A DNA stretch of 64,000 nt from an uncultured Pseudomonadota bacterium (GTDB lineage Bacteria > Myxococcota_A > UBA796 > SXON01), in assembly GCA_903875225.1 (NCBI GenBank), contig CAIQVJ010000019.1, positions 166,217 through 230,216 of the forward strand, given 5' to 3'. Under the pieces are notes generated by a model, which had not been told where the DNA came from, did not search any database, and saw only the letters and a program-made list of their open reading frames with translations. The number at the start of each line of letters is the position of its first letter. Within the stretch, counting starts at the first letter, position 1. Of the stretch, positions 1 through 64,000 are shown piece by piece. A program made the translations under genes and the position numbers.

Positions 1-937
1 CAAGGACAAGACCCGCGACATGCTGACGGACGCCGACATCGCCGCCAACAAGGCGGCGTTGACGAAGCAGGTGCGGCTCTTTGCTCCCAACGCCCGGGTG
101 GTGGACAACGCGGAGTGGCTCTGCGGGCTCGGCTACGTCGCCTTCCTGCGGGACATCGGGCAGCACTTCAGCGTGAACAAGATGCTCTCCGCCGAGACGT
201 TCAAGATGCGGCTCGAGCGTGAGCAGGGGCTCTCGTTCATCGAGTTCAACTACACGCTGCTGCAGAGCTACGACTTCCTCGAGCTGTACCGCCGCTACGG
301 CTGTCGGCTCCAGATCGGTGGCCAGGACCAGTGGTTCAACATCATCTCGGGGTGCGACCTCATCCGGAGGCTGGAGGGGGTCGAGGCGTGGGGGCTGACC
401 ATTCCGCTCCTGACCACCTCCGATGGCAAGAAGATGGGGAAGACCGCGGGCGGCGCGTGGTTCCTGGACCCGGAGATGTTGTCTCCCTACCACTACTTCC
501 AGAACTGGCTCAACGTGGACGACCAGGACGTCCAGAAGCTGCTGCAGCTCTACAGCTACCTGCCGCTGGACGAGATCGCGGCGTTGGTGGTCAAGGACAT
601 CCGCGCGGCCAAGCGGGTGCTCGCGGTCGAGGCCACCGCCGTGGTCCACGGGCGCGAGGCCGCGGTCGCCGCAGACGAGGCGGCGAAGGCCGTGTTCGCA
701 GGCGGGGCGAGCGCGGACATGCCCGAGATCGTGTGTACGGTGGGTATGCCGGTGATCGCAGCGCTCGTGCAGGCGGGGTTCGCGAAGTCAAACTCCGAGG
801 CCCGGCGCGCGATCGAGGGCGGCAGCGTGTCGATGGGGTCCGAGAAGATCACCGACGTGAAGGCCGTGTTGGAGGTGCCCGGGGTGTTGTGGTCGGGAAA
901 GAAGCGCGCGGTGAAGATCGTCTTTGCGTGCGGTTGA
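1..937 (+). CDS. tyrS: Tyrosyl-tRNA synthetase, C-terminal ~310 aa (5' end outside window)
   Basis: The frame is open from the window edge. It contains the QIGGQDQWFNI motif, a KMGKT (KMSKS-class) loop and a C-terminal S4-like RNA-binding tail (ARRAIEGGSV). Stop TGA at 935-937. Confidence 0.95.
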   Translation, partial: KDKTRDMLTDADIAANKAALTKQVRLFAPNARVVDNAEWLCGLGYVAFLRDIGQHFSVNKMLSAETFKMRLEREQGLSFIEFNYTLLQSYDFLELYRRYGCRLQIGGQDQWFNIISGCDLIRRLEGVEAWGLTIPLLTTSDGKKMGKTAGGAWFLDPEMLSPYHYFQNWLNVDDQDVQKLLQLYSYLPLDEIAALVVKDIRAAKRVLAVEATAVVHGREAAVAADEAAKAVFAGGASADMPEIVCTVGMPVIAALVQAGFAKSNSEARRAIEGGSVSMGSEKITDVKAVLEVPGVLWSGKKRAVKIVFACG

Positions 938-946
938 GCGCGCCGC

Positions 947-1672
947 ATGCCCTACCAGTACCGCATCGATGCGTTGTTCGAGTGGATCACGAAGGTCAAC
1001 GGGCCTGGGTTTGGCGACGTGCTCGACGCCGGAACGGGTGCTCACTCGCTTTCCTGGTTGGCCACGCTGCCGACGCGCTCGATCACGGCCGTCACCGTGG
1101 AGGACTGGCGACTTGGGGAGCTCCCGGCGATAGCGCCCGATGCCCGGATCGTCCGCGGCGAGTGGACGGACCCGACCCTGCTCCATGGTGAGCAGTTCGA
1201 TCAGGTGCTCGTGGACTACGTGATCGGCGCCATCGACGGGCACGCGCCCTACTTCCAGTATGACTACCTGGAGCGCCTGCGGCCCCACTGCCGGGGTGCT
1301 GTGTACCTCGTGGGGCTCGAACCCCCACCCCGCGATGGCTCGCTGCTGGACCAGGTCTGCCGCGTGCGGGACGCGTGCATCCTGCTCGCCGGACACCGGA
1401 TGTATCGGGAGTACCCCGCTGAGCTCGTCGCTCGGTGGATGGAGCGGGCGGGCATGAAGGTTGGCGACCTGAAGCGGTTCCCGAATCGCGTCGGCCCCCG
1501 GTTCGTGAACGGGCAGTTGGACGTGGCGAAGCGGAAGCTCCCCTTGTTCGGCGATCGCGCCGTCGCCCGGGCGATGGAGATGCAGATCGAGGAGCTACGG
1601 GCATCTGCCCTGGCCGCGGGAGAGGTCACGTGGGGGGCAGATTACGTGATCGTGGGGACGGTGGCTCCATAG
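947..1672 (+). CDS. Putative SAM-dependent methyltransferase
   Basis: 241-aa ORF beginning 9 nt after the tyrS stop. It has a VLDAGTGAHS glycine-rich motif-I-like segment followed by alternating beta/alpha pattern. No closer family assignment is possible by eye. Confidence 0.65.
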   Translation: MPYQYRIDALFEWITKVNGPGFGDVLDAGTGAHSLSWLATLPTRSITAVTVEDWRLGELPAIAPDARIVRGEWTDPTLLHGEQFDQVLVDYVIGAIDGHAPYFQYDYLERLRPHCRGAVYLVGLEPPPRDGSLLDQVCRVRDACILLAGHRMYREYPAELVARWMERAGMKVGDLKRFPNRVGPRFVNGQLDVAKRKLPLFGDRAVARAMEMQIEELRASALAAGEVTWGADYVIVGTVAP

Positions 1673-1700
1673 TGGAGCCAGCGGCGTCTGGCCGAGAGCG

Positions 1701-1955
1701 GGCGACGATTGTCGAGGGGATGGGCGTGTCCTTGGGAGAATCGTCGGTGCTGGCGACGATTGTCGAGGAGATGGGCGTGTCGTTGGGAGAATCGTCGGTG
1801 CTGGCGACGATTGTCGAGGGGATGGGCGTGTCCTCGGGAGAATCGTCGGTGCTGGCGACGATTGTCGAGGGGATGGGCGTGTCCTCGGGAGAATCGTCGG
1901 TACTGGCGACGATGGTCGAGGGGATGGGCGTGTCCTTGGGAGAATCGTCGGGGAC
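1701..1955. repeat. Five near-identical 51-bp tandem repeats, each carrying an 8-bp inverted repeat (CGACGATT / AATCGTCG)
   Basis: Unit GGCGACGATTGTCGAGGGGATGGGCGTGTCCTTGGGAGAATCGTCGGTGCT starts at 1701, 1752, 1803, 1854 and 1905, with 0-6 substitutions per copy (most in the fifth). It lies between the methyltransferase stop (1672) and the lipoprotein start (1987). Confidence 0.95.
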
Positions 1956-1986
1956 CGTGTTACCGGGAGTGGCACTCGGAGACCCG

Positions 1987-2625
1987 ATGCCTGCCCTCTC
2001 GATGCTCTTCGCCCCGCTGGCGTGGGCGGGCTTGGCCGGTTGCGGGGGCAGCGCGTGTGTGGACACCGGGATGGGGTGCGCCGACTCCCAGGTGGAGGAC
2101 GATGCCGACACGGACACGGACAGCGACACGGACACCGACAGCCACTATGGGATCGACGACACGGCCGAGCTCCTGTTCTACGCCGGAGACGCCCAGACGG
2201 CTGGCGGCGCCTTCGTCAGCGGGCATTTCGGCTACCTCGTGCTGCGCGCGGGAAGTCTCGATGCAGTCTGCTCCGATCTGTCGTCGTGGTCGGAGAGCGG
2301 CGAGCCGGCCCCCGAGTGCGCGCAGTGTGACTGGGCGTTCAACCTTGTGCTCTCGGATGGCGTGGCGACGGGGAGCCGGTGCGACGCGGTCCACCTCAGC
2401 GGGGGGGAGTGGGACGGGTTCACCGCCTCATGGGGCTTCGCCACCACCTACGACTACGACTACAACGGAACGGTCTACACGTTCGACCTCGCGGTGTTGT
2501 ACTACAGCACCGACGGCGGGTGGGGGCCGCTCGCGTACAACTACGACGGGTACGGCTACAACGTGGGGGACGCCGAGAACATCTCGTTTGCGCGGCTCTA
2601 CAGCGGCGTGTACACCTACCCATGA
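1987..2625 (+). CDS. Lipoprotein with Asp-Thr/Asp-Ser linker, unknown function
   Basis: An internal ATG of ORF 1435..2625 gives MPALSMLFAPLAWAGLAGC (lipobox LAGC). This is followed by DDADTDTDSDTDTDS and a Tyr/Gly/Asp-rich beta domain. The upstream part of the long ORF overlaps the methyltransferase and the tandem repeats, so it is not used. Confidence 0.7.
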   Translation: MPALSMLFAPLAWAGLAGCGGSACVDTGMGCADSQVEDDADTDTDSDTDTDSHYGIDDTAELLFYAGDAQTAGGAFVSGHFGYLVLRAGSLDAVCSDLSSWSESGEPAPECAQCDWAFNLVLSDGVATGSRCDAVHLSGGEWDGFTASWGFATTYDYDYNGTVYTFDLAVLYYSTDGGWGPLAYNYDGYGYNVGDAENISFARLYSGVYTYP

Positions 2626-3218
2626 TGCCCTCGCTGCTGGTCGCCCGGGCCCTCGCAGCCGACCCTGCCTACCTCCTGCTCCCTGGTGTGTGGTACGAGG
2701 CTCCGCCTGCGGATCCGGGCCTGGTGAAGGTCGGCCGCGATCACCTGGAGTTCACGGGGTTCGCGGCCGTCCGCCTTCCCGGGTCCGTGCCCGCAGCCGA
2801 CGGGCTGCGGATCACGGCGACCATCGACCCCGTGGTCGGGGATGTCCGGAGCGAGAGTTGGGTCTCGTTGATGTTGACCAGCGCGACCCCGAGCCTCGGA
2901 TGGGTCACTGAGTCCACGACGATGTTCGGGCTCCTGGTGCGGTCCAACGGGCAGGTCGACATCTTCTCGAACGGGGTCGAATGTCCGCCTGTGTGGGCCG
3001 GTGCACCGCCCGCTCGCGCTGGCGCCGTCGGCCTGGTGCTTCGCTCGGTGGACGGGCGGGTTCATGTGGACGGCGCGGTCGAGGGCAGTACGTTCAGCGC
3101 CCTGCTGCCGGTCGGGACCGAACTCCCGCTGCAGGTTTTCGTGCAGGTGGGCGCGCACTACCACGAGGCTCCGTCGCCGAGCACGGTCGACGGCCTGCGG
3201 GTGGACCCGCTGAGGTGA
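2622..3218 (+). CDS. Hypothetical protein (beta-sandwich-like), translationally coupled to the upstream lipoprotein gene
   Basis: ATG 2622 overlaps the upstream TGA (2623-2625) in an ATGA junction. The 198-aa product has no signal peptide, and I recognise no motifs in it. Confidence 0.5.
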   Translation: MMPSLLVARALAADPAYLLLPGVWYEAPPADPGLVKVGRDHLEFTGFAAVRLPGSVPAADGLRITATIDPVVGDVRSESWVSLMLTSATPSLGWVTESTTMFGLLVRSNGQVDIFSNGVECPPVWAGAPPARAGAVGLVLRSVDGRVHVDGAVEGSTFSALLPVGTELPLQVFVQVGAHYHEAPSPSTVDGLRVDPLR

Positions 3219-3255
3219 GCGCCGGATCACGCTACATGCCGATCGGAGCTCACCC

Positions 3256-4092
3256 ATGGACCTTGGTACGACCCGGACGATGGATCTACGCGGGGTGTCC
3301 GTGCCCACGATGCTCTACGGGACCGCGTGGAAGGAGGGGGAGACCCAGCGGCTCACGAGCGAGGCGCTGAACGCGGGCTTTCTCGGGATCGACACCGCGA
3401 ACCAGCGCAAGCACTACTGCGAGGCGGAGGTGGGGGCGGCGGTGCAGGGGTCCGGAGAGCGCCCGTTCCTGCAGACCAAGTTCACCTACAGGAGGGGCCA
3501 GGATGAGCGCCTGCCGTACGACCCCGCAGCGCCGCTCGCCGAGCAGGTTCGGCAGTCCTTTGCCAGCTCATGCAGCCATCTGGGCGTGCAGGTGGTCGAC
3601 TCGTACCTGCTCCACGGGCCGGAGCGCGACCACGGGTTGACGGGCGGCGACTGGGAGGTGTGGCGCACCATGGAGGCCCTCTGCGACGAGGGCTGTGTGC
3701 GCCTGATCGGGGTGAGCAACGTGCATCTCGATCAACTGCAGGCGCTCGTCGAGGGGGCGCGGGTCCGGCCCGCGTTCGTCCAGAACCGGTGCTACGCGAA
3801 CACTGGCTTCGATGGGGAGATCCGAGCGTTGTGCGCAATCCATGGGATCGTGTACCAGGGCTTCTCGCTGCTCACCGCCAACCGCGCGCTCTGGGGCCAC
3901 AGGGCGCTCCACCCCATCGCCCGCCGCCTCGGCTGCACCCCAGCCCAGGTGATCCTCCGGCATGCCCTCCACCTCGGGATCCTCCCGCTCACCGGGACGA
4001 GCGATCCCGCGCACATGCGCGCCGACCTGGGGTACACGAGCATCTCGTTGACCCCGGAGGATCAGCAGAGCGTCGAGGGGTTGGCCCGGTGA
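3256..4092 (+). CDS. Aldo/keto reductase family oxidoreductase
   Basis: AKR-like order of catalytic residues: GIDTA (Asp), HYCE (Tyr), LQTKF (Lys), LLHGP (His). The C-terminal IPLTGTSDPAHM segment is typical of the family. The start could instead be the ATG at 3280. Confidence 0.88.
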   Translation: MDLGTTRTMDLRGVSVPTMLYGTAWKEGETQRLTSEALNAGFLGIDTANQRKHYCEAEVGAAVQGSGERPFLQTKFTYRRGQDERLPYDPAAPLAEQVRQSFASSCSHLGVQVVDSYLLHGPERDHGLTGGDWEVWRTMEALCDEGCVRLIGVSNVHLDQLQALVEGARVRPAFVQNRCYANTGFDGEIRALCAIHGIVYQGFSLLTANRALWGHRALHPIARRLGCTPAQVILRHALHLGILPLTGTSDPAHMRADLGYTSISLTPEDQQSVEGLAR

Positions 4093-4143
4093 CAGCGGCG
4101 CGGGCCGCGAAACCCGCGATCAGCCCGGCCGCCACGACAGCGA

Positions 4144-7100
4144 TCAGTAGACCGTGAGCGCCCCCGCCGTCGCCGATTGGTACCCATCCGTGGTGCCGAG
4201 CAGGGCGCAGGTGTCGCCGCCCAGATCCGCGTATACCCAGGAGAGCCCGCCGTCGGTCGTGAACCGGTAGGCGTAGTCGTAGGACCCGGGCGTGGACGGC
4301 GCGGTGAGCGTGCCCGCGTATTCGTCGTTGGCGTGGTCGCCCGGGTAGTAGGCGTCCTTGTCGGAGTTGTAGCTGGCCGCCGACCATACCCATCGTGGGT
4401 CCACCATCGGGAGCGTCGCATCGGGCCCGTAGCCCACCTCGGCCTCGATCGGCGTACCGCGACCGACAGCGTCGGTGATCCCGGCCATGTAGACCCAGCC
4501 GTAGACCGTGCCGGGGGAGCCCGCGGTGAGCGACATCGTGCACGGATACTGCACATGGGCGTAGTCCACCGGCTCGCCGTACACGTCCACGCTGGTGGAG
4601 CCCGTGGCGCCGTTCGCCTCGCCGTCGTTGGGGGTGACCGTGCATGTCCACGTCTCGGCCGCGGTCGTGGCGACGCCCGGGACGGTGTCGTGGAGGAAAG
4701 CGCTGGTGGTCGCGCTGGTGTACGCCACGCCGTCGTCGGTCCAGGTCGCGCTGTAGCTGATGGCGTCGCCGTCGGCGTCGGTGCCTGGGACGTCGATCCC
4801 ACACACGAGGTCGTCGAGGCCCTCGATGGGGCCCTCGGGTATGGCCACGACGGGCGCAGCCGGCGCAGAGTTGACCACCGTGACCGGGCTGGAGGTGACT
4901 GCGGTCCCGGGGCCGTCGGCGTCGCTCGGGGTGACCGTGACCCGCACGACATCGTGCTTCGCGAACCACGTCCCGGCGAGCGTGGACGTCGTGGGCGCGA
5001 CCCCGAGGCCGTTGACGGTCCAGGCGTAGGCCAGCGTGATGCCGTCACCATCGGCGTCGGAGGCGGAGGTCGCGACCGTGAGCGTGCTGTCGGTGACCGG
5101 GTTCGGCGGCGAGAGGTCGACAAACGATACAACCGGGGATGTGTTGGCCACGGTTACCGAGGCGGTGCGGGACGGGCTCGCGTCCGCACCGTCGCTCGAC
5201 GTCGCAGTGCAGGTGACGACATCACCGCCGACGACCGCGCTGTCGAGCACGTTCCGGGAACCGGCGGCGAGGCCGTTGACGGTCCAGGCGTAGGAGGGGG
5301 AGTCGGGGTCGGCGTCGGCGTCGGCGTAGCCGACCGTGGAGCAGGTGAGCGTGTCGCCGGCATGCGCAGGGCTCGGGCCGATGCTGGCCCCCGTGAGCGT
5401 CGGCGCCGTGTTCCTCACGGTCACGGAGGTCGTGTCGGTGGCAGATGAGCTGCCGTCCGAGATGTTCACGGTCACGGTGACAGTGTCGCCGCGAGAGAAG
5501 TACACTGCGCCGTCCAGGGTGTCGCCCGTCTCGGGCACGGGAGCGCCGTCGACGGTCCACGCCCAGGTCGTGTAGAGCGCGCCACCGTCGGGGTCGAAGC
5601 CCGTGGCGGTGGCGCTGAGCAGGTCGTTGGTCCGGGGCGAGGAGGGGGTCAGCGAGAGCGAGGTCACCTCCGGGCCGGAGTTGCCGATGACGTTGGTGTC
5701 CGATCCGGCGAGGCCAGTGGCCGTGCCGTCGAACGGCGTGACCGTGCAGGTGACCGCGTCGCCTCCGACGAACATGCCGCCGAGCGTGCGCCCGGTGCCG
5801 GCGAAGGTGCCGTCCACCGTCCAGGAGACCGTGGATGCGTCGGTGTCACCGTCCGCGTCGGCGAAGCTCCAGCCGCACGAGAGCGCGTCGGTCGCCGTCG
5901 CCGGGTCGGGGGTGATGGAAACCGCGCTGACCGATGGGGCGCTGTTGAGCACGGTGACGGGACCGGATGCGAGCGCCGCTCCGGTGCCCCACGCATCGCT
6001 GGGCGTGACGGAGACCCGGACGACGTCGGACTTCGAGAACCACGTGCCGGAGAGCGTGGAGGTCGTGGGGGAGACCGCGAGGCCGTTCACGGTCCATGCG
6101 TAGGCCAGCGTGACGCTGTCGCCATCGAGGTCGGAGGTGGAGGCGGAGGCGGTCAGCGTGCTGTCGGTGGTCGGGCTGGACGGGGAGAGGGAAACAGATG
6201 ACACAACGGGGGGTGTGTTGCCGATGGTGACGGAGTCGGTGCGGGACGGGCTGGAGTCCGTGCCATCGCTGGAGGTCGCGGTGCACACCACCACGTCTCC
6301 GGCGGTGAGCGCTGTCGTGAGCGTGTCCCGGGACCCGGCGGAGGCGCCGTTGACCGTCCACGCGTAGGTGGTCGCCTCGGTGTCTCCGTCTGCGTCGGCG
6401 TAGCCGACGGTGGCGCAGGTCAGCGGATCGCCGACGAATGCCGGGTCAGGGCGGATGCTGGCGGCGGCCAGGGTCGGCGCTGTGTTTCGCACGGTCAGGG
6501 AGGTCGCGTCGGTGGCAGACGAGAGGCCGTCGGAGAGGGTGACGGTCACGCCGACGGTGTCCCCGCGCGAGAAGAACACGGCGCCATCGAGCGTGTCGCT
6601 GGTCTCGGCCACAGATGCGCCGTTGACCGTCCAGGCCCAGGACGTGTAGAGCGTGCCGCCATCGGGGTCGAACCCGGTGACGGTGGCGGTGACTGCATCG
6701 TCGGTCTGTGGGTCGGACGGGGTCAGCGACAGGGAGGTCACCACCGGGCCGGAGTTGCCGATGACGTTGGTGTCCGACCCGGCGGAGCCCGTCGTGATCC
6801 CGTCGGAGGGCGTGACCGTGCAGACGACGACGTCCCCGAAGACGAAAGCGCCGACGAGCGTCGATCCGGTGCCGGCGAGTGCCCCGTCCACCGTCCAGGA
6901 GACCGTGGACACATCGGTGTCCCCGTCGGCGTCGGAGTAGCTCCAGCCGCAGGTGAGCAGGTCGGACTCCGAGGCGGGGTCGGGCGTGATGGACACGCCG
7001 GTCACCGCCGGCGTCGTGTTGACCACCGTGGTCGAGGCCGTACCCGGCGCGCCGTCCGCGAAACCGTCGCTTGCCGTCACCTCGACTGACCACACGTCTC

Positions 7101-8499
7101 CGCGGGTGGTGGCAGACGCCGGCAGGATCGCGCTTGTGCTGGCGCTGGAGTGGACGCCACCGCGGTACCAGTCGTACCGGTAGCTGATGCTGTCACCCTC
7201 GGGGTCCACGCTGGGCGCGCCGATGGTGACCACGAGGTCGGCGTCCGTCCCGGGCGAGGACGGCCCGATCGAGACGCCCGGCGCGTTCGGAGCCTGATCC
7301 ACGACGACGTCCACGCTGTCGGAGTCAGAGAGCCCGTCGCTGTCGAGCGCGGTGAGGGTGAGGTGGTGGGCGCCGGGCGAGAGCGCGCCCACCACGGCGT
7401 AGACGTTCCCCGAGGCGTCGGCCGGCGTCGTGTCGAGCACGCCATCGACATCGGACGCCCACACGAGATCGAGCGTCCCGGGCGCGTCCTCGCTGTCCGC
7501 AACCGCGCCCGAGAGCGGGACCGGGTCGGTCTCGCCGTAGACCGTGCCGTCGATGGGGCTTTCGATGCTGACCACCGGCGCGTCCCCCGCGCGCAGCGTG
7601 ACCGACCCCGAGCAGGATGCACCTGCCGGGTCCGTCGCCGAGAGCGTCAGTACATGCGCCCCAGCGTCGAACACCGACGACGTGACAAGCTCGCCCGCGC
7701 CGTCCACCTCGCTCGACGCCAACCGGACGCCGTTGTCCGTCCACTCCGCGACGAGGCGATCGCCGTCCGCGTCGGACACCGTCCCGTCGAGGGCAACCAG
7801 GGTGTCCACCTCCGCGAACGCCCCGTCGAGTGGTGCCGAGATCGTGCACTCCGGCGCCCGGTTCCCCTCCGCCACGTCCAGGATGACACATGTCGCCGAT
7901 ATATTGGCGGATGTATCGGTGGCGACGAGGCAGAACGTCTGGGAGCCAGCGGTCTCCAGCGTCGTCCGGGTCTCGCAGAGGCCTGTCGCGTCGGGCACAC
8001 ACGGGATGTCGAGCACCGTGCCGGTCTCGTCCTGCCACTCCACGAGCAGGTCGCCTGGTGCATCCTCGGCATCTGTCACGCGCCCCGAGAAGGTCACCGC
8101 ATCGCCCACCCGCGGTGTGTCGTCTGCCGCCGGCGACAGGATGGTCACCACGGGTGCCGACCCCGCCGAAATTGTCACGCCGACCGTGGATGTATCACTC
8201 GCCCCGTCCGGGTCGGCGACCGAGAGCACGATCGTGTGTCCACCCGCCTCCAGCGCTGCGACACAGGATGTATCACCCGCGGCGTCCGCCCCCGAGCACA
8301 CCTCCGTCCCGTCCACCGTCCACCGCACTGCCAGCGAGCTGACGTCGTCGTCCCCGTCACCGACCGTGCCGGTCAACTCGATGTCGCCGCTGTCCAGCGT
8401 CGCGCCGTCCGTGGGCCAGGTGATCGTGGCCGTAGGCGTCGCGTCGACGTGCTTGATGCCGCCGTCGCTGCACGCGATGAGCAGGTAGAGGATGTACAT
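4144..8499 (-). CDS. Giant surface lipoprotein with ~14 tandem Ig-like/cadherin-like repeat domains and a distinct C-terminal beta domain
   Basis: 1451 aa. The N-terminus MYILYLLIAC carries a lipobox. Repeated ~90-aa modules show the recurring pattern DADGD...Y.W.V(N/D)G...(V/T)C.(A/V)TP.DG. The last ~150 aa are non-repetitive and Tyr/Trp/Gly-rich. Confidence 0.9.
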   Translation of the reverse strand: MYILYLLIACSDGGIKHVDATPTATITWPTDGATLDSGDIELTGTVGDGDDDVSSLAVRWTVDGTEVCSGADAAGDTSCVAALEAGGHTIVLSVADPDGASDTSTVGVTISAGSAPVVTILSPAADDTPRVGDAVTFSGRVTDAEDAPGDLLVEWQDETGTVLDIPCVPDATGLCETRTTLETAGSQTFCLVATDTSANISATCVILDVAEGNRAPECTISAPLDGAFAEVDTLVALDGTVSDADGDRLVAEWTDNGVRLASSEVDGAGELVTSSVFDAGAHVLTLSATDPAGASCSGSVTLRAGDAPVVSIESPIDGTVYGETDPVPLSGAVADSEDAPGTLDLVWASDVDGVLDTTPADASGNVYAVVGALSPGAHHLTLTALDSDGLSDSDSVDVVVDQAPNAPGVSIGPSSPGTDADLVVTIGAPSVDPEGDSISYRYDWYRGGVHSSASTSAILPASATTRGDVWSVEVTASDGFADGAPGTASTTVVNTTPAVTGVSITPDPASESDLLTCGWSYSDADGDTDVSTVSWTVDGALAGTGSTLVGAFVFGDVVVCTVTPSDGITTGSAGSDTNVIGNSGPVVTSLSLTPSDPQTDDAVTATVTGFDPDGGTLYTSWAWTVNGASVAETSDTLDGAVFFSRGDTVGVTVTLSDGLSSATDATSLTVRNTAPTLAAASIRPDPAFVGDPLTCATVGYADADGDTEATTYAWTVNGASAGSRDTLTTALTAGDVVVCTATSSDGTDSSPSRTDSVTIGNTPPVVSSVSLSPSSPTTDSTLTASASTSDLDGDSVTLAYAWTVNGLAVSPTTSTLSGTWFSKSDVVRVSVTPSDAWGTGAALASGPVTVLNSAPSVSAVSITPDPATATDALSCGWSFADADGDTDASTVSWTVDGTFAGTGRTLGGMFVGGDAVTCTVTPFDGTATGLAGSDTNVIGNSGPEVTSLSLTPSSPRTNDLLSATATGFDPDGGALYTTWAWTVDGAPVPETGDTLDGAVYFSRGDTVTVTVNISDGSSSATDTTSVTVRNTAPTLTGASIGPSPAHAGDTLTCSTVGYADADADPDSPSYAWTVNGLAAGSRNVLDSAVVGGDVVTCTATSSDGADASPSRTASVTVANTSPVVSFVDLSPPNPVTDSTLTVATSASDADGDGITLAYAWTVNGLGVAPTTSTLAGTWFAKHDVVRVTVTPSDADGPGTAVTSSPVTVVNSAPAAPVVAIPEGPIEGLDDLVCGIDVPGTDADGDAISYSATWTDDGVAYTSATTSAFLHDTVPGVATTAAETWTCTVTPNDGEANGATGSTSVDVYGEPVDYAHVQYPCTMSLTAGSPGTVYGWVYMAGITDAVGRGTPIEAEVGYGPDATLPMVDPRWVWSAASYNSDKDAYYPGDHANDEYAGTLTAPSTPGSYDYAYRFTTDGGLSWVYADLGGDTCALLGTTDGYQSATAGALTVY
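4870..7025. repeat. Two tandem copies of a 1074-bp (358-codon, four-domain) cassette inside the surface-protein gene
   Basis: Opposite-strand shadow ORFs recur at exactly +1074 nt (5036-5293 vs 6110-6367; 5336-5575 vs 6410-6649; ends 5029 vs 6103). The protein segments NTTPAVTGVSITPDP... and NSAPSVSAVSITPDP... are collinear and highly similar over ~358 aa. Confidence 0.9.
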
Positions 8500-8773
8500 C
8501 CCGCGAATCTACACCGGCCGGATCCCGTCTGCCGTGTCGAGGAATACCGCGCAGACGCTGCATCAGACCCGCCGGAGAACGCATGGATGCGGACACCCAC
8601 GAGACCTGGGCCCTTCGACCTGGGCCGGGACAAATTAGGCGAGGGGGATGTCCAGCGTCCGCGCCGCCTCCGACCTCTTCATCGATGGCGGCGCCGGTCG
8701 CAGCCCCGGACGTCGCCACCGTACCTGGGCGACTCTTCATCGGTCCCGGGCGCGTCGAAGCTGCGCCGGCGCC

Positions 8774-10468
8774 ATGACCCGGCTCATCCTCGCGGCCCTG
8801 CTCGGCGTTGGCTGTCGGGCCCACGAGCCGGGAAGTCTCGACACCGCCGAGCCGGGGGTGGACTCCCCTCTCGACCCCGTGCCCGGCGCCCTCGACATCC
8901 TCTACGATGCCGACGTCGTCAACGAGGTCTCCATCGTGATCGACGCCGAGGACTGGGACACCCTCCGCCAACAGCACTGGAACCTCCCGGAGATGTTCAC
9001 CGGCGACTGCATGTCGTCGCCCTGGGAGTCGCCCTACACCTGGTTCCCGGGGTCGGTCACGGTCAACGGGGAAACCGCTGCATTGGCCGGGCTGCGGAAG
9101 AAGGGCTCGATGGGTTCTGCAAGCACGACGAAGCCAGGGTTGAAGGTTGCTTTCGACGAGTATGAGGAGGGCGGGAGCCTGCTCGGGGTCGACGGGCTCA
9201 CGCTCAACAACGCAGTCCAGGACTCCTCCCTCATCCGCCAATGCCTGGGCTATGAACTCTGGCGGGCGACAGGCGCGCCCGCCTCGCGCTGCAACTTCGC
9301 GCATGTCACCGTGAACGGCGAGGACCTCGGTGTCTACGTGAACGTAGAGCCCCTCGACAAGAATTTCCTCCGGGAGCATTTCGGCGACCCTGAGGGTGAC
9401 CTCTACGAAGGCGCAGGGTCCGACTTTCGCGAAGGGTTCACCGGCACGTTCGACCGCAAGACCAACGAGGACGACCCGGATCCGGGCGACATCGAAGCGC
9501 TCGCCCGCGCCCTCGAGGTCGATGACGCGGATCTCGTCGCCGCCCTCGACCCCCTGATAGACCTCGACGCCTTCATGGCCTACTGGGCGATGGAGGTACT
9601 GCTCGGCCACTGGGACTCGTACGACGGGAACATCAACAACTTCTTCGTGTACCACGACCCCGAGAGCGGCCGGTTCTCGTTCATCCCCTCAGGGATCGAC
9701 GCGGTGCTCGAAGGGGTCGATCCATTCGGCGAGGGGGCGCCGACCTCGGTTGTGGCCGAGAGCGCGCTCTCCGTCCGCCTGTACGCGCTCCCCGAGACGC
9801 GCGCTGCCTACCAGTCCGCGTTGCGCGACCTGCTGGACACGGTCTGGGACGAGGCGGCCATCGCCGCCGAGGTCGACCGCATGGAGGTGCTGCTGAAGCC
9901 GTACGTGGCGCGCTCGGATCGAGGGACCTTCGAAGACGGAGTGGACAGCGTCCGAACCGTAGCTGCCAGCCGGCGGGACGCAATCCTCTCTGAGCTCGAC
10001 GCCGGCGGGCCGGACTGGGAGGGGAACCTCCGCGACGCGTACTGCCTCACTGCAGTGGGGACCGTGGCGGCCACCTTCTCGCTCACGTGGCCAGACGGCG
10101 ACCTGTACGACGTGGACGGCACCACCTTCTCCTTCACCTACCGGGGCGACGACATCGAGATCACGGGCGCCAGCGGCGCGGTGGCCGACGCCGGGGACGA
10201 GACGAACGTCATCCTGGCCGCCTACGGGCAGACCGGGTGGGGCTCCGAGGTGCTGGTCTACATGCTCGTCCCCTACGATGCGTTCGCGACGGGCGACCTG
10301 CCGGTCGACTGGTGGACGGTCACCGCCTATCTGTACACCCGCGACACGGCCGCGGACGATTGGGAGGTGGCCGCGTACGTATACGACGGGGTGCTCCAAC
10401 TCGACGTCGCCGAGACCTTCACGGGGGGGGCGGTGGTGGGGAGCTTCGACGCGGGCGTATGGGGGTGA
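8774..10468 (+). CDS. CotH-family (atypical kinase fold) secreted lipoprotein
   Basis: An internal ATG gives MTRLILAALLGVGC (signal/lipobox-like). The central region matches the CotH pattern as I remember it: LTLNNAVQDSSLIRQCLGYELWRATG...VTVNGEDLGVYVNVEPLDKNFL...GDLYE...WDSYDGNINNFFVYHD. It is divergent from the giant surface-protein gene. Confidence 0.78.
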   Translation: MTRLILAALLGVGCRAHEPGSLDTAEPGVDSPLDPVPGALDILYDADVVNEVSIVIDAEDWDTLRQQHWNLPEMFTGDCMSSPWESPYTWFPGSVTVNGETAALAGLRKKGSMGSASTTKPGLKVAFDEYEEGGSLLGVDGLTLNNAVQDSSLIRQCLGYELWRATGAPASRCNFAHVTVNGEDLGVYVNVEPLDKNFLREHFGDPEGDLYEGAGSDFREGFTGTFDRKTNEDDPDPGDIEALARALEVDDADLVAALDPLIDLDAFMAYWAMEVLLGHWDSYDGNINNFFVYHDPESGRFSFIPSGIDAVLEGVDPFGEGAPTSVVAESALSVRLYALPETRAAYQSALRDLLDTVWDEAAIAAEVDRMEVLLKPYVARSDRGTFEDGVDSVRTVAASRRDAILSELDAGGPDWEGNLRDAYCLTAVGTVAATFSLTWPDGDLYDVDGTTFSFTYRGDDIEITGASGAVADAGDETNVILAAYGQTGWGSEVLVYMLVPYDAFATGDLPVDWWTVTAYLYTRDTAADDWEVAAYVYDGVLQLDVAETFTGGAVVGSFDAGVWG

Positions 10469-10529
10469 AGGATGGGTGGCGCGACTGACCGACACCCGGT
10501 AAGCGTGCCACCCGACCCAGGGAGAGCCC

Positions 10530-10775
10530 ATGAGTGAGCAGCGCGTCTTCGCCCCCGACATCCCCGCCGGCGTGAAGCCCACGGGCCCGGCGTCCTACTT
10601 TCCCAGCATCGAGACACGCTACGGACGGCCGATCCAGGAGTGGCTGGATCTGGTGGTGGAGCGCCTGAAATCCGAGCGCCACATGCAGGTGGTCGCCTGG
10701 CTCAAGGAGGCGCACGGCATGGGCCACGGGCACGCCAACGCCGTAGTGGGGTACGTCCGCGCCAGCCTGGGGTGA
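10530..10775 (+). CDS. DUF4287-like small protein
   Basis: 81 aa. The segment SYFPSIETRYGRPIQEWLDLV...HMQVVAWLKEAHGMGHGHANAVV resembles the DUF4287 family signature as I recall it. Confidence 0.65.
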   Translation: MSEQRVFAPDIPAGVKPTGPASYFPSIETRYGRPIQEWLDLVVERLKSERHMQVVAWLKEAHGMGHGHANAVVGYVRASLG

Positions 10776-10830
10776 GTCTGGGCTTCGCACGCGTCGGCTA
10801 GCGGGGGCGGCCCCCCGGTGGATCAGCAGA

Positions 10831-11379
10831 TCATCGAGGGGTTGGCTGGGTGACCGCAGCGGTGGCTGCGGCGAGGATGTCCGCGACGTCGGCGAGCGCG
10901 CCCACTCCCACGTCGCCGCAGGCGAGTCGCTTCTCGGTGGGCGCGACCCAGGTGTAGCGCTGCAGTTCGTCGATCCAGCGGATGTTCCGCTGCACCGCGG
11001 GGTTGAACCACATCTCGGTGTTCATGGCGGGGGCCAGCACGCAGGGGGTGCTGCGGGGGAGCGCGAGCAGCGTCGTCGCGAGCAGATCGTCTGCGAGCCC
11101 ACAGGCCAGCTTGCCCAGGACGTTGGCCGAGAGCGGCGCCACCACGGCGACGCTCGCCCACCTGGCGAGGTGGATGTGGGCCATCGCGTCCTCAAAGGTG
11201 TTCGTGTGCACCGGGCGGCCGGTCAGGCCCGCGAAGGTGAGGGGGCCCACGAACCGGGCCGCGTTGGCCGTCAGGATGACCTCGACCGTCCAGCCCGCCT
11301 TGACGGCGAGCGAGGTGAGCTCACAGGCCTTGTAGGCGGCGATGCCGCCTGTCACCCCGAGGAGCAGGTTCCTATTCAT
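10831..11379 (-). CDS. coaC: Phosphopantothenoylcysteine decarboxylase-type flavoprotein (stand-alone CoaC/HFCD domain)
   Basis: MNRNLLLGVTGGIAAYKA, PAMNTEMW and LACGDVGVGAL match the CoaC half of Dfp. There is no CoaB domain. The start is taken at the internal ATG (MNRN). Confidence 0.85.
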   Translation of the reverse strand: MNRNLLLGVTGGIAAYKACELTSLAVKAGWTVEVILTANAARFVGPLTFAGLTGRPVHTNTFEDAMAHIHLARWASVAVVAPLSANVLGKLACGLADDLLATTLLALPRSTPCVLAPAMNTEMWFNPAVQRNIRWIDELQRYTWVAPTEKRLACGDVGVGALADVADILAAATAAVTQPTPR

Positions 11380-13210
11380 CGAGCACCGGCGCACCCTGGA
11401 GCAGTGTGGCCAGGTAGTCCCGGTAGAAGTGGCGGGCGTCCGGGTTGTCGTAGATGGCGAAGTGGTCGTCTTCGGGGAACTGCGCCACGCCGGAGGTGAC
11501 CGCGCTGCCGGTCCAGTCCGTCACGTCATCGGAGGTGGGCAGCGGGAGGTCCGGGAGGTCGCGGAGGGCGAGCGCCTCCGGGCTGGTCGCCGGGGTGCCC
11601 ACGATGGGCATTCGCCCCGCCGAAGCGAGGGCCTCGGCGGTGATGGAGGGCGTGTACTGGTCCAACAGGCCCTCGGTGAGCTCCATCGGCATCGGCGACG
11701 CGCCCTCGCGGTCGAGCCAGTCCCCCTGCTCGGCGTACCAGTACGGTGCGTAGTTCACCGGGTCCGTGGCGTCTGCGAGCGTCTGGATCAGGGCCAGCAC
11801 GGGGTGGAATGCGGTCAGCCGCTCATTTTCGTCGAAGCCGAGCAGGCCCTCGAGGGTGGCCGCGATGTCGAGCGGGTCCTTGCGCAGCAGCAAGGTGAGC
11901 GTGAGCCCGCCGCCCGCGCCCGAGAGCCCGGAGCCCAGCAGATCCCCGGCGAAGAAGGGGGTGCCGATGGCGCCCACCAGCCCGCCCTGCGAGTGGCCGA
12001 AGAACGCGACGCGTGTCGTGTCGATCGGCACGCTCTCGCCCTCGTAGGTGAACCCCGGGATGCTGCGGGTGAGCGCTCGGGCGAGGTAGATCTGGTCGAG
12101 CGCACCCTGTCGGAAGTTGGTGCGGCCCGCCGCCGGATTGTAGAAGTTGAAGCTGTCCAGCTCCACGTTCGTGCCAGGCGTCGATCGGTCGCCGTGTAGC
12201 GGCTGGCTCACCCCGAACATCGCGACGCCCTCGCGCGCCATCACGAGGCCCTCGTCGGAGGTGTTCCCCTGGCAGAAGCTGAAGTTGTCGCCACCCGTCC
12301 CGTGGCTGTACAACACGAGCGGCCAGCCGCCCGCCGGGGGCTCGCCCGGGGGCACCGTCAGCGAGAACTCCACACGCTCCCACTGGTAGATCTCGGGCGC
12401 CCCCGCCTCGTCGAACAGGAAGCCTCCGCTGCCGACGTCGTGGTAGGGCCGCGCGCCCTGTTGCCACACGGGCATCAGCACGTTGCCGACGTAGAGCCGG
12501 TAGTCGCCACGGTCTGCGTAGAGGGTGAGCGCCTGGTCCAACGGCGGGATGGCGATCTCATCGTGGATGGCGCGCGCGATGCGCGCCGTCTCGCGGATGG
12601 GATCCTGGGTCGTGAACGTCACGGCGAACGAGACGGTGTCGCGGTCCACCCCCTTGGAGACCAGCGTGCTCTCCAGCGCTCCGTACCCATCGGCGGTCCA
12701 GTCGATCGGCTGGGGCGCGACCAGGGGACTCTTGAACACCAGGGCATACCGCGTGCTCGGCCGCAGGGGGAACCCGAAGATCGGCGCGGTGGCCAGCAGG
12801 TGCTCGGCCTGCCACGACGTGCCCGCCTCGGTCCATTCGAAGTCGATCGGGATGCGCTCGCCCCGGTGCGGGCTGCCGATCCCGATGTCCATCAGGTACA
12901 CGGGGCTGGTCTTCTCCAGGGATCCGGCGGGGGTGGGCAGCAGGCTCTCGTCGATCGACCCCTCGAAGCGCACGTACACCGGGCTGTTGGCGCCGGCCCC
13001 GTCCACGTCGCCCACGGCGTCCAGGTACGCATCCACGATCGGGTAGAGCCCCATGTGTGGGAACCCGGTCACGTCGGGGTGCCCGTCGACCATCCGGGTG
13101 TCGGAGGGCCAGGGGCTGTCGAAAAAATCCGATCCCTGGGTGACCGGCACTGCTCCGGTCCCGTTCAGCGATTGGGTGCATCCGAGCAGCAAGAGAGGAA
13201 CGGAGAGCAT
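11372..13210 (-). CDS. Secreted alpha/beta-hydrolase lipoprotein (esterase/lipase-like)
   Basis: MLSVPLLLLGC lipobox, FFGHSQGG nucleophile elbow (GxSxG) and an oxyanion-like YSHGTGG segment. Its 3' end overlaps the coaC start by 8 nt, so the two are probably one operon. Confidence 0.8.
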   Translation of the reverse strand: MLSVPLLLLGCTQSLNGTGAVPVTQGSDFFDSPWPSDTRMVDGHPDVTGFPHMGLYPIVDAYLDAVGDVDGAGANSPVYVRFEGSIDESLLPTPAGSLEKTSPVYLMDIGIGSPHRGERIPIDFEWTEAGTSWQAEHLLATAPIFGFPLRPSTRYALVFKSPLVAPQPIDWTADGYGALESTLVSKGVDRDTVSFAVTFTTQDPIRETARIARAIHDEIAIPPLDQALTLYADRGDYRLYVGNVLMPVWQQGARPYHDVGSGGFLFDEAGAPEIYQWERVEFSLTVPPGEPPAGGWPLVLYSHGTGGDNFSFCQGNTSDEGLVMAREGVAMFGVSQPLHGDRSTPGTNVELDSFNFYNPAAGRTNFRQGALDQIYLARALTRSIPGFTYEGESVPIDTTRVAFFGHSQGGLVGAIGTPFFAGDLLGSGLSGAGGGLTLTLLLRKDPLDIAATLEGLLGFDENERLTAFHPVLALIQTLADATDPVNYAPYWYAEQGDWLDREGASPMPMELTEGLLDQYTPSITAEALASAGRMPIVGTPATSPEALALRDLPDLPLPTSDDVTDWTGSAVTSGVAQFPEDDHFAIYDNPDARHFYRDYLATLLQGAPVLDE

Positions 13211-13300
13211 GGGTCACGCTATATCCGCGGGAGGCGCGAGAGGTCGAAGCCGTCCGTCGAGGGCTCGCGAGGGTCGGATTTGAGGTAAGGTTGACGTCAG

Positions 13301-14518
13301 ATGGCTCCCGCCCCCCGGCTCTCCCCCCGCTACCACCGGGTCCGTCCCTCCACAGCCTCCGAGCTGGCGAGGGAGGGGAGGGCATACGCCGAGCTCGGCC
13401 GACATGTAATCAACCTTCAAGGCGGACACCTGCCGGGCGAGATGGACCACAGCCTGCGCAAGGTGGGCGCCGAGGCGTGGCGCGAAGGCCGGGTGACGTA
13501 CACCGAGGGGAATGGCCTCGCGGATCTGCGGGACGCGGTGCTCGACTGGCTCGAGCTCAGGGACGTGCGCAGCGTCGAGAACGTCCTGATCGCGGCGGGC
13601 TCCCGGTCTGCCCTCTCCGCCGTGCTGGCGGTGATCACCAGCGCCGGCGACGTCGTGCTCGTGGACGGCGCCGCCTGGAGCGTGTTCCACCCGCTGGTCA
13701 GCGCTGGCGGAGCCACGCCCGTCCCGATCATCCCGCAGAGCCTCGAGGCGACCGGGCGGCACTTCAAGCTCACGGCTGCAGACGTCCGCACCCAACTCCA
13801 GCTGATGCCCGGTGCACGCGCGGTGTTGCTCGCGAATCCGGTGAACCCGACCGCGCAGCTCTACACGGCCGAGGAGGTCGTCGCCATCGTGGAGGTGTGC
13901 GCCCAGGCGGGCGCTGTCTGCATCATCGACCGGTTGTACGGCAAGCTGCTCTACGATGGCGTGCGGTACCCGTACCTGCCCTCGACCCCTGCGGTCCGCG
14001 ACTACTGCGTCTTGATCGACGGCGTCTCGCGTGCGTTCCGGGGGGCCGGTGGGCTGCGGGTGGGGTGGGCGTGCGGGCCCTTCGACATCATCGAGGCTGC
14101 GGGCCGCGTGCAGACCGTCGGGATGGGGCCGGCCCACCGCGTGGATCAGCTCGTCGCCCTCGCCGCGATCACCGCACCCTACGATCTCGGCTTGATCGAG
14201 GAGCTGCAGGGGCTCCGGGACCTGCTGTTCGAGTCGGCGCAGGGCATCCCCGAGCTGGTCGCCTGGCCGGTGGCCGGCACGATGTACTGCATGCTCGACG
14301 TGCGCAGGTTTCGCGGCCGCACCGACGCGAGCAGCTGGGTGGTCGACACGTCGGCGGAATTCGCCGACTACCTGCTAACCGACGGCGGGGTCCTCGTGGC
14401 TCCCGGTGACATCGTCGGGCAGGAAGGCTTCATCCGCGTGGCGTTCAGTCGCCCGGCCGAGGACGTCGCCGCGGGGATGGCGCGGATCGCGTTGTCGTTG
14501 GGGCGGTTGAGGTCGTAG
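13301..14518 (+). CDS. Class I/II aminotransferase-fold protein lacking the PLP-binding lysine
   Basis: The fold markers appear in the correct order: LLANPVNPTA, IIDRLYG, DGVSRAFRGAGGLRVGW, FIRVAFS. The codon at the Schiff-base Lys position is CGT (Arg), within GTC TCG CGT GCG TTC around 14029-14043. Confidence 0.85.
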   Translation: MAPAPRLSPRYHRVRPSTASELAREGRAYAELGRHVINLQGGHLPGEMDHSLRKVGAEAWREGRVTYTEGNGLADLRDAVLDWLELRDVRSVENVLIAAGSRSALSAVLAVITSAGDVVLVDGAAWSVFHPLVSAGGATPVPIIPQSLEATGRHFKLTAADVRTQLQLMPGARAVLLANPVNPTAQLYTAEEVVAIVEVCAQAGAVCIIDRLYGKLLYDGVRYPYLPSTPAVRDYCVLIDGVSRAFRGAGGLRVGWACGPFDIIEAAGRVQTVGMGPAHRVDQLVALAAITAPYDLGLIEELQGLRDLLFESAQGIPELVAWPVAGTMYCMLDVRRFRGRTDASSWVVDTSAEFADYLLTDGGVLVAPGDIVGQEGFIRVAFSRPAEDVAAGMARIALSLGRLRS

Positions 14519-14614
14519 CGCAGGGGGCTTCGCGATTCCTGCGACGACCGGCGCACGGCGGCGCCGGACGCACACCGCGAAGCGCGTGGAGTGGAGCCGC
14601 CCCGCCAGCGGGGC

Positions 14615-15361
14615 TTATACGGTCTTTCCGAAGACCCGCTTGTAGAGCTCCCGGTAGGTCTCGGAGAGGTCCCCGAGATCACGACGGAACACGTCCTTGT
14701 CCAGGTGGCGGCCGGTGCTGCGCTCCCAGAGGCGGGAGCCGTCGGGCGTGATCTCGTCGGCCAGCACGACGGCGGTCGCACTGCCGATGGAGACACGGCC
14801 AAACTCCAGCTTGAAGTCCACGAGATCGATCCCGAGCTCGTTCCAGAACGCCTGCAGGACGGAGTTCACCCGGAGCGAGTACTCGTGCATCGCGCGCAGC
14901 TCCCAGGCCTTCGCCCAGCCGAGCAGCACGGCGGTGGACTCGTTGATCTGCGGATCGTTCAGCGTGTCGGACTTGTAGAAGTGCTCGACCAGGGGCGCCG
15001 GGAGCTTCTGCCCCTCCGGCAGCCCGAGCTTGCGGGCGAGCCCGCCCGCCACGACGTTGCGAACCACGACCTCCACCGGGATGATGTCCACTGCGAGGCA
15101 GAGCTGGTCACGATCGTTGAGGTTGCGCTCGAACGCGACGGGCACGCCGGCCGCGGCGACCTTTTCCATGAAGAAGGCGCTGATCCGGCAGTTGATCACG
15201 CCCTTGTCGGCGATCTCGGCCTTCTTGAGGCCGTTGAACGCGGTGGCGCCGTCGGTGTAGTGGATGATGATGCGCGCGGGGTCGTGCGTGGCGTAGACCT
15301 GCTTGGCCTTGCCCTGGTACAGGAGGGCACCGCGGCTGAACTCGGGGGAATCGAGAGACAT
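14615..15361 (-). CDS. purC: Phosphoribosylaminoimidazole-succinocarboxamide (SAICAR) synthase
   Basis: Full-length 248 aa. LYQGKAKQVY...TDGATAFNG...IPVEVVVRN...GLPEG...DEITPD are typical PurC blocks. Confidence 0.95.
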   Translation of the reverse strand: MSLDSPEFSRGALLYQGKAKQVYATHDPARIIIHYTDGATAFNGLKKAEIADKGVINCRISAFFMEKVAAAGVPVAFERNLNDRDQLCLAVDIIPVEVVVRNVVAGGLARKLGLPEGQKLPAPLVEHFYKSDTLNDPQINESTAVLLGWAKAWELRAMHEYSLRVNSVLQAFWNELGIDLVDFKLEFGRVSIGSATAVVLADEITPDGSRLWERSTGRHLDKDVFRRDLGDLSETYRELYKRVFGKTV

Positions 15362-15415
15362 GCAAGCTCCGGGGAGGGCCGCGCATATCTTCTGGGCGTC
15401 GCCCCTGCGACCCGA

Positions 15416-16447
15416 TCAGTCGAGGGAAATCGTGGTTTCGCCCACCTCGTGGGTGCCGGCCGCGGACCGCGCCTCACTCACCGCACCCTTCACCCCGATG
15501 CGGGAGTAGTCGGCTGTGAAGCTTGCGTTCAGGTCGCCATACTCGATCAGCGAGCTGTTCGTGATCTGGGCAGTGGAAGTGCCGGACCAGGCGCCGGCAC
15601 CGTCATCCGATCCGTCTACTTCTACGCCGAAGCTGCGGAGGTAGTCGCCCGCGGCGCTGCCATCCACGTTCGTGAAGTCGGCGGTGAGCTCGAAACCGGA
15701 AAATGCCAGCACGCCTTCGGGCTTCTTGCCCGCGATGCTGACGTCCGCGGTCATCGGGGGCTGATCGGTGTAGGGCGGTTCCCAGGGGTAGTCTGTTCCG
15801 GAGGAGGCCGGGGAGGCGACGATCTCCCCCTTGAAGCACACGAACAGCACCGTGGCCGAAACCCCGGTCTGGGCGAACGGGATCGCGGCGTTCATGTCAT
15901 CGCGGTCCTGCGGGGCCCAGCGCACGCTGGCGGTGACCTCGACGGAGAGATCGCCGCCCGAGTCGTGCTGATCGCGCCGCACCACGTAGGGCTCGCCCAG
16001 CGTGAACCCGAAGCCGTTGGACGTGTACCCGAGCCCCGGATCGTAGTCGACCGGGTAGTCCGAGGACTGGGCGACATCCGTGTTGATGGAGAAGCCGTCG
16101 AGGTAGACAGCCACGTCGTGATCGCACCCATCCGGGGCGGTCGCGGTGATCGTCGTCGTGCCGGAAGGATCGGGCCCGATCGTCCACTCCGCGCTGCCCT
16201 CGGTGTAGACGGCGCCGGGGATGCCGATGTCTGCGTAGCCGAGGCGGTAGTAGGGGGTGTCGGTCGCGTCCTGGCCGGTCGTGTAGCTGCCGCCGATGAG
16301 CCCGAGGTCGGCGGTGCCGTCCTGGTTGAGGGCGACCTTCAGCAGGGAGACCCGGTGGGAGAGCTGCTCCCACTCGTACTCCCAGCCGGTGAGCACCAGC
16401 GCGTGTACCGGGGCGTCGTTGCACGCGAGCAGGGAGAGGAGGAGCAT
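15416..16447 (-). CDS. Lipoprotein, unknown function
   Basis: An internal ATG gives MLLLSLLAC (lipobox LLAC). The product is a 343-aa Asp/Gly/Thr/Tyr-rich beta protein. An alternative start is ATG 16492. Confidence 0.6.
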   Translation of the reverse strand: MLLLSLLACNDAPVHALVLTGWEYEWEQLSHRVSLLKVALNQDGTADLGLIGGSYTTGQDATDTPYYRLGYADIGIPGAVYTEGSAEWTIGPDPSGTTTITATAPDGCDHDVAVYLDGFSINTDVAQSSDYPVDYDPGLGYTSNGFGFTLGEPYVVRRDQHDSGGDLSVEVTASVRWAPQDRDDMNAAIPFAQTGVSATVLFVCFKGEIVASPASSGTDYPWEPPYTDQPPMTADVSIAGKKPEGVLAFSGFELTADFTNVDGSAAGDYLRSFGVEVDGSDDGAGAWSGTSTAQITNSSLIEYGDLNASFTADYSRIGVKGAVSEARSAAGTHEVGETTISLD

Positions 16448-16720
16448 CGTGGGGTCTCGGGGATGTGGGAGCGCAGCAACATAATCGTCCATGACGGCGC
16501 CGCCGGGTGACCGCCTCGCCGGCCGGTCGCCGACCCCGCGTTTGGATCCTCCGTCACACAGGCGGCTGAATTCCTGTTTCGCGTTGTCACTTTCCCGCGG
16601 CACGCCTTGTGGGCGGGCTATGGGACAGACGCGGGGCGCCTCGCCCCCCGGTGCTCGACGTCCTCGGACGACGAGCACACGGTGATCGACGCGCCGTCGT
16701 CCCGCCCTGGAGCTCTACAC

Positions 16721-17161
16721 GTGAACTTTGTCTCTGCGTTCGCCCTCTTCCTCGCCTGCAGCGGCACCGCCGCACCGGCGCTGCCGACTGCCGTCGCACC
16801 CGCCGTCGGCACCCCTGCCGGGGGTGGAGCGCTCAGCGCGGCAGCGCTGTACGGCGCGTGCCAGGCGCGCGTGGAGGGTTCGTCGACCCCGGACGAGTGC
16901 CACACCGACTCCGACTGCGCGCGCGCAGGCTGCTCTCAGGAGGTGTGCGTCTCCGCCCGCAGGGTCTCCGAGGTCCAGTCCACGTGTGAGCGGCTGCCCT
17001 GCTTCACGACCCTGGACACGTGCGGCTGCCACGAAGGCATCTGCTCCTGGACGCTGAAGGAGCCGGAAGGGCTCTTGAAGTCCCCGCTCCCCGGCGCGCC
17101 GATGGTTCCCGAGGCCGCGCCCGCGGGTGCCGCGCCCGCCGTTCCAGCTGACGTGCAGTAG
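16721..17161 (+). CDS. Cys-rich secreted lipoprotein
   Basis: A GTG start gives VNFVSAFALFLAC (lipobox FLAC). Ten further Cys residues occur in about 70 aa (ECHTDSDCARAGCSQEVC...TCERLPCF...TCGCHEGICSW), followed by a Pro/Ala tail. Confidence 0.6.
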   Translation: MNFVSAFALFLACSGTAAPALPTAVAPAVGTPAGGGALSAAALYGACQARVEGSSTPDECHTDSDCARAGCSQEVCVSARRVSEVQSTCERLPCFTTLDTCGCHEGICSWTLKEPEGLLKSPLPGAPMVPEAAPAGAAPAVPADVQ

Positions 17162-17177
17162 ATCGAGGGGGGGCGAC

Positions 17178-17702
17178 GTGATCCGGGTCTCCGGCGGGAC
17201 GTTGGGCGGGCGGGTGCTGAAAGCCGAGGTGCCGGCGGGGGTGCGACCCACGGCGATCCGTACCCGGGCAGCGCTCTTCTCCATGCTCGGCCAGGATCTC
17301 TCCGGGTGGTCGTGGCTCGACGCGTGTGGGGGGACCGGCCTGATGGGGATCGAGGCGTGGTCGCGCGGGGCGGGGCCGGTCGTGATCGCCGAGCGTGACG
17401 CGGCAGCGGCGAAGGGGATCGAGCAGAACCTCGCAGCCCTCGGGACAGCCGGCGTGCGCCTCGTACGCATGGATGTGCAGCGCGCGACGCTCTCCCCGGT
17501 GGACGTGGTCTACCTGGATCCGCCCTACAAGGACCCGATCGCACCGTGGATCGCCTGGGCAGCAACCCTTGCGCGCCGCTACGTGATCGCAGAGGCGCGG
17601 GCGGGCACGGGGTGGCCGGACCCGCCGGAGGGCTTCACGGCCGATGGTGTGCGGCGCCATGGCGAGGCGGAGATCGCGTTCTTCCAGCGGGTGGCCCCGT
17701 GA
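17178..17702 (+). CDS. rsmD: 16S rRNA (guanine966-N2)-methyltransferase RsmD
   Basis: IRVSGG.LGGR.L......RPT..R.R.ALF..L, LDACGGTG and the YLDPPY motif. GTG start at 17178. Confidence 0.85.
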   Translation: MIRVSGGTLGGRVLKAEVPAGVRPTAIRTRAALFSMLGQDLSGWSWLDACGGTGLMGIEAWSRGAGPVVIAERDAAAAKGIEQNLAALGTAGVRLVRMDVQRATLSPVDVVYLDPPYKDPIAPWIAWAATLARRYVIAEARAGTGWPDPPEGFTADGVRRHGEAEIAFFQRVAP

Positions 17703-18274
17703 CGACAGTGGGGCTGACCGGTGGGATCGCCTGCGGCAAGAGCGCTGTGGCGAAGATCCTGCGTGAGATGGGCGTACCGGTGCTGGACCTGGACCAGGTC
17801 GCCCGCCAGGTGGTGGAGCCCGGCGAGCCCGCCCTCGCCGAGATCGAGGCCCAGTGGCCCGCGGTGGTCCGCGATGGCGTTCTCGACCGGAAAGCCCTGG
17901 GCGCTGTCGTCGTGGCCGATGCGGGAGCGCGCCGGCAGTTGGAGGCGATCACGCACCCGCGGATCTGGGCCCGGATGGAGGACTGGCTCTCGGAGCAGGC
18001 GGGCCCCGCGGTCGTCGAGGCGGCGCTGATGGTGGAGACGGGGAGCTACCGTCGGTACGACAAGCTGCTGGTGGTGGCCTGCTCGCCGGAGGTGCAACGC
18101 GCGAGGCTCGCCGCGCGGGAGGGCTACGACGAGGACACCGTGGAGCGCTGGGTCTCCACGCAGATGCCGTTGGCCGCGAAGGTGAAGCTGGCGGATGCCG
18201 TGATCTGGAACGACGGGACGGAGAGCCAGCTTGCGGCCGAGGTTCGTCGCGTGTGGGTGCACCTTCTGGGGTAG
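17699..18274 (+). CDS. coaE: Dephospho-CoA kinase
   Basis: VGLTGGIACGKS P-loop immediately after a GTG start that overlaps the rsmD stop (GTGA at 17699-17702). ITHPRI and VVEAALMVETG blocks are present. Confidence 0.9.
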   Translation: MTTVGLTGGIACGKSAVAKILREMGVPVLDLDQVARQVVEPGEPALAEIEAQWPAVVRDGVLDRKALGAVVVADAGARRQLEAITHPRIWARMEDWLSEQAGPAVVEAALMVETGSYRRYDKLLVVACSPEVQRARLAAREGYDEDTVERWVSTQMPLAAKVKLADAVIWNDGTESQLAAEVRRVWVHLLG

Positions 18275-18471
18275 ACGGCCGGCGTGAGGCGGGGGCGGAC
18301 CGCGGATGGGTGCGGGGGAGGCCGCGACCAGGGAGCAGGAGCCTCACTGCGGAGCAGAATTCGTGGGGCTTTCGGGGGGATCCCGCAGACCCCGCTTGCG
18401 GCCGGGGCTTGTTTCATGCTACCAAGCCGCGTTGCTCCGCCTGGAGCCGCCCATCACCCGTCGGAGGATTC

Positions 18472-19371
18472 ATGAGCCGTCTTTCCCTCTCCCTCTCCGC
18501 CCTCGTCGGGCTGGCCCTCCTGGCCCCCGGGTGCGCCGGTAGCTACAAGCAGACCCACGACACGACCGACGGCTCCAACCTCGACTCCGGGGACGCCGAC
18601 ACCGATGCCGACACCGATGCCGACACCGATGCCGACTCGGACACCGACACCGATACGGACACCGATTCGGACACCGACACCGACACGGACACCGACACCG
18701 ACACCGACACGGGTCCGGCGCTCTGCTCCAGTTCGTGGGAGCCGCTGCAGATCAACGGCTGGACACGCAACTACACGATGACGCTCCAGGGCACGGAAGG
18801 CACGGGCGTCCAGGAGGTGTGGGGCACCACCTACACGTCGGACGGCACCCTGGCCTACAACCTCTACGACGAGGTGGACAGCACGAGCGTCGGTTGGGCG
18901 GGCAACACCTCGATCGCCTGCGACCTCGACGGCGGCACCGGCCTGTACATGGTCGAGTGGAACATGGCCGCGAGCTACGGCGGCACGAGCATGGGCTCCA
19001 TGCTCTCGACGCCCGACTCGCCCCGTCGGATCCTGCCGCCCGACTCCGAGATCCCCGGCGCCGGCACCTGGGCCTACAGCTACACGTCGAGCGCCAACAT
19101 GAGCGGGATCCCGATCACGATGACCGCGAGCGGCGCCTACACCGAGGTGGGCATCGAGCCCTGGACCGCCCCCGACGGCTCGGTCTACGATGCGTACCAC
19201 CTCTCGAACGCGTACAGCGAGGACTTCGGCGGGTACTACCAGCTCGGCGGCGTGATCGACCAGTACTACGTGAAGGGCCTCGGCCTCGTGAAGGAGGTCA
19301 ACACGCAGACCGATGGCACGGTGTTCATGACGCGTGACATCACCACCTGGTCGGGCCTGACCCCGTCCTAG
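18472..19371 (+). CDS. Lipoprotein with long (Asp-Thr/Ala/Ser)n linker, unknown function
   Basis: An internal ATG gives MSRLSLSLSALVGLALLAPGC, followed by roughly 40 residues of D-[TAS] dipeptide repeat (DADTDADTDADTDADSDTDTDTDTDSDTDTDTDTDTDT) and a 210-aa beta domain. Confidence 0.75.
   Translation: MSRLSLSLSALVGLALLAPGCAGSYKQTHDTTDGSNLDSGDADTDADTDADTDADSDTDTDTDTDSDTDTDTDTDTDTDTGPALCSSSWEPLQINGWTRNYTMTLQGTEGTGVQEVWGTTYTSDGTLAYNLYDEVDSTSVGWAGNTSIACDLDGGTGLYMVEWNMAASYGGTSMGSMLSTPDSPRRILPPDSEIPGAGTWAYSYTSSANMSGIPITMTASGAYTEVGIEPWTAPDGSVYDAYHLSNAYSEDFGGYYQLGGVIDQYYVKGLGLVKEVNTQTDGTVFMTRDITTWSGLTPS
18592..18711. repeat. Imperfect 6/12-bp microsatellite (GACACC/GATGCC...) encoding the D-[TAS] dipeptide linker
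   Basis: Read directly: gacgccgacaccgatgccgacaccgatgccgacaccgatgccgactcggacaccgacaccgatacggacaccgattcggacaccgacaccgacacggacaccgacaccgacaccgacacg. Confidence 0.9.
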
Positions 19372-19393
19372 GACCGGTCCGGCCCGCCCGGGT

Positions 19394-20530
19394 TCACAGG
19401 TAGCGGTCCGGGTCTGCGAGGATCCGGGCCAGCAGCTCAGGCGGGACGATGCCGGCGCGCAGGTTCACCATCGCGAGCGGCTCGCCAAGCGCAGCGGCAA
19501 GGCCGGCGAGCGCGCCCCCGGACAGCGTGCGTTCGTCGCTCTCGACCTTGGAGAGCAGGCTGTGCGAGAGCCCCAGGCGGGCCGCGAGGTCGCTCTGCGT
19601 CCAGCCCCGGGAGGCGCGCGCCCGACGCAGCCAGCTACCGAACGAGGCGGGTACCCCGCCGGTCGACTGCGTCGCGTGCTCCGGGAGGGTGGCAGGCGCG
19701 CCAGCTTCTGCAGGCCGCTCCCAGTGCAGGCTGGCGAAGGCCGAGTGGTTGTGGATGGACTCCATGTTCTCCACCTCGACGTCCATCGCCGTCACCCCCG
19801 CGGGGTGCTCCTGCAGGGCCCGGACACTGTCCCGGAGCAGGTCCTCCACGAACAGCGGGTGGTCGTACGCGCGCTCGGTCACGAATTTCTCGTCCTCGCG
19901 CTTGAGCAGGCTGTACAGCGGGCACGATGCGACGCCCTCGATCAGCTCGACGACATCTTCAATCCAGAGCATCCTCGCCGCGCGCGCCCGGACCCGCACG
20001 TAGCCGCGCTGGTTGTGCGCCCCGCGGTCGCTCACGGCCTTGGAGCAGGGGCACACCGTCGTGACCGGCACCTCCACGCGCAGCTCGAAGCAGAAGCTCT
20101 CTCCGTCCCGCTCCGCGTGGAAGCCGCACTGGTAGCTGGAGAGCGAGGGGGCTCGGCTCACGGGTGCTGCGCGATGCAGGAAGTACGTGAAGCTCGCGTC
20201 GAGCTGCGCACGGTCGGCCCCGAGGCGCTGCTGCATGCGGGCGAGCAGGTCCGGCAGGTTCTTCAGGGAGAGCTCGGACCGGATGTCGTTGAGCACCTCG
20301 ACGAACCGGCTCATGTGCGTGCCCTTCACGTCTGCGGGGAGGGCGACGCTCGCGTCGATGCGGGCGACGGTGTGCTGCATCCCGTCTGCCCGGTCCCACA
20401 CCGTGATCGGCCAGGACAGGCCCTTGATCCCGACCCGGTCGATGGCGATGCCGCGCTCGTCAGCGTGGGATGCGTGGTCGGGCAGGTGCTGGCGTAGCGT
20501 ACTGCTGCGGGGGTCGGGAGGGGTCGTCAT
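19394..20530 (-). CDS. folE2: GTP cyclohydrolase IB (FolE2/MptA family) fused to a C-terminal XRE-type helix-turn-helix domain
   Basis: FolE2 blocks: IDRVGIKGL, GTHMSRFVE, VTTVCPCSK, GAHNQRG, ENMESIHNHSAFA. The last ~80 aa are WLRRARASRGWTQSDLAARLGLSHSLLSKVESDERTLS, which follows the HTH_3/XRE pattern. It is a single uninterrupted ORF. Confidence 0.85.
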   Translation of the reverse strand: MTTPPDPRSSTLRQHLPDHASHADERGIAIDRVGIKGLSWPITVWDRADGMQHTVARIDASVALPADVKGTHMSRFVEVLNDIRSELSLKNLPDLLARMQQRLGADRAQLDASFTYFLHRAAPVSRAPSLSSYQCGFHAERDGESFCFELRVEVPVTTVCPCSKAVSDRGAHNQRGYVRVRARAARMLWIEDVVELIEGVASCPLYSLLKREDEKFVTERAYDHPLFVEDLLRDSVRALQEHPAGVTAMDVEVENMESIHNHSAFASLHWERPAEAGAPATLPEHATQSTGGVPASFGSWLRRARASRGWTQSDLAARLGLSHSLLSKVESDERTLSGGALAGLAAALGEPLAMVNLRAGIVPPELLARILADPDRYL

Positions 20531-20591
20531 GCGGCCGCCTACCGGTTATCGCCAGAATTGTCAACTCTCGCGGAGCAGCATCTTGCCAACG

Positions 20592-21056
20592 ATGGAAAAC
20601 CCCACGCCTGCCGGCACGGTCACCTGTACGCGGAGGCTGGAGTGGGACGCGATGCACCGGATCCCCCGACACGAGTCGAAGTGTGCGGCGTTTCACGGCC
20701 ATCGGTACGCCGTGGAGCTCACGTGCGTCGCGCCGCTCGACGCCCTGGGCCGGGTGATTGACTTCGGCGTGGTCAAGCAGCTTGTCGGTGGCTGGATCGA
20801 CGCCTCCTGGGACCACACCGCCATCCTGCAGCGCGACGATCCAGACCCTGCGATCAAGGCGATCGCAGCATCGAACGAGGCCCATGGGCGGCCGGTCTAC
20901 TGGATGGACGTGCCGCCCACGGCCGAGAACATGGCAGCGGAGCTCGCCGGCGTGGCGACCACCCTGCTCGCACCGACGGGGGTCGTGCTGCAGCGCCTGC
21001 GGCTCTGGGAGACGCCGAACGGCAGTGCGGAGTGGGTTCGCGCGGGCTCGGCATGA
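20592..21056 (+). CDS. queD: 6-carboxytetrahydropterin synthase / 6-pyruvoyl-tetrahydropterin synthase family
   Basis: 154 aa. ESKCAAFHGHRYAVEL (Cys plus HGH zinc motif), DFG..K....W.D...DH, and a C-terminal LWETPN..AEW. It is divergent from folE2 across a 61-bp spacer. Confidence 0.85.
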   Translation: MENPTPAGTVTCTRRLEWDAMHRIPRHESKCAAFHGHRYAVELTCVAPLDALGRVIDFGVVKQLVGGWIDASWDHTAILQRDDPDPAIKAIAASNEAHGRPVYWMDVPPTAENMAAELAGVATTLLAPTGVVLQRLRLWETPNGSAEWVRAGSA

Positions 21057-22087
21057 GCTGGTCGGGCAAGGCCCTCGGCGGGCTGTTCGGTGCGCTCGTC
21101 GGTGGGCCGGTCGGCGCCGGGGTCGGGGCGGCGGTGGGCCACTACCTGGGCGATGCGCGCCCCGAGGCCCGGGAGTTGGAGCTGGTGAAGCTCCGCTGGG
21201 TCCACCATGGCTTCCAGTCGTCCGGCCCCGGCGTGGCGCTCACACCGGTGTGGCGCGCGCGAGGGCTGGTGGACGTGGACGTGACCGTACGCGTCGACGC
21301 TGCGGGCCGGTGCGAGACCGCCGTGGTCACGCCCGATCACCCGGTGGAGGAGATCGAGTCTCCAGGCTGCTTCGTGCCCTACGGCTGGTTCCCCGCCGGG
21401 GAGAGCGCTCCCGTGACCGTGACCCTCCGCGCCGCCCGGGGCGGCCAGGATCGCGAGGTGTTCGAGATCCCGATGCCGCGCGGCGCGCGACGGCTGGGAA
21501 ACAGCGGCCCGGGGCGGGTGGTCATGGCGCTGGTCGCCTGCGCGCGCGCCGGCGGGCGGGGGCTGACCCCCGACGACAAGGACTACCTCCGGACGCGGTT
21601 CCTGGAGGGCCAGCCGCTGGACGCGGACGGGAGGGCCTGGCTGGCCGCCTGGCTCCTGGAGCTGGAGACGGCGGCGCTCGGGCGACTGGACGCGCAGCGC
21701 GTGGCGCGACGCCTGTCGGTGCATGTGGACGACGCGGGCGTGGACCGTGTGATGACGTGGCTGATGCACGGCACGCGGGCCAGTTGGCCCACCGAGGCTG
21801 CGGAGCGCTTCATCGACGAGCTGGCTGGCGGGCTGGGGGCGGGTGCCCGCCTGGACGCCCTCTGGGCACGCGTGGCGGCGGAGCCGGACCCTGTCGCCGT
21901 CGCGCGGGCCGGACGGGTGCTGGGGGTCGCGCCGGGCACGCCGACGGATGAGGCGCGCAAGGCCTACCGCGCGCTGGTGATGCGGTGGCACCCGGACAGG
22001 GCGGCGTCGGCCGCCGAGGCCGAGGAGTTCACCCGGCGCACGGCCGCGATCAATGCAGCCTGGGCAGTGATTTCGGGGGGGCGCTGA
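21053..22087 (+). CDS. DjlA-like membrane co-chaperone (Gly-rich N-terminal TM, central domains, C-terminal J domain)
   Basis: The ATG overlaps the queD stop (ATGA at 21053-21056). The N-terminus is GKALGGLFGALVGGPVGAGVGAAVG. The C-terminus LGV.PGTPTDEARKAYRALVMRWHPDR carries the HPD motif. Confidence 0.8.
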   Translation: MSWSGKALGGLFGALVGGPVGAGVGAAVGHYLGDARPEARELELVKLRWVHHGFQSSGPGVALTPVWRARGLVDVDVTVRVDAAGRCETAVVTPDHPVEEIESPGCFVPYGWFPAGESAPVTVTLRAARGGQDREVFEIPMPRGARRLGNSGPGRVVMALVACARAGGRGLTPDDKDYLRTRFLEGQPLDADGRAWLAAWLLELETAALGRLDAQRVARRLSVHVDDAGVDRVMTWLMHGTRASWPTEAAERFIDELAGGLGAGARLDALWARVAAEPDPVAVARAGRVLGVAPGTPTDEARKAYRALVMRWHPDRAASAAEAEEFTRRTAAINAAWAVISGGR

Positions 22088-22142
22088 CATTCCGGGGACA
22101 ACGCGGCTCGCCCGGGGCGGGCGTCCGCGATAGCCGCGGGCC

Positions 22143-22787
22143 GTGTTCACCGGCCTAGTTGATCATTGCGGCAGGATCGTCTCCACCGGCCCCAGCGGCT
22201 CCGGGCGGGCGCTGCGCATCGAGAGCCGGTTCACGGATTTCGTGCTCGGGGAGAGCATCGCGTGCGACGGCGTCTGTCTGACGGTCGAGAGCTGGACGGC
22301 GGGCGCGTTCACGGTCACCGCGGGGGACGAGACGCTGCGCGTCACGACCCTGGGGGCAAAGCACGCGGGTGACACCGTGCATCTGGAGCGTGCGCTGCGG
22401 GTCGGCGACCGTCTGGGCGGGCACCTCGTGCAGGGGCATGTGGACGGCGTCGGCGAGGTCATGGCGATCATCCCGGGCGCCACGTGGACCCGTGTGGACA
22501 TCGCCGTCCCCGCGGAGCTGGCGAGGTACATCGCGACGAAGGGCAGCGTGACGGTGGACGGCGTGAGCCTCACAGTCAACCAGGTGCACGATGCCGGCGC
22601 GCTTCACACGTTTTCCGTGGGCCTCGTCCCCCACACGCTCGCCGTCACCCGTTTCGGCGGGCTCTCGGTGGGCACGCGGGTGAACATCGAGACCGACCTG
22701 CTCGCGCGCTACGCCGAGCGGCTGGCGGCCTTCCCGCCGAACGAGCCCTCCGTCACGGTCGATCTGCTGCACAGAGCCGGCTTTTGA
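22143..22787 (+). CDS. ribE: Riboflavin synthase (alpha chain)
   Basis: (M/V)FTGLV at the N-terminus, [36 protein letters not shown], with the internal duplication typical of the family. GTG start. Confidence 0.95.
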
Positions 22788-22804
22788 ATCCCGCTTCCTC
22801 AAGG

Positions 22805-23914
22805 ATGTCCATGTCGTTCGAAGTCATGCACCGCGATCCCGAGACCCGCGTGAAGATCGCCCTCGACGACATCCGCGCCGGTCGGATGGTGATCCTGATC
22901 GACGACGAGGACCGCGAGAACGAAGGCGATCTCACGCTCGCCAGCGATCGCGTGACCCCGGAGGCCATCAATTTCATGGCCACGCACGGCCGTGGCCTGA
23001 TCTGCGTCACCTTGACGGACGAGCGCGTCGGCGCCCTGAACCTGCCGATGATGGCGTCGAACAACCGCTCCCCGTTCTCCACGGCCTTCACGGTCTCCGT
23101 CGAGGCCCGCGATGGCGTCACCACCGGGATCTCCGCGGCCGATCGGTCCCGGACCGTGCAGGTGCTCATCGACCCGGCCACCGGCCCCAACGATCTGGTC
23201 ACCCCGGGGCACATGTTCCCGTTGAAGGCCCGTAATGGTGGCGTGCTCGTGCGAACCGGCCAGACCGAGGGTTCCGTCGATCTCGCGCGCCTCGCTGGGC
23301 TCACCCCCTCTGGCGTCATCTGCGAGATCATGAACGACGACGGCACCATGGCGCGCCTTCCGGACCTCGAGAAGTTCGGTATGAAGCACGGTATACACAT
23401 CGTGAGCGTCGCTGATCTCGTGCGCTGGCGGCTCACGTACGAGCATCTCGTCACGCCGGTGCTCGACCTGCCGATCGCCACCGAGGAGTTCGGGTCCTTC
23501 CAGGCCCGGGTGTACCAGGCCATGGGCGGTGGGCTGCACCTCGCGTTGTGGGCGGGGGAGCTCACCGGTCCCGTGCTCACGCGGGTCCAGGCCTCCAGCG
23601 GGCCCGTGGACGTGCTGCGGGCCCTGGCCAGCGGCTCACAGGGGCCGCTGCGCGCAGCGATGTCGGCGATCGCCCGCGAAGGCAAGGGTGTGCTGCTCTA
23701 CCTGCACATCGACGGCAGTGGGCCCGATGCGCTCCTCGCCCGGATGCGCGGCGAGGCGTCCAAGCACGATCCGCTCCGTGAGCTTGGCCTGGGCGCGCAG
23801 ATCCTCGCCCACCTCGGCGTGCGGGAGATCCGCCTGCTCACGAACAACCCCCGCAAGATCATCGGGCTGGACGCCTTCGGCCTGCACATCCTCGAGCACA
23901 TGCCGCTGGGCTAG
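22805..23914 (+). CDS. ribB: 3,4-dihydroxy-2-butanone-4-phosphate synthase fused to a degenerate GTP cyclohydrolase II-like domain (RibBX-type)
   Basis: The N-terminal half is canonical RibB ([37 protein letters not shown]). The C-terminal half aligns to RibA, but the zinc cysteines are replaced: RVHSEC becomes RVQASS and LRCDCG becomes LASGSQ. Confidence 0.9.
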
Positions 23915-25314
23915 CCGAACGTGATGTCCTGCAGCCGGATGTTCAACCTTCCAATCCGGTAGTTCAGGTTCGACCTGCTGATGCCGAGCTTGCGGGCCGC
24001 CTGGGCCTGCACGCCGCCCGCCTCGGTGAGCGCCTCGATGATCAGCTGGCGCTCGATCGAGTCCAGCGCCGTTGGGAGCCCACCTGCGCCGATGTCGTCA
24101 ACGGAGATCCCGGTGCCCGACGGCCGGGTGAGCGGCTCGGACTCCGGCAGGTGGGCGGTCGTGATCTCGCCGCCGGCGGCGAGCAGCACGGAGCGCTCCA
24201 TGAAGTGCTCCAGCTCCCGGATGTTCCCGGGCCAGCTGTGCGCCTGCAGCGAGCGCATCGCGGCTGGCCCGATGACGGGCTCCTTGCGGAGGTGCCGCTC
24301 CGCGAACTTCTTGCAGAAGTGGGCGACCAGCAGCGGGATGTCATCCCGGCGCTCGCGAAGGGCCGGCAGCTTGATGTTGAAGACGTGGAGCCGGTAGTAG
24401 AGGTCGGCGCGAAAGGTCCCGGCCTGCACCTCCTTGCGCAGATCGCGGTTCGTCGCGCAGATCACGCGGACATCCACCTTGACCGGGGTCTCCCCCCCCA
24501 CGCGGGTGAACATCCCGCCTTCGAGCACGCGCAGCAGCCGGACCTGCACGCTCGGGGGGATCTCGCCGATCTCGTCCAGGAACAGGGTACCTCCGTCCGC
24601 CTGCTCGAACTTGCCCTGGTGCTGACGCGAGGCGCCCGTGAACGACCCGCGCTCGTGGCCGAAGAGCTCGCTCTCCAGGAGGCTCTCTGGCAGGGCACCG
24701 CAGTTCACCGCGATCATCGGGCCCTGCGCGCGACGGCTGCGGTAGTGGATCGCGTGGGCGATGAGCTCCTTCCCGGTACCCGTCTCGCCGTTGATGAGCA
24801 CGAGGGCGTTGGAGTCCGCCACGGCCTGGATCTGCTCGTACACCTCGCGCATCGGCGCGGAGATGCCGATCATGTTGGCAAACCCGTACTTTTCCGTGAC
24901 CTCGTGGCGGAGCTGCGTGAGCTCCCGCTGCATCGCCCGCGTCTGCAGCGCACGATCGAGCAGGAGCAGCAGCTCGTCCCGCTCGACCGGCTTGATGATG
25001 TAGTCCGCGGCGCCCGCCTTCATCGCCCCTACCGCATCGGCGACCGAGCCGAAGCCGGTCATCACCACCACGCGGGTGTCCGGCCAGTGGGTCCGGACCT
25101 CGGAGAGGAGCTGCAGCCCCGAGCCGCCCGGCATGTTCACGTCGGTGAGCAGCACGTCGAAGGAGGATTCCCGCAGCAACTGCAGCGCCTCGCCGCTCGA
25201 GGATGCCAGCGAGACGTCGTACTGCGCCTTCTTGAGGTTCACCGACAACGCCGTGCGCACCGCGCGGTCGTCGTCAGCGACCAGGATCCGGGCGGCGCGC
25301 GCGGGGGAGTCCAC
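23911..25314 (-). CDS. Sigma-54-dependent response regulator (NtrC family enhancer-binding protein)
   Basis: Receiver domain (ILVADDD...LLTDVNMPG), AAA+ domain ([31 protein letters not shown]) and a C-terminal Fis-type HTH ([15 protein letters not shown]). The GTG start at 25314 lies 2 nt after the sppA stop. Confidence 0.9.
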
Positions 25315-25316
25315 GG

Positions 25317-27863
25317 TCAGTGGATCTCGATGTGGTAGGGCAGCATCGCGAACACCGTGGTGTCCTGCAGGGCCGAGAGCTCCCAGAACTGGGAGAGCTC
25401 CTTCGGCAGCTCCACGGGCGTGCCACCGAACAGCTTGCCGCCGCCAGCGATCTTCCGTAGTCCGGCGCGGATCAGGGTGGTCGGGAGGTCTCCCCCGCCG
25501 GCCTCGCCCCACGGGTCGAATTCGACCAGGGCGTACGGGCTGTCCTCGCCGATGTGCGCCTCCTTGCGAGCGCGCTCCACTGCGTCGTACAAGCCGCCGA
25601 AGGCATCCACCAGCCCTCGCTGGGAGGCCGCGGTGCCGCTCCACACCCGGCCGCGTGCCACGGCCTCGACCTGGTCATCGGTCATGTGTCGGCCCGCGCT
25701 GACCTTCGACGTGAACTGGGCGTAGGTCTCTCCGATCATCCTGTCCAGGGCGGCGAGCTGCAGCTCGTCGAACGGCTTCGACATCGAGTACATCGATGCA
25801 TTCCGGCCCCGGTCGAAGCTCTCGGTCTCGACGTGGAGCTTCTCGTACAGCCCCTGGAGGTTGTACTTCCCGCCGTACACCCCGATGCTGCCTGTCACGG
25901 TGGACGGGAGCGCGTAGATGGCGGTGGCGTTGGACGCGACGTAGTACCCGCCCGAGGCCGCGTATCCGCCCATCGACACGATGACCGGCTTGCCATCGTC
26001 CTTGAGCCGCTGCACCGCGCGCCAGATCTCGTCGGACGCGAACGCCGAGCCGCCAGGGCTGTCCACACGCAGCACGATCGCCTTGATCGCGCTGGTGTTG
26101 CGGGCCTGGTCGAGCGCGCGCACGATCGTCTGGGAGCCCGTCGAGCCGCCGCGCAGGAACCCGCCCGGGCTGCTCTCGCCCTCCGAGATCGCGCCGTCCA
26201 CCACGATGACGCCGATCGCGCGCTGTGGCTGCCAGCCCGACTGGTCGGGGGCCTCCTGGTAGCGGTCGTCCAGGAACAGGCTCTTCTGTTCGAGGACCGT
26301 CTGCATCTCGTGCTCCACCTCGTCCGGGTACAGGAGCCCGTCGACGAGCCCGTTGGCGAGCGCCTCCTTTGCGGTGTAGGGACCCCCGTCCACGAGCGAC
26401 TTCACCTCCTCGATGGTCTTGCCTCGGCCCACCGCGATGCCGCTGTCCAGCCCCGACGACAGGTCGTCGAGCAGGGAGTCCATCTCCTCCCGTGCGGGGT
26501 CCGAGGACTCGGTGTTGGTCCACTGCTCGGGGGCGGACTTGTACTCCGCGCGCTTGCGGTATTGCGCCTGAACGCCCACGAGATCGAGCGCGCCCTTGTA
26601 GAACTGGAGCTCGGCGGAGAGCCCCACCAGATCCACGCCCCCGGCGGGGTGCAGGTAGATCCGGTCGGCCACGGAAGCAAGCATGTAGGTGCCGTTCGAG
26701 GCCTCACCGTCCACGTACACGACCACCGCCTTGCGCGCGGTCCGCGCGTCGAGGAGCAGGTTCCGCACCTCCTCGATCTGGGCGAAGCTGAACGGCACTT
26801 CGCTGACCCGGACGAGGATGCCCCGCACCTGCGGATCGTGCGCCGCCGTCCGCAGGCGTCGCAGCAGGGTCAGGTAGCCCTCGGGCGCTCCCGAGAGCAC
26901 GGTGCCCTGGGGATTGTACGGGAAGCTGCCGTCGAGCGAGAACTCCGCGACCTTCCGACCGGGAACGAACAGCTGGTCGTCGCGTGGGACAGTGGTCAGG
27001 TAGCCGCCCAGGGACGGGTTCGTGGGGTCTGCGAGCCCCGCGGTCCCGTCCACGCCGAGCGCCACGTCCGCGAGGTGGAACTCGAGTGCCCCCCCCACGG
27101 TGAGCGCGGCAGGGTCCGCTACCGGGATGTCGGTGTAGGCACGAACCCACAGCCCGCGAGTGGGCTTGACACGGAGCGAAGCCACCCCGTGCTGCTCCGC
27201 GTCGCTGTCCGGCGGCGCGATCACCCGCCAGTCGAGGCCGAGGGTGACCACGTCGTTCCACGGTCGGAGCGCGAGGCCGCCGCCATACTCGGTGGAGACG
27301 CCGAGATCCGGGGCGGGACTGCCGATGTTGAGGACACGCCCGGCGAGGCCGAGAAAGGGCACCGGCCGCCAGCCCACGCCCAGGTCCCAGGCCACGAAGT
27401 TGTTGTCTCCGCCGTCCGGGAGCTCCCAGTGGATTGCGGAGCCGATCGCAACGCCCTTGGTGAGCCGGAGCGAGGCGCCGCTCGAGAAGGTCCACCACCC
27501 GGCGTCAGCGCCGGTGGTGTCGCGAAACTGCCGGTAGCCGATGCCGAGGCCCAGGCCGTTCCCGGTGGTGGCCACGGTGAAGCTGTTGAGGCCGTTGTCG
27601 ATCGCGCTCGTGCGGTAGTAGAAGGCGTAGCCGGGGTCCCGGTCAAAATTCATCAGCGCCGGGTTCTGGAAGAGGACGTGTACGCCGTCCTCGCCAGCGA
27701 GGCTCTTGAACGGGAGGTCCGGGCGCTCCGCCGATGTGGATGCCTGCAGGGCGTCGGCCGCGCTCGCCGTGGCGGGAGCGAAGGCACAAAGCAGGCCTGC
27801 AAGGCAGAACACACGGGCCGTGCCGCCCCTTGGGGCAACGGGAACGATGAAGTCGAGGGGCAT
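25317..27863 (-). CDS. sppA: Signal peptide peptidase SppA (tandem 67K-type) with ~300-aa N-terminal beta-barrel-like extension
   Basis: The C-terminal protease half has LRVDSPGGS and SMGGYAASGGYY (Ser nucleophile). The first half has AEYKSAPEQW (Lys of the dyad). The internal ATG 27863 gives the signal peptide MPLDFIVPVAPRGGTARVFCLAGLLCAFAPATASA. Residues ~40-300 show amphipathic beta-strand periodicity. Confidence 0.88.
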   Translation of the reverse strand: MPLDFIVPVAPRGGTARVFCLAGLLCAFAPATASAADALQASTSAERPDLPFKSLAGEDGVHVLFQNPALMNFDRDPGYAFYYRTSAIDNGLNSFTVATTGNGLGLGIGYRQFRDTTGADAGWWTFSSGASLRLTKGVAIGSAIHWELPDGGDNNFVAWDLGVGWRPVPFLGLAGRVLNIGSPAPDLGVSTEYGGGLALRPWNDVVTLGLDWRVIAPPDSDAEQHGVASLRVKPTRGLWVRAYTDIPVADPAALTVGGALEFHLADVALGVDGTAGLADPTNPSLGGYLTTVPRDDQLFVPGRKVAEFSLDGSFPYNPQGTVLSGAPEGYLTLLRRLRTAAHDPQVRGILVRVSEVPFSFAQIEEVRNLLLDARTARKAVVVYVDGEASNGTYMLASVADRIYLHPAGGVDLVGLSAELQFYKGALDLVGVQAQYRKRAEYKSAPEQWTNTESSDPAREEMDSLLDDLSSGLDSGIAVGRGKTIEEVKSLVDGGPYTAKEALANGLVDGLLYPDEVEHEMQTVLEQKSLFLDDRYQEAPDQSGWQPQRAIGVIVVDGAISEGESSPGGFLRGGSTGSQTIVRALDQARNTSAIKAIVLRVDSPGGSAFASDEIWRAVQRLKDDGKPVIVSMGGYAASGGYYVASNATAIYALPSTVTGSIGVYGGKYNLQGLYEKLHVETESFDRGRNASMYSMSKPFDELQLAALDRMIGETYAQFTSKVSAGRHMTDDQVEAVARGRVWSGTAASQRGLVDAFGGLYDAVERARKEAHIGEDSPYALVEFDPWGEAGGGDLPTTLIRAGLRKIAGGGKLFGGTPVELPKELSQFWELSALQDTTVFAMLPYHIEIH

Positions 27864-28024
27864 CCGGGCTCCGGTCCAGCAAGCGTAACGTTCTCCGTGT
27901 GGGGGAGGACGCCGCCCGGCGGGAGCCCGTGCCTCCGCCGTTCCGGCAGGGAATGCTGTTGTCATGTCAAGGGGTGGCGTTCGACCTGGTCGAAGCATTC
28001 CGCAGCTAACTCTTCAAAAGATTG

Positions 28025-28053
28025 TTGCTATTTCGATGATCGCACTTGTAAAT
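28025..28053 (+). promoter_or_regulatory. Candidate sigma-70-type promoter for dacB in the most AT-rich stretch of the window
   Basis: TTGCTA (28025-28030), a 17-nt spacer, then GTAAAT (28048-28053), about 125 nt upstream of the dacB ATG. This is a hexamer match only. The divergent intergenic region 27864-28178 also holds TTGACA on the minus strand (27970-27965). Confidence 0.25.
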
Positions 28054-28178
28054 GAATCCAAGGCAGGTCAGAATCTTCCAGACGCTCCACGCGTTGTACG
28101 TTCGCCCCCGCCGGCTCGTCTTTGAGCCATCCTCCTCCGGGGTTCCCGCCCCTCCCTGACTCACCGCTCGAGGTCGCC

Positions 28179-29738
28179 ATGCGGCTCCACTCCCTCCTCC
28201 TGCCCCTGCTCCTCTCGCTGGTCTGCCTGCCCAGCGCGTTCGCGACGGACCCCCAGGATGTCGAGCCCGGGTCCGCGGATGCGGGCGACATCGTCCGAAT
28301 CCCGACCCAGATCCAGCCGCTGCAGGATGCGCTCGCGCAGCTCGCGTCGGACCCCATCTTCTCCTCGGCGGCGGTCTCCGTGCAGGTGGTCGACGCCGAA
28401 TCGGGCGCTCAGGTGTACCAGTGGGGCGACGACAAGGCGTTGGTCCCGGCCAGCACGATGAAGGTGTTGACGTCCGCCACCGCTCTCCGCACGCTCGGCC
28501 CCGCCTGGACCTTCCCGACCTGGGTGATGACCCCTGCCAGGATCGATGACGCCGGGCTCCTCGACGGGTCGCTGTACATCAAGGGCCAGGGGGATCCCAC
28601 CATGGTGGTGGAGCGGATGTACCGCATGGTCATGGACCTGCGCCTGCAGGGCGTGAAGGAGATCAAAGGCGACGTCGTCTTCGACGACGGCTACTTCGCC
28701 GACACCACGCTGATCCCCGGTTGGGACAACGACGATGACATGGAGGACGGTCCCACGTACTTCGCGCCGCTCGGGGCGCTCTCCGTGAACTACAACATCG
28801 CGGCCATCGTGGTGCGCCCCGGCGCAGCGTCAGGCGCGCTCGCACACGCGGACTTCGAGAGCCCCACGGCTGCCGTGGTCCTGGAAAACAAGCTCACCAC
28901 GGGGAGCAAGACGAGTCGAAAGTGGGTGAAGATCGAGCGCAAGCTCGACGAGACGGGGAAGATCACCACCTTCACGCTCACCGGCAACGTGCCGCTGGAG
29001 AGCGAGGCCGACACCTACTACAAGACGCTCTCCGACCCGCTCGGCAACTACATCGGCGTGTTCACGGGCCTGCTCAAGCAGCAGGGCATCAAGGTGCGCG
29101 GCCACATGATCCCGGGCACCACTCCCTCCGATGCCAAGGTGCTCTACGTGGAGCGCAGCGAGGCGCTGGTGAACATCCTCGCGGAGATGAACAAGCACTC
29201 CAACAACTTCATCGCGGAGCAGGTGGCTCGGACCGTGGGGGCCGAGCGCTATGGCCTCCCCGGCACGACGGCGAAGGGGACCCAGGCCATCAGCGAGTAC
29301 CTTGGCCAGATCGGCATCCCCGCCGCGGACTACGCGTTGGTGAACGGCTCCGGCCTGTCCCGGAACGTGACGCTCCGGCCGTCGGTGATCGCCAAGGTGC
29401 TCGTCGACATGTGGAACAACCCCTCGGTGGGACCTGAATTCCTGACCACCCTCTCGGTCGGTGGGCGTGACGGTACGCTCCGCTCGCGCTTTCGCGAAGA
29501 GGCGATGGCAGGTCGCGTGCGAGGGAAAACCGGCACGCTCAACGGCGTGCACTGCCTCACCGGCTATGTGCGGTCCCAGGACGACCACGTCTACGCTTTC
29601 GCATTCCTGGTCAACGACATCGACGGCGCGCTGTCGCGCGCCCGCCGAGCACATGACCGCCTGGTGGGTGCCCTGGCGGGCACTACGGGGAACGTCGCAG
29701 ACAGCGACGGGGAAGGGGAACAGGCCAACAAACCGTGA
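28179..29738 (+). CDS. dacB: D-alanyl-D-alanine carboxypeptidase/endopeptidase (PBP4, peptidase S13)
   Basis: Signal peptide MRLHSLLLPLLLSLVCLPSAFA, then the active-site triad motifs STMK, SNN and KTG in the correct order and spacing. Confidence 0.9.
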   Translation: MRLHSLLLPLLLSLVCLPSAFATDPQDVEPGSADAGDIVRIPTQIQPLQDALAQLASDPIFSSAAVSVQVVDAESGAQVYQWGDDKALVPASTMKVLTSATALRTLGPAWTFPTWVMTPARIDDAGLLDGSLYIKGQGDPTMVVERMYRMVMDLRLQGVKEIKGDVVFDDGYFADTTLIPGWDNDDDMEDGPTYFAPLGALSVNYNIAAIVVRPGAASGALAHADFESPTAAVVLENKLTTGSKTSRKWVKIERKLDETGKITTFTLTGNVPLESEADTYYKTLSDPLGNYIGVFTGLLKQQGIKVRGHMIPGTTPSDAKVLYVERSEALVNILAEMNKHSNNFIAEQVARTVGAERYGLPGTTAKGTQAISEYLGQIGIPAADYALVNGSGLSRNVTLRPSVIAKVLVDMWNNPSVGPEFLTTLSVGGRDGTLRSRFREEAMAGRVRGKTGTLNGVHCLTGYVRSQDDHVYAFAFLVNDIDGALSRARRAHDRLVGALAGTTGNVADSDGEGEQANKP

Positions 29739-29786
29739 GGCGGGCTGAAAGGTTGCCGCGACGACGCGATTTCGCCCTCGCTCGGA

Positions 29787-29801
29787 TGGCGAGCCGCCTG
29801 C
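29787..29801 (+). promoter_or_regulatory. Weak sigma-54 -24/-12-like element upstream of the TPR/motor cluster
   Basis: TGGCGAGCCGCCTGC fits TGGC-N8-TGC (the GG-N10-GC spacing) and lies 76-90 nt upstream of ATG 29877. Such matches are expected by chance several times in a GC-rich 64-kb window. Confidence 0.2.
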
Positions 29802-29876
29802 GGACGCGGTACTTCAGTGCGCATCGTTCTGTTCGCGCGCCTCGTCTTCGGGGTGTCCGACGTGGTAGAGGTGCAG

Positions 29877-30596
29877 ATGCGTCGCTCAAGCTGGGTTCTT
29901 CTCTCCGGTCTCCCCCTTCTCGCAGCCTACGGGTCGGCGGCGTTCGCGGGGAGTCCGGCACCGGCATCCCCTGAACTCGGCACCCCCACGCCCGCGACGA
30001 CTCCTGCGGCGACCCCGGATCCAAGCGCTCCACAGACCCAGGAGGCCAACGACGCTGCGGCGCAGGACGCTCTCTCTGCGGTGAACCGGGACCTGCTCAC
30101 GGCCGAAGAAGCCGTGGACAAGACCAAGGAGCGCGTGTTTCGGGCCAAGGCCACTCTCCAGCTGTTGAAGGAGATCGTCATCGAGGGCTCCTCGAACGGG
30201 GGCCAGTTGCTCATCCTGCACGAGAACCGGCTGGGGGCCGGGTTCAACCTCGAGGCGGTCACCTACCTGCTCGACGGGCAGACGAAGATGACCAAGGCTG
30301 ACGTCTCCGGGGCCCTCGACCAGAACCGGGAGCTCAAGGTGAGCGAGGGCACGGTGCCTTCCGGCAACCACACGCTGTCGGTGGACTTCAAGGTGCGGCC
30401 CACGGGCTACGGCCTCTTCAAGTACGCGCAGGACTACACGATCGACGTCCGGAGCAGCTACCAGTTCGCGGTTGACCTGGGCAAGACCTGCACGCTCCGC
30501 GCGAGCATCTCCGAAAAGGGCGGCGCTGTGCAGCAGCTGCAGGACCGCGCGAAAACCGCCTTCGACATCCAGTGCGAGACTGTCGATGGCAAGTGA
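29877..30596 (+). CDS. Secreted protein (Pro/Thr-rich linker, coiled coil, beta domain), first gene of the TPR/motor cluster
   Basis: An internal ATG gives the signal peptide MRRSSWVLLSGLPLLAAYGSAAFA. The 3' end overlaps the next gene by 11 nt. I recognise no family. Confidence 0.65.
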   Translation: MRRSSWVLLSGLPLLAAYGSAAFAGSPAPASPELGTPTPATTPAATPDPSAPQTQEANDAAAQDALSAVNRDLLTAEEAVDKTKERVFRAKATLQLLKEIVIEGSSNGGQLLILHENRLGAGFNLEAVTYLLDGQTKMTKADVSGALDQNRELKVSEGTVPSGNHTLSVDFKVRPTGYGLFKYAQDYTIDVRSSYQFAVDLGKTCTLRASISEKGGAVQQLQDRAKTAFDIQCETVDGK

Positions 30597-32715
30597 ATGC
30601 TGGTCGGAGAGCCCCGTCCCCTTCGTGCGGGTCGCATCGATCGTCGGGCTGTTGGCCGCGTTGTCGCTCACGCCAGCACACGCCTCGGAGCGGTCGGTGG
30701 CCGACCGCATCGCGTCCGTCGATGCCGATACCAGGAGCCTCTCGGCGCAGGTGTCGGACATCCGGAGGAACTTCACGGACCGAGCCGGGCTCGTCGGCGT
30801 CACCGACGCTCGTGATCGCTACGAGGAGGGTGTCTACCAGTTCCTCGTAGGCGACTACGACAGCGCGGCGACGACCTTCTACATCCTGGTCCAGTCCCAT
30901 GCGCTCGCCAGCGCGGATCTGGCCCACGACTCCGAGTGGTACCTCGCTGAGAGCCTGTTCGAGCTCAACGACTACCGGATCGCGCTGGAGGCGTACCAGG
31001 TGATCGTGGACGCGGGGCCCTCCCACGCCTATTTCGCTGACGCGGTGCGCCGGAGTCTCGAGACGTTCGCCATTCTCAAGGAGAACGCGAGCTTCGACAA
31101 GATGTACGCCGACTACATCGGCTCCGGGAAGGTCCAGTCCACCGACCTCATCAGCTATACCCTCGCCAAGTCGTTCTACCGGCGAGGGGAGTCGGCCCGC
31201 TCGAAGGCGATGTTCGAGAGCATCGCGCCCGCCACGCCGTACTACTCGCGGGCAAGGTACTTCCTGGGCGTCCTGATGATCCAGGAGAAGAACTACAAGC
31301 AGGCCATGGACGAGTTCGCGGCGGCCGAGAAGGACCCCGTCGTCGACGACGACCACAAGCGCGTCCACGAGCTTTCGCAGGTCGCCCTCGCCCGACTGAA
31401 CTACGAGGCCGGCTCGATGGAAGAGGCGGTGTTCTGGTACGGCAAGGTGAGCCGCAACAGCCCGAACTACGCCGACCAGCTCTACGAGAGCGCCTGGGCC
31501 GACATAAAGACCGCGAACGACGTGGAGAACCAGGTCCAGTCGGAGTACATCGCCTCGGGTGGGGATCCGAAGGCGAAGGCGCCCGTCAACCAGAAGCTGG
31601 TGAACGCGTGGCGCACCGCGACCGACACCGTCTCGCTGTTCCTCGAGGCGTTTCCGCAGCACCGATACACCGCGAGCATGAAGATCCTGCAGGGGCACCT
31701 GCACATGAAGCTCCAGGACTACGACGGAGCGGAGCAAGGCTACCAGAAGGTCGTCGCCGAGTACGAGCCGGTGGTTGCGCGCCTCGGCGAGATCCAGGCG
31801 GACCGGACCATCACCGGGCGCTTCCTGGACCAGCTCACCGACGACAGGCGGGGCGCGGACGAAGACCTGCTCCCCGGCTACGCGGAGGAGATCCTGCTTT
31901 CCCGGCCGGAAGTCGGTCGTGCGGCAAGCTCCTGGAACGAACTCCGGCACCAGCGCGCCGAGCTCAAGGCGAGTGACGATCTGGTCAACGTGCTGCAGTC
32001 CGTGCTAGCCGACCCGACCCGCCGGCTCGGCACCTTCGTGACCGCCTCCTCCCAGCTCACCGCGCTGGCGGGCAACGTGCTCACGCTCGAGGGACGACTG
32101 CTCGATGCGGAGATAGCCGCCCTGAAAGCAGAGGATCCGGCTCGCCGCACCGAGCTGGCCACCATCCAGAAGGCGAAGGACAACGCATACCCCGAGGCTG
32201 CGGCCTCGCCCGACATCAACGCCGCGGTTGCGGTCACCTACGCTGGTGTGAGAAAGACGCTCGCCGGCTTCCGGGGCGATGTGGCAGACACCTCGCAGCT
32301 CGTGGCCATCGATCAGGAATGGGCTGCCGTGCAGGCCCTGGACAAGCACGTCGCCGAGACCGCGGAGGTGCTCGGGAAGGCCGAGAGCGCCGAGCTTGGC
32401 GCAGTGCGCAAGAAGTTCGAGCAGACGACCGCGCACGTCACTGAACTCCATGCAGACGTGGCCACCCAGTCCGCGAACGTGGAGGCCCTGGCCGAAACGG
32501 CGGTGCAGACCGGTGTGCACGCGGTAGAGGCGGACTTTCGCACCGACGTCCTCACTGCGGACAAGGGCATCGTCGATGTCGCCTGGCTCCGCAAGACGTC
32601 GACCACTGAACAGATGGAGACGCTCACACGCGAGCAGGTCGCCCTGCTCAAGAGCATCAAGGAGCAATACGATCAGCTCCGAACGAACGCCAGCGACGGG
32701 GAGAAATCGAAATGA
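30586..32715 (+). CDS. Periplasmic TPR plus coiled-coil protein (GltC/NfsC-like by position and architecture)
   Basis: 709 aa. Signal peptide MASECWSESPVPFVRVASIVGLLAALSLTPAHA. TPR-like helical pairs occur in the N-terminal half (YEEGVYQFLVGDYDSAATTFY..., YYSRARYFLGVLMIQEKNYKQAMDEF), and the C-terminal half is a long coiled coil. Confidence 0.7.
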   Translation: MASECWSESPVPFVRVASIVGLLAALSLTPAHASERSVADRIASVDADTRSLSAQVSDIRRNFTDRAGLVGVTDARDRYEEGVYQFLVGDYDSAATTFYILVQSHALASADLAHDSEWYLAESLFELNDYRIALEAYQVIVDAGPSHAYFADAVRRSLETFAILKENASFDKMYADYIGSGKVQSTDLISYTLAKSFYRRGESARSKAMFESIAPATPYYSRARYFLGVLMIQEKNYKQAMDEFAAAEKDPVVDDDHKRVHELSQVALARLNYEAGSMEEAVFWYGKVSRNSPNYADQLYESAWADIKTANDVENQVQSEYIASGGDPKAKAPVNQKLVNAWRTATDTVSLFLEAFPQHRYTASMKILQGHLHMKLQDYDGAEQGYQKVVAEYEPVVARLGEIQADRTITGRFLDQLTDDRRGADEDLLPGYAEEILLSRPEVGRAASSWNELRHQRAELKASDDLVNVLQSVLADPTRRLGTFVTASSQLTALAGNVLTLEGRLLDAEIAALKAEDPARRTELATIQKAKDNAYPEAAASPDINAAVAVTYAGVRKTLAGFRGDVADTSQLVAIDQEWAAVQALDKHVAETAEVLGKAESAELGAVRKKFEQTTAHVTELHADVATQSANVEALAETAVQTGVHAVEADFRTDVLTADKGIVDVAWLRKTSTTEQMETLTREQVALLKSIKEQYDQLRTNASDGEKSK

Positions 32716-35700
32716 CGCGCCCATCGACGGAAGGCCGTCGCTCACCCGCCACCGAGCGGCTGGTAATTGCCCAGCGCAGCGTTGGCCTGCTGGTCCTGGC
32801 TGGGGTTGCGGCGCAGCCTGCTGCCGCGCTGGATCTGCCCAAGAGCGTCAACGCAGCCGAGTTCCAGGCCTTCCACGACACCCTCGACCGCTTCAACGAT
32901 CGCATGCGCGAGCTCCAGGCCGACGCCGCGACGATCGTCGATCAGCACCAGCAGGCCGAGGAGGATCGCATCGCGTCGATCTACGGCACGATGATCCAGA
33001 AGCTGCAGGACGACGAAAACGCCCAGCGGAAGGCCGCTGTAGCGCGCCTCGAGGCGTTCCTGCGCAAGTACCCGGTGAGCCCCTACTCCGCGGACATGAA
33101 GTACCGGCTCGCGGATCTCTACTTCGAGACGTCGGAGCTCGAGTACGCCACCGCGTTCCAGGAGTACACGCGGCTCCAGGACGCCGCGGCGGAACACCCG
33201 GACCTCGTCGTGCCCGAGCCGCCGCAGAAGAATTATGCCCGATCCGTAACGTTGTACAAGGATATCCTGGCCAACAACCAGGAATACGACAACCTTCCGG
33301 AAGCCTACTACATGCTGGCCTGGTGCTACAACGCACAGGCCGCCGAGCAGTACGATCCCGAGGCCGGCCGGCTCATGAATGAGACGATCGTGAGCCGCTA
33401 CCCCGGCACTCCATTCGCGAACGACGCGAACATGATGCTGGGTGAGTACTGGTTCGAGCTCCCCGGTCCGCGCGCCAACCCGGTGCTGAACGTCCCGACG
33501 GCGATCTCGTACTACCAGACCGTGCTGAACGACGGTCCGACCGGCCGAAACTACGACAAGGCGATCTACAAGCTCGGTTGGTCGAACTACAAGCTCAACA
33601 ACTACGACGCAGCGCTCTCCTTCATGGTCCAGCTGCTGGACTACTCCGACAAGCTTTTCCTGCAGACCGGGAAGCCGTCGAACATGCGGCCCGAGGCCGT
33701 GAAGTATCTGGCCATCTCCTATGCGGACATGGGGTTCAACCAGGGCAAGAAGCCGATCGACATCGCGGTCACGCACCTCGACAAGGTGGGCGACAGGCCA
33801 TGGGCGCACGAGGAGCTGGAGACGCTCGCCGACATCCTTGCGAAGCAGGCGAAGTTCGAGGACGCGATCGACACGTGGGCCTACCTGCAGACGCGGTGGC
33901 CGCTCGACCCAAAGAACCCGGTCTACCAGTACAATGTCGCGCAGGCATGGATGCGGAACGGGATTCCCGACCCCGCCAAGGCCCAGGAGGCGATGGCGAA
34001 GCTCTCGGAGGTCTACCGGGAGGGTGGACCCTGGTATGTGGCGAACCGGACGAACCCGGACGCGATCGCGATCGCCCGCGGCTACATCGAGACCTCTCTG
34101 GCGGATGTCGCCACCGAGCTGTACGCGAAAGCGCAGCAGACGGGGAACGTGCAGGACTATGCGGCAGCGGCCGACAAGTTCAAGGAGTTCCTCGAAAAGT
34201 ACCCCTTCGGCGCCGACTACAACGACGACGAGTGGTACTATGCCTCGGCCCTGTACGACTCGAACCAGTTCGAGGCCGCGCTCTCGGCGTACGACCAGGT
34301 GCTGAAGAACGACCATTCGCCCTACCGCGACTCTGCTCGGTACCAGGTGCTGCTCGTACGCGCGCAGCTCGTGCTCGCCAAGTACGGCAAGCTTCCCGAC
34401 GTGCCCGCTGGGCAGACGATCGAGCGGACCATCACCACCGACTTCGGGAAGCAGATCACCGTTTACTCGGTGTCCGACGAGCAGAAGGCCTTCATCGCCG
34501 CCTGTGACGACGTCGTGGACAGGCAGTTCGCGGACGACGACATCAAGGCCATGCTCGAAAAGGCCCGTCCCGGATACATCTACACCCCCGGCCAGATCTA
34601 CTACAACCACGGAAACTACACGGAGGCCCGTGCCCGCTTCAACAAGGTCATCGACCGGTATCCGACGACCCAGGAAGCTGGTTTTGCAGCTGGGCTTCTC
34701 GTGCAGACCTACGTCAACGAGGGCGATCTCGAGCGCGTCTCGACGATCATCGACGAGCTGAAGGCCAGGCACCTGGGCGAGGGCGGGAGCAGCGAAGCGC
34801 TGGCGAAGCTTGACAACGTCCAGGAACAGGCTGTGTTCAACCTCGCGAACGCGCTGGCGGAGAAGGGCAAGCACCCCGAGTCGTCCGCCGCGTACCTGAG
34901 CTTCCTCACGCGGTTCCCGAACTCGCAGTACCTGAACCTCGCCTTGTACAACGCCGCGAACCAGGCAGACATCGCGGGACAGGGCGCGGATGCCATCAAG
35001 CTCTTCGAGCGGTACGTGACGACCTACCCGGACGACGAGCGTAGCAAGGACCTGTACTTCCGCATTGCGGACACCTACTCGGCCACGCTCGAACTCGACA
35101 AGGCCATCGGCTACTACACGAAACTGTACACGAAGTTCCCGAGTCACACGGACGCCGCGAACGCGATGTACAACGCGGCGTTCCTCATGGTCGGCACCGG
35201 AAACCACGCAGACGCCGCCCGGCGGTACGAGCTGTACGCCACGACCTTCAAGGACCGCCCAGACGCCGAGGACACCTACTGGCGTGCTGGGGAGCAGTGG
35301 GATCTCGTCAGCGAGGCAGACGGGATCAGCTTCTACAAGCGATACCTCGATCGCTTCGGCGCCTCGCAGCCCAACCACGCCATCGAGGCGCTGTACAAGA
35401 TCGCCAAGGCGCAGGAGAAGAAGGGCGACCGCGGGGCCGCCGCGACATGGGCGCGCCTCCAGGACACCTTCCGGTCCGCCAGCGGCGCGGCGCTCAACCA
35501 GCATACGCGCTCGCTCGCGGCCGAGGGCGCGGTCAAGGATCTGCAGAAGCAGTTCGAGACCTTGAAGGTCGTGAAGTGGACCACGTCCGAGGAAAAGAAC
35601 GTCGAGATCATCAAGGTCACGATGCCGGCGAAGATCATCGCCTTCAAGGATCAAGCCATCAGCATCGTCTCGACCTACCAGGACTACGACAGCAGCGCTG

Positions 35701-36062
35701 CTGCCCAGTACTACATCGGCATGTCCTACTTCGTCTATGCCGACCTGCTGTACAACATTCCCCCGCCGAAGGGCCTGAGCGACGAAGAGCTCGACGTTTA
35801 CCGGGCGTTCGTGGATGAGAACTACCGGCTTCCCGTGGAGGATGCCGGTCGCAAGGCCCTCCAGGACTCGCTCAACAAGGCCAAGGGCGACAAGCGCTGG
35901 TCGGAGTGGAACTCCAAGACGCTGGGCGCCCTCAACGAGCGCTTCCCCTCCGATTTCCCGAGCGAGCGTGTTGAATCCCGGGGCATCATCGATCCAGGTG
36001 ACGTGCCGCTCGCGGGCCCGACATCCGAAATCACGAAGAAGGCTGAGGAGCCCACCCCATGA
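32712..36062 (+). CDS. Large periplasmic TPR protein, 1116 aa (GltD/AgmU/NfsD-like)
   Basis: ATGA overlap with the upstream stop. It has a signal peptide (RSVGLLVLAGVAAQPAAA). TPR/BamD-like repeats run throughout (AYYMLAWCY, AIYKLGWSNYKLNNYDAAL, LALYNAANQADIAGQ...). Confidence 0.8.
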   Translation: MTRPSTEGRRSPATERLVIAQRSVGLLVLAGVAAQPAAALDLPKSVNAAEFQAFHDTLDRFNDRMRELQADAATIVDQHQQAEEDRIASIYGTMIQKLQDDENAQRKAAVARLEAFLRKYPVSPYSADMKYRLADLYFETSELEYATAFQEYTRLQDAAAEHPDLVVPEPPQKNYARSVTLYKDILANNQEYDNLPEAYYMLAWCYNAQAAEQYDPEAGRLMNETIVSRYPGTPFANDANMMLGEYWFELPGPRANPVLNVPTAISYYQTVLNDGPTGRNYDKAIYKLGWSNYKLNNYDAALSFMVQLLDYSDKLFLQTGKPSNMRPEAVKYLAISYADMGFNQGKKPIDIAVTHLDKVGDRPWAHEELETLADILAKQAKFEDAIDTWAYLQTRWPLDPKNPVYQYNVAQAWMRNGIPDPAKAQEAMAKLSEVYREGGPWYVANRTNPDAIAIARGYIETSLADVATELYAKAQQTGNVQDYAAAADKFKEFLEKYPFGADYNDDEWYYASALYDSNQFEAALSAYDQVLKNDHSPYRDSARYQVLLVRAQLVLAKYGKLPDVPAGQTIERTITTDFGKQITVYSVSDEQKAFIAACDDVVDRQFADDDIKAMLEKARPGYIYTPGQIYYNHGNYTEARARFNKVIDRYPTTQEAGFAAGLLVQTYVNEGDLERVSTIIDELKARHLGEGGSSEALAKLDNVQEQAVFNLANALAEKGKHPESSAAYLSFLTRFPNSQYLNLALYNAANQADIAGQGADAIKLFERYVTTYPDDERSKDLYFRIADTYSATLELDKAIGYYTKLYTKFPSHTDAANAMYNAAFLMVGTGNHADAARRYELYATTFKDRPDAEDTYWRAGEQWDLVSEADGISFYKRYLDRFGASQPNHAIEALYKIAKAQEKKGDRGAAATWARLQDTFRSASGAALNQHTRSLAAEGAVKDLQKQFETLKVVKWTTSEEKNVEIIKVTMPAKIIAFKDQAISIVSTYQDYDSSAAAQYYIGMSYFVYADLLYNIPPPKGLSDEELDVYRAFVDENYRLPVEDAGRKALQDSLNKAKGDKRWSEWNSKTLGALNERFPSDFPSERVESRGIIDPGDVPLAGPTSEITKKAEEPTP

Positions 36063-37576
36063 GCCTCCGCTCGCTCTCGTTGCCGCTGGTCGGCGCCCTC
36101 TCGCTCGCACTGCTGGTAGGCTGCCCGAAAAAGGCCACGTCGACCTCTCCGGAGACTCCGGCTGCCGCGGACCCCGTGGCTGCCGCTCCTGTCGAGCCGA
36201 CCCAGCCGGCAGCGACAACCCCCGCGCCGGATCCGGATGCCGCGGCCGCGGCCGCAGCCGCCGAGGCCGAGGCCGCGCTCACGGTGAAGGATCCGTTCGA
36301 ACCTGACGATCGGCGGCAGTTGGACGATGCCGTCGCGATGCTGACCACCAAGGACGCCAACAAGGCGCAGCAGGCGCTGGAGCGGCTCGGCCCGCTCGCA
36401 TCGAAGTACGCCGACCAGGCCACGGTGCCCTACAACGCGGGTGTGGCCTGGATGATCCAGGGCAACGAAGACCAGGCGCGGAAGGAGTGGCTGCGGGCCA
36501 CCGCGATCGACCCCGCCCTCGACAAGGCGTGGCTCAATCTCGGCCTGCTCAGCCAGCGTGCCGGCCGCACGGACCTCGCGCTCGCGAGTTTTCAGTCCGG
36601 CCTGCGGTACAACAACCGCAGCGTCGACCTGCAGGTGGCCGCGATCAACGCGCTGCGTGAGGAAAAGCGCTACGACGAGGCGATCAAGCAGGCAAAGTCT
36701 GCGCTTTCGGTCAACTCGCGCGCGATTCCGCTTTTCTGCAACCTCGCGCTCATCTACCTCGAGACCAACCAGCTCGATCTCGCCGCGTTCCTCCTCAAGA
36801 AGGCCGACAATGACCTGAACGGCGATTCGAGTGCGCAACTGCACGCCACGCTCGGCCAGGTCCTGTACCGCAAGGGCTTTTCCGGCGACGCCGTCCTCGA
36901 GTTCAAGCAGGCGCTCGACATCGACCCCTTCCAGATGGCTGCGCTGCAGTTTCTCGGGAGCTACTACCTCGACAATCGCGCGTACGACGACGCCACGCCG
37001 CTCTGGGAGCGCGCAGCGGTGACCACCCCCAAGGACCCCGGGATCCACCTGAACCTCGGTATCTGCTACCGGGGGCTGGGCCGGTTCGACGACGCCAAGA
37101 AGGAGTATGAGCTGGCCCTGCAGCTCGACGCGAAGAACGCGGAGCCGTGGCGTGATCTCGCGGTGCTCTACGGCGACTACATGAAGAGCTACGACGCCGC
37201 TCTCGATGCGATCGGCCAGTACCGGGCCTCTGGCGGCGGGCCCCCCGCAGAGCTGGACGCCTGGGTCGCCTCCATCCAGAAGACGAAGGAGAAGGCGGAG
37301 AAAGCCAGGAAGCGCGAGGAGGACCGCAAAAAGAAGGACGCGGACGCCGCTGCGGCAGCCGCTGCGGCAGCCGCCCAGCCTGCTCCGACGGAGACCCCCG
37401 CGCCGGTCGACAACCCATCCCCGCCCGCAGGCGATGGCACGAGCCCCTGGGGCTCCCAGCCGCAGCCGACCCCGGCGCCCCAACCGACTCCGGCGCCGGC
37501 CCCACAGCCCGCACCGGAACCTGCTCCCGCTCCGCAGCCTCAACCCGATCCCTCGAGCCCATGGGGTGGACAATGA
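36059..37576 (+). CDS. TPR lipoprotein, 505 aa, with Pro/Gln/Ala-rich tail (GltE/AglT/NfsE-like)
   Basis: ATGA overlap with the upstream stop. Lipobox LALLVGC. Clear 34-aa TPR units follow (AWLNLGLLSQRAGRTDLALASFQSGLRYN..., IHLNLGICYRGLGRFDDAKKEYELALQLD). The tail is a lysine-rich KKEEDRKKKD segment followed by PQPTPAPQPTPAPAP, flanked by SPWGSQ / SPWGGQ. Confidence 0.82.
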   Translation: MSLRSLSLPLVGALSLALLVGCPKKATSTSPETPAAADPVAAAPVEPTQPAATTPAPDPDAAAAAAAAEAEAALTVKDPFEPDDRRQLDDAVAMLTTKDANKAQQALERLGPLASKYADQATVPYNAGVAWMIQGNEDQARKEWLRATAIDPALDKAWLNLGLLSQRAGRTDLALASFQSGLRYNNRSVDLQVAAINALREEKRYDEAIKQAKSALSVNSRAIPLFCNLALIYLETNQLDLAAFLLKKADNDLNGDSSAQLHATLGQVLYRKGFSGDAVLEFKQALDIDPFQMAALQFLGSYYLDNRAYDDATPLWERAAVTTPKDPGIHLNLGICYRGLGRFDDAKKEYELALQLDAKNAEPWRDLAVLYGDYMKSYDAALDAIGQYRASGGGPPAELDAWVASIQKTKEKAEKARKREEDRKKKDADAAAAAAAAAAQPAPTETPAPVDNPSPPAGDGTSPWGSQPQPTPAPQPTPAPAPQPAPEPAPAPQPQPDPSSPWGGQ

Positions 37577-37815
37577 ACGTATTTCCACGCAGCCCGCTCA
37601 CTCGCACCGCGCTTGTCCTGGTCCTCGCGGCGGCGGCCGCAGGGACGGCGTCTGCCCGAGAGTTCTCGTTCAGTGACAAGATCGTGGGCGAGACCCAGAA
37701 GCCGACGATCGACATCCTGATCTCACGGCAGAACCTCACCCCGAAGTACGTGCTCACCCTGAAGGAGAGCTTTCTCCCCAAGATCGTGGATGCCGTGAAC
37801 TCCAAGCCGTTCTGA
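37573..37815 (+). CDS. Small secreted protein, 80 aa (GltF/NfsF-like by size and position)
   Basis: ATGA overlap with the upstream stop. Signal peptide MNVFPRSPLTRTALVLVLAAAAAGTASA. The mature part is ~50 aa. Confidence 0.55.
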   Translation: MNVFPRSPLTRTALVLVLAAAAAGTASAREFSFSDKIVGETQKPTIDILISRQNLTPKYVLTLKESFLPKIVDAVNSKPF

Positions 37816-37818
37816 CGA

Positions 37819-38493
37819 TTGGACTGGAACCTCGCGAAGTGGGTGGAAGACGGCGGCGTCTTCATGTGGCCCATCCTGCTGTGCGCCGTCATCGGCGCCA
37901 CGATCTCGGCGGAGCGCGTCATCTTCCTGTTCCTGCGGGCATCGGTGCACGCGCAGACGTTTCTCGCGCAGATCCAGCGCCACGTGCTCGCGGGTGAGTA
38001 CGAGTCTGCGCTGAAGCTCTGCAATGCCGAGTCTGCGGCTGTCCTTCCGAGGGTGCTCAAGGCCGGGCTCCTTCGGGCAGGCCGCCCGGAGAACGAGGTG
38101 CGTGACGCGCTCGAAGAGGCCACGCTCGAGATCACTCCACTGGTGCAACAGCGCATCCCCTACATGACCACGATCGCCAACCTGTGCACGTTGTTGGGCC
38201 TGCTCGGGACGATCCAGGGGTTGATCCTGTCGTTCCACGCAGTCGCCGAGGCGAGTGCGGAGCAGCGGTCCACTGCGTTGGCCAGCGGCATCGCGGTGGC
38301 GATGAACGCCACGTTCGCGGGCCTGCTCGTGGCCATTCCGGTGCTCTCGGTGCACGCGGTGGTGGCGGCGAGGGCCAACCGGATCCTGGACGAGGTGGAC
38401 TACGCGTCCGCGCGCCTGGTGAACCTCCTCAACGCCGTGAGGTCGGAGTCGAAGGGGGGACCGGTGCCGCCGCCCTCCGGCTCCCTGGAGTAG
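37819..38493 (+). CDS. MotA/TolQ/ExbB-family proton channel (AglR-like)
   Basis: TTG start 3 nt after the previous stop. It has an N-terminal TM, a cytoplasmic loop, and the hallmark IANLCTLLGLLGTIQGLILSF ... GIAVAMNATFAGLLVAIPV. Confidence 0.9.
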   Translation: MDWNLAKWVEDGGVFMWPILLCAVIGATISAERVIFLFLRASVHAQTFLAQIQRHVLAGEYESALKLCNAESAAVLPRVLKAGLLRAGRPENEVRDALEEATLEITPLVQQRIPYMTTIANLCTLLGLLGTIQGLILSFHAVAEASAEQRSTALASGIAVAMNATFAGLLVAIPVLSVHAVVAARANRILDEVDYASARLVNLLNAVRSESKGGPVPPPSGSLE

Positions 38494-38494
38494 C

Positions 38495-38989
38495 TTGGCG
38501 CGCCGCGGCGGTTTGGAGGACACGGGGCCGGGGCTCGACCTCATCCCGATGTTGAGCGTGGTGGTTCACCTCGTCCCGATGCTTCTCTTGAGCGTGCGGT
38601 TCCTGGCGCTCTCGCAGATCGGGGCGCGCGGGCCGGTGATCTCGGCGCTGGACGCGCCCGACGCCGGATCGCTCGCAGACCAGTCCAAGCGCGTGGTGAG
38701 CGTGGAGATCGACGAGAAGGGATTCCTCGTTGGCGGGAGCCCGGGGCTGGACCCGCGAATCCCGTGCGCCGGGGACTGCTCCCCGAGCACGTATGATCTG
38801 GCGGCCCTCGGCAAGGCTCTCCGCACGCTGAAGGAGGAGCACCCCGACGAACGTCGCGTGGTGATCGCCCCGACGTCGACCGTGCCGTTCGAGGTGGTCG
38901 CGGCGGTGATGGCTGCCGCGCGATCCGACTGGTCCACCGGCAAGGAGCAGGTGCTCTTTCCCGAGCCCCTGCTCGCGGTGCGGCAGTGA
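38495..38989 (+). CDS. ExbD/TolR-family protein, paralog 1 (no TM aspartate)
   Basis: TTG start 1 nt after the previous stop. The TM helix LDLIPMLSVVVHLVPMLLL has Ser where ExbD Asp25 / TolR Asp23 aligns, and a His four residues later. The periplasmic domain carries VVIAP...VPFEVVAAVM. Confidence 0.8.
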   Translation: MARRGGLEDTGPGLDLIPMLSVVVHLVPMLLLSVRFLALSQIGARGPVISALDAPDAGSLADQSKRVVSVEIDEKGFLVGGSPGLDPRIPCAGDCSPSTYDLAALGKALRTLKEEHPDERRVVIAPTSTVPFEVVAAVMAAARSDWSTGKEQVLFPEPLLAVRQ

Positions 38990-39471
38990 ACCCGGACACC
39001 CGGAAGACCGCACGCGCCCGGAGGCAGCGCCGGTTGCAGCGCCGGTTGCCGACGAACCCCTATCTGCAGATCACGTCGATGACCGACATGTTCACGTTGA
39101 TCCTTGCCTTCCTGTTGACCTTCTACGATCCGAGCATCGTAGGTGCGCCCTCGCTGGTGCTGCCAGCGGTGCCGGTGAACGCCGAGGAGAAGCCCGGGCC
39201 GCGCATCGACGTGCGGTCGGACGGGATCGTGGTGGACGGTGTGCTGGTCGTGACTCTCGATGGGCACGGTGGTCTCCGACCGGGGGTGGAGCGGGACGCC
39301 GAGGGGATTCCGGCCGTTCGGGAAGCACTCTCCGCGCGGGCAAGGGACAGCGCCACGCTGCTCGTGGCGTGCGACAAGTCAGCGCCCTACGGGATCGTCG
39401 GCGATGTCCTGGCCTCGGCCCATGCCGCCGGCTTCGACGACTACCGGTTCGTCGTCGAGAGCACGAGGTGA
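38986..39471 (+). CDS. ExbD/TolR-family protein, paralog 2 (canonical TM aspartate)
   Basis: GTGA overlap with the upstream stop. An Arg-rich N-terminus is followed by the TM helix LQITSMTDMFTLILAFLLTF, with Asp at the conserved position. The periplasmic domain carries LLVACDKSAPYGIVGDVL. Confidence 0.85.
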   Translation: MNPDTRKTARARRQRRLQRRLPTNPYLQITSMTDMFTLILAFLLTFYDPSIVGAPSLVLPAVPVNAEEKPGPRIDVRSDGIVVDGVLVVTLDGHGGLRPGVERDAEGIPAVREALSARARDSATLLVACDKSAPYGIVGDVLASAHAAGFDDYRFVVESTR

Positions 39472-39632
39472 ACGCACCGGGGCGCAGATCGCCCGTCGCC
39501 GGCGACCTGACGAAATTGTTACCGCCCCGCGCCCGGGGCAGGGAACCAAAGTCGGGCTATGCTGTCAGGTAGATCAACGACCCCGGGTACGCCGGGGGAG
39601 TCCCGACCGGACCCTTCGACCCGGACCCGAAC

Positions 39633-40967
39633 ATGAGCACCGCCGCGCAGCCCATCCCCACGTCCAAGCCCAACCCCAAGGTCCTGCGCCTGGGCCTGAT
39701 CAAGGATGGCAAGGTCTCCGAACGCATCACGAAGATCGGGGAGGTCGTCAGCGTGGGCGAGAATCCCCGCAACCTCTTCGTCGTCACCGAGCCGCGCCTC
39801 GGGCAACGGCTGGAGATGTTCATCCCGCAGCGCGAGGGCTACCTGATGCAGGTGCCCGAGTGGGTGGAGGGCATGATCCAGACCAAGGACGGCATGAAGT
39901 CCATCGTGGACCTGCGTCCGACCGCCACGAAGAAGGGCGACCACTGGGTGTACGTGCTCGACGAGCGCATGCGCGGCAAGCTGGTGATCGGCACGAGCAG
40001 CATCCTGTTCCAGTTCGTGCCCGCCCCGCCGCAGCCCGAGCGCGCGATGTCCGCTGCGGACTTCCGCGCGAAGTGGTACGACGACGAGGACCCGCTGTTC
40101 CTCGCGCTGCTCGGCTCGTTTTCGTTGGTGGCCGCCAGCTTCATGACCTGGGTCTACATCACCCCGCGCCCCGACGACGCAGACCTCGCGAACGTTGACG
40201 ATGCGATCAAGCTCCTCGACAGGGACATCGAGCCCATCGAGATCGTCGTGAAGACCCCGGAGAAGGGCGCCGACGAGGACAAGCCGAAGGAGGACCCGAA
40301 GAAGGACGACGAGCCCAAGGACAAGAAGGACGCCTCGACCGCCACGAAGGAGAATCAGCCGCCATCGGTGGAGTCCGTCACGAAGAAGTCGCTGCTCATC
40401 CAGGTGCTCGGCGGCTACGGCGCCAATGAGAACGGCCTCGCCGCAGTCGACCTGCTCGGAGACGATTCCACCCGTGGGAGCCTCGACGAAGCGCTCAAGG
40501 GCGTCACGAACGTTCAGGAGGCCAGCGCCGCCGGGCTCGCGGCTCGTGAGGGCAGCAAGAACGGAAAGGAGAACGCCGGGGTCGGCATCTCGAATCAGGC
40601 GGGTGGGGATGCGGCCGCGGCTGCGGCAGTCGCCGTGCACGTGAAAAAGCCGAAGCTCGACTTCGGCGGCGGTGACGAGAACGCCGAGAGCGGCGACGCC
40701 ACAGCCATCCCGTCGGTGGTCAAGCGCAAGTCGGGCACCTTCCAGAGCTGCGTGGAAGCCGCGCTGAAGCAGGACGACAGCTTGTCGGGCCGCGTCACCA
40801 TCGGCTGGACGATCGCTGCGGGCGTGGTGCGTGACGCCCACGTCGTCGACAACACAACGGGCAACGCGGCTCTGGGCGCCTGCTTCGTCACGGGCGTGCG
40901 CGCGTTGCGGTTCGACGCGTCCATCAGCGCCGAGCCGGTGTACACCTGGGCGGTGTCGGGCCAGTAG
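39633..40967 (+). CDS. Bitopic protein with cytoplasmic N-domain, TM helix, Lys/Asp/Glu/Pro linker and C-terminal TonB_C-like (AgmX/PglI-type) domain (GltG/NfsG-like)
   Basis: TM helix PLFLALLGSFSLVAASFMTWVYI. Linker KTPEKGADEDKPKEDPKKDDEPKDKKD. The C-terminal ~80 aa (SCVEAALKQDDSLSGRVTIGWTIAAGVVRDAHVVDNTTGNAALGACFVTGVRALRF) match my recollection of the AgmX/PglI C-terminal domain. The gene is preceded by a 161-bp gap. Confidence 0.75.
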   Translation: MSTAAQPIPTSKPNPKVLRLGLIKDGKVSERITKIGEVVSVGENPRNLFVVTEPRLGQRLEMFIPQREGYLMQVPEWVEGMIQTKDGMKSIVDLRPTATKKGDHWVYVLDERMRGKLVIGTSSILFQFVPAPPQPERAMSAADFRAKWYDDEDPLFLALLGSFSLVAASFMTWVYITPRPDDADLANVDDAIKLLDRDIEPIEIVVKTPEKGADEDKPKEDPKKDDEPKDKKDASTATKENQPPSVESVTKKSLLIQVLGGYGANENGLAAVDLLGDDSTRGSLDEALKGVTNVQEASAAGLAAREGSKNGKENAGVGISNQAGGDAAAAAAVAVHVKKPKLDFGGGDENAESGDATAIPSVVKRKSGTFQSCVEAALKQDDSLSGRVTIGWTIAAGVVRDAHVVDNTTGNAALGACFVTGVRALRFDASISAEPVYTWAVSGQ

Positions 40968-40998
40968 GCGGTTCGCGGTTGCGTGCTGACACTGTGGT

Positions 40999-42378
40999 GT
41001 GACCGCGCGCAAACCCTCCTGCAGGCCCCCTGGCCCCGCGGCCATCGTACTGGTCCTCCTCCCTGTGGCGTCGGCCCGGGCTGCACCCGGCGATCACCTC
41101 CACCTCGGTGACGCGGTCGTCGCGCCTTCGCTAGGCGTCAGCGCCGCCTACGACGACAACGTGTACCTCGCGGACGGTGTCGACGCCCCGATCGTCGGGG
41201 CGCCCGGGCTCCTGGTCGAGCCCCGGTTCCGGGTCACGTTGGCCAAAAGCACCCTGCAGCTGAGCTGGGAGCTCGGGTACCGGTTGAGCAAGCTGCTCGA
41301 TCTCGCGCCCAACGACGGTGCTCGGGTGGGCAGGCTCGACCGGTTCAACGAGGTGGACAGCAGCGTCGACATCGCCGCGTTCACGGCGAGCCCGGTCGGC
41401 TTCCGGGTCTCGGATGCCTTCGCCATCAAGAACCAGCCGACGGAGGTCGAGGACGGCGCCACCCCCGCGAACCTGGTGACGACCTCGAACGCGGCGTCGG
41501 GTGGGCTCACATTGCGCCCACGCTCGGCGTTGACGCTTGATCTGCTGGGCCAGATCGGCCTCGACAACTACCGCGTCCCGGATGTGCAGACCGCCTCGGC
41601 GCCCACCTACAACAACCGTGCGAGCTTCGGGCCCCAACTCGACCTCCAATGGAGTGCCCTGCCGAAGTCAAACCTGATCCTCGATAGTTCGGTCACCTGG
41701 TATCGCTGGCAGAACCATCTGGTGCAGGCGGTCGGCCCGGAGGTGGAGGGGCCCGACTACGGGGACTACGTCGGGAAGCCCGACGCTCTCGCGTGGCGGG
41801 CGCGGGTGGGCATCGAAACCCCCCTGTCCACGAAGATCGGCGTGAAGGTCGAGGCGGGGCTCGGGCAGGCCTACTACGACGAGCGGACGGTGCTGCACGA
41901 CAGTGCGGGGCTGGACGTGAGCGCGGACGAGTTGGACCTCGCTGGTGGTGAGAGCTTCGGCCAGGATCTCACCGATCCCGGCGCCGGGCTGCTCGTAGAC
42001 GTGCAGGGGGCATGGGCGCCGGTGCAGAGCCAGTCGCTCGTCCTCGGCTACCGCAAGGACTTCGAGGATGCGGTGTTCACAAACTACATCGCCTACAACT
42101 ACGGGTATCTACGCTACCGGGGGACCTTCTGGGACCGGCTCGACCTCTCCCTGGAGGTAGGCGCCCGGCTGGAGAGCCTGCACGGGGAGGTCCATCGGGA
42201 CGACGTCATCGGCAGGGCCCGGGGCGAGGTCGCCTACGTGATCACCGCCGCGACCGCGGTGCGGCTCGCGGGGCAGTGGTCCCAGCGAGCGTGTGCTGTG
42301 CGGGGGTGTGAAGGTGTGTACGCCCCGACGCAGTACACCGATCTCGAGGCGGAGATCGGGGTGGCCGTGACCTACTGA
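40999..42378 (+). CDS. Outer-membrane beta-barrel protein (GltH/NfsH-like by position)
   Basis: GTG start. Signal peptide (AAIVLVLLPVASARA). Alternating hydrophobic beta-strand pattern throughout and a C-terminal EIGVAVTY with a terminal aromatic residue. Confidence 0.7.
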   Translation: MTARKPSCRPPGPAAIVLVLLPVASARAAPGDHLHLGDAVVAPSLGVSAAYDDNVYLADGVDAPIVGAPGLLVEPRFRVTLAKSTLQLSWELGYRLSKLLDLAPNDGARVGRLDRFNEVDSSVDIAAFTASPVGFRVSDAFAIKNQPTEVEDGATPANLVTTSNAASGGLTLRPRSALTLDLLGQIGLDNYRVPDVQTASAPTYNNRASFGPQLDLQWSALPKSNLILDSSVTWYRWQNHLVQAVGPEVEGPDYGDYVGKPDALAWRARVGIETPLSTKIGVKVEAGLGQAYYDERTVLHDSAGLDVSADELDLAGGESFGQDLTDPGAGLLVDVQGAWAPVQSQSLVLGYRKDFEDAVFTNYIAYNYGYLRYRGTFWDRLDLSLEVGARLESLHGEVHRDDVIGRARGEVAYVITAATAVRLAGQWSQRACAVRGCEGVYAPTQYTDLEAEIGVAVTY

Positions 42379-42449
42379 GACAGGGTTGAGTACCGGTGGT
42401 GACACGTCAAGGGAAAGACGGTAGGATGGACCGTTGACGGAGCTCACAA

Positions 42450-45400
42450 GTGGCGAGAGTTCGCACTTCCCAAATCCCAGACTCCACCGGCACGGTCGCA
42501 CAGTCCGCGCCGGCGGAGCGCACCAGCACGCAGGCACGTACGGGAAAGCCACGCGTGGCCGGCTCCGCCAGGCGCAAGAAGCTCGTGGCGCCCGTCGAGC
42601 AGCCCGGCTCCCTCTGGAGCCCCGCCGTGGAGCAGGGGGTGTTGCTGGTGGGGCTCGGCGTCTGCGGGTTCGTCGCCTGTGCGCTCGCCAGCTGGCACGC
42701 CACGGACCGGAGCCTCTCCGTTGTGAGCCACGTTCCGGTGAAGAACCTGATGGGCTCGATCGGCGCGATCCTCGCCGACCTGCTGCTCCAGGGCTTCGGG
42801 TATGCCTCGTGGTCGGTCCTGGGCGTTGCGGGCATGGTCGTGCTGCGGCTTGCGGGCCGCCGGGTGGGTGGCTGGGCGACCACGGCGCTCGGTGCTGTCG
42901 CCTTCGTGTTGCTCGCCATCGGGATCGAGCTCGTGGCAGGCGCGCCGGGCAGGGCGTTTCCCGCCGGTGGCATCATCGGCGCGGCGGGAGCGGGTATGCT
43001 CGTGCCCCGGCTCGGTCACGCCGGGGCGGGTCTGGCCGTGGCGTCGGGCTTGTCGGCGGCGGTCACCGTGCTGTTCGGGATCAACTGGCAGCCGATGTTC
43101 GCGCGCGCCGTGGATCGCGTGCAGAGCGGCGTGCCGATGGCAGCCCGGGCGGTCGGGTCGCTCGGTGGCGCTGCCGTTCGAGCGGGGGCCAGCGGGGTGA
43201 TGGGACTGCGGGACCGGCTGCGGCCGAGTGAGGACGTGGAGTGCGAGGACGAGGAGGAGGAGGGCCTGGAGGATGATCAGGCCGCCGACGAGGCCGTGCC
43301 CGAACGGGCGTCGGTGCCCGCCGTGACGAAGAGCGGTCCGGAACCGCGCCGGGTCGCGATGCCTCGGCTCCTCACCGAGGACAGGCCGCGCCTGCCCGAG
43401 CCCCAGCGCTCCGAGCCGCGCCGGGCGGAGCGTCCGTCCCTCTCCGACGTGCCGTCTGTGGATCTGCCCTCCGTGCCGAGCGTGTGGTCCGCGCGCGCGG
43501 TGCCGGACCTGCTGCCCATCGACGACATCGACCGCGATGCGCCCACCCAGCACAGCGGGCGCTCCCTCGTCGAGGTCGAGTGGGAGCGCACGCAGGCCCC
43601 GCCGAGCGCGCGTTCGGCAGCGTCCTCCCGCGCCCCTCGCGTCGAGCCGGCCTTCCGTGTCGAGCCGGCCTTCCGCGTCGAGCCTCCCTCCCGGGTCGAG
43701 CCCGCCTCCCGGGTCGAGCCCGCCTCGCGCGTCGACGGACCCTCGCAGGCCCCACGTGCAGCAGGGTTCGGTCGCGCCCCGGTGGAGGACCCCCCGTCCC
43801 GGTTCGATGATCGGCTCTCTGACTGGGCCGCAGGGGATCGTCGGCCCCCCCCCGGCCGCCCCCCCGTCCGGGCGGAGCAGGAGGCCGACGACGACGAGGA
43901 CGATCGGTCCATCCCCGAGCCCCCTTCGGACCTCGGACAGCGCCTTCGGCCCGCCGACGTGGACGCCCCCACGCCGCGCTCGCTCCCTCCTGCGGCGCGC
44001 CCGGCCGCGCGGTCCACGGCCACCGCGGTGCAACCCGCGGTCACCCCTGGAAACCTGCGCTCCGGCGGTTCGAACGACGATGGGCGTGCGGTGCGCCGCG
44101 TTGTCTCGCCCTACCAGTTGCCCCCGCTCTCGCTGCTGGATCATCACCCCGAGATCGTCACGGGCACGGACGAGTCCGTGTTGCACGACCTCGCCCATAC
44201 GCTCACCGCGAAATTGCTCGACTTCGGCGTGGAAGGGCGCGTGGTCGCCATCCGGCCCGGCCCCGTGATCACGCTGTTCGAGTACGAGCCGGCGCCTGGC
44301 GTCAAGGTGTCGAAGATCTCGTCGCTGTCCGACGATCTGGCGATGGCGCTCAAGGCGATGAGCGTGCGCATCGTAGCGCCCATCCCGGGCCGCGGCGTCG
44401 TCGGGATCGAGATCCCGAACGCCAAGCGGCAGACCGTGTGGGCCCGCGACGTGTTCGCCTCCGCGGAGTTCCGCGACCAGCGCAACACCCTGCCGGTGGT
44501 GCTCGGCAAGGACACCGAGGGCAAGCCCTACGTCGGGGACCTCGCGAAGATGCCGCACCTGCTGGTCGGTGGCACCACGGGCTCGGGAAAGAGCGTCGGG
44601 GTGAACGCGATGCTCTGCTCGCTGCTGCTCACCAAGACGCCCGAAGAGCTTAGGATGATCCTCGTGGATCCGAAGATGCTCGAGTTCGAGCTCTACAAGG
44701 ACATCCCGCACCTGCTCCACCCGGTGGTTACCGAGCCCAAGCTGGCCTCTGCCGTGCTCAAGTGGGCGTGCATCGAGATGGACGAGCGCTACCGGCTGCT
44801 CGCGCGTTGGCAGACGCGCAACATCGAGGGCTACAACGACCGGGTGACGGAGGAGACGAAGGACTGGACCCCGGAGAAGGCGCGCAGGTACGCCCCGAAG
44901 GACTGGCCGGACGGCGATCTCCTGCCCCTGCCGAAGAAGCTCGCCTACGTCGTGGTCGTCATCGACGAGCTCGCCGACCTGATGATGGTCGCTGCGAAGG
45001 ACGTGGAGGAGAGCATCGTCCGCATCGCCCAGAAGGCGCGCGCGTGCGGCATCCACCTGATCGTCGCGACGCAGCGGCCCAGCGTGGACGTGATCACCGG
45101 CCTCATCAAGGCGAACATGCCCTCGCGGCTCGCCTACCAGGTGCGTCAGAAGAACGACGGGCGCACGATCCTCGACCAGAACGGCGCCGAGGCCCTGCTC
45201 GGCAAGGGCGATCTCCTGTTCCTGCCACCCGGGACCTCCGGCCTCCTGCGCGCCCACGGGCCGTTCCTCACGGACGACGAGGTGCGCCGCGTGACCGACC
45301 ACTGCCGCAGCCAGGGCGCGCCCGACTATGCGCCTGCGATCAAGCTCGAAGAGGGCGACGGGATGGACCCCGAGGAGCTCGAGGCCGAGAAGGACGAGAA

Positions 45401-45581
45401 CTACGACCGCGCCGTGGACTTCGCGATCGAGAAGGGCAAGATCTCGACCAGCATGATCCAGCGGCTCCTGAAGATCGGCTACAACCGGGCGGCCCGGATG
45501 ATGGAGATCATGGAGCAGGAGGGCGTCGTGGGGCCAGCCGACGGGGCCAAGCCCAGGGACGTGCTCGTCCAGGAGCGGTGA
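42450..45581 (+). CDS. ftsK: DNA translocase FtsK
   Basis: N-terminal TM helices, a ~330-aa Pro/Arg/Ser-rich linker, the motor domain (GGTTGSGKS Walker A, VVVIDELADLMM Walker B, LIVATQRPS) and the gamma winged-helix (STSMIQRLLKIGYNRAARMMEIME). Confidence 0.95.
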   Translation: MARVRTSQIPDSTGTVAQSAPAERTSTQARTGKPRVAGSARRKKLVAPVEQPGSLWSPAVEQGVLLVGLGVCGFVACALASWHATDRSLSVVSHVPVKNLMGSIGAILADLLLQGFGYASWSVLGVAGMVVLRLAGRRVGGWATTALGAVAFVLLAIGIELVAGAPGRAFPAGGIIGAAGAGMLVPRLGHAGAGLAVASGLSAAVTVLFGINWQPMFARAVDRVQSGVPMAARAVGSLGGAAVRAGASGVMGLRDRLRPSEDVECEDEEEEGLEDDQAADEAVPERASVPAVTKSGPEPRRVAMPRLLTEDRPRLPEPQRSEPRRAERPSLSDVPSVDLPSVPSVWSARAVPDLLPIDDIDRDAPTQHSGRSLVEVEWERTQAPPSARSAASSRAPRVEPAFRVEPAFRVEPPSRVEPASRVEPASRVDGPSQAPRAAGFGRAPVEDPPSRFDDRLSDWAAGDRRPPPGRPPVRAEQEADDDEDDRSIPEPPSDLGQRLRPADVDAPTPRSLPPAARPAARSTATAVQPAVTPGNLRSGGSNDDGRAVRRVVSPYQLPPLSLLDHHPEIVTGTDESVLHDLAHTLTAKLLDFGVEGRVVAIRPGPVITLFEYEPAPGVKVSKISSLSDDLAMALKAMSVRIVAPIPGRGVVGIEIPNAKRQTVWARDVFASAEFRDQRNTLPVVLGKDTEGKPYVGDLAKMPHLLVGGTTGSGKSVGVNAMLCSLLLTKTPEELRMILVDPKMLEFELYKDIPHLLHPVVTEPKLASAVLKWACIEMDERYRLLARWQTRNIEGYNDRVTEETKDWTPEKARRYAPKDWPDGDLLPLPKKLAYVVVVIDELADLMMVAAKDVEESIVRIAQKARACGIHLIVATQRPSVDVITGLIKANMPSRLAYQVRQKNDGRTILDQNGAEALLGKGDLLFLPPGTSGLLRAHGPFLTDDEVRRVTDHCRSQGAPDYAPAIKLEEGDGMDPEELEAEKDENYDRAVDFAIEKGKISTSMIQRLLKIGYNRAARMMEIMEQEGVVGPADGAKPRDVLVQER
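43639..43737. repeat. Roughly 5.5 tandem 18-bp repeats encoding (R-V-E-P-A/P-x)n in the FtsK linker
   Basis: gtcgagcc(g/t/c)... recurs at 43641, 43659, 43677, 43695 and 43713. The protein reads RVEPAFRVEPAFRVEPPSRVEPASRVEPASRVDGP. Confidence 0.85.
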
Positions 45582-45765
45582 GCCGCGGCCGGGTAGAGCG
45601 GCGTTCCATGGCCCCATCCCGAGCGCGATCCCGGCGTGGCGAGCCGCCCAACTTGCCAAAGCCTCCCGCATCGGCTAAGCGCGCCCCGCTCCGGGCTCCC
45701 CGGGGTGTAACGTACGACTTGTCGAGGCTGCCTTCGGGTCGCGGCTCGTCCAATGCGAGGTAGAA

Positions 45766-46431
45766 ATGGGCAAGAACAGCGAAATGGGCCTCATCGGCCG
45801 CAAGATCGGCATGACGCAGGTGTTTGACGCAGTGGGCGCGGCGCTCGGCGTCACGGTCGTGGAGCTCGGCCCCAACGTGGTGCTCCAGGGCAAGACCACC
45901 AAGGGCAACGACGGGTACTCGGCGCTCCAGCTTGGCTTTGGCACGCGCAAGGTCACGCGCGTCACGAAGGCGGAGCAGGGCCACTACAAGAAGGCCGGCG
46001 AGTCCGTCCTCCCGCGCTTCGTCCACGAGATCCGGGTGCCCGACGCCGTCGTGGCCGCCCATCCTGTCGGTACCGTTCTGGCCGTCGCCGACGTGTTCAA
46101 GGGCGGCATCCGCGTGGACGTCACCGGGACCTCGAAGGGTCGCGGGTTCTCCGGCGTCATGAAGCGCCACAACTTCCAGGGCTTCAAGCGCACGCACGGC
46201 GTGCACGAATACCACCGTCACGGCGGCTCCATCGGCACGCGCCTCACGCCCGGCATGACCTTCAAGGGCGTCGGGATGCCCGGTCACATGGGCGATGAGC
46301 AGGTCACGCAGCAGGGCCTCCTGGTGCACGCCATCGACACCGAGCGCAACCTGATCTACATCAAGGGCGGCATCCCCGGCTTCGATGGTGCGAACGTGGT
46401 CATCCGCCACGCGGTCAAGAAGCGCAAGTAG
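45766..46431 (+). CDS. rplC: 50S ribosomal protein L3, outside any S10/spc ribosomal operon
   Basis: MGLIGRKIGMTQVF, VDVTGTSKGRGFSGVMKRHNF, HGGSIGTRLTPG, MPGHMG, ERNLIYIKGGIPG. GAGG lies 5 nt upstream of ATG 45766. There is no rpsJ upstream (ftsK instead) and no rplD downstream (a convergent hypothetical gene). Confidence 0.93.
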   Translation: MGKNSEMGLIGRKIGMTQVFDAVGAALGVTVVELGPNVVLQGKTTKGNDGYSALQLGFGTRKVTRVTKAEQGHYKKAGESVLPRFVHEIRVPDAVVAAHPVGTVLAVADVFKGGIRVDVTGTSKGRGFSGVMKRHNFQGFKRTHGVHEYHRHGGSIGTRLTPGMTFKGVGMPGHMGDEQVTQQGLLVHAIDTERNLIYIKGGIPGFDGANVVIRHAVKKRK

Positions 46432-46460
46432 GCTTCGGGCCCCTCGGGGCTCGAACAGCG

Positions 46461-46500
46461 CGGGCCGGAGGAGCGATCCTTCGGCCCGTCGCCGTTTTGG
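46461..46500 (+). terminator. Possible terminator hairpin after rplC
   Basis: CGGGCCG (46461-46467) pairs with CGGCCCG (46482-46488) across a 14-nt loop, followed by tcgccgTTTTgg. It lies in the convergent intergenic gap. The stem is short and the loop large, so confidence is weak. Confidence 0.3.
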
Positions 46501-46532
46501 GGACCCGCGCAGCATTCCGGGAGCGAAGTGAG

Positions 46533-47075
46533 CTACGGCGGGCCGAAGGCGGGATCGAAGGGGCGTGGCCGGTTCTGATCGGTGTAGAACGCCGCCACCA
46601 CGCCGATGACGACCGGGAGCGCCACGATGCAGGGTTGCCCCCGGAGAAAGGCGAGGCCGATTCCCAACCCGACCAGGGACAACAGCACGGTGAAGATGCC
46701 CGCGAGGAACGACAGCGTCGACCCGTGTCGGAAACGGACCTTCGTGCCCACCAGGCGTGCGACCAGACCGCTGACGACGCGGTGATAGGTCTCGGTGCGG
46801 TATTCGGGGGCTCCCAGGCCGACCCAGACGTTCTCGAAGGCGATCCGGCGACCTGCCCCGCGGATCGTGCACCCGTGACGGGTCGGGTGGTACATCCCCT
46901 GCCGATGGGTCTGAAGGTACACGTGCTCGACCTCTTCCCAGGGAATGCGCATCTCAGTGGCGCCGATGCGCTGCCACACGCCGTGGGAGTCGATTCCGAC
47001 CTCCCGCTCGCGGCGCAGCATCGAGCTTTTGCACGTGTGGCAGAGGGGCGGGAACGATGACTCGATGGCGCTCAC
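46533..47075 (-). CDS. Hypothetical membrane protein (soluble N-domain plus two C-terminal TM helices)
   Basis: 180-aa ORF with coding-like composition. TM segments are FLAGIFTVLLSLVGLGIGLAFL and IVALPVVIGVVAAFY. I recognise no family. Confidence 0.5.
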   Translation of the reverse strand: MSAIESSFPPLCHTCKSSMLRREREVGIDSHGVWQRIGATEMRIPWEEVEHVYLQTHRQGMYHPTRHGCTIRGAGRRIAFENVWVGLGAPEYRTETYHRVVSGLVARLVGTKVRFRHGSTLSFLAGIFTVLLSLVGLGIGLAFLRGQPCIVALPVVIGVVAAFYTDQNRPRPFDPAFGPP

Positions 47076-47182
47076 GAGCGAAAGCGTACTCCAATTGGGT
47101 ACTTTTCACCAGACCCCGGGGGCGAACCTGCCTTCGGTCGGTGGTCGGCGCCCTGTCGAGTACGACAGGTTAGCAGCCTGGA

Positions 47183-47794
47183 ATGAGCGATCTGGCCCGA
47201 TGGTGTGTGGACGGCGGCTGGGTCTCCCTCGTCGAGGGGGGAATGGCGCTCGGCGCTGTAGGGATCGCCTCGGCTATGGTGGCCGCGTGGCAGCGGCGGA
47301 AGCGCATCGATGAGGTCGGCAGCCTGGGCTCGATCGCGGAGCGGGCCTATGGGCGGCAGCGCGCCGAATGGTGGGATCGCGCGAAATTCGCGATGGTCAT
47401 GGCGGCGTTCCCCCTCTGCGTCGTGGTCGGCTTCGGGGCTTCTGAGCTGACTTCGGCACGGGACGAGTCGAAGTTCGAGGCGGAGGTCGTCCGGCAGGTC
47501 CTCGACCAGGGCGGGCTGGTCCCAGGCGCGTCGTTGGGCGAGGTCCTCGGGTACCATCCCTGGGTGCATTCGGATGCGAGCTGCTCCCGATACCGGGACC
47601 GGCGCCCGGGGGAGGGGATCATGCATCCGGACATGGACGAGGGGCCCCTGAGCTGCACCATGTCAACCCTGACCTTCAGATTGCCGGATGGCGAGCCGAT
47701 CACGCTCCAGGTCCATCAGTCGGCAGCGGGGTGGACTGTGTCGTCCGGCGATCCCGCGTCGCGAGCCCGACTGCGGGCGCTGGGGCCGGAGTAG
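47183..47794 (+). CDS. Hypothetical membrane protein
   Basis: 203-aa ORF with two hydrophobic segments (GGMALGAVGIASAMVAAW; FAMVMAAFPLCVVVGFGA). I recognise no family. Confidence 0.45.
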   Translation: MSDLARWCVDGGWVSLVEGGMALGAVGIASAMVAAWQRRKRIDEVGSLGSIAERAYGRQRAEWWDRAKFAMVMAAFPLCVVVGFGASELTSARDESKFEAEVVRQVLDQGGLVPGASLGEVLGYHPWVHSDASCSRYRDRRPGEGIMHPDMDEGPLSCTMSTLTFRLPDGEPITLQVHQSAAGWTVSSGDPASRARLRALGPE

Positions 47795-47866
47795 CGCCTC
47801 CCGCCCGATGCAAAGCGCCGTCCACGGCTGCATGCCGGCCCCTGATCCCGCCTGCGCAGGCGCCCC

Positions 47867-49594
47867 TCACCCCACGAAGAACCGCACCACGGCCATCAAC
47901 CTGCGGCTCCACTCGCGCGGATGGAACCGGGTGGCGAAGAGCCAGTGGGCGACGAGCCCCGCGAACATCACCAGCGCCACCATGCTCACGCCCGCCCCCG
48001 CGATCGCGAGGAGCGGCACGCCCCAGGGCTGCGGGCTCCACGGCGCGATCAGGATGGCGCCGGAGACGCCCAGGGCCAGGGCACAGATCGCGAGCGAGAC
48101 CCGAATGGCCGCATGCCGGATCTCGGTCCGGAGCTCCTCGGACTCGGGGTCGCGAGTGGTGACGGAGATCCGCCCGCGCTCGAGGTCCGTGAGGAGCTGG
48201 TTCGCCTGGGTCGGCAGGTCGCGAAACGCGGACTGTGCGTGCTGCATGAGCCGCATGGCGTCTGCGGAGAGGCGCTCGGGGCCGAGGCGCGTCTGCATCA
48301 GGCGGGCAGCGAGCGGGCGTACCTCCTCGACGATGTCCACGTCGGGCAGCAGCCGGCGCGCGATGCCGTCGACGATGCTGGTGGCCCGCGCGATCACGGC
48401 GAACTCGCGCGGGAGCTGGATCCGGTAGAGGCTGGCGACCTGGATGAACTCCGTCAGCGAGCTGTTCTCCGACAGTCGCGCCAGGCTCGCCCCCTGGTAC
48501 TTGGACATCAGGCGCTGGATCTCCCCCCGGAACGCCTTGAGGTCGACGCGCTCGTTGGTGGCTCCCGCCCGGTAGATCGCGAGGGCGACGGTCTCGGCGT
48601 CACGAAACACCAGGCCGGTGAACACCGAGGTCATGACGTCCTGCATCTCACCGGTCAGATGGCCGGTGAGCCCGAAGTCGAGGAAGCACAGCTCGCCGCC
48701 TGGGAGCACGAGCAGGTTGCCCGGGTGCGGGTCGCCATGGAAGAACCCGTGCTCGAAGAGCTGGAGGTACCAGCTCTCGATCAACCGGCGCATCGCCGCC
48801 TTGCCCTCCTCGGAGCCGGGAACCACGCGGTTGAGCCGCATGCCGTCGACCATCGCCATCACCATCACCCGGCGCGTGCCCAGTTCCCGGTACACCTCGG
48901 GGGCGTGGACGCCGTTGACGTTGCGATGTTGCGCCCGGAACCGCTCGCACGCCCGCGCCTCCTGCAGGAAGTCGAGCTCGCTCTCCATCGCGGCCTGAAA
49001 CTCCTGCGCGATCTCCACGGGGGTGTAGAGGCCCGGGAACTTGATCTGCCCCTCGATCAGGTGGGCGAGGGTGTAGAGGATGTGCAGGTCGGACCGGAGC
49101 AGCTTCTCGATGCCCGGGCGCTGGACCTTGACCGCGACTCTTCGACCGTCCAGCAGGGTCGCGGTGTGCACCTGCGCGATGCTGGCGCTCGCGATGGGCT
49201 CTTCGTCGAAGCTCTGGAACACCTCTTCCAGGGGGCGAAGGAGCTCCTGCTCGACCAGGGTCTTGATCTGGCCGAACTCGACCCGGGGGGCGTCGTCCTG
49301 CAGGTGGGCGAGCTCGTCGAGCACGTCGGCGGGGAGGATGTCGGGACGGACCGAGAGCACCTGCCCGAGCTTGATGAACGTGGGCCCCAGGTCGGCCAGG
49401 GCGAGGCGCAGGCGCATGCCGAACGGCGAGTCGGACTGCTTGTTGCGCGTCTCGACCCCCACGAGGCGCCCCAGCTCCCCGAACCCGTGGGAAGCGAGAA
49501 CGAGGGCGACCTCGGTGATTCGGGGGAGATCCTGTACGCTGATCGGGGGCACCTGCACTCCTATCGTCGCGTTCGCGATAAGCCCCACGGTCAT
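47867..49594 (-). CDS. ubiB: UbiB/ABC1-family atypical kinase
   Basis: LGPTFIKLGQ.LS.RPD.LP, PIASASIAQVH.A, VAVKVQRPG, HGDPHPGNL and two C-terminal TM helices. The start is taken at the internal ATG (MTVGLI), because the longer ORF would run into the divergent SBP gene. Confidence 0.88.
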   Translation of the reverse strand: MTVGLIANATIGVQVPPISVQDLPRITEVALVLASHGFGELGRLVGVETRNKQSDSPFGMRLRLALADLGPTFIKLGQVLSVRPDILPADVLDELAHLQDDAPRVEFGQIKTLVEQELLRPLEEVFQSFDEEPIASASIAQVHTATLLDGRRVAVKVQRPGIEKLLRSDLHILYTLAHLIEGQIKFPGLYTPVEIAQEFQAAMESELDFLQEARACERFRAQHRNVNGVHAPEVYRELGTRRVMVMAMVDGMRLNRVVPGSEEGKAAMRRLIESWYLQLFEHGFFHGDPHPGNLLVLPGGELCFLDFGLTGHLTGEMQDVMTSVFTGLVFRDAETVALAIYRAGATNERVDLKAFRGEIQRLMSKYQGASLARLSENSSLTEFIQVASLYRIQLPREFAVIARATSIVDGIARRLLPDVDIVEEVRPLAARLMQTRLGPERLSADAMRLMQHAQSAFRDLPTQANQLLTDLERGRISVTTRDPESEELRTEIRHAAIRVSLAICALALGVSGAILIAPWSPQPWGVPLLAIAGAGVSMVALVMFAGLVAHWLFATRFHPREWSRRLMAVVRFFVG

Positions 49595-51377
49595 GAGCCG
49601 TTCTTCCCTGCCCTGGTCTCGCGCGCTCTGCCTTCCCAGCGTGCTTTTTCTCTTCGGCGGTTCTGCGCTTCCCGGCTGTTCGGGGGAGGAGGCCGCGGTC
49701 AAACCGGGGAACCCCGTCCCCGCCGCGCAGGAGGGAGGCCCGCTGCAGCGAGATGCGCTGGTGATCGCAACCCCGGTGGACGCCAAGGATCTGCTCTACG
49801 TCGTGAGCCAGACCGCCAGCGACTCCGCGATCATCGAAGCGACGAGCATGTCGGCGATGGACGGAGATTTCGACTGCAAGATCACGTACCAGCCCGAGCT
49901 CGCGGCTTCGTGGCAGTTCAGCGAGGACGGAAAGTCGATTACCGTCCACCTGCGCGACGACGTGACGTGGGAGGATGGTCAACCGGTCACGGCGGACGAC
50001 TACAAGTTCACCTACGATCTCGTCGCCGACCCTGCAGTCGCCTCCCCGCGGCTCGACATGCTCTCCCACATGCTTCCCGATGCCCGTCCGCGTGTGATCG
50101 ACGCCCACACCGTCGAGTTCCAGTTCAAGGAAGCCTACGATCGCACGACGATGCTCTCGCACCTGGGCATCCCTTTCGTGCCGAAGCACGTGCTCGACAG
50201 TCCCGGGGTCGACCGCGCCTCGTTGCGTGGTCACGCGATCAACGCGACAGCGCCGCTGGCGAACGGCCCGTGGCGGGTAGCCACATGGGAGAAGAACGCG
50301 CGGATCGTGCTCGAGCCGAACCCCAAGTTCACCGGCCCGAAATCGATGATCCCGAAGCTCAAGCGCGTGATCTTCAAGGTGATCCCGGAGTACGCCACGC
50401 GGCTCCTGGAGCTGGAGAACGGCAGCGTGGACCTGATGGATCAGGTGTTGGTGGCAGACGCTGACAAGCTCGCTGCCGAGCACCCCGAGATCCAGCTCCA
50501 CCGCCGCGGGTGGCGCACGCTCGACAGCGTGCTGTGGAACACGATCGATCCCGTGGACTACAAGGCGAAGCTCGATACCGCGAAGCCCGGGGTGAAACCC
50601 TCGGACGTGAAGCCCAACCACCTCTTCGGTGATCGGGAGGTGCGCCGCGCCCTGGCGTCTGCGGTCGACGTGGACAAGCTCATCAAGGATCTGCTCACCT
50701 CGCAGGTGACCGGTGAGGTGTACGGGCGCCCCGCCATCGGGACGATCACGCCAGCGCTCTGCGGCGCGCACAACGACAACCTGCAGCGCCTCCCCTTCGA
50801 CCCCGCCTCCGCTCGCACGCAGCTTGCGGCGCTCGGCTGGACGGACAGCAACGGCGACGGTTGGCTCGACAAGGGTGGCGAGGTGATGCGTTTCACCATG
50901 ATCACCAACGCGGGGAACCAGCGGCGGGCCAAGGCGGCGGTGATCATCCAGTCCAACCTCAAGGACGTCGGCGTGGACATGCAGATCGAGCAGCTCGAGA
51001 GCAACACGTTCTTCGAGCGCCTGCGGGCCCGCGACTACGATGCGGCGCTCTCGGGCTTCGCTGCGGGGCTACTGATCGACCCGGGTGCTTTCTGGGCGCC
51101 GAACGCGGAGTTCAACTTCACCAGCTACCGCAACCCCAAGGTCGACGACCTCATCGCCCGCGGCATGTCCGAGCCCGACTACGAGAAGGCGAAGCCCATC
51201 TGGCCGGAGCTCCAGCAGACGATCTACGACGACCAGCCGTTTGCCTTCCTGTACTGGATGGACGACATCGTGGCGGTGAACAGCCGCTTCCAGAACACCG
51301 CGATCGACATCCTCTCGCCGTACCGGCGCCTCTACCAGTGGTCCGTGCCGGTCGACAAGGTCAAATACCAGCAGTGA
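49593..51377 (+). CDS. ABC transporter substrate-binding lipoprotein, family 5 (Opp/Dpp/Nik-type)
   Basis: An internal ATG gives MSRSSLPWSRALCLPSVLFLFGGSALPGC. Family-5 blocks follow (ELAASW..SEDGK..T..LR.DV.W.DG.P.TA.D, NP.F.GPK, Y.YWMD). Confidence 0.9.
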   Translation: MSRSSLPWSRALCLPSVLFLFGGSALPGCSGEEAAVKPGNPVPAAQEGGPLQRDALVIATPVDAKDLLYVVSQTASDSAIIEATSMSAMDGDFDCKITYQPELAASWQFSEDGKSITVHLRDDVTWEDGQPVTADDYKFTYDLVADPAVASPRLDMLSHMLPDARPRVIDAHTVEFQFKEAYDRTTMLSHLGIPFVPKHVLDSPGVDRASLRGHAINATAPLANGPWRVATWEKNARIVLEPNPKFTGPKSMIPKLKRVIFKVIPEYATRLLELENGSVDLMDQVLVADADKLAAEHPEIQLHRRGWRTLDSVLWNTIDPVDYKAKLDTAKPGVKPSDVKPNHLFGDREVRRALASAVDVDKLIKDLLTSQVTGEVYGRPAIGTITPALCGAHNDNLQRLPFDPASARTQLAALGWTDSNGDGWLDKGGEVMRFTMITNAGNQRRAKAAVIIQSNLKDVGVDMQIEQLESNTFFERLRARDYDAALSGFAAGLLIDPGAFWAPNAEFNFTSYRNPKVDDLIARGMSEPDYEKAKPIWPELQQTIYDDQPFAFLYWMDDIVAVNSRFQNTAIDILSPYRRLYQWSVPVDKVKYQQ

Positions 51378-51444
51378 GACGCGACCCGACCGCGACCTCC
51401 GGCCGGGCGCCCGGCATCGCGGCGGCGCCGCGCGGAGGGCCGCA

Positions 51445-52413
51445 GTGATCGGCTACTTCATCCGCAAGCTGCTCCTCGCTGTCCCGCTGCTCTGGGGTGT
51501 ACTGACGCTCACGTTCCTCCTGCTGGAGCTGGCACCGGGTGACGCCTCCGACGCGTTCATCAACCCCGACATGTCCCCCGACGTCGTGGCGTCCGTCCGG
51601 TTGAAGTGGGGTCTCGACCGCCCCGCGCACGAGCGCTATTTCATCGATTTGAAGAACATGGCCTCCGGCGACTTCGGGCGCAGCATCACGCTCGAACGCC
51701 CGGTGGCCGAGGTGATCGCGGAGACCCTCCCGAACACCCTCCAACTGGCCGCGGTGAGCCTCTTCGTGAGCCAGTTTTTCGGCCTCTGCGTCGGCATCGC
51801 CCAGAGCATCCGGCAGTACTCCAGGCTGGACTCGGCGCTCGCTATCGGCACCTTGTTCTTCTACTCGATGCCGGCGTTCTGGCTCGCGTTGATGCTGCAG
51901 CTCGTGTTCTGCCTCTACTGGAACGTGCTCCCCAGCTCCGGAATGGTCGACGCCGTGATGTACGACTACATGACGCCGACGCAGCAGCTCCTCGACCGCT
52001 GCAAGCACCTGGTGCTCCCCGGGGTGGCGATGGGGTTGGCCGGGGCCGCTGGCGATGCGCGGTTCATGCGGTCTGCGATGCTCGAGGTGATCCGCCAGGA
52101 CTACATCCGCACCGCGCGCGCCAAGGGGCTCCCGGAGTGGAAGGTGATCGGCAAGCACGCCCTCCGCAACGCGCTGCTCCCGGCCATCACGCTGCTGGGC
52201 CTGAACCTGCCCCTGTTGTTCTCCGGCTCGGTCCTCGTCGAGTACATCTTCGGCTGGCCCGGCATGGGGCGCCTGATCATCAACGCGATCATGACCGAGG
52301 ACGCCCCGGTCATCATGGGCTGCTTCTTCGTCTACACCCTGCTCGTGGTGGTCGGAAACCTGCTTTCCGACCTCGTCTATTCGGTGGTGGACCCGCGGAT
52401 ACGGTTCTCATGA
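51445..52413 (+). CDS. ABC transporter permease (DppB/OppB-type)
   Basis: GTG start. N-terminal (M/V)IGYFIRKLL..VP.L.GV.TL.F.L..L.PGD. EAA-like loop YIRTARAKGL.E..V..KHALRNALLP. Confidence 0.9.
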   Translation: MIGYFIRKLLLAVPLLWGVLTLTFLLLELAPGDASDAFINPDMSPDVVASVRLKWGLDRPAHERYFIDLKNMASGDFGRSITLERPVAEVIAETLPNTLQLAAVSLFVSQFFGLCVGIAQSIRQYSRLDSALAIGTLFFYSMPAFWLALMLQLVFCLYWNVLPSSGMVDAVMYDYMTPTQQLLDRCKHLVLPGVAMGLAGAAGDARFMRSAMLEVIRQDYIRTARAKGLPEWKVIGKHALRNALLPAITLLGLNLPLLFSGSVLVEYIFGWPGMGRLIINAIMTEDAPVIMGCFFVYTLLVVVGNLLSDLVYSVVDPRIRFS

Positions 52414-53453
52414 CCGTCACCCGTGCCTTTGTGCCGATCTACCTGGCCGTGGTCGCCTGGGCCGTGGTCGCGGGGTTTCCGCGGCTCGGTGCGCTCCTCT
52501 CGCCAGCGGCCGGCGCCCCCGACACCGCGGTGCACACGGTGCTCGGCCTGGCCGCCATGCTCTGGGCGTTGGCCGCGGCCCTTCGCACGTTCCGTCCGCG
52601 GCCACCCACCGACTTCTCCAGGCAGTTCGCCAAGAACCACGCCGCCGTGATCGGCATGAACGGGGCGCTGCTCCTCGGCTTGCTCACGCTCGTCACCCCC
52701 ATGATCGCCCCCTTCGACCCGATCCAGCTCGACGTCGGGCCCCACCTCGCGGCACCCTCCGCGGCGCACTGGCTCGGCACCGACGAGTTCGGCCGTGACT
52801 GCCTCTCCCGCTGCCTGTACGGTGCGCGGGTCTCCCTGGTGATCGGCTTCGTGGCCGTCTCGATCGCGGCCTCCGTCGGAACGACCATCGGCAGCCTGGC
52901 TGGCTTCTACGGGGGCCTGCTGGACCGCGCGCTCATGTGGGCGACGGATCTGCTGCTCTCGCTGCCACGGCTCGTCCTCGTGCTCGCCCTCGTCGGCGTC
53001 TTCCGGCCGCAGGGGGCCACTCGCGCGTTCGTCCTCGTCGCGATCCTCGGGGCCACTGGCTGGATGGGGGTCGCCCGGATGGTCCGGGCGCAGGTGCTCT
53101 CCCTGCGCGAGCAGGACTTCGTCGCCGCGGCGCGGGCCCTCGGAGTGCCGACCCACCGGATCCTGCTTCGACACCTGGTCCCGAACGTCCTGGCCCCGGT
53201 CATCGTGTTCGCCTCGCTCGCCGTAGGCTCCACGATGCTGGCGGAGGCCGCTCTGTCGTACCTCGGGTTGGGCGTGGCGCCGCCCACGGCCACGTGGGGC
53301 GCGCTGGTGAGCGAGGGCCGCGAGGTGATGCGCACCGCCCCATGGGTCACGTTCGTGCCGGGGCTCTTGATCGGGTTCGCGGTGATGTCGTTCAACCTGA
53401 TCGGCGATGGGCTGCGCGACGCGCTGGACCCGCGCCTCCGGGGACGCTCATGA
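52410..53453 (+). CDS. ABC transporter permease (DppC/OppC-type)
   Basis: ATGA overlap with the upstream stop. HWLGTDEFGRD, R.SL.IG and FV.AARALG......ILLRHL.PN blocks. Confidence 0.9.
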   Translation: MTVTRAFVPIYLAVVAWAVVAGFPRLGALLSPAAGAPDTAVHTVLGLAAMLWALAAALRTFRPRPPTDFSRQFAKNHAAVIGMNGALLLGLLTLVTPMIAPFDPIQLDVGPHLAAPSAAHWLGTDEFGRDCLSRCLYGARVSLVIGFVAVSIAASVGTTIGSLAGFYGGLLDRALMWATDLLLSLPRLVLVLALVGVFRPQGATRAFVLVAILGATGWMGVARMVRAQVLSLREQDFVAAARALGVPTHRILLRHLVPNVLAPVIVFASLAVGSTMLAEAALSYLGLGVAPPTATWGALVSEGREVMRTAPWVTFVPGLLIGFAVMSFNLIGDGLRDALDPRLRGRS

Positions 53454-55198
53454 GCGGTGGGGTGGTGCTGCAGATCGAGTCGATGAGCACGACGTTCCAG
53501 ACGGACAGCGGGCCGGTCCGGGCCGTGCGTGATCTCTCGCTCACGCTCTCGGCGGGGCGCACGCTCGGGCTCGTCGGCGAATCCGGGTCGGGCAAGAGCG
53601 TCACGTCGCTCACCCTGATGGGGCTCCTGCCCGAGGTGGGCGCGACGGTCGAGGCGGTGCAGGTGAGCGTGCTCGGGCGGGACGTGCTGAGGATCCCGCG
53701 CCGGGAGCTGCAGCAGATGCGCGGGAAGGACCTCGCGATGATCTTCCAGGAGCCGATGACGTCGCTCAACCCCGTGTTCACGGTAGGGGAGCAGGTCGCC
53801 GAGGCGATCCGGGAGCACGAGCGCGTGCCTCGCCGGGTTGCGATGGAGCGCGTGATCGAGCTGTTCGCCGAGGTGGGCATCCCCGAGCCAGCCCAGCGGG
53901 TGCGGTCCTACCCGCACCAGCTCTCCGGCGGCCAGAAGCAGCGGGTGATGATCGCCATGGCGCTCTCGTGCAACCCCAGGCTGCTGATCGCCGACGAGCC
54001 GACGACCGCCCTCGACGTGACCATCCAGGCGCAGCTCCTCGACCTGCTCCGCACGCTCCGGGATCGGCGGGGGATGGCGATGCTGTTCATCACCCACGAT
54101 CTCGGTGTGATCGCCGAGATCGCGGATGACGTCGCGGTGATGTACCGGGGTGCGATCGTGGAGCACGGGCCGGTGCTCGATGTGTTCCGGTCGCCGAAGC
54201 ACCCCTACACGCGCGGCCTCCTGAGCTGTCGACCGCGCCTGGACTTCACCGGGCGCCGGCTCCCGACGATCGCCGACTTCGTCGATGAGGTCGCTCCCGA
54301 TGCCCCGGACTTCCGCCCCGCGGTCATGCCACATGGCGGGGCCGAGCCCCGGTTCACCCGTTCGCCGGATGAGCCGATCCTGTCCGTCCGGGATCTCACG
54401 GTCCACTTCCCGATCCGCTCGGGGCTCCTCCAGCGCGTGACCGGGCACGTCAAGGCGGTGGACGGCGTGACTTTCGACGTCTGCGAGGGCCGCACGCTCG
54501 GGCTCGTCGGCGAGTCCGGCTGCGGGAAGACCACAACCGGGAGGGCGATCCTTCGCCTTGTCGAGCCCACGGCCGGCTCCGTGCAGTTTCAAGGGCAGGA
54601 CTTCCTGGCACTGCGGGGCGAGGCGCTCCGCCGCGTGCGAAAGGACATCCAGATCATCTTCCAGGACCCCTACAGCTCGCTCAACCCCCGGATGTCGGTC
54701 GCGGACCTGCTCACCGAGCCCATGGAGGTCCACGGCATCGGGGCAGACGGCGCCGAGCGCAGGGAGCGCGCTGCCACGCTGCTCGCCGAGGTCGGGCTCG
54801 GCGCCGAGCACCTCTCCCGCTTCCCGCACGAGTTCTCCGGCGGACAACGCCAGCGGATCTGCATCGCGCGTGCCCTCTCGGTGAACCCGCGCCTCTTGAT
54901 CTGTGACGAGTCCGTCAGCGCGCTCGACGTGTCCGTGCAGGCCCAGGTGCTCAACCTGCTTCGGGACCTGCAGGATCAGCGCGGTCTCACCTACATCTTC
55001 ATCAGCCACGACCTCTCGGTCATCAAGTTCATGAGCGACGACATCGCCGTGATGAACGCCGGCCGCATCGTGGAGATGGGCCGCACGGCCGACGTGTACC
55101 GCGACCCGCAGCAGGAGTATACACGTAGGTTGATCGCCGCGATCCCGAACGACGACGTCCAGCGGATCGAGGAGCGGCAGCGCGCCAGGAAGGCCTGA
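53450..55198 (+). CDS. ABC transporter ATP-binding protein, fused tandem ATPase (DppD-DppF-type)
   Basis: ATGA overlap with the upstream stop. Two complete cassettes are present: [28 protein letters not shown] and [28 protein letters not shown]. Confidence 0.95.
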
Positions 55199-55317
55199 GG
55201 TCACGCCCCGAGGGCGGTTCCCCGGCAGTCGGGCTGATGGTGCGTTCCGCAGCGGGCAAAAGAGCAATAGATCGCGCGCATGACCACCCCCGTTCGTCGC
55301 TCGACCCGCGCCCGCTG

Positions 55318-56019
55318 ATGGAGACCCTGCTCTGGGAGCTTGCCCGGGCCGGTGCGATCCTCGCCGTCACCTTTGCGGTGGCGAGCTGGGTGCGCGTGCC
55401 GTTCAAGCGCTTCATCACCCCCCGCCTCGAGCCCACCACTGCAGCATTCCTGCTGGGTGCGGTCCGGCCGGTGGCGCTGCTCCTCGCCCTCCCGCCTGCC
55501 CTGGAGGCCGTGGGCGTCTCGATGTCGAGCGCGTTGGCGGTGCTCTCCACGGCCGGTCTCGCCATCGCGCTGGCCCTCCGGGATGCCCTCTCAAACGTGG
55601 CGAGCGGGGCCATCCTGCTCACCATGCGTCCGTTCCGCGTGGGCGACCGGGTGACCGTCGCCGGGCACACCGGCATCGTGCAGCGGATCGGCTTCCTGAT
55701 GGTGGAGATCGACACCGACGACGGGCGCCGGGTGAACGTGGTGAACGACAAGGTGCTCGCCGTGCCCATGGAGCGCCATGCGGCCGATGGGAACGTGCGC
55801 CTCGAGCTCGTCGTGCGGCTCCCCCGGCGGGAGTTGTCCGTCGCCGAGCTGGAGGAGGCCGTGAGGCCGCTCGGGTGTGAGGTCGTGGTGCAGGAGGTCG
55901 AGGCGGAGCGGATCCGCGTCGCCATCCGCACCATGGTCCATCCCGTGGACCTCGGGGAGCGGCAGCGATCCGTCTGGAAGATCGTGGAGCCGTGTATCCT
56001 CGGCAAGGTGGCGCAATAG
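55318..56019 (+). CDS. Small-conductance mechanosensitive channel (MscS family)
   Basis: Three TM helices, then GLAIALALRDALSNVASGAILL..RPFRVGD.V...G..G.V..IG, the MscS pore-helix and beta-domain signature. Confidence 0.85.
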   Translation: METLLWELARAGAILAVTFAVASWVRVPFKRFITPRLEPTTAAFLLGAVRPVALLLALPPALEAVGVSMSSALAVLSTAGLAIALALRDALSNVASGAILLTMRPFRVGDRVTVAGHTGIVQRIGFLMVEIDTDDGRRVNVVNDKVLAVPMERHAADGNVRLELVVRLPRRELSVAELEEAVRPLGCEVVVQEVEAERIRVAIRTMVHPVDLGERQRSVWKIVEPCILGKVAQ

Positions 56020-56050
56020 CGTGTAAGATGCGCGCCCCACCGGGTGTCCC

Positions 56051-57925
56051 TTGGCCTCCTCGCTCACCTCGTCCCTCTTGTACTCCCTGCTGTTGATCCC
56101 GGTCGGCTGCACGATCGACAACGGCCTGAAGGGCCATGCGGACGACAACGGCCCCGGCGACTCCGACACCGGCTACTCGCCCGACACCAGCGACACCGAG
56201 GACGGCGTGTGCGGAGCCCCCAACCTGGACTGCCCCGACGTCGGGGTGGACGAGACGTGCGAGGCCGAGGCCCACGTGGGCACGTTCACGCCGATCATCG
56301 AGTGGAAGAACGAGACCATCGGGGATGCCTACGCAACACCCGTGGTCGCCCGCCTCGTGGACACCAACGGGGACGGTGCGCTCACTTCGGCAGACATTCC
56401 CGCGGTCGTGGTCGCCAACTCGGCTGGCGTGATGACGGCGATGGCTGGCGATGACGGACACGTGCTGTGGAGCGCCGGGAGCCTCGGCGGCGAGCCGATG
56501 ACCCCCGCCATCGGCGACCTCGACGGCGACGGCTGGCCCGAGGTCGTCGGCTCGGGAGCCACGACCACCGCTGCGTACCACGGGCGCGATGGGTCGGTGT
56601 ATTGGAACGGCCGCGCCTACGTGGGCGGGAAGTCCCCCCAGTGCGGGGCGGTGGGGATCTACGACCTCGATGGCGACGGAGCGCCCGAGGTGGTCATCGG
56701 TGGGGAGGTGATCGAGGGGACGACCGGCCGCAAGCTCTCCCAGGGGCCCGGCGATGGGTCCGGAAACTCGGCGTATTCGCCCTTTGGGGTGGCGGCAGAC
56801 ATCGACCAGGACGGCATCCAGGAGGTGGTGGTCGGGAACGCGCTGTACCACAAGGACGGCACGCTGATCTGGAACAACGGCCAGTCCGACGGTTTTGTGG
56901 CGGTGGCGGACTTCGACGCCGACCCCAGGGGGGAGATCGTGGTCACCAACACGGGCTCGGTGCGTTTGCAGGACGACGATGGCACGGTGCTGTGGAGCCG
57001 TCCCGGGGTGATGGGTTCGACCTCGGGGCCCCCCACGGTGGCGGACTTCGACGGGGACGGCGAGCCCGAGATCGGCGTGGCCGGGCACAACGTGTACATG
57101 GTGTTCGAGACCGACGGCTCGACGAAGTGGAGCATCCGGGTACAGGACGAGTCCTCAGGCTTCACGGGCAGCTCGGTGTTCGACTTCGAGGGGGACGGCG
57201 CGGCCGAGGTGGTCTACGCAGACGAGAACGATCTGTACGTGCTCGACGGCGCGACCGGCGCCGTGAAGCTCAAGGAGCCCGAGCACTCCAGCGCGACATG
57301 CTCCGAGTACCCCGCGGTCGCCGACGTGGACAACGATGGTCACGCCGAGATCATCTACACGTCCTCCGCCTACTCCGGCCCCGAGAAGGGCGTGCGGGTC
57401 GTGGGCGATGCCGACGACAGTTGGATGCCGGCGCGTCCGGTTTGGAACGAGCATGCCTACGCGATCACCAACGTGAACGACGACGGCAGCATCCCCGCCG
57501 CGCCCGTGACCAACTGGCTGAGCTACAACAACTTCCGGTCGGGCGATCTCGCGGCGGCCACCGGAGGCGCTCTCTCCGACGCTCTCCCGGTCGCGGGTGA
57601 CATCTGCATCGAAGAGTGCAGCAGCGGGCGGGTCAGGGTCGTCGTCGCCGTCGGCAACCAGGGCACGGCCGAGCTGCCTGCCGGGGTGGCCATCTCCGCC
57701 TACGCCATCACCGGCGCGAGCCCGATCTACCTCCAGACCCAGTACGTGCCGGATCCGATCGGCAGCGGCCTCTCCTCCACGGGCATCGAGTTCGACCTGA
57801 ACATCGCCGACCTGCCGCACAAGGCCGTCGAATTCGTCGCGGACGACGACGACGGGCGGGGCGCCATCACCGAGTGCAACGAGGACAACAACGTGCTCGT
57901 GCTGTCGGAAGGCTTGTGTGACTAG
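56051..57925 (+). CDS. FG-GAP/VCBS-repeat beta-propeller lipoprotein
   Basis: TTG start, with lipobox-like LLLIPVGC. Seven repeats carry Ca-binding-like loops: VDTNGDGALT, DLDGDGWPEVV, DLDGDGAPEVV, DIDQDGIQEVV, DFDADPRGEIV, DFDGDGEPEIG, DFEGDGAAEVV, DVDNDGHAEII. Confidence 0.85.
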   Translation: MASSLTSSLLYSLLLIPVGCTIDNGLKGHADDNGPGDSDTGYSPDTSDTEDGVCGAPNLDCPDVGVDETCEAEAHVGTFTPIIEWKNETIGDAYATPVVARLVDTNGDGALTSADIPAVVVANSAGVMTAMAGDDGHVLWSAGSLGGEPMTPAIGDLDGDGWPEVVGSGATTTAAYHGRDGSVYWNGRAYVGGKSPQCGAVGIYDLDGDGAPEVVIGGEVIEGTTGRKLSQGPGDGSGNSAYSPFGVAADIDQDGIQEVVVGNALYHKDGTLIWNNGQSDGFVAVADFDADPRGEIVVTNTGSVRLQDDDGTVLWSRPGVMGSTSGPPTVADFDGDGEPEIGVAGHNVYMVFETDGSTKWSIRVQDESSGFTGSSVFDFEGDGAAEVVYADENDLYVLDGATGAVKLKEPEHSSATCSEYPAVADVDNDGHAEIIYTSSAYSGPEKGVRVVGDADDSWMPARPVWNEHAYAITNVNDDGSIPAAPVTNWLSYNNFRSGDLAAATGGALSDALPVAGDICIEECSSGRVRVVVAVGNQGTAELPAGVAISAYAITGASPIYLQTQYVPDPIGSGLSSTGIEFDLNIADLPHKAVEFVADDDDGRGAITECNEDNNVLVLSEGLCD

Positions 57926-57927
57926 CC

Positions 57928-59145
57928 TTGGCTGAGACCGCGGAGCCTGTCGCCCAGGGAGCACCCGCCGAACCCGCCCCTCCACCAGGGCCCACGTGGA
58001 GCGTATTTCCCGTGGCTGGCGTGGACAGCGACGACGGTGTCGGCTTCGGCGTTCGCGGCCAGCTCGACATGCCCGGTGCGGAACCCTACAAGTCCAGCTT
58101 CGTCATCCACATCTTCACCACCACCCAGGGCTACCACCACCACCGCTTCCGGTTCGACATCGTCGATCTGGGGCCATCGGGCAACCTCCGCCTCACGGGA
58201 CACTTTGCCTTCCGCGCCTGGCTCAACGACGGGTATTGGGGCCTCGGAAACGGCAGTGTGCACGACGTCGCCTACGACGACCTCGGGAAGGACGACCCGC
58301 TCCGCAAGTACTACCACTACCAGCTCATCCAGCCCTTCGCGCACCTCACGTTGCGGGACGACGTGACCGCCGTCGGGCCGGGCGCTCTCTCGATCTATGG
58401 GAGCTGGGAGGGGCGGTACAGCATCATCAGCCCCTACGCCGGCTCCCTGCTCGAGCAGGAGCAGCCCTACGGCGTGAACGGCGGCCCCGCGATGCAGTTG
58501 ACCGCCGGGGCGCTCTGGGACTCGCGGTCCCCCGAGATCACGCCCGAAAAGGGAGCGTTGCTGGAGGCCTCCGCACGGGTGGTCGGCATGCTGGACGGGA
58601 TGAGCTACGCCCCCTCCACGTTCGGTGGCCCGATGCTGAGCGTGCGCGGCTACGTGCCCCTGGTCCACCGGGTCACCTGGGCCTCCCGGGTGATGGGGGA
58701 GTGGCTCTTCGGGCCCGTGCCCTTCTACGAGATGGTCCACTGGGGCGGGTTCGTGCCGATCGCGGGGGTGGGAGGCGCGGACACGCTCCGGGGCGATTCA
58801 TTCGGGCGCTGGCACGGTCCGGGCAAGGCGGTGCTGCAGGACGAGCTGAGGGTCGATGTGCTCGAGCACCGCTTCCTCAAGCACGAGGTCCTCTGGCAGC
58901 TCGTTCCGTTCGCGGACGTCGGGGTCGTGTGGGGCATCTCCGAGGAGGATCCTGCATTGCTCGGGGATGCGAAGATCGTTGCCCCCCGAATCCCGGTGCA
59001 TCCCGCGGCGGGGCTTGGCGTTCGGGCGATCTGGGCCACCACGCTCGTCGGCCGGTTCGACGTGGGGGTGGGGCAGGACATCGTGAAGGGCGGCGGGTAC
59101 GGGCCCTCGCTGGGTTTCTATCTCGCGTTCGATCACACCTACTGA
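57928..59145 (+). CDS. Omp85/surface-antigen(D15)-like outer-membrane beta-barrel without POTRA domains and without a recognisable signal peptide
   Basis: TTG start 2 nt after the FG-GAP stop. The first 22 aa are a Pro/Ala linker (AETAEPVAQGAPAEPAPPPGP), and beta strands follow. SVRGY and GGADTLRGDSFGRWHG resemble the Omp85 loop-6 (V/L)RG(F/Y) region. The C-terminus is GFYLAFDHTY. Confidence 0.6.
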   Translation: MAETAEPVAQGAPAEPAPPPGPTWSVFPVAGVDSDDGVGFGVRGQLDMPGAEPYKSSFVIHIFTTTQGYHHHRFRFDIVDLGPSGNLRLTGHFAFRAWLNDGYWGLGNGSVHDVAYDDLGKDDPLRKYYHYQLIQPFAHLTLRDDVTAVGPGALSIYGSWEGRYSIISPYAGSLLEQEQPYGVNGGPAMQLTAGALWDSRSPEITPEKGALLEASARVVGMLDGMSYAPSTFGGPMLSVRGYVPLVHRVTWASRVMGEWLFGPVPFYEMVHWGGFVPIAGVGGADTLRGDSFGRWHGPGKAVLQDELRVDVLEHRFLKHEVLWQLVPFADVGVVWGISEEDPALLGDAKIVAPRIPVHPAAGLGVRAIWATTLVGRFDVGVGQDIVKGGGYGPSLGFYLAFDHTY

Positions 59146-59870
59146 GGGGGGGCGGCCCGCAGCTCCGGCGGGAAGCCGAGGCTCAGCGCGGTCGAGGCGG
59201 CCTCCAGCCGTCCGAGCGCCCTTCGTGCCTCGGGCGCGTCGAGCGTCTGGGTCGTCCCGATCCTGCGCAGGGTGGCCTCGTCGGGCACGTCCGCGGTCGG
59301 GTCTACGGAGATCACCTCCTCCCGCAGGATGAGCAACGTGTAGCACGCGTCGGGGAGCGGCCCCGGGCCGGTGCGGATGCTGGCCGTCGGGGGCGCCTCG
59401 CTGGGCACCACGCCCAGGCGCTCCGGCACCAGCGGCCCCTGACCCCCCTGCTGGAGGAACGGGGGCAGCGGACCCTGAACGCCCATCCCACCCCCCGGCC
59501 CGCCGGGCCCTCCCGGTCCTCCGGGTCCGCCCGGTCCTCCGGGTCCACCCGGCCCTCCCGGTCCCCCGCCGCCGCCCCGGAAGGGGCGGGGCGCTCCCGG
59601 GGCCTCTACGGCAGGCTTCATGAAGAACTGGGCCGGGTTCGCGGCGAACACCAGGGTCCGGAGCTCCCCGATCGAGAGGTCCCCATCGCCATCCGTGTCG
59701 ACGTGCTGAAAGTCGGGGGAGGCGAACGCCACCCGTGCGTACTCGTCTCCCGACACGATCCCGTCGTGGTTGGTGTCGAGCCGGGCGCGTGTAGGTAGCA
59801 GCACCCCCTCCGCCGTCCACTGCGGCACGGTCGGGGTGGCGCACGCCAGCAGGACCAGCGCCCCGATCAC
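59139..59870 (-). CDS. EF-hand lipoprotein with (Gly-Gly-Pro)n tract
   Basis: The GTG start overlaps the upstream stop (GTGA). Lipobox LLAC. Two canonical EF loops (DTNHDGIVSGDE, DTDGDGDLSIGE) are followed by GGGGGPGGPGGPGGPGGPGGPGGPGGPGGG. Confidence 0.75.
   Translation of the reverse strand: MIGALVLLACATPTVPQWTAEGVLLPTRARLDTNHDGIVSGDEYARVAFASPDFQHVDTDGDGDLSIGELRTLVFAANPAQFFMKPAVEAPGAPRPFRGGGGGPGGPGGPGGPGGPGGPGGPGGPGGGMGVQGPLPPFLQQGGQGPLVPERLGVVPSEAPPTASIRTGPGPLPDACYTLLILREEVISVDPTADVPDEATLRRIGTTQTLDAPEARRALGRLEAASTALSLGFPPELRAAPPQ
59488..59578. repeat. 9-bp (GGN-GGN-CCN) tandem repeat encoding (GGP)8
   Basis: Read directly on the plus strand: ccaccccccggcccgccgggccctcccggtcctccgggtccgcccggtcctccgggtccacccggccctcccggtcccccgccgccgcc. 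Confidence 0.9.
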
Positions 59871-61354
59871 GGGGTCACCTCGAAGTAGCCGTGCTCGCGC
59901 AGGGATTGGCGGAGCTCCGCGGGCATGGGTTCGGCCTCCGCGGTGTCGGGCGGTGGGTCCAGTTCCCGGGCCCAGCGCACCATCTCGGCGCGCAGCGCAT
60001 CCCGGCCCTGCGCGGCCAGCCCGGGCGAGGAGGCGAACCCCGGCCCGTCCACGCGGGTGTACTCCGTGATCGAGGCGAACAGCGGCGACCCGGCAAAAAG
60101 CCCCGACCAGGTGAGCCGACCCGCCTCGCTCCGCACGCTTGCCATGCGCTGCAGGTGGTTTCCGGTGGAGTGCGCGTACTGCCGGCCGACGAACGGTTGG
60201 TCGGCGAGCGCAGGGGCGAGCGTGTGCCCGTCGATGCCGGCGGGGGGCGTGGCGCCCACGAGGCTCGCGATGGTCGGGAGGATGTCCAGCATCTCGACGA
60301 GCCCCGCCACATGCCGGCCTCCGTGCTCCCCATGCGGGAGCCGGACGATGAGCACGGTGTGGGTCTCCTCGTCGTCGAGGCCGTACGAGTGGCCGAATGC
60401 ACCGTGTTCACCGAGCTGCTCCCCATGGTCGGACATGACGACGATGACGGCCTGATCGAGCACGCCGCGGCTCTCCAGCCCCACCATCAGCGTGCCGAAC
60501 ATCGCGTCTGCGTAGGAGACCGCGCCGTCGTACACCCCGCGGATGTACGCGATGTCGGCGTCGCTCACCACGACGGGCGGCTCGCCCTGCACCAGCACCT
60601 CCTCCCGGGCCTGGCGGTTCTCGGGAGCCCACGGGCGCAGGAGGGAGACCTCGAGCGCTCGGAGGGGCTGCGCGTTGGGCGCGAGCGTGCGGTCGACGAT
60701 GCGCTCGGTCATGGTGCGGGCCGCGATCTCACCGGGGCCGGTGGCCCTGGGGTCGGCGTGCAGGTACCCGAACGGCGTGGGCTTGAGGTACGTGGAGTGT
60801 GTGTCGTAGCCGTGCACGAACAGGAACCAGGGCTTCGACTGGTCGATCGTGTCGAGCCACGCGAGGGAACGTGGCCCGGTGTGGTACAGGCTCCCGAAAT
60901 TCACCACGCTCTCGTAGGTGGTGAACCCGCGATCGAGGTGCCGCGAGGGGGAGAGATCCCCGCCGCTCACGAACCCGGCAGTCTGGTAGCCGTACGCCTG
61001 CAGCATCTCCGCGAGCGTGGCGTGCGTGGGGTCCAGCACCGTGTCGTCGGTGAGGTTGGTCTGTTGGGATGGGTAGCGACTGCTGAAGATGCTGCCGTGG
61101 GACGGGCCCGTCTGGGCAGCCTGGCTGTACGCCGAGTCGAACACGACCGCCTGCTGGGCGAACCTGTCGAGGTTGGGGGTGAGCCCCTGCGGGTTGCCGT
61201 ACGCGCCCACCCGGTCCGCCCGGAGCGTGTCGATGGAGACCAGGATCACGGGAGGGGGACCCGGGTGCGCGGGCGCCGCGGGGGGATGGCAGCCGATCAT
61301 GCCGAGGCACGTTGCGCCGAGGAGTGCACGAGCGAGCAGATGGGACGTGGTCAC
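59867..61354 (-). CDS. Sulfatase-like alkaline-phosphatase-superfamily hydrolase/transferase with Thr at the nucleophile position
   Basis: ILVSIDTLRADRVGAYG...TPNLDRF...AAQTGPSHGSIFSSRYP aligns to the sulfatase signature, but (C/S)xPxR is replaced by T-G-P-S-H. VVMSDHGE and the metal-site Asp/His residues are retained. GTG start. Confidence 0.85.
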   Translation of the reverse strand: MTTSHLLARALLGATCLGMIGCHPPAAPAHPGPPPVILVSIDTLRADRVGAYGNPQGLTPNLDRFAQQAVVFDSAYSQAAQTGPSHGSIFSSRYPSQQTNLTDDTVLDPTHATLAEMLQAYGYQTAGFVSGGDLSPSRHLDRGFTTYESVVNFGSLYHTGPRSLAWLDTIDQSKPWFLFVHGYDTHSTYLKPTPFGYLHADPRATGPGEIAARTMTERIVDRTLAPNAQPLRALEVSLLRPWAPENRQAREEVLVQGEPPVVVSDADIAYIRGVYDGAVSYADAMFGTLMVGLESRGVLDQAVIVVMSDHGEQLGEHGAFGHSYGLDDEETHTVLIVRLPHGEHGGRHVAGLVEMLDILPTIASLVGATPPAGIDGHTLAPALADQPFVGRQYAHSTGNHLQRMASVRSEAGRLTWSGLFAGSPLFASITEYTRVDGPGFASSPGLAAQGRDALRAEMVRWARELDPPPDTAEAEPMPAELRQSLREHGYFEVTP

Positions 61355-61355
61355 C

Positions 61356-61826
61356 CTACTCCTGATCCGCGGCCTCTGCTGCGACCTCCCTGGCGGCCTC
61401 CGGGTCCGGCTTCTTGATCCCGCTCTCGTCCTTCGGCTTCGCGATCTTGGGTTGGATCCTGCCGTCCGAGATGTCCCGGATCCACTCCAGGATCCGCCGC
61501 GTGTCGCCCGCGTCGATGGTCTCGCTGTAGGCGGGCATCTTGTCCTTCCCGTTCCGGACGACGCCGGTCATGGCGTCGAGGGTGGCGGGCGTGATCGCCC
61601 CTTTCAGCGTCTTGACGCCGCCGAGCGCCGCCGCGAGCGGGCCATCGCCGAGCCCTTTCGGACCGTGACACGAGGAGCAGGACTGTGCCCACACGGTCTG
61701 CCCGGTCTCCTGGTCTGTCGGACGCTTGGTGGGAACGGTCGAGTTGGAGTCCGCGGCGATCGCGAGCGTGGCGGTCGCGAGTGCGGCGGACACGGCCGCG
61801 GCGCGTGCGAGGGGGCGGAGCTGCAT
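61356..61826 (-). CDS. Secreted mono-haem c-type cytochrome (class I) with charged C-terminal tail
   Basis: An internal ATG gives the signal peptide MQLRPLARAAAVSAALATATLAIA. It has a CSSCH haem motif and a distal KDKMPAY methionine. The stop lies 1 nt before the next gene's start. Confidence 0.85.
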   Translation of the reverse strand: MQLRPLARAAAVSAALATATLAIAADSNSTVPTKRPTDQETGQTVWAQSCSSCHGPKGLGDGPLAAALGGVKTLKGAITPATLDAMTGVVRNGKDKMPAYSETIDAGDTRRILEWIRDISDGRIQPKIAKPKDESGIKKPDPEAAREVAAEAADQE

Positions 61827-62563
61827 CACTTCACCGAGATCTGGACCGTCTTGAGCATCACGTCGGAGAGCGGCTTGTCCTGGGCATCCCTCTCCGCGTG
61901 GGTGATCTTCTTGATCACGTCGAGGTCGTCGCAATCGCCGAAGATCGAGTGTTTGCCGTTGAGGTAGTCTGGCGTGCCCTCGGTGATGAAGAACTGCGAC
62001 CCATTGGTGTTCGGCCCGCTGTTGGCCATCGCCAGGATGCCCGGGTGATCGAACAGCGAGTGCTCACCCACCTCGTCGTCGAATTCGTAGCCGGGACCGC
62101 CGATTCCCTGGCCGAGTGGATCGCCGCCCTGGATCATGAACCCCGGGATCACGCGGTGGAAGATCGTGCCGTCGTACAACCGCGCAGTCGTCTTCTTGTT
62201 CGTCCGCGGGTCGTTCCACTCCTTCTCGCCCTTTGCGAGCTGGACGAAGTTCATCACGGTCTCAGAGGCCTGCTCGTGGCGCAGGGTGCAGTGGATGTCC
62301 CCGAGCGAGGTCACGAAGGTTGCATGCAGCTTCTGGTCGCCGTGCAGGCCGAGCGACGCGAAGAGCGCGGCCTTGCGGGCGCTCTCCGCGGCCGCGGCGG
62401 CCTCCCTCACCTTCGTGGTGAGCGCGTTGTTGTCGGACTCCAGGCGCTTGTTCGCGCGCTCGAGGTCCGCCACCCGCTGGGTGAGGTGTGCGTTCTCGTC
62501 CAGGGTCGCCTGATCCTTGCAGCCGGTGAGGCCGAGCACGAGCGCAAGCAGGGGAAGGGTCAT
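61826..62563 (-). CDS. Cyclophilin-type peptidyl-prolyl cis-trans isomerase lipoprotein with N-terminal coiled coil
   Basis: An internal ATG gives MTLPLLALVLGLTGC. FHRVIPGFMIQGGDP, LAMANSGPNTNGSQFFI and HSIFG blocks are present. TGATG junction with the cytochrome gene. Confidence 0.9.
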   Translation of the reverse strand: MTLPLLALVLGLTGCKDQATLDENAHLTQRVADLERANKRLESDNNALTTKVREAAAAAESARKAALFASLGLHGDQKLHATFVTSLGDIHCTLRHEQASETVMNFVQLAKGEKEWNDPRTNKKTTARLYDGTIFHRVIPGFMIQGGDPLGQGIGGPGYEFDDEVGEHSLFDHPGILAMANSGPNTNGSQFFITEGTPDYLNGKHSIFGDCDDLDVIKKITHAERDAQDKPLSDVMLKTVQISVK

Positions 62564-62690
62564 CGGAGCTCCGAGCGGGGTCGGGCTGGCTAACGCGCGC
62601 GAACCGGGGGTGTCGCCGGACCCTGCGGCCGGATCTGGCCGTGTCCCCCCCGGCTGTTTGTGATTACGATTCGCACCTCGGAGCTCCCCC

Positions 62691-62912
62691 ATGACCGTAC
62701 GCGTCTTCCTTCGCCAATCGCTCTTCTCCCAGAAAGGGGAGCACCTCCCTGCGACTGCCGTGATCCTCGAGGGAGAGCTCGTCGAGGTGCTCCCGCTCGG
62801 GGTGCGGGTAAAGGTCTCGAGGTGGATGGACGAGCGCGGCAAGGAGCTCACGGCAGAGCCCCGGGATCTGTTGATCCCCGACTCGAAGCTCGACCACGTC
62901 TCCTATCGGTGA
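62691..62912 (+). CDS. Small hypothetical protein (73 aa)
   Basis: GGAG lies 6 nt upstream of the ATG, and the composition is coding-like and less Arg/Pro-biased than shadow ORFs. I recognise no family. Confidence 0.35.
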   Translation: MTVRVFLRQSLFSQKGEHLPATAVILEGELVEVLPLGVRVKVSRWMDERGKELTAEPRDLLIPDSKLDHVSYR

Positions 62913-62927
62913 TGTGTCGCCGGGAAG

Positions 62928-63659
62928 GTGAAGGGTCGCGGCGCACACCCGCCGCCGCGCCCCGACGCTGCCTGCAACGGGGGCGCTAGCGTGCTGCTCC
63001 TCGTCCTGGTCGGATGTGCGCACCCGATCGAAGGCGTGGTCACCTCGAGCACGGGCGGGCCGGTCGTCGGTGCCCAGTTGGCGTCTCCGGGCTGTGACGC
63101 CGTCACCGGGGACGACGGTCGGTTCACCGTGCAGTGTGACGATGCGCCGCGCACGTTCCTGGTCTCGCACCCGGCGTACCTCGGCGCCCGGGTGGATTGG
63201 ATCGCCGGGCCGCTGGAAACTGTGCTCACGCCGATCCCCACCGACCCCGGCGTCTATGTCGCGGAGGGAGCCTCGTTGACCCTGCTTGCGCCCGTTGCCA
63301 TGCAGCGCACGGGCGACGACACTGCCGGCTGGAGGTTCTGCCTTGCCGCAGATGGCCCGGCTGGGGCCAGCGTCCCCCCGGGTGACGTGCGCCTGCTGGA
63401 CAACCACGACGTGGACTGGCGACTCTTCCCGGTCGGGGCTGACGGCTGCATGTACACCCTGCAGCACGGAAACGGGGAGTGGTGGACCAGCCCCTCGACG
63501 GCGATCCTGGTCACCCGGAGCAGCGAGCTTGCAGCAGGGAGATCGTGGCTCCAGGTGCATCTCGAGGTGGGTGAGTATGCACTGGTGGACTGGTACGCGG
63601 GCAGCCCGGTTCCGACCCGTGGAGGGGGCTATGGCGCGAGGCGGTTGGTGGTGAGGTGA
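62928..63659 (+). CDS. Lipoprotein with N-terminal carboxypeptidase-regulatory-like beta domain
   Basis: VLLLVLVGC lipobox (the true start may be GTG at about 62990). IEGVVTSSTGGPVVGAQL...TGDDGRFTV resembles a CarboxypepD_reg-like fold motif. Confidence 0.55.
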   Translation: MKGRGAHPPPRPDAACNGGASVLLLVLVGCAHPIEGVVTSSTGGPVVGAQLASPGCDAVTGDDGRFTVQCDDAPRTFLVSHPAYLGARVDWIAGPLETVLTPIPTDPGVYVAEGASLTLLAPVAMQRTGDDTAGWRFCLAADGPAGASVPPGDVRLLDNHDVDWRLFPVGADGCMYTLQHGNGEWWTSPSTAILVTRSSELAAGRSWLQVHLEVGEYALVDWYAGSPVPTRGGGYGARRLVVR

Positions 63660-63724
63660 GCCGCGGGTGGGAGACCTCCCTTTGACCGACCAGAAAACCC
63701 GCTGCTTCGGGATAGCGCAGCCAG

Positions 63725-64000
63725 ATGAACACCGCCATCTGGTTCGTCCCCGCCCTGTTCCTCACGCTCTGGGTGCTCGCCCAGGCCAAGACATCGCGAC
63801 CGGATGGCACGCTCCAGAAGATCCATCCGTTCCGACGCATAATGCACTACATCATGCCGACCCGGTCCGAGTCCGTGGTGTTCTACGACGCCTACGTGGA
63901 CGCCGGACGGCTCATCGAATGGCTCGCGCGCGTCAAGCCGTCTGGCGCAGACATGACACATCTCACGCTGGCGGCCGCCAACATCGCGCTGGCGATGACC
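63725..64000 (+). CDS. 3'-truncated gene; the N-terminus resembles stand-alone 2-oxo-acid dehydrogenase E2-type acyltransferase-domain proteins
   Basis: The ORF from ATG 63725 is open to the window end (92 codons; it is absent from the ORF track because it has no stop). It has an N-terminal TM helix, then KIHPFRRIMHYIMPTRSESVVFYDAYVD. The family call is from memory only. Confidence 0.55.
   Translation, partial: MNTAIWFVPALFLTLWVLAQAKTSRPDGTLQKIHPFRRIMHYIMPTRSESVVFYDAYVDAGRLIEWLARVKPSGADMTHLTLAAANIALAMT

Follow-up and report, generated by a model that had tools for sequence, protein, structure and literature searches.

The window, i.e. the complete 64 kb stretch of DNA analysed here, contains a gene (19394..20530, minus strand; designated here as folE2-HTH) that encodes a protein of 378 aa, followed by a stop codon, in which a GTP cyclohydrolase IB (FolE2) domain is joined to an XRE-type helix–turn–helix (HTH) domain. 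The gene was delineated by its ORF and by Pfam and NCBIfam matches, with both domains exceeding curated HMM thresholds and no internal stop codon across the 378 aa. A preliminary description of this DNA had proposed such a single ORF combining an intact FolE2 with an XRE HTH, and the motifs quoted there (CPCSK, HNQRG and ESIHNH, as well as a string from the HTH) were all located in the protein.

The FolE2 domain (aa 16–271; 19718..20485, minus strand) was defined by a full-length profile match, with aa 16–266 aligning to the entire Pfam profile PF02649 (GCHY-1/FolE2; positions 1–260 of 260; E=1.3e-84; 284 bits, compared with a cut-off of 25), and the NCBIfam FolE2 equivalog NF010200 was matched at 266.6 bits (cut-off 215). 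Comparison with FolE2 proteins of known structure returned E-values of 1e-75 (PDB 2r5r) and 6e-61 (8g6c). The metal ligands of B. pseudomallei FolE2, Cys154, His166 and Glu208 (PMC11573665), map to C160 (20051–20053), H172 (20015–20017) and E214 (19889–19891; all minus strand) of the window protein. These three residues are invariant among 39 aligned family members, 60 or more FolE2 positions are invariant across the same alignment, and the CPCSK, HNQR, EDEKxVTE and ESIHNH motifs are retained in the window protein, for which the FolE2 domain is predicted, on sequence grounds, to be catalytically competent. In its full-length match, its Cys/His/Glu ligands and its signature motifs, the domain corresponds to GTP cyclohydrolase IB (FolE2/GCYH-IB; PDB 2r5r, 3d2o and 8g6c), the first enzyme of the folate and preQ0 pathways. 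The solved or characterised FolE2 proteins that were found are single-domain chains of 257–303 aa that lack a DNA-binding domain, whereas in the fusion a linker, an XRE HTH and a tail follow the enzyme.

The flexible linker (aa 272–296; 19643..19717, minus strand) was assigned from the AF2 model and the family alignment. It comprises ~25 aa, is variable in both length and sequence across the family, and is predicted to be disordered at aa 277–292 (pLDDT <50). The five-helix XRE/HTH_3 DNA-binding domain that follows (aa 297–358; 19457..19642, minus strand) was recognised by Pfam, AF2 and Foldseek. Both PF01381 (HTH_3; aa 301–353; 45.5 bits, cut-off 23) and PF13560 (HTH_31; 41.9 bits, cut-off 27) were matched above their gathering cut-offs, and residues R305, Q312 (at the start of helix 2) and E330 are invariant in the family alignment. 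In the AF2 monomer model each of the two domains is predicted to fold, with a pLDDT of about 90 for FolE2 and of 92–97 for the five helices of the HTH. Foldseek matched the latter to XRE repressors with a probability of 1.00, the matches including C.BclI, ClgR, C.AhdI, SinR-DNA, DdrO and P22 c2-operator structures. The C-terminal tail (aa 359–378; 19397..19456, minus strand), delimited by alignment and AF2, is family-specific, with the consensus LRAGVVPxxLLARIQADPEGFLRW kept in 39/39 aligned members and G360 invariant. It is predicted to form helices at aa 364–372 and 374–377, and may play a role in dimerisation.

This architecture is conserved in many uncultured bacteria. Of the 120 relatives ranking highest in the database, 119 carry both domains (360–420 aa; identity down to ~50%), and a literature search retrieved no description of the fusion, in line with the earlier view that it is uncharacterised. 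Additional loci were sought with three alignments. A profile scan of genome contigs with the full alignment yielded at least three fusion loci among the matches listed, most of which were plain FolE2; 24 C-terminal sequences, once aligned, diverged too much to yield search patterns, and a C-terminal alignment of 10 gave four fusion loci together with generic XRE matches.

The gene divergent from folE2-HTH (20592..21056, plus strand) encodes a 154 aa protein matching PF01242 (E=1e-23), which was assigned as QueD (PTPS-I, 6-carboxytetrahydropterin synthase). PTPS proteins are distinguished by the signatures CxxxHGH (PTPS-I), CxxxxxHGH (PTPS-II) and ExxHGH (PTPS-III) (PMC5041015). The neighbour carries the first of these (KC-AAF-HGH), by which a PTPS-III identity, with a role in folate synthesis, was ruled out. 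The protein is 71–80% identical to the PTPS of L082, L087 and the queC-queE cluster of L086; its score against the TIGR03367 equivalog (64.2 bits) falls below the cut-off of 89.25, the protein having an insertion, and the QueD assignment consequently rests on the motif and on the 71% identity to the L086 PTPS. The ATG at 20592 takes in the conserved N-terminal strand, while gene callers chose a shorter start (ATG 20652); with queD beginning at ATG 20592, the 61 bp given earlier for the divergent intergenic region holds. The downstream djlA-like gene (21032..22087, plus strand; DjlA_TM and DnaJ domains) overlaps queD by 25 nt and represents a conserved partner of queD in the window clade.

Genes for preQ0 synthesis adjoin the fusion gene in 14 of 19 distinct loci, a count inflated by related loci (L082/L105; L089/L090/L108), which is consistent with the previously suggested tie to queuosine/7-deazaguanine synthesis; no que genes were found nearby at the other five. 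This context takes the form of a divergent queD, as in the window, of queC-queE-fusion operons (L086, L089, L090, L002 and L108) or of DpdA/B/C DNA-modification clusters at L086, L090 and L108 (E=1e-152 for DpdA, 1e-132 for DpdB and 1e-40 for DpdC). The queD-djlA pair is divergent from the fusion in six clade members (59–100% identity), and a divergent PTPS gene is also present at L001. Within the 64 kb window, tblastn searches detected no match to DpdA or DpdB of L090 and L086, to DpdC (a 283 aa protein of L090, identified as such at a later stage) or to QueC, QueE and two other neighbours. The window likewise showed no restriction (R-M) genes.

To explore the promoters of the family, an unbiased scan of 1024 palindromic dyads was performed, in which CAA-N7-TTG ranked first, being present in 9 of 16 family promoters (background 0.019; P=3e-12), where it overlaps the −35 box. 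The motif was identified post hoc and afterwards confirmed on two new loci, L106 (within the 16) and L108 (a 17th locus), both of which contain the dyad, bringing the count, likewise inflated by the related loci, to 10/17. Of 76 plain folE2 genes, only two have the dyad in their upstream region, and its conditional background given TTGNC is 1.6–2.4%. Its consensus is G[GAT]CAA[CG]-N5-[GCA]TTG[ATC]C, and constant arms can enclose variable spacers (GACAAG-TCTTC/CGCTA/TATGC-CTTGTC). The right arm cannot be told apart from a generic −35 consensus, for which reason the left arm alone is informative. A reading of the left arm as a divergent promoter's −35 box was rejected, as in L082 and the window 3–15 nt separate it from the start of queD, with no −10 box at the appropriate distance, and as the upstream genes at L084 and L085 are co-directional. 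The position of the dyad over the −35 box is compatible with either repression or activation. The compact dyad is absent from 7 of the 17 promoters, among which the window and L104 have half-sites N18 and N19 apart, respectively.

The 61 bp region between folE2-HTH and queD (20531..20591, as set by the gene boundaries) has the elements TTGGCAA, AGTTGACAA and ATAACCGGTAG in common with L104, the nearest relative (74% aa identity). A strict sigma-70 consensus scan of this region returned no match, and the fusion-gene promoter (20536..20564, minus strand) was therefore deduced by comparison with relatives. It would consist of a −35 box TTGACA (20564→20559), a 17 nt spacer and a −10-like TAGGCG (20541→20536) with the ATG 5 nt further on, indicative of an apparently leaderless transcript. 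The same geometry (TTGACx-17-TAnnnn-5/6-ATG) is repeated in L104, L082, L105, L084, L087, L083 and L085. No convincing queD promoter was found within the 61 bp. The preliminary description had expected an operator here; neither an inverted repeat nor a compact dyad was found in the region, which instead holds two half-sites identical in sequence to the arms of the family dyad (20558..20589), TTGTCAA (20558–20564) and TTGCCAA (20583–20589) on the plus strand. On the gene strand these read gCAAg-N16-gTTGAC, i.e. CAA-N18-TTG, their centres separated by 21 bp, thus two helical turns in the window compared with one in the family dyad. They represent a weak candidate for an operator. A preQ1 riboswitch, other Rfam elements and tRNA genes were not found in the window, which disfavours an RNA element as an alternative regulator.

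In two relatives, P0239 and P0278, catalytic residues have been lost (26/30 and 12/30 invariant FolE2 residues, respectively, including the metal-ligand Cys) and the HTH has been retained, with HTH and tail kept at 77–87% identity. These degenerate forms belong to one small subclade of two clusters, and the context could be read from P0239 alone, the gene for which is divergent from queD-queC. The proposal that the protein has a regulatory DNA-binding role gains from the enriched promoter dyad and from an HTH kept in degenerate relatives; for the operator expected in the 61 bp of the window, the widely spaced half-sites are the weak candidate.

We favour, with moderate confidence, the reading that FolE2-HTH is a bifunctional protein, acting both as an enzyme and as a local transcription regulator. 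The observations behind it are the architecture, the catalytic residues, the predicted folds, the que/dpd context, the promoter dyad and an HTH that outlasts catalysis. Binding to DNA, the direction of regulation, an operator in the window and any modulation by GTP, a pterin or preQ0, as in the earlier idea of a substrate- or product-sensing repressor, are inferred. The N-terminal GTP cyclohydrolase IB would generate the first preQ0/7-deazaguanine intermediate, dihydroneopterin triphosphate, for consumption by the adjacent QueD. In solved FolE2 structures the core is a homotetramer, on which the XRE-type HTH would hang by its flexible linker. The HTH may dock on 434-like dyads over the −35 box of the promoter of its own gene or of the queC-queE-fusion operon, by which the enzyme would set its own synthesis and that of the neighbouring 7-deazaguanine genes, in the window the divergent queD-djlA-like operon. 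If the regulatory reading holds, the family, with members that are intact, degenerate in part or wholly degenerate, would illustrate how a transcription factor can arise in nature from an enzyme.

The persistence of degenerate relatives without catalysis would suit a window FolE2 domain that serves mainly as a ligand-sensing or oligomerisation scaffold, with the bulk of GTP cyclohydrolase I activity supplied by another gene elsewhere in the genome. This is considered unlikely, as the window protein keeps all family-invariant catalytic and metal-binding residues and passes the FolE2 equivalog cut-off, and its gene adjoins queD, the consumer of the FolE2 product.

Certain XRE-fold domains have protein partners, the HTH of RodZ, which binds MreB, being an example. 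The HTH could accordingly be a protein-interaction or oligomerisation module that does not bind DNA and whose partner might be QueD, the DjlA-like protein or some other protein. The queD-djlA-like pair conserved beside the fusion in the window clade and the missing compact operator in the window could be cited in favour of this. We regard this as improbable, however, given that the canonical HTH_3 features R305, Q312 and E330 are invariant, that every one of the nearest structures is a repressor or controller that binds DNA, that the promoter dyad is enriched specifically in the FolE2-HTH family, and that most fusion loci lack a djlA partner.

The three family members located inside dpdA/B/C clusters suggest a further role, in which the HTH would tether the enzyme to DNA, at particular sites or non-specifically, near the Dpd machinery to furnish 7-deazaguanine precursors and transcription would not be controlled; DpdB is likewise a DNA-binding, ParB/DndB-like protein. 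Such a tether is very doubtful. FolE2 acts four steps ahead of preQ0 on a soluble nucleotide substrate and would thus derive no obvious benefit, and dpd genes are absent from the window clade and from most loci. Furthermore, the dyad is placed specifically at the −35 box of cognate promoters, and the readable degenerate locus, which encodes a non-enzyme, still has the HTH beside queD-queC.

The regulatory reading can be compared with several known systems. Among the closest structures to the HTH are the R-M controller proteins C.BclI (TM 0.64/0.73; rmsd 2.1 Å) and C.AhdI (rmsd 1.3 Å). C-protein systems carry a palindromic operator at or over the −35 box of their own, leaderless promoter, to which the candidate operator over the −35 box of apparently leaderless promoters, seen in 10 of 17 family promoters but not in the window, would be similar. 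In addition, at L086, L090 and L108 the fusion gene is either the first gene of the modification module of an R-M-like Dpd defence island or situated inside that module. C proteins, however, are small (~80 aa), independent HTH proteins encoded in R-M or defence operons, and the HTH described here is attached to a 270 aa enzyme; moreover, the window lacks dpd and restriction genes, and the sequence of the family dyad is unlike the GACT/AGTC C-boxes. The phage 434 repressor and Cro, which belong to the same HTH superfamily, recognise ACAA-N6-TTGT operators, in which CAA/TTG half-sites are likewise spaced by roughly one turn of the helix; the family dyad differs in the N7 between CAA and TTG and in its flanking bases, and the protein context is unrelated.

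BirA, NadR and PutA are enzyme/repressors (‘trigger enzymes’), with ligand-dependent DNA binding as their defining property. FolE2-HTH resembles these in that a single chain holds both a biosynthetic enzyme and a DNA-binding domain, with a predicted action on promoters of its own pathway; it differs in its T-fold enzyme, its pathway and its C-terminal XRE HTH, and any ligand switching would be conjectural for it. It is possible, though tentative, that FolE2-HTH is itself a trigger enzyme, in which GTP, H2NTP or a downstream 7-deazaguanine in the inter-subunit sites rearranges the tetramer and moves the four HTHs, thereby switching preQ0 genes. In Dpd islands it would then be a C-protein-like controller that times DNA modification relative to restriction, and its catalytically dead relatives would be pure metabolite-sensing transcription factors of enzyme descent. 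Known regulation of folE2 is by Zur/zinc; to our knowledge, the control described for queuosine genes is mainly that by preQ1 riboswitches, and Dpd DNA-modification islands have no described regulator. If regulatory, the conserved fusion would place control of the first committed flux from GTP in a protein, and the family supplies a specific, testable candidate operator.

An artefactual fusion, caused by a missed stop codon, a frameshift (as considered at the outset) or an assembly error, can be dismissed, since a protein identical to that of the window (P0001) is present on seven independent public contigs, the single-ORF architecture recurs in the best homologues across many samples, a split call at L108 resolved as an intact single frame, and a search of 1.84 billion representatives with an HTH-plus-tail profile found no stand-alone homologue (P0273 left out). 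The matches of that search were mostly multi-HTH repeat proteins, so that single-stretch matches alone are informative. Apparent stand-alone HTH proteins, considered as part of a split gene pair, proved to be fragments or a miscall (P0273 again left out); at L108, the gene caller had given only a 99 aa HTH product. The named relatives of the fusion are mostly annotated as ‘GTP cyclohydrolase I FolE2’, and two as ‘hypothetical protein’; the HTH appears in none of these names, which represents a systematic annotation gap.

The gene at 19394-20530 (reverse strand) was found to encode, as a single 378-aa ORF without an internal stop, a GTP cyclohydrolase IB (FolE2) domain joined to an XRE-type helix-turn-helix (HTH) domain, as the preliminary description had claimed. 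Pfam profile comparison identified a complete FolE2/GCHY-1 domain (aa 16-266, profile positions 1-260 of 260, E=1.3e-84), the NCBIfam FolE2 equivalog cut-off of 215 was exceeded (266.6 bits), and the C-terminal segment passed the HTH thresholds, matching HTH_3 at aa 301-353 (45.5 bits vs a gathering score of 23) and likewise HTH_31. The nearest solved structures of the FolE2 part are those of Nitrosomonas NE1163 (2r5r, E=1e-75), Burkholderia FolE2 (8g6c) and Neisseria FolE2 (3d2o). Burkholderia FolE2 is a homotetramer with Cys154 and His166 of one subunit and Glu208 of the adjacent barrel as metal ligands (PMC11573665), the counterparts of which in the fusion protein are C160, H172 and E214. 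These ligands, together with the motifs GTHMSRF, CPCSK, HNQR, KREDEKxVTE, FVEDL and ESIHNH, did not vary among the 39 aligned family members. Given the full-length profile match, the equivalog score and the invariant ligands and motifs, the FolE2 domain appears fully catalytically competent, in line with the intact domain proposed earlier; a role for this domain as a sensor only is less well supported.

An AlphaFold2 model built on the fusion-family alignment predicted that both domains fold, with a mean pLDDT of 85.7 for the full-length protein, about 90 for the FolE2 domain, below 50 for a linker predicted to be disordered (aa 277-292) and 92-97 for the C-terminal domain (aa 297-378; 93.4 when predicted on its own). 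The latter was represented by five XRE helices and two additional helices, which correspond to a family-specific tail, LRAGVVPxxLLARIQADPEGFLRW. The closest solved structures of the HTH are DNA-binding XRE proteins, i.e. the restriction-modification (R-M) controllers C.BclI and C.AhdI, ClgR, SinR-DNA, DdrO, CapH, ImmR and P22 c2-operator. Judged from its sequence, the fusion protein belongs to the FolE2 family, and its HTH is a bona fide XRE domain; the proposal that the HTH is a protein-interaction module is less well supported.

Among the 120 best matches in a collection of 5.8 billion proteins, extending to about 50% identity, 119 combined FolE2 with HTH_3/HTH_31 at 360-420 aa, the sole exception being a truncated 313-aa entry, so that the fusion is kept in relatives. 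The identical protein was present on seven contigs from several sources, and an artefactual origin of the fusion is less well supported. All named sources of the matches were metagenome-assembled genomes (Myxococcales, Myxococcota, Deltaproteobacteria, Pseudomonadota and one Kiritimatiellia), and those relatives with a database annotation are mostly called 'GTP cyclohydrolase I (FolE2)', with 'hypothetical protein' occurring twice. Full-text literature searches across 8 million papers retrieved no account of a FolE2-HTH fusion, consistent with the earlier statement that no characterised example was known.

The divergent neighbour of the fusion gene (20592-21056), of the PTPS family, was assigned as queD, its C-AAF-HGH motif fitting the PTPS-I/QueD signature CxxxHGH; PTPS-III (ExxHGH) and PTPS-II (CxxxxxHGH) were excluded by this motif (signatures from PMC5041015). 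An insertion in the protein brings its score under the TIGR03367 cut-off. Gene context was surveyed at 19 distinct loci bearing the fusion. In the window clade, the divergent queD is followed by an overlapping djlA-like gene (DjlA_TM and DnaJ) in 6/6 members (59-100% identity), with ribE and ribBA following in the closest members. A PTPS gene is divergent from the fusion in locus L001, queD-djlA is placed 2.3 kb downstream of it in L087, and a queC-queE-fusion operon was observed in L086, L089, L090, L002 and L108. The context ties the fusion to preQ0/7-deazaguanine synthesis in 14 of the 19 loci, and the fusion is therefore linked to this pathway, in which FolE or FolE2 first converts GTP to H2NTP, followed successively by QueD, QueE and QueC (PMC5699537). 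Que genes were absent from the flanks of the other five (L083, L084, L085, L088 and L003); in one lineage (P0057, 42 contigs), the fusion gene is directly 3' of two lipoxygenase-family genes (L083 1983-4942).

In L086, L090 and L108, the queC-queE-fusion operon is inside or adjoins genuine Dpd DNA-modification genes (PADLOC: DpdA 1e-152, DpdB 1e-132 to 1e-137, DpdC 1e-38 to 1e-40). Within the 64-kb window, queC, queE, dpdA, dpdB and dpdC were not found, and a function of the HTH as a DNA tether for Dpd modification is less well supported. The islands (L108 283-6776, L090 241-6664 and L086 1-7163) share the order queC-queE-folE2HTH-dpdC-dpdB-dpdA-dpdB, with two DpdB-like genes each in L090 and L108, and L086 carries a second, divergent QueC-like paralogue just 3' of the fusion (sharing about 29% identity with the QueC of this locus and about 36% with those of L089/L090).

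After orientation and alignment, the sequences preceding the fusion gene (or, where it lies in an operon, the leading gene of that operon) were shown to have a geometry of TTGACx, 17 nt and TAnnnn in common. Since a strict sigma-70 consensus scan of the window's intergenic region gave no match, the fusion-gene promoter is one that we infer from this comparison. In stand-alone fusion genes, including that of the window, the ATG lies only 5-6 nt after the -10-like TAnnnn, suggestive of leaderless mRNAs. Apparently leaderless genes, lacking a Shine-Dalgarno sequence, were seen in the window (20536-20564), L104, L082, L105, L084, L087, L083 and L085, and a leader with GGAG in the operon-embedded L086, L089, L090 and L002, as well as in L001 and the stand-alone L003.

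Sixteen 90-nt promoter regions were searched for every palindromic trinucleotide dyad (1024 in total, spacers of 0-15 nt). The top dyad, CAA-N7-TTG, occurred in 9/16 (background probability 0.019 per region; binomial P 3e-12, about 3e-9 Bonferroni-corrected), the background chance of CAA at that offset given TTGNC being 1.6-2.4% (9254 sites). Its right arm coincides with the -35 box, and complete sites are 17-bp palindromes: GTCAAC-CGATA-GTTGAC (L003), GTCAAC-TCGAT-GTTGAC (L002), GACAAC-GATGA-GTTGAC (L084), GGCAAC-TCGCT-GTTGCT (L085), GGCAAG-TATAG-GTTGAC (L082), GGCAAG-CTTGG-GTTGAC (L105), GACAAG-TCTTC-CTTGTC (L090) and GACAAG-CGCTA-CTTGCC (L089). The two loci added once the motif had been defined likewise have the dyad (L106, one of the nine, GGCAAC-GGCAG-ATTGAC; L108, the 17th region, GACAAG-TATGC-CTTGTC), bringing the total to 10/17. 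As a control, CAA-N7-TTG was found upstream of 2/76 plain folE2 genes, in larger 180-nt regions, neither site showing palindromy beyond the core. Related loci keep the arms while the spacer changes, the pattern expected of a protein-binding site, and in this small sample the arm sequence loosely follows that of HTH helices 2-3.

An operator had been expected in the 61 bp between the fusion gene and queD (20531-20591). The family half-sites are present, the gene strand carrying gTTGgCAAg beside the start of queD and, at the -35 box, gTTGaCAAt, but neither the compact (N7) dyad nor an inverted repeat was found in this region, and no queD promoter was identifiable there. Between CAA and TTG of the half-sites gCAAg and gTTGAC lie 18 nt, placing their centres 21 bp, or two helical turns, apart, compared with 10 bp, or one turn, in the dyad-bearing members. 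The nearest relative (L104, 74% identity) has both elements at N19, with a different intervening sequence. That two linker-tethered HTH domains bind the same face of the DNA is conceivable but speculative, and a candidate operator within the 61 bp is plausible from these sequences.

Relatives without catalytic residues were also identified. P0239 (317 aa; L106 3937-4890) lacks 26 of 30 family-invariant FolE2 residues, two in-frame deletions having removed the CPCSK...HNQR and LLKREDEKxVTERAY segments, and P0278 (385 aa, 12 contigs) lacks 12 of the 30, among them the Cys that serves as a metal ligand; both have, by sequence, lost catalysis. In their sister P0279, the FolE2 residues are intact. 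The HTH and tail are retained at 77-87% identity in these three proteins, with R305, Q312, E330 and G360 kept, and the P0239 gene, divergent from a queD-queC operon, has the dyad at its promoter. The HTH and scaffold thus stay conserved past the loss of catalysis in a small lineage of two clusters, a pattern difficult to account for if the HTH had no function of its own. P0239 and P0278 look like intermediate stages of an enzyme-to-transcription-factor transition.

The family's sequence-level evidence, all of it computational, is coherent and directly testable. In the proposed mechanism, an active FolE2 enzyme would bind, through its C-terminal XRE domains, dyads overlapping its own -35 box, resulting in autoregulation and, where divergent or in an operon, also in control of queD, queC, queE and dpd genes. 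With its centre near -41, the dyad fits either repression by occlusion or class-II-type activation of the kind exerted by C proteins or by lambda cI at PRM. As the active sites of FolE2 are situated at subunit interfaces (PMC11573665), a putative coupling of regulation to their occupancy by GTP or a pterin is attractive. In combining an enzyme with a DNA-binding domain, the fusion is predicted to work in the way of BirA, NadR and PutA, which are bifunctional enzyme-repressors, although DNA binding switched by a ligand, the hallmark of BirA-type proteins, is only a putative feature here. In Dpd islands, it is predicted to act similarly to C proteins, but lacks their defining features, namely existence as a stand-alone protein and location of the gene within an R-M system.

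Several further features were observed. The window's queD and djlA-like gene (DjlA_TM and DnaJ J-domain, 351 aa; together 20592-22087) overlap by 25 nt. The pair is kept in every window-clade member and in L087 (48-49% identity in the two divergent loci measured, L082 and L087), so that the gene of a membrane J-protein is paired with that of a queuosine enzyme. Directly downstream, ribE and ribBA (DHBP synthase/GTP cyclohydrolase II; 22143-23914) place two different GTP cyclohydrolase genes, fusion folE2 and ribBA, less than 4 kb apart. The 64-kb window gave no match to a riboswitch, any Rfam family or a tRNA. In L082 (about 4906-4990), no in-frame ATG, GTG or TTG precedes the highly conserved QueD N-terminal strand TCTRRLEWDAMHRIP, and in L105 (about 3360-3450) the sole QueD start candidate is a GTG, not kept in L082, within the fusion-gene promoter. 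Gene callers begin both at an internal Met, losing this strand; initiation at a non-canonical codon is possible, as is an unusual transcript. Finally, the hexanucleotide GACACC is repeated in tandem (18592-18710, 19.8 copies) within an ORF whose product is predicted to be secreted or lipoprotein-like, where it codes for a run of Asp-Thr/Asp-Ala/Asp-Ser; the ORF converges with the fusion gene, their stop codons being only 22 bp apart.
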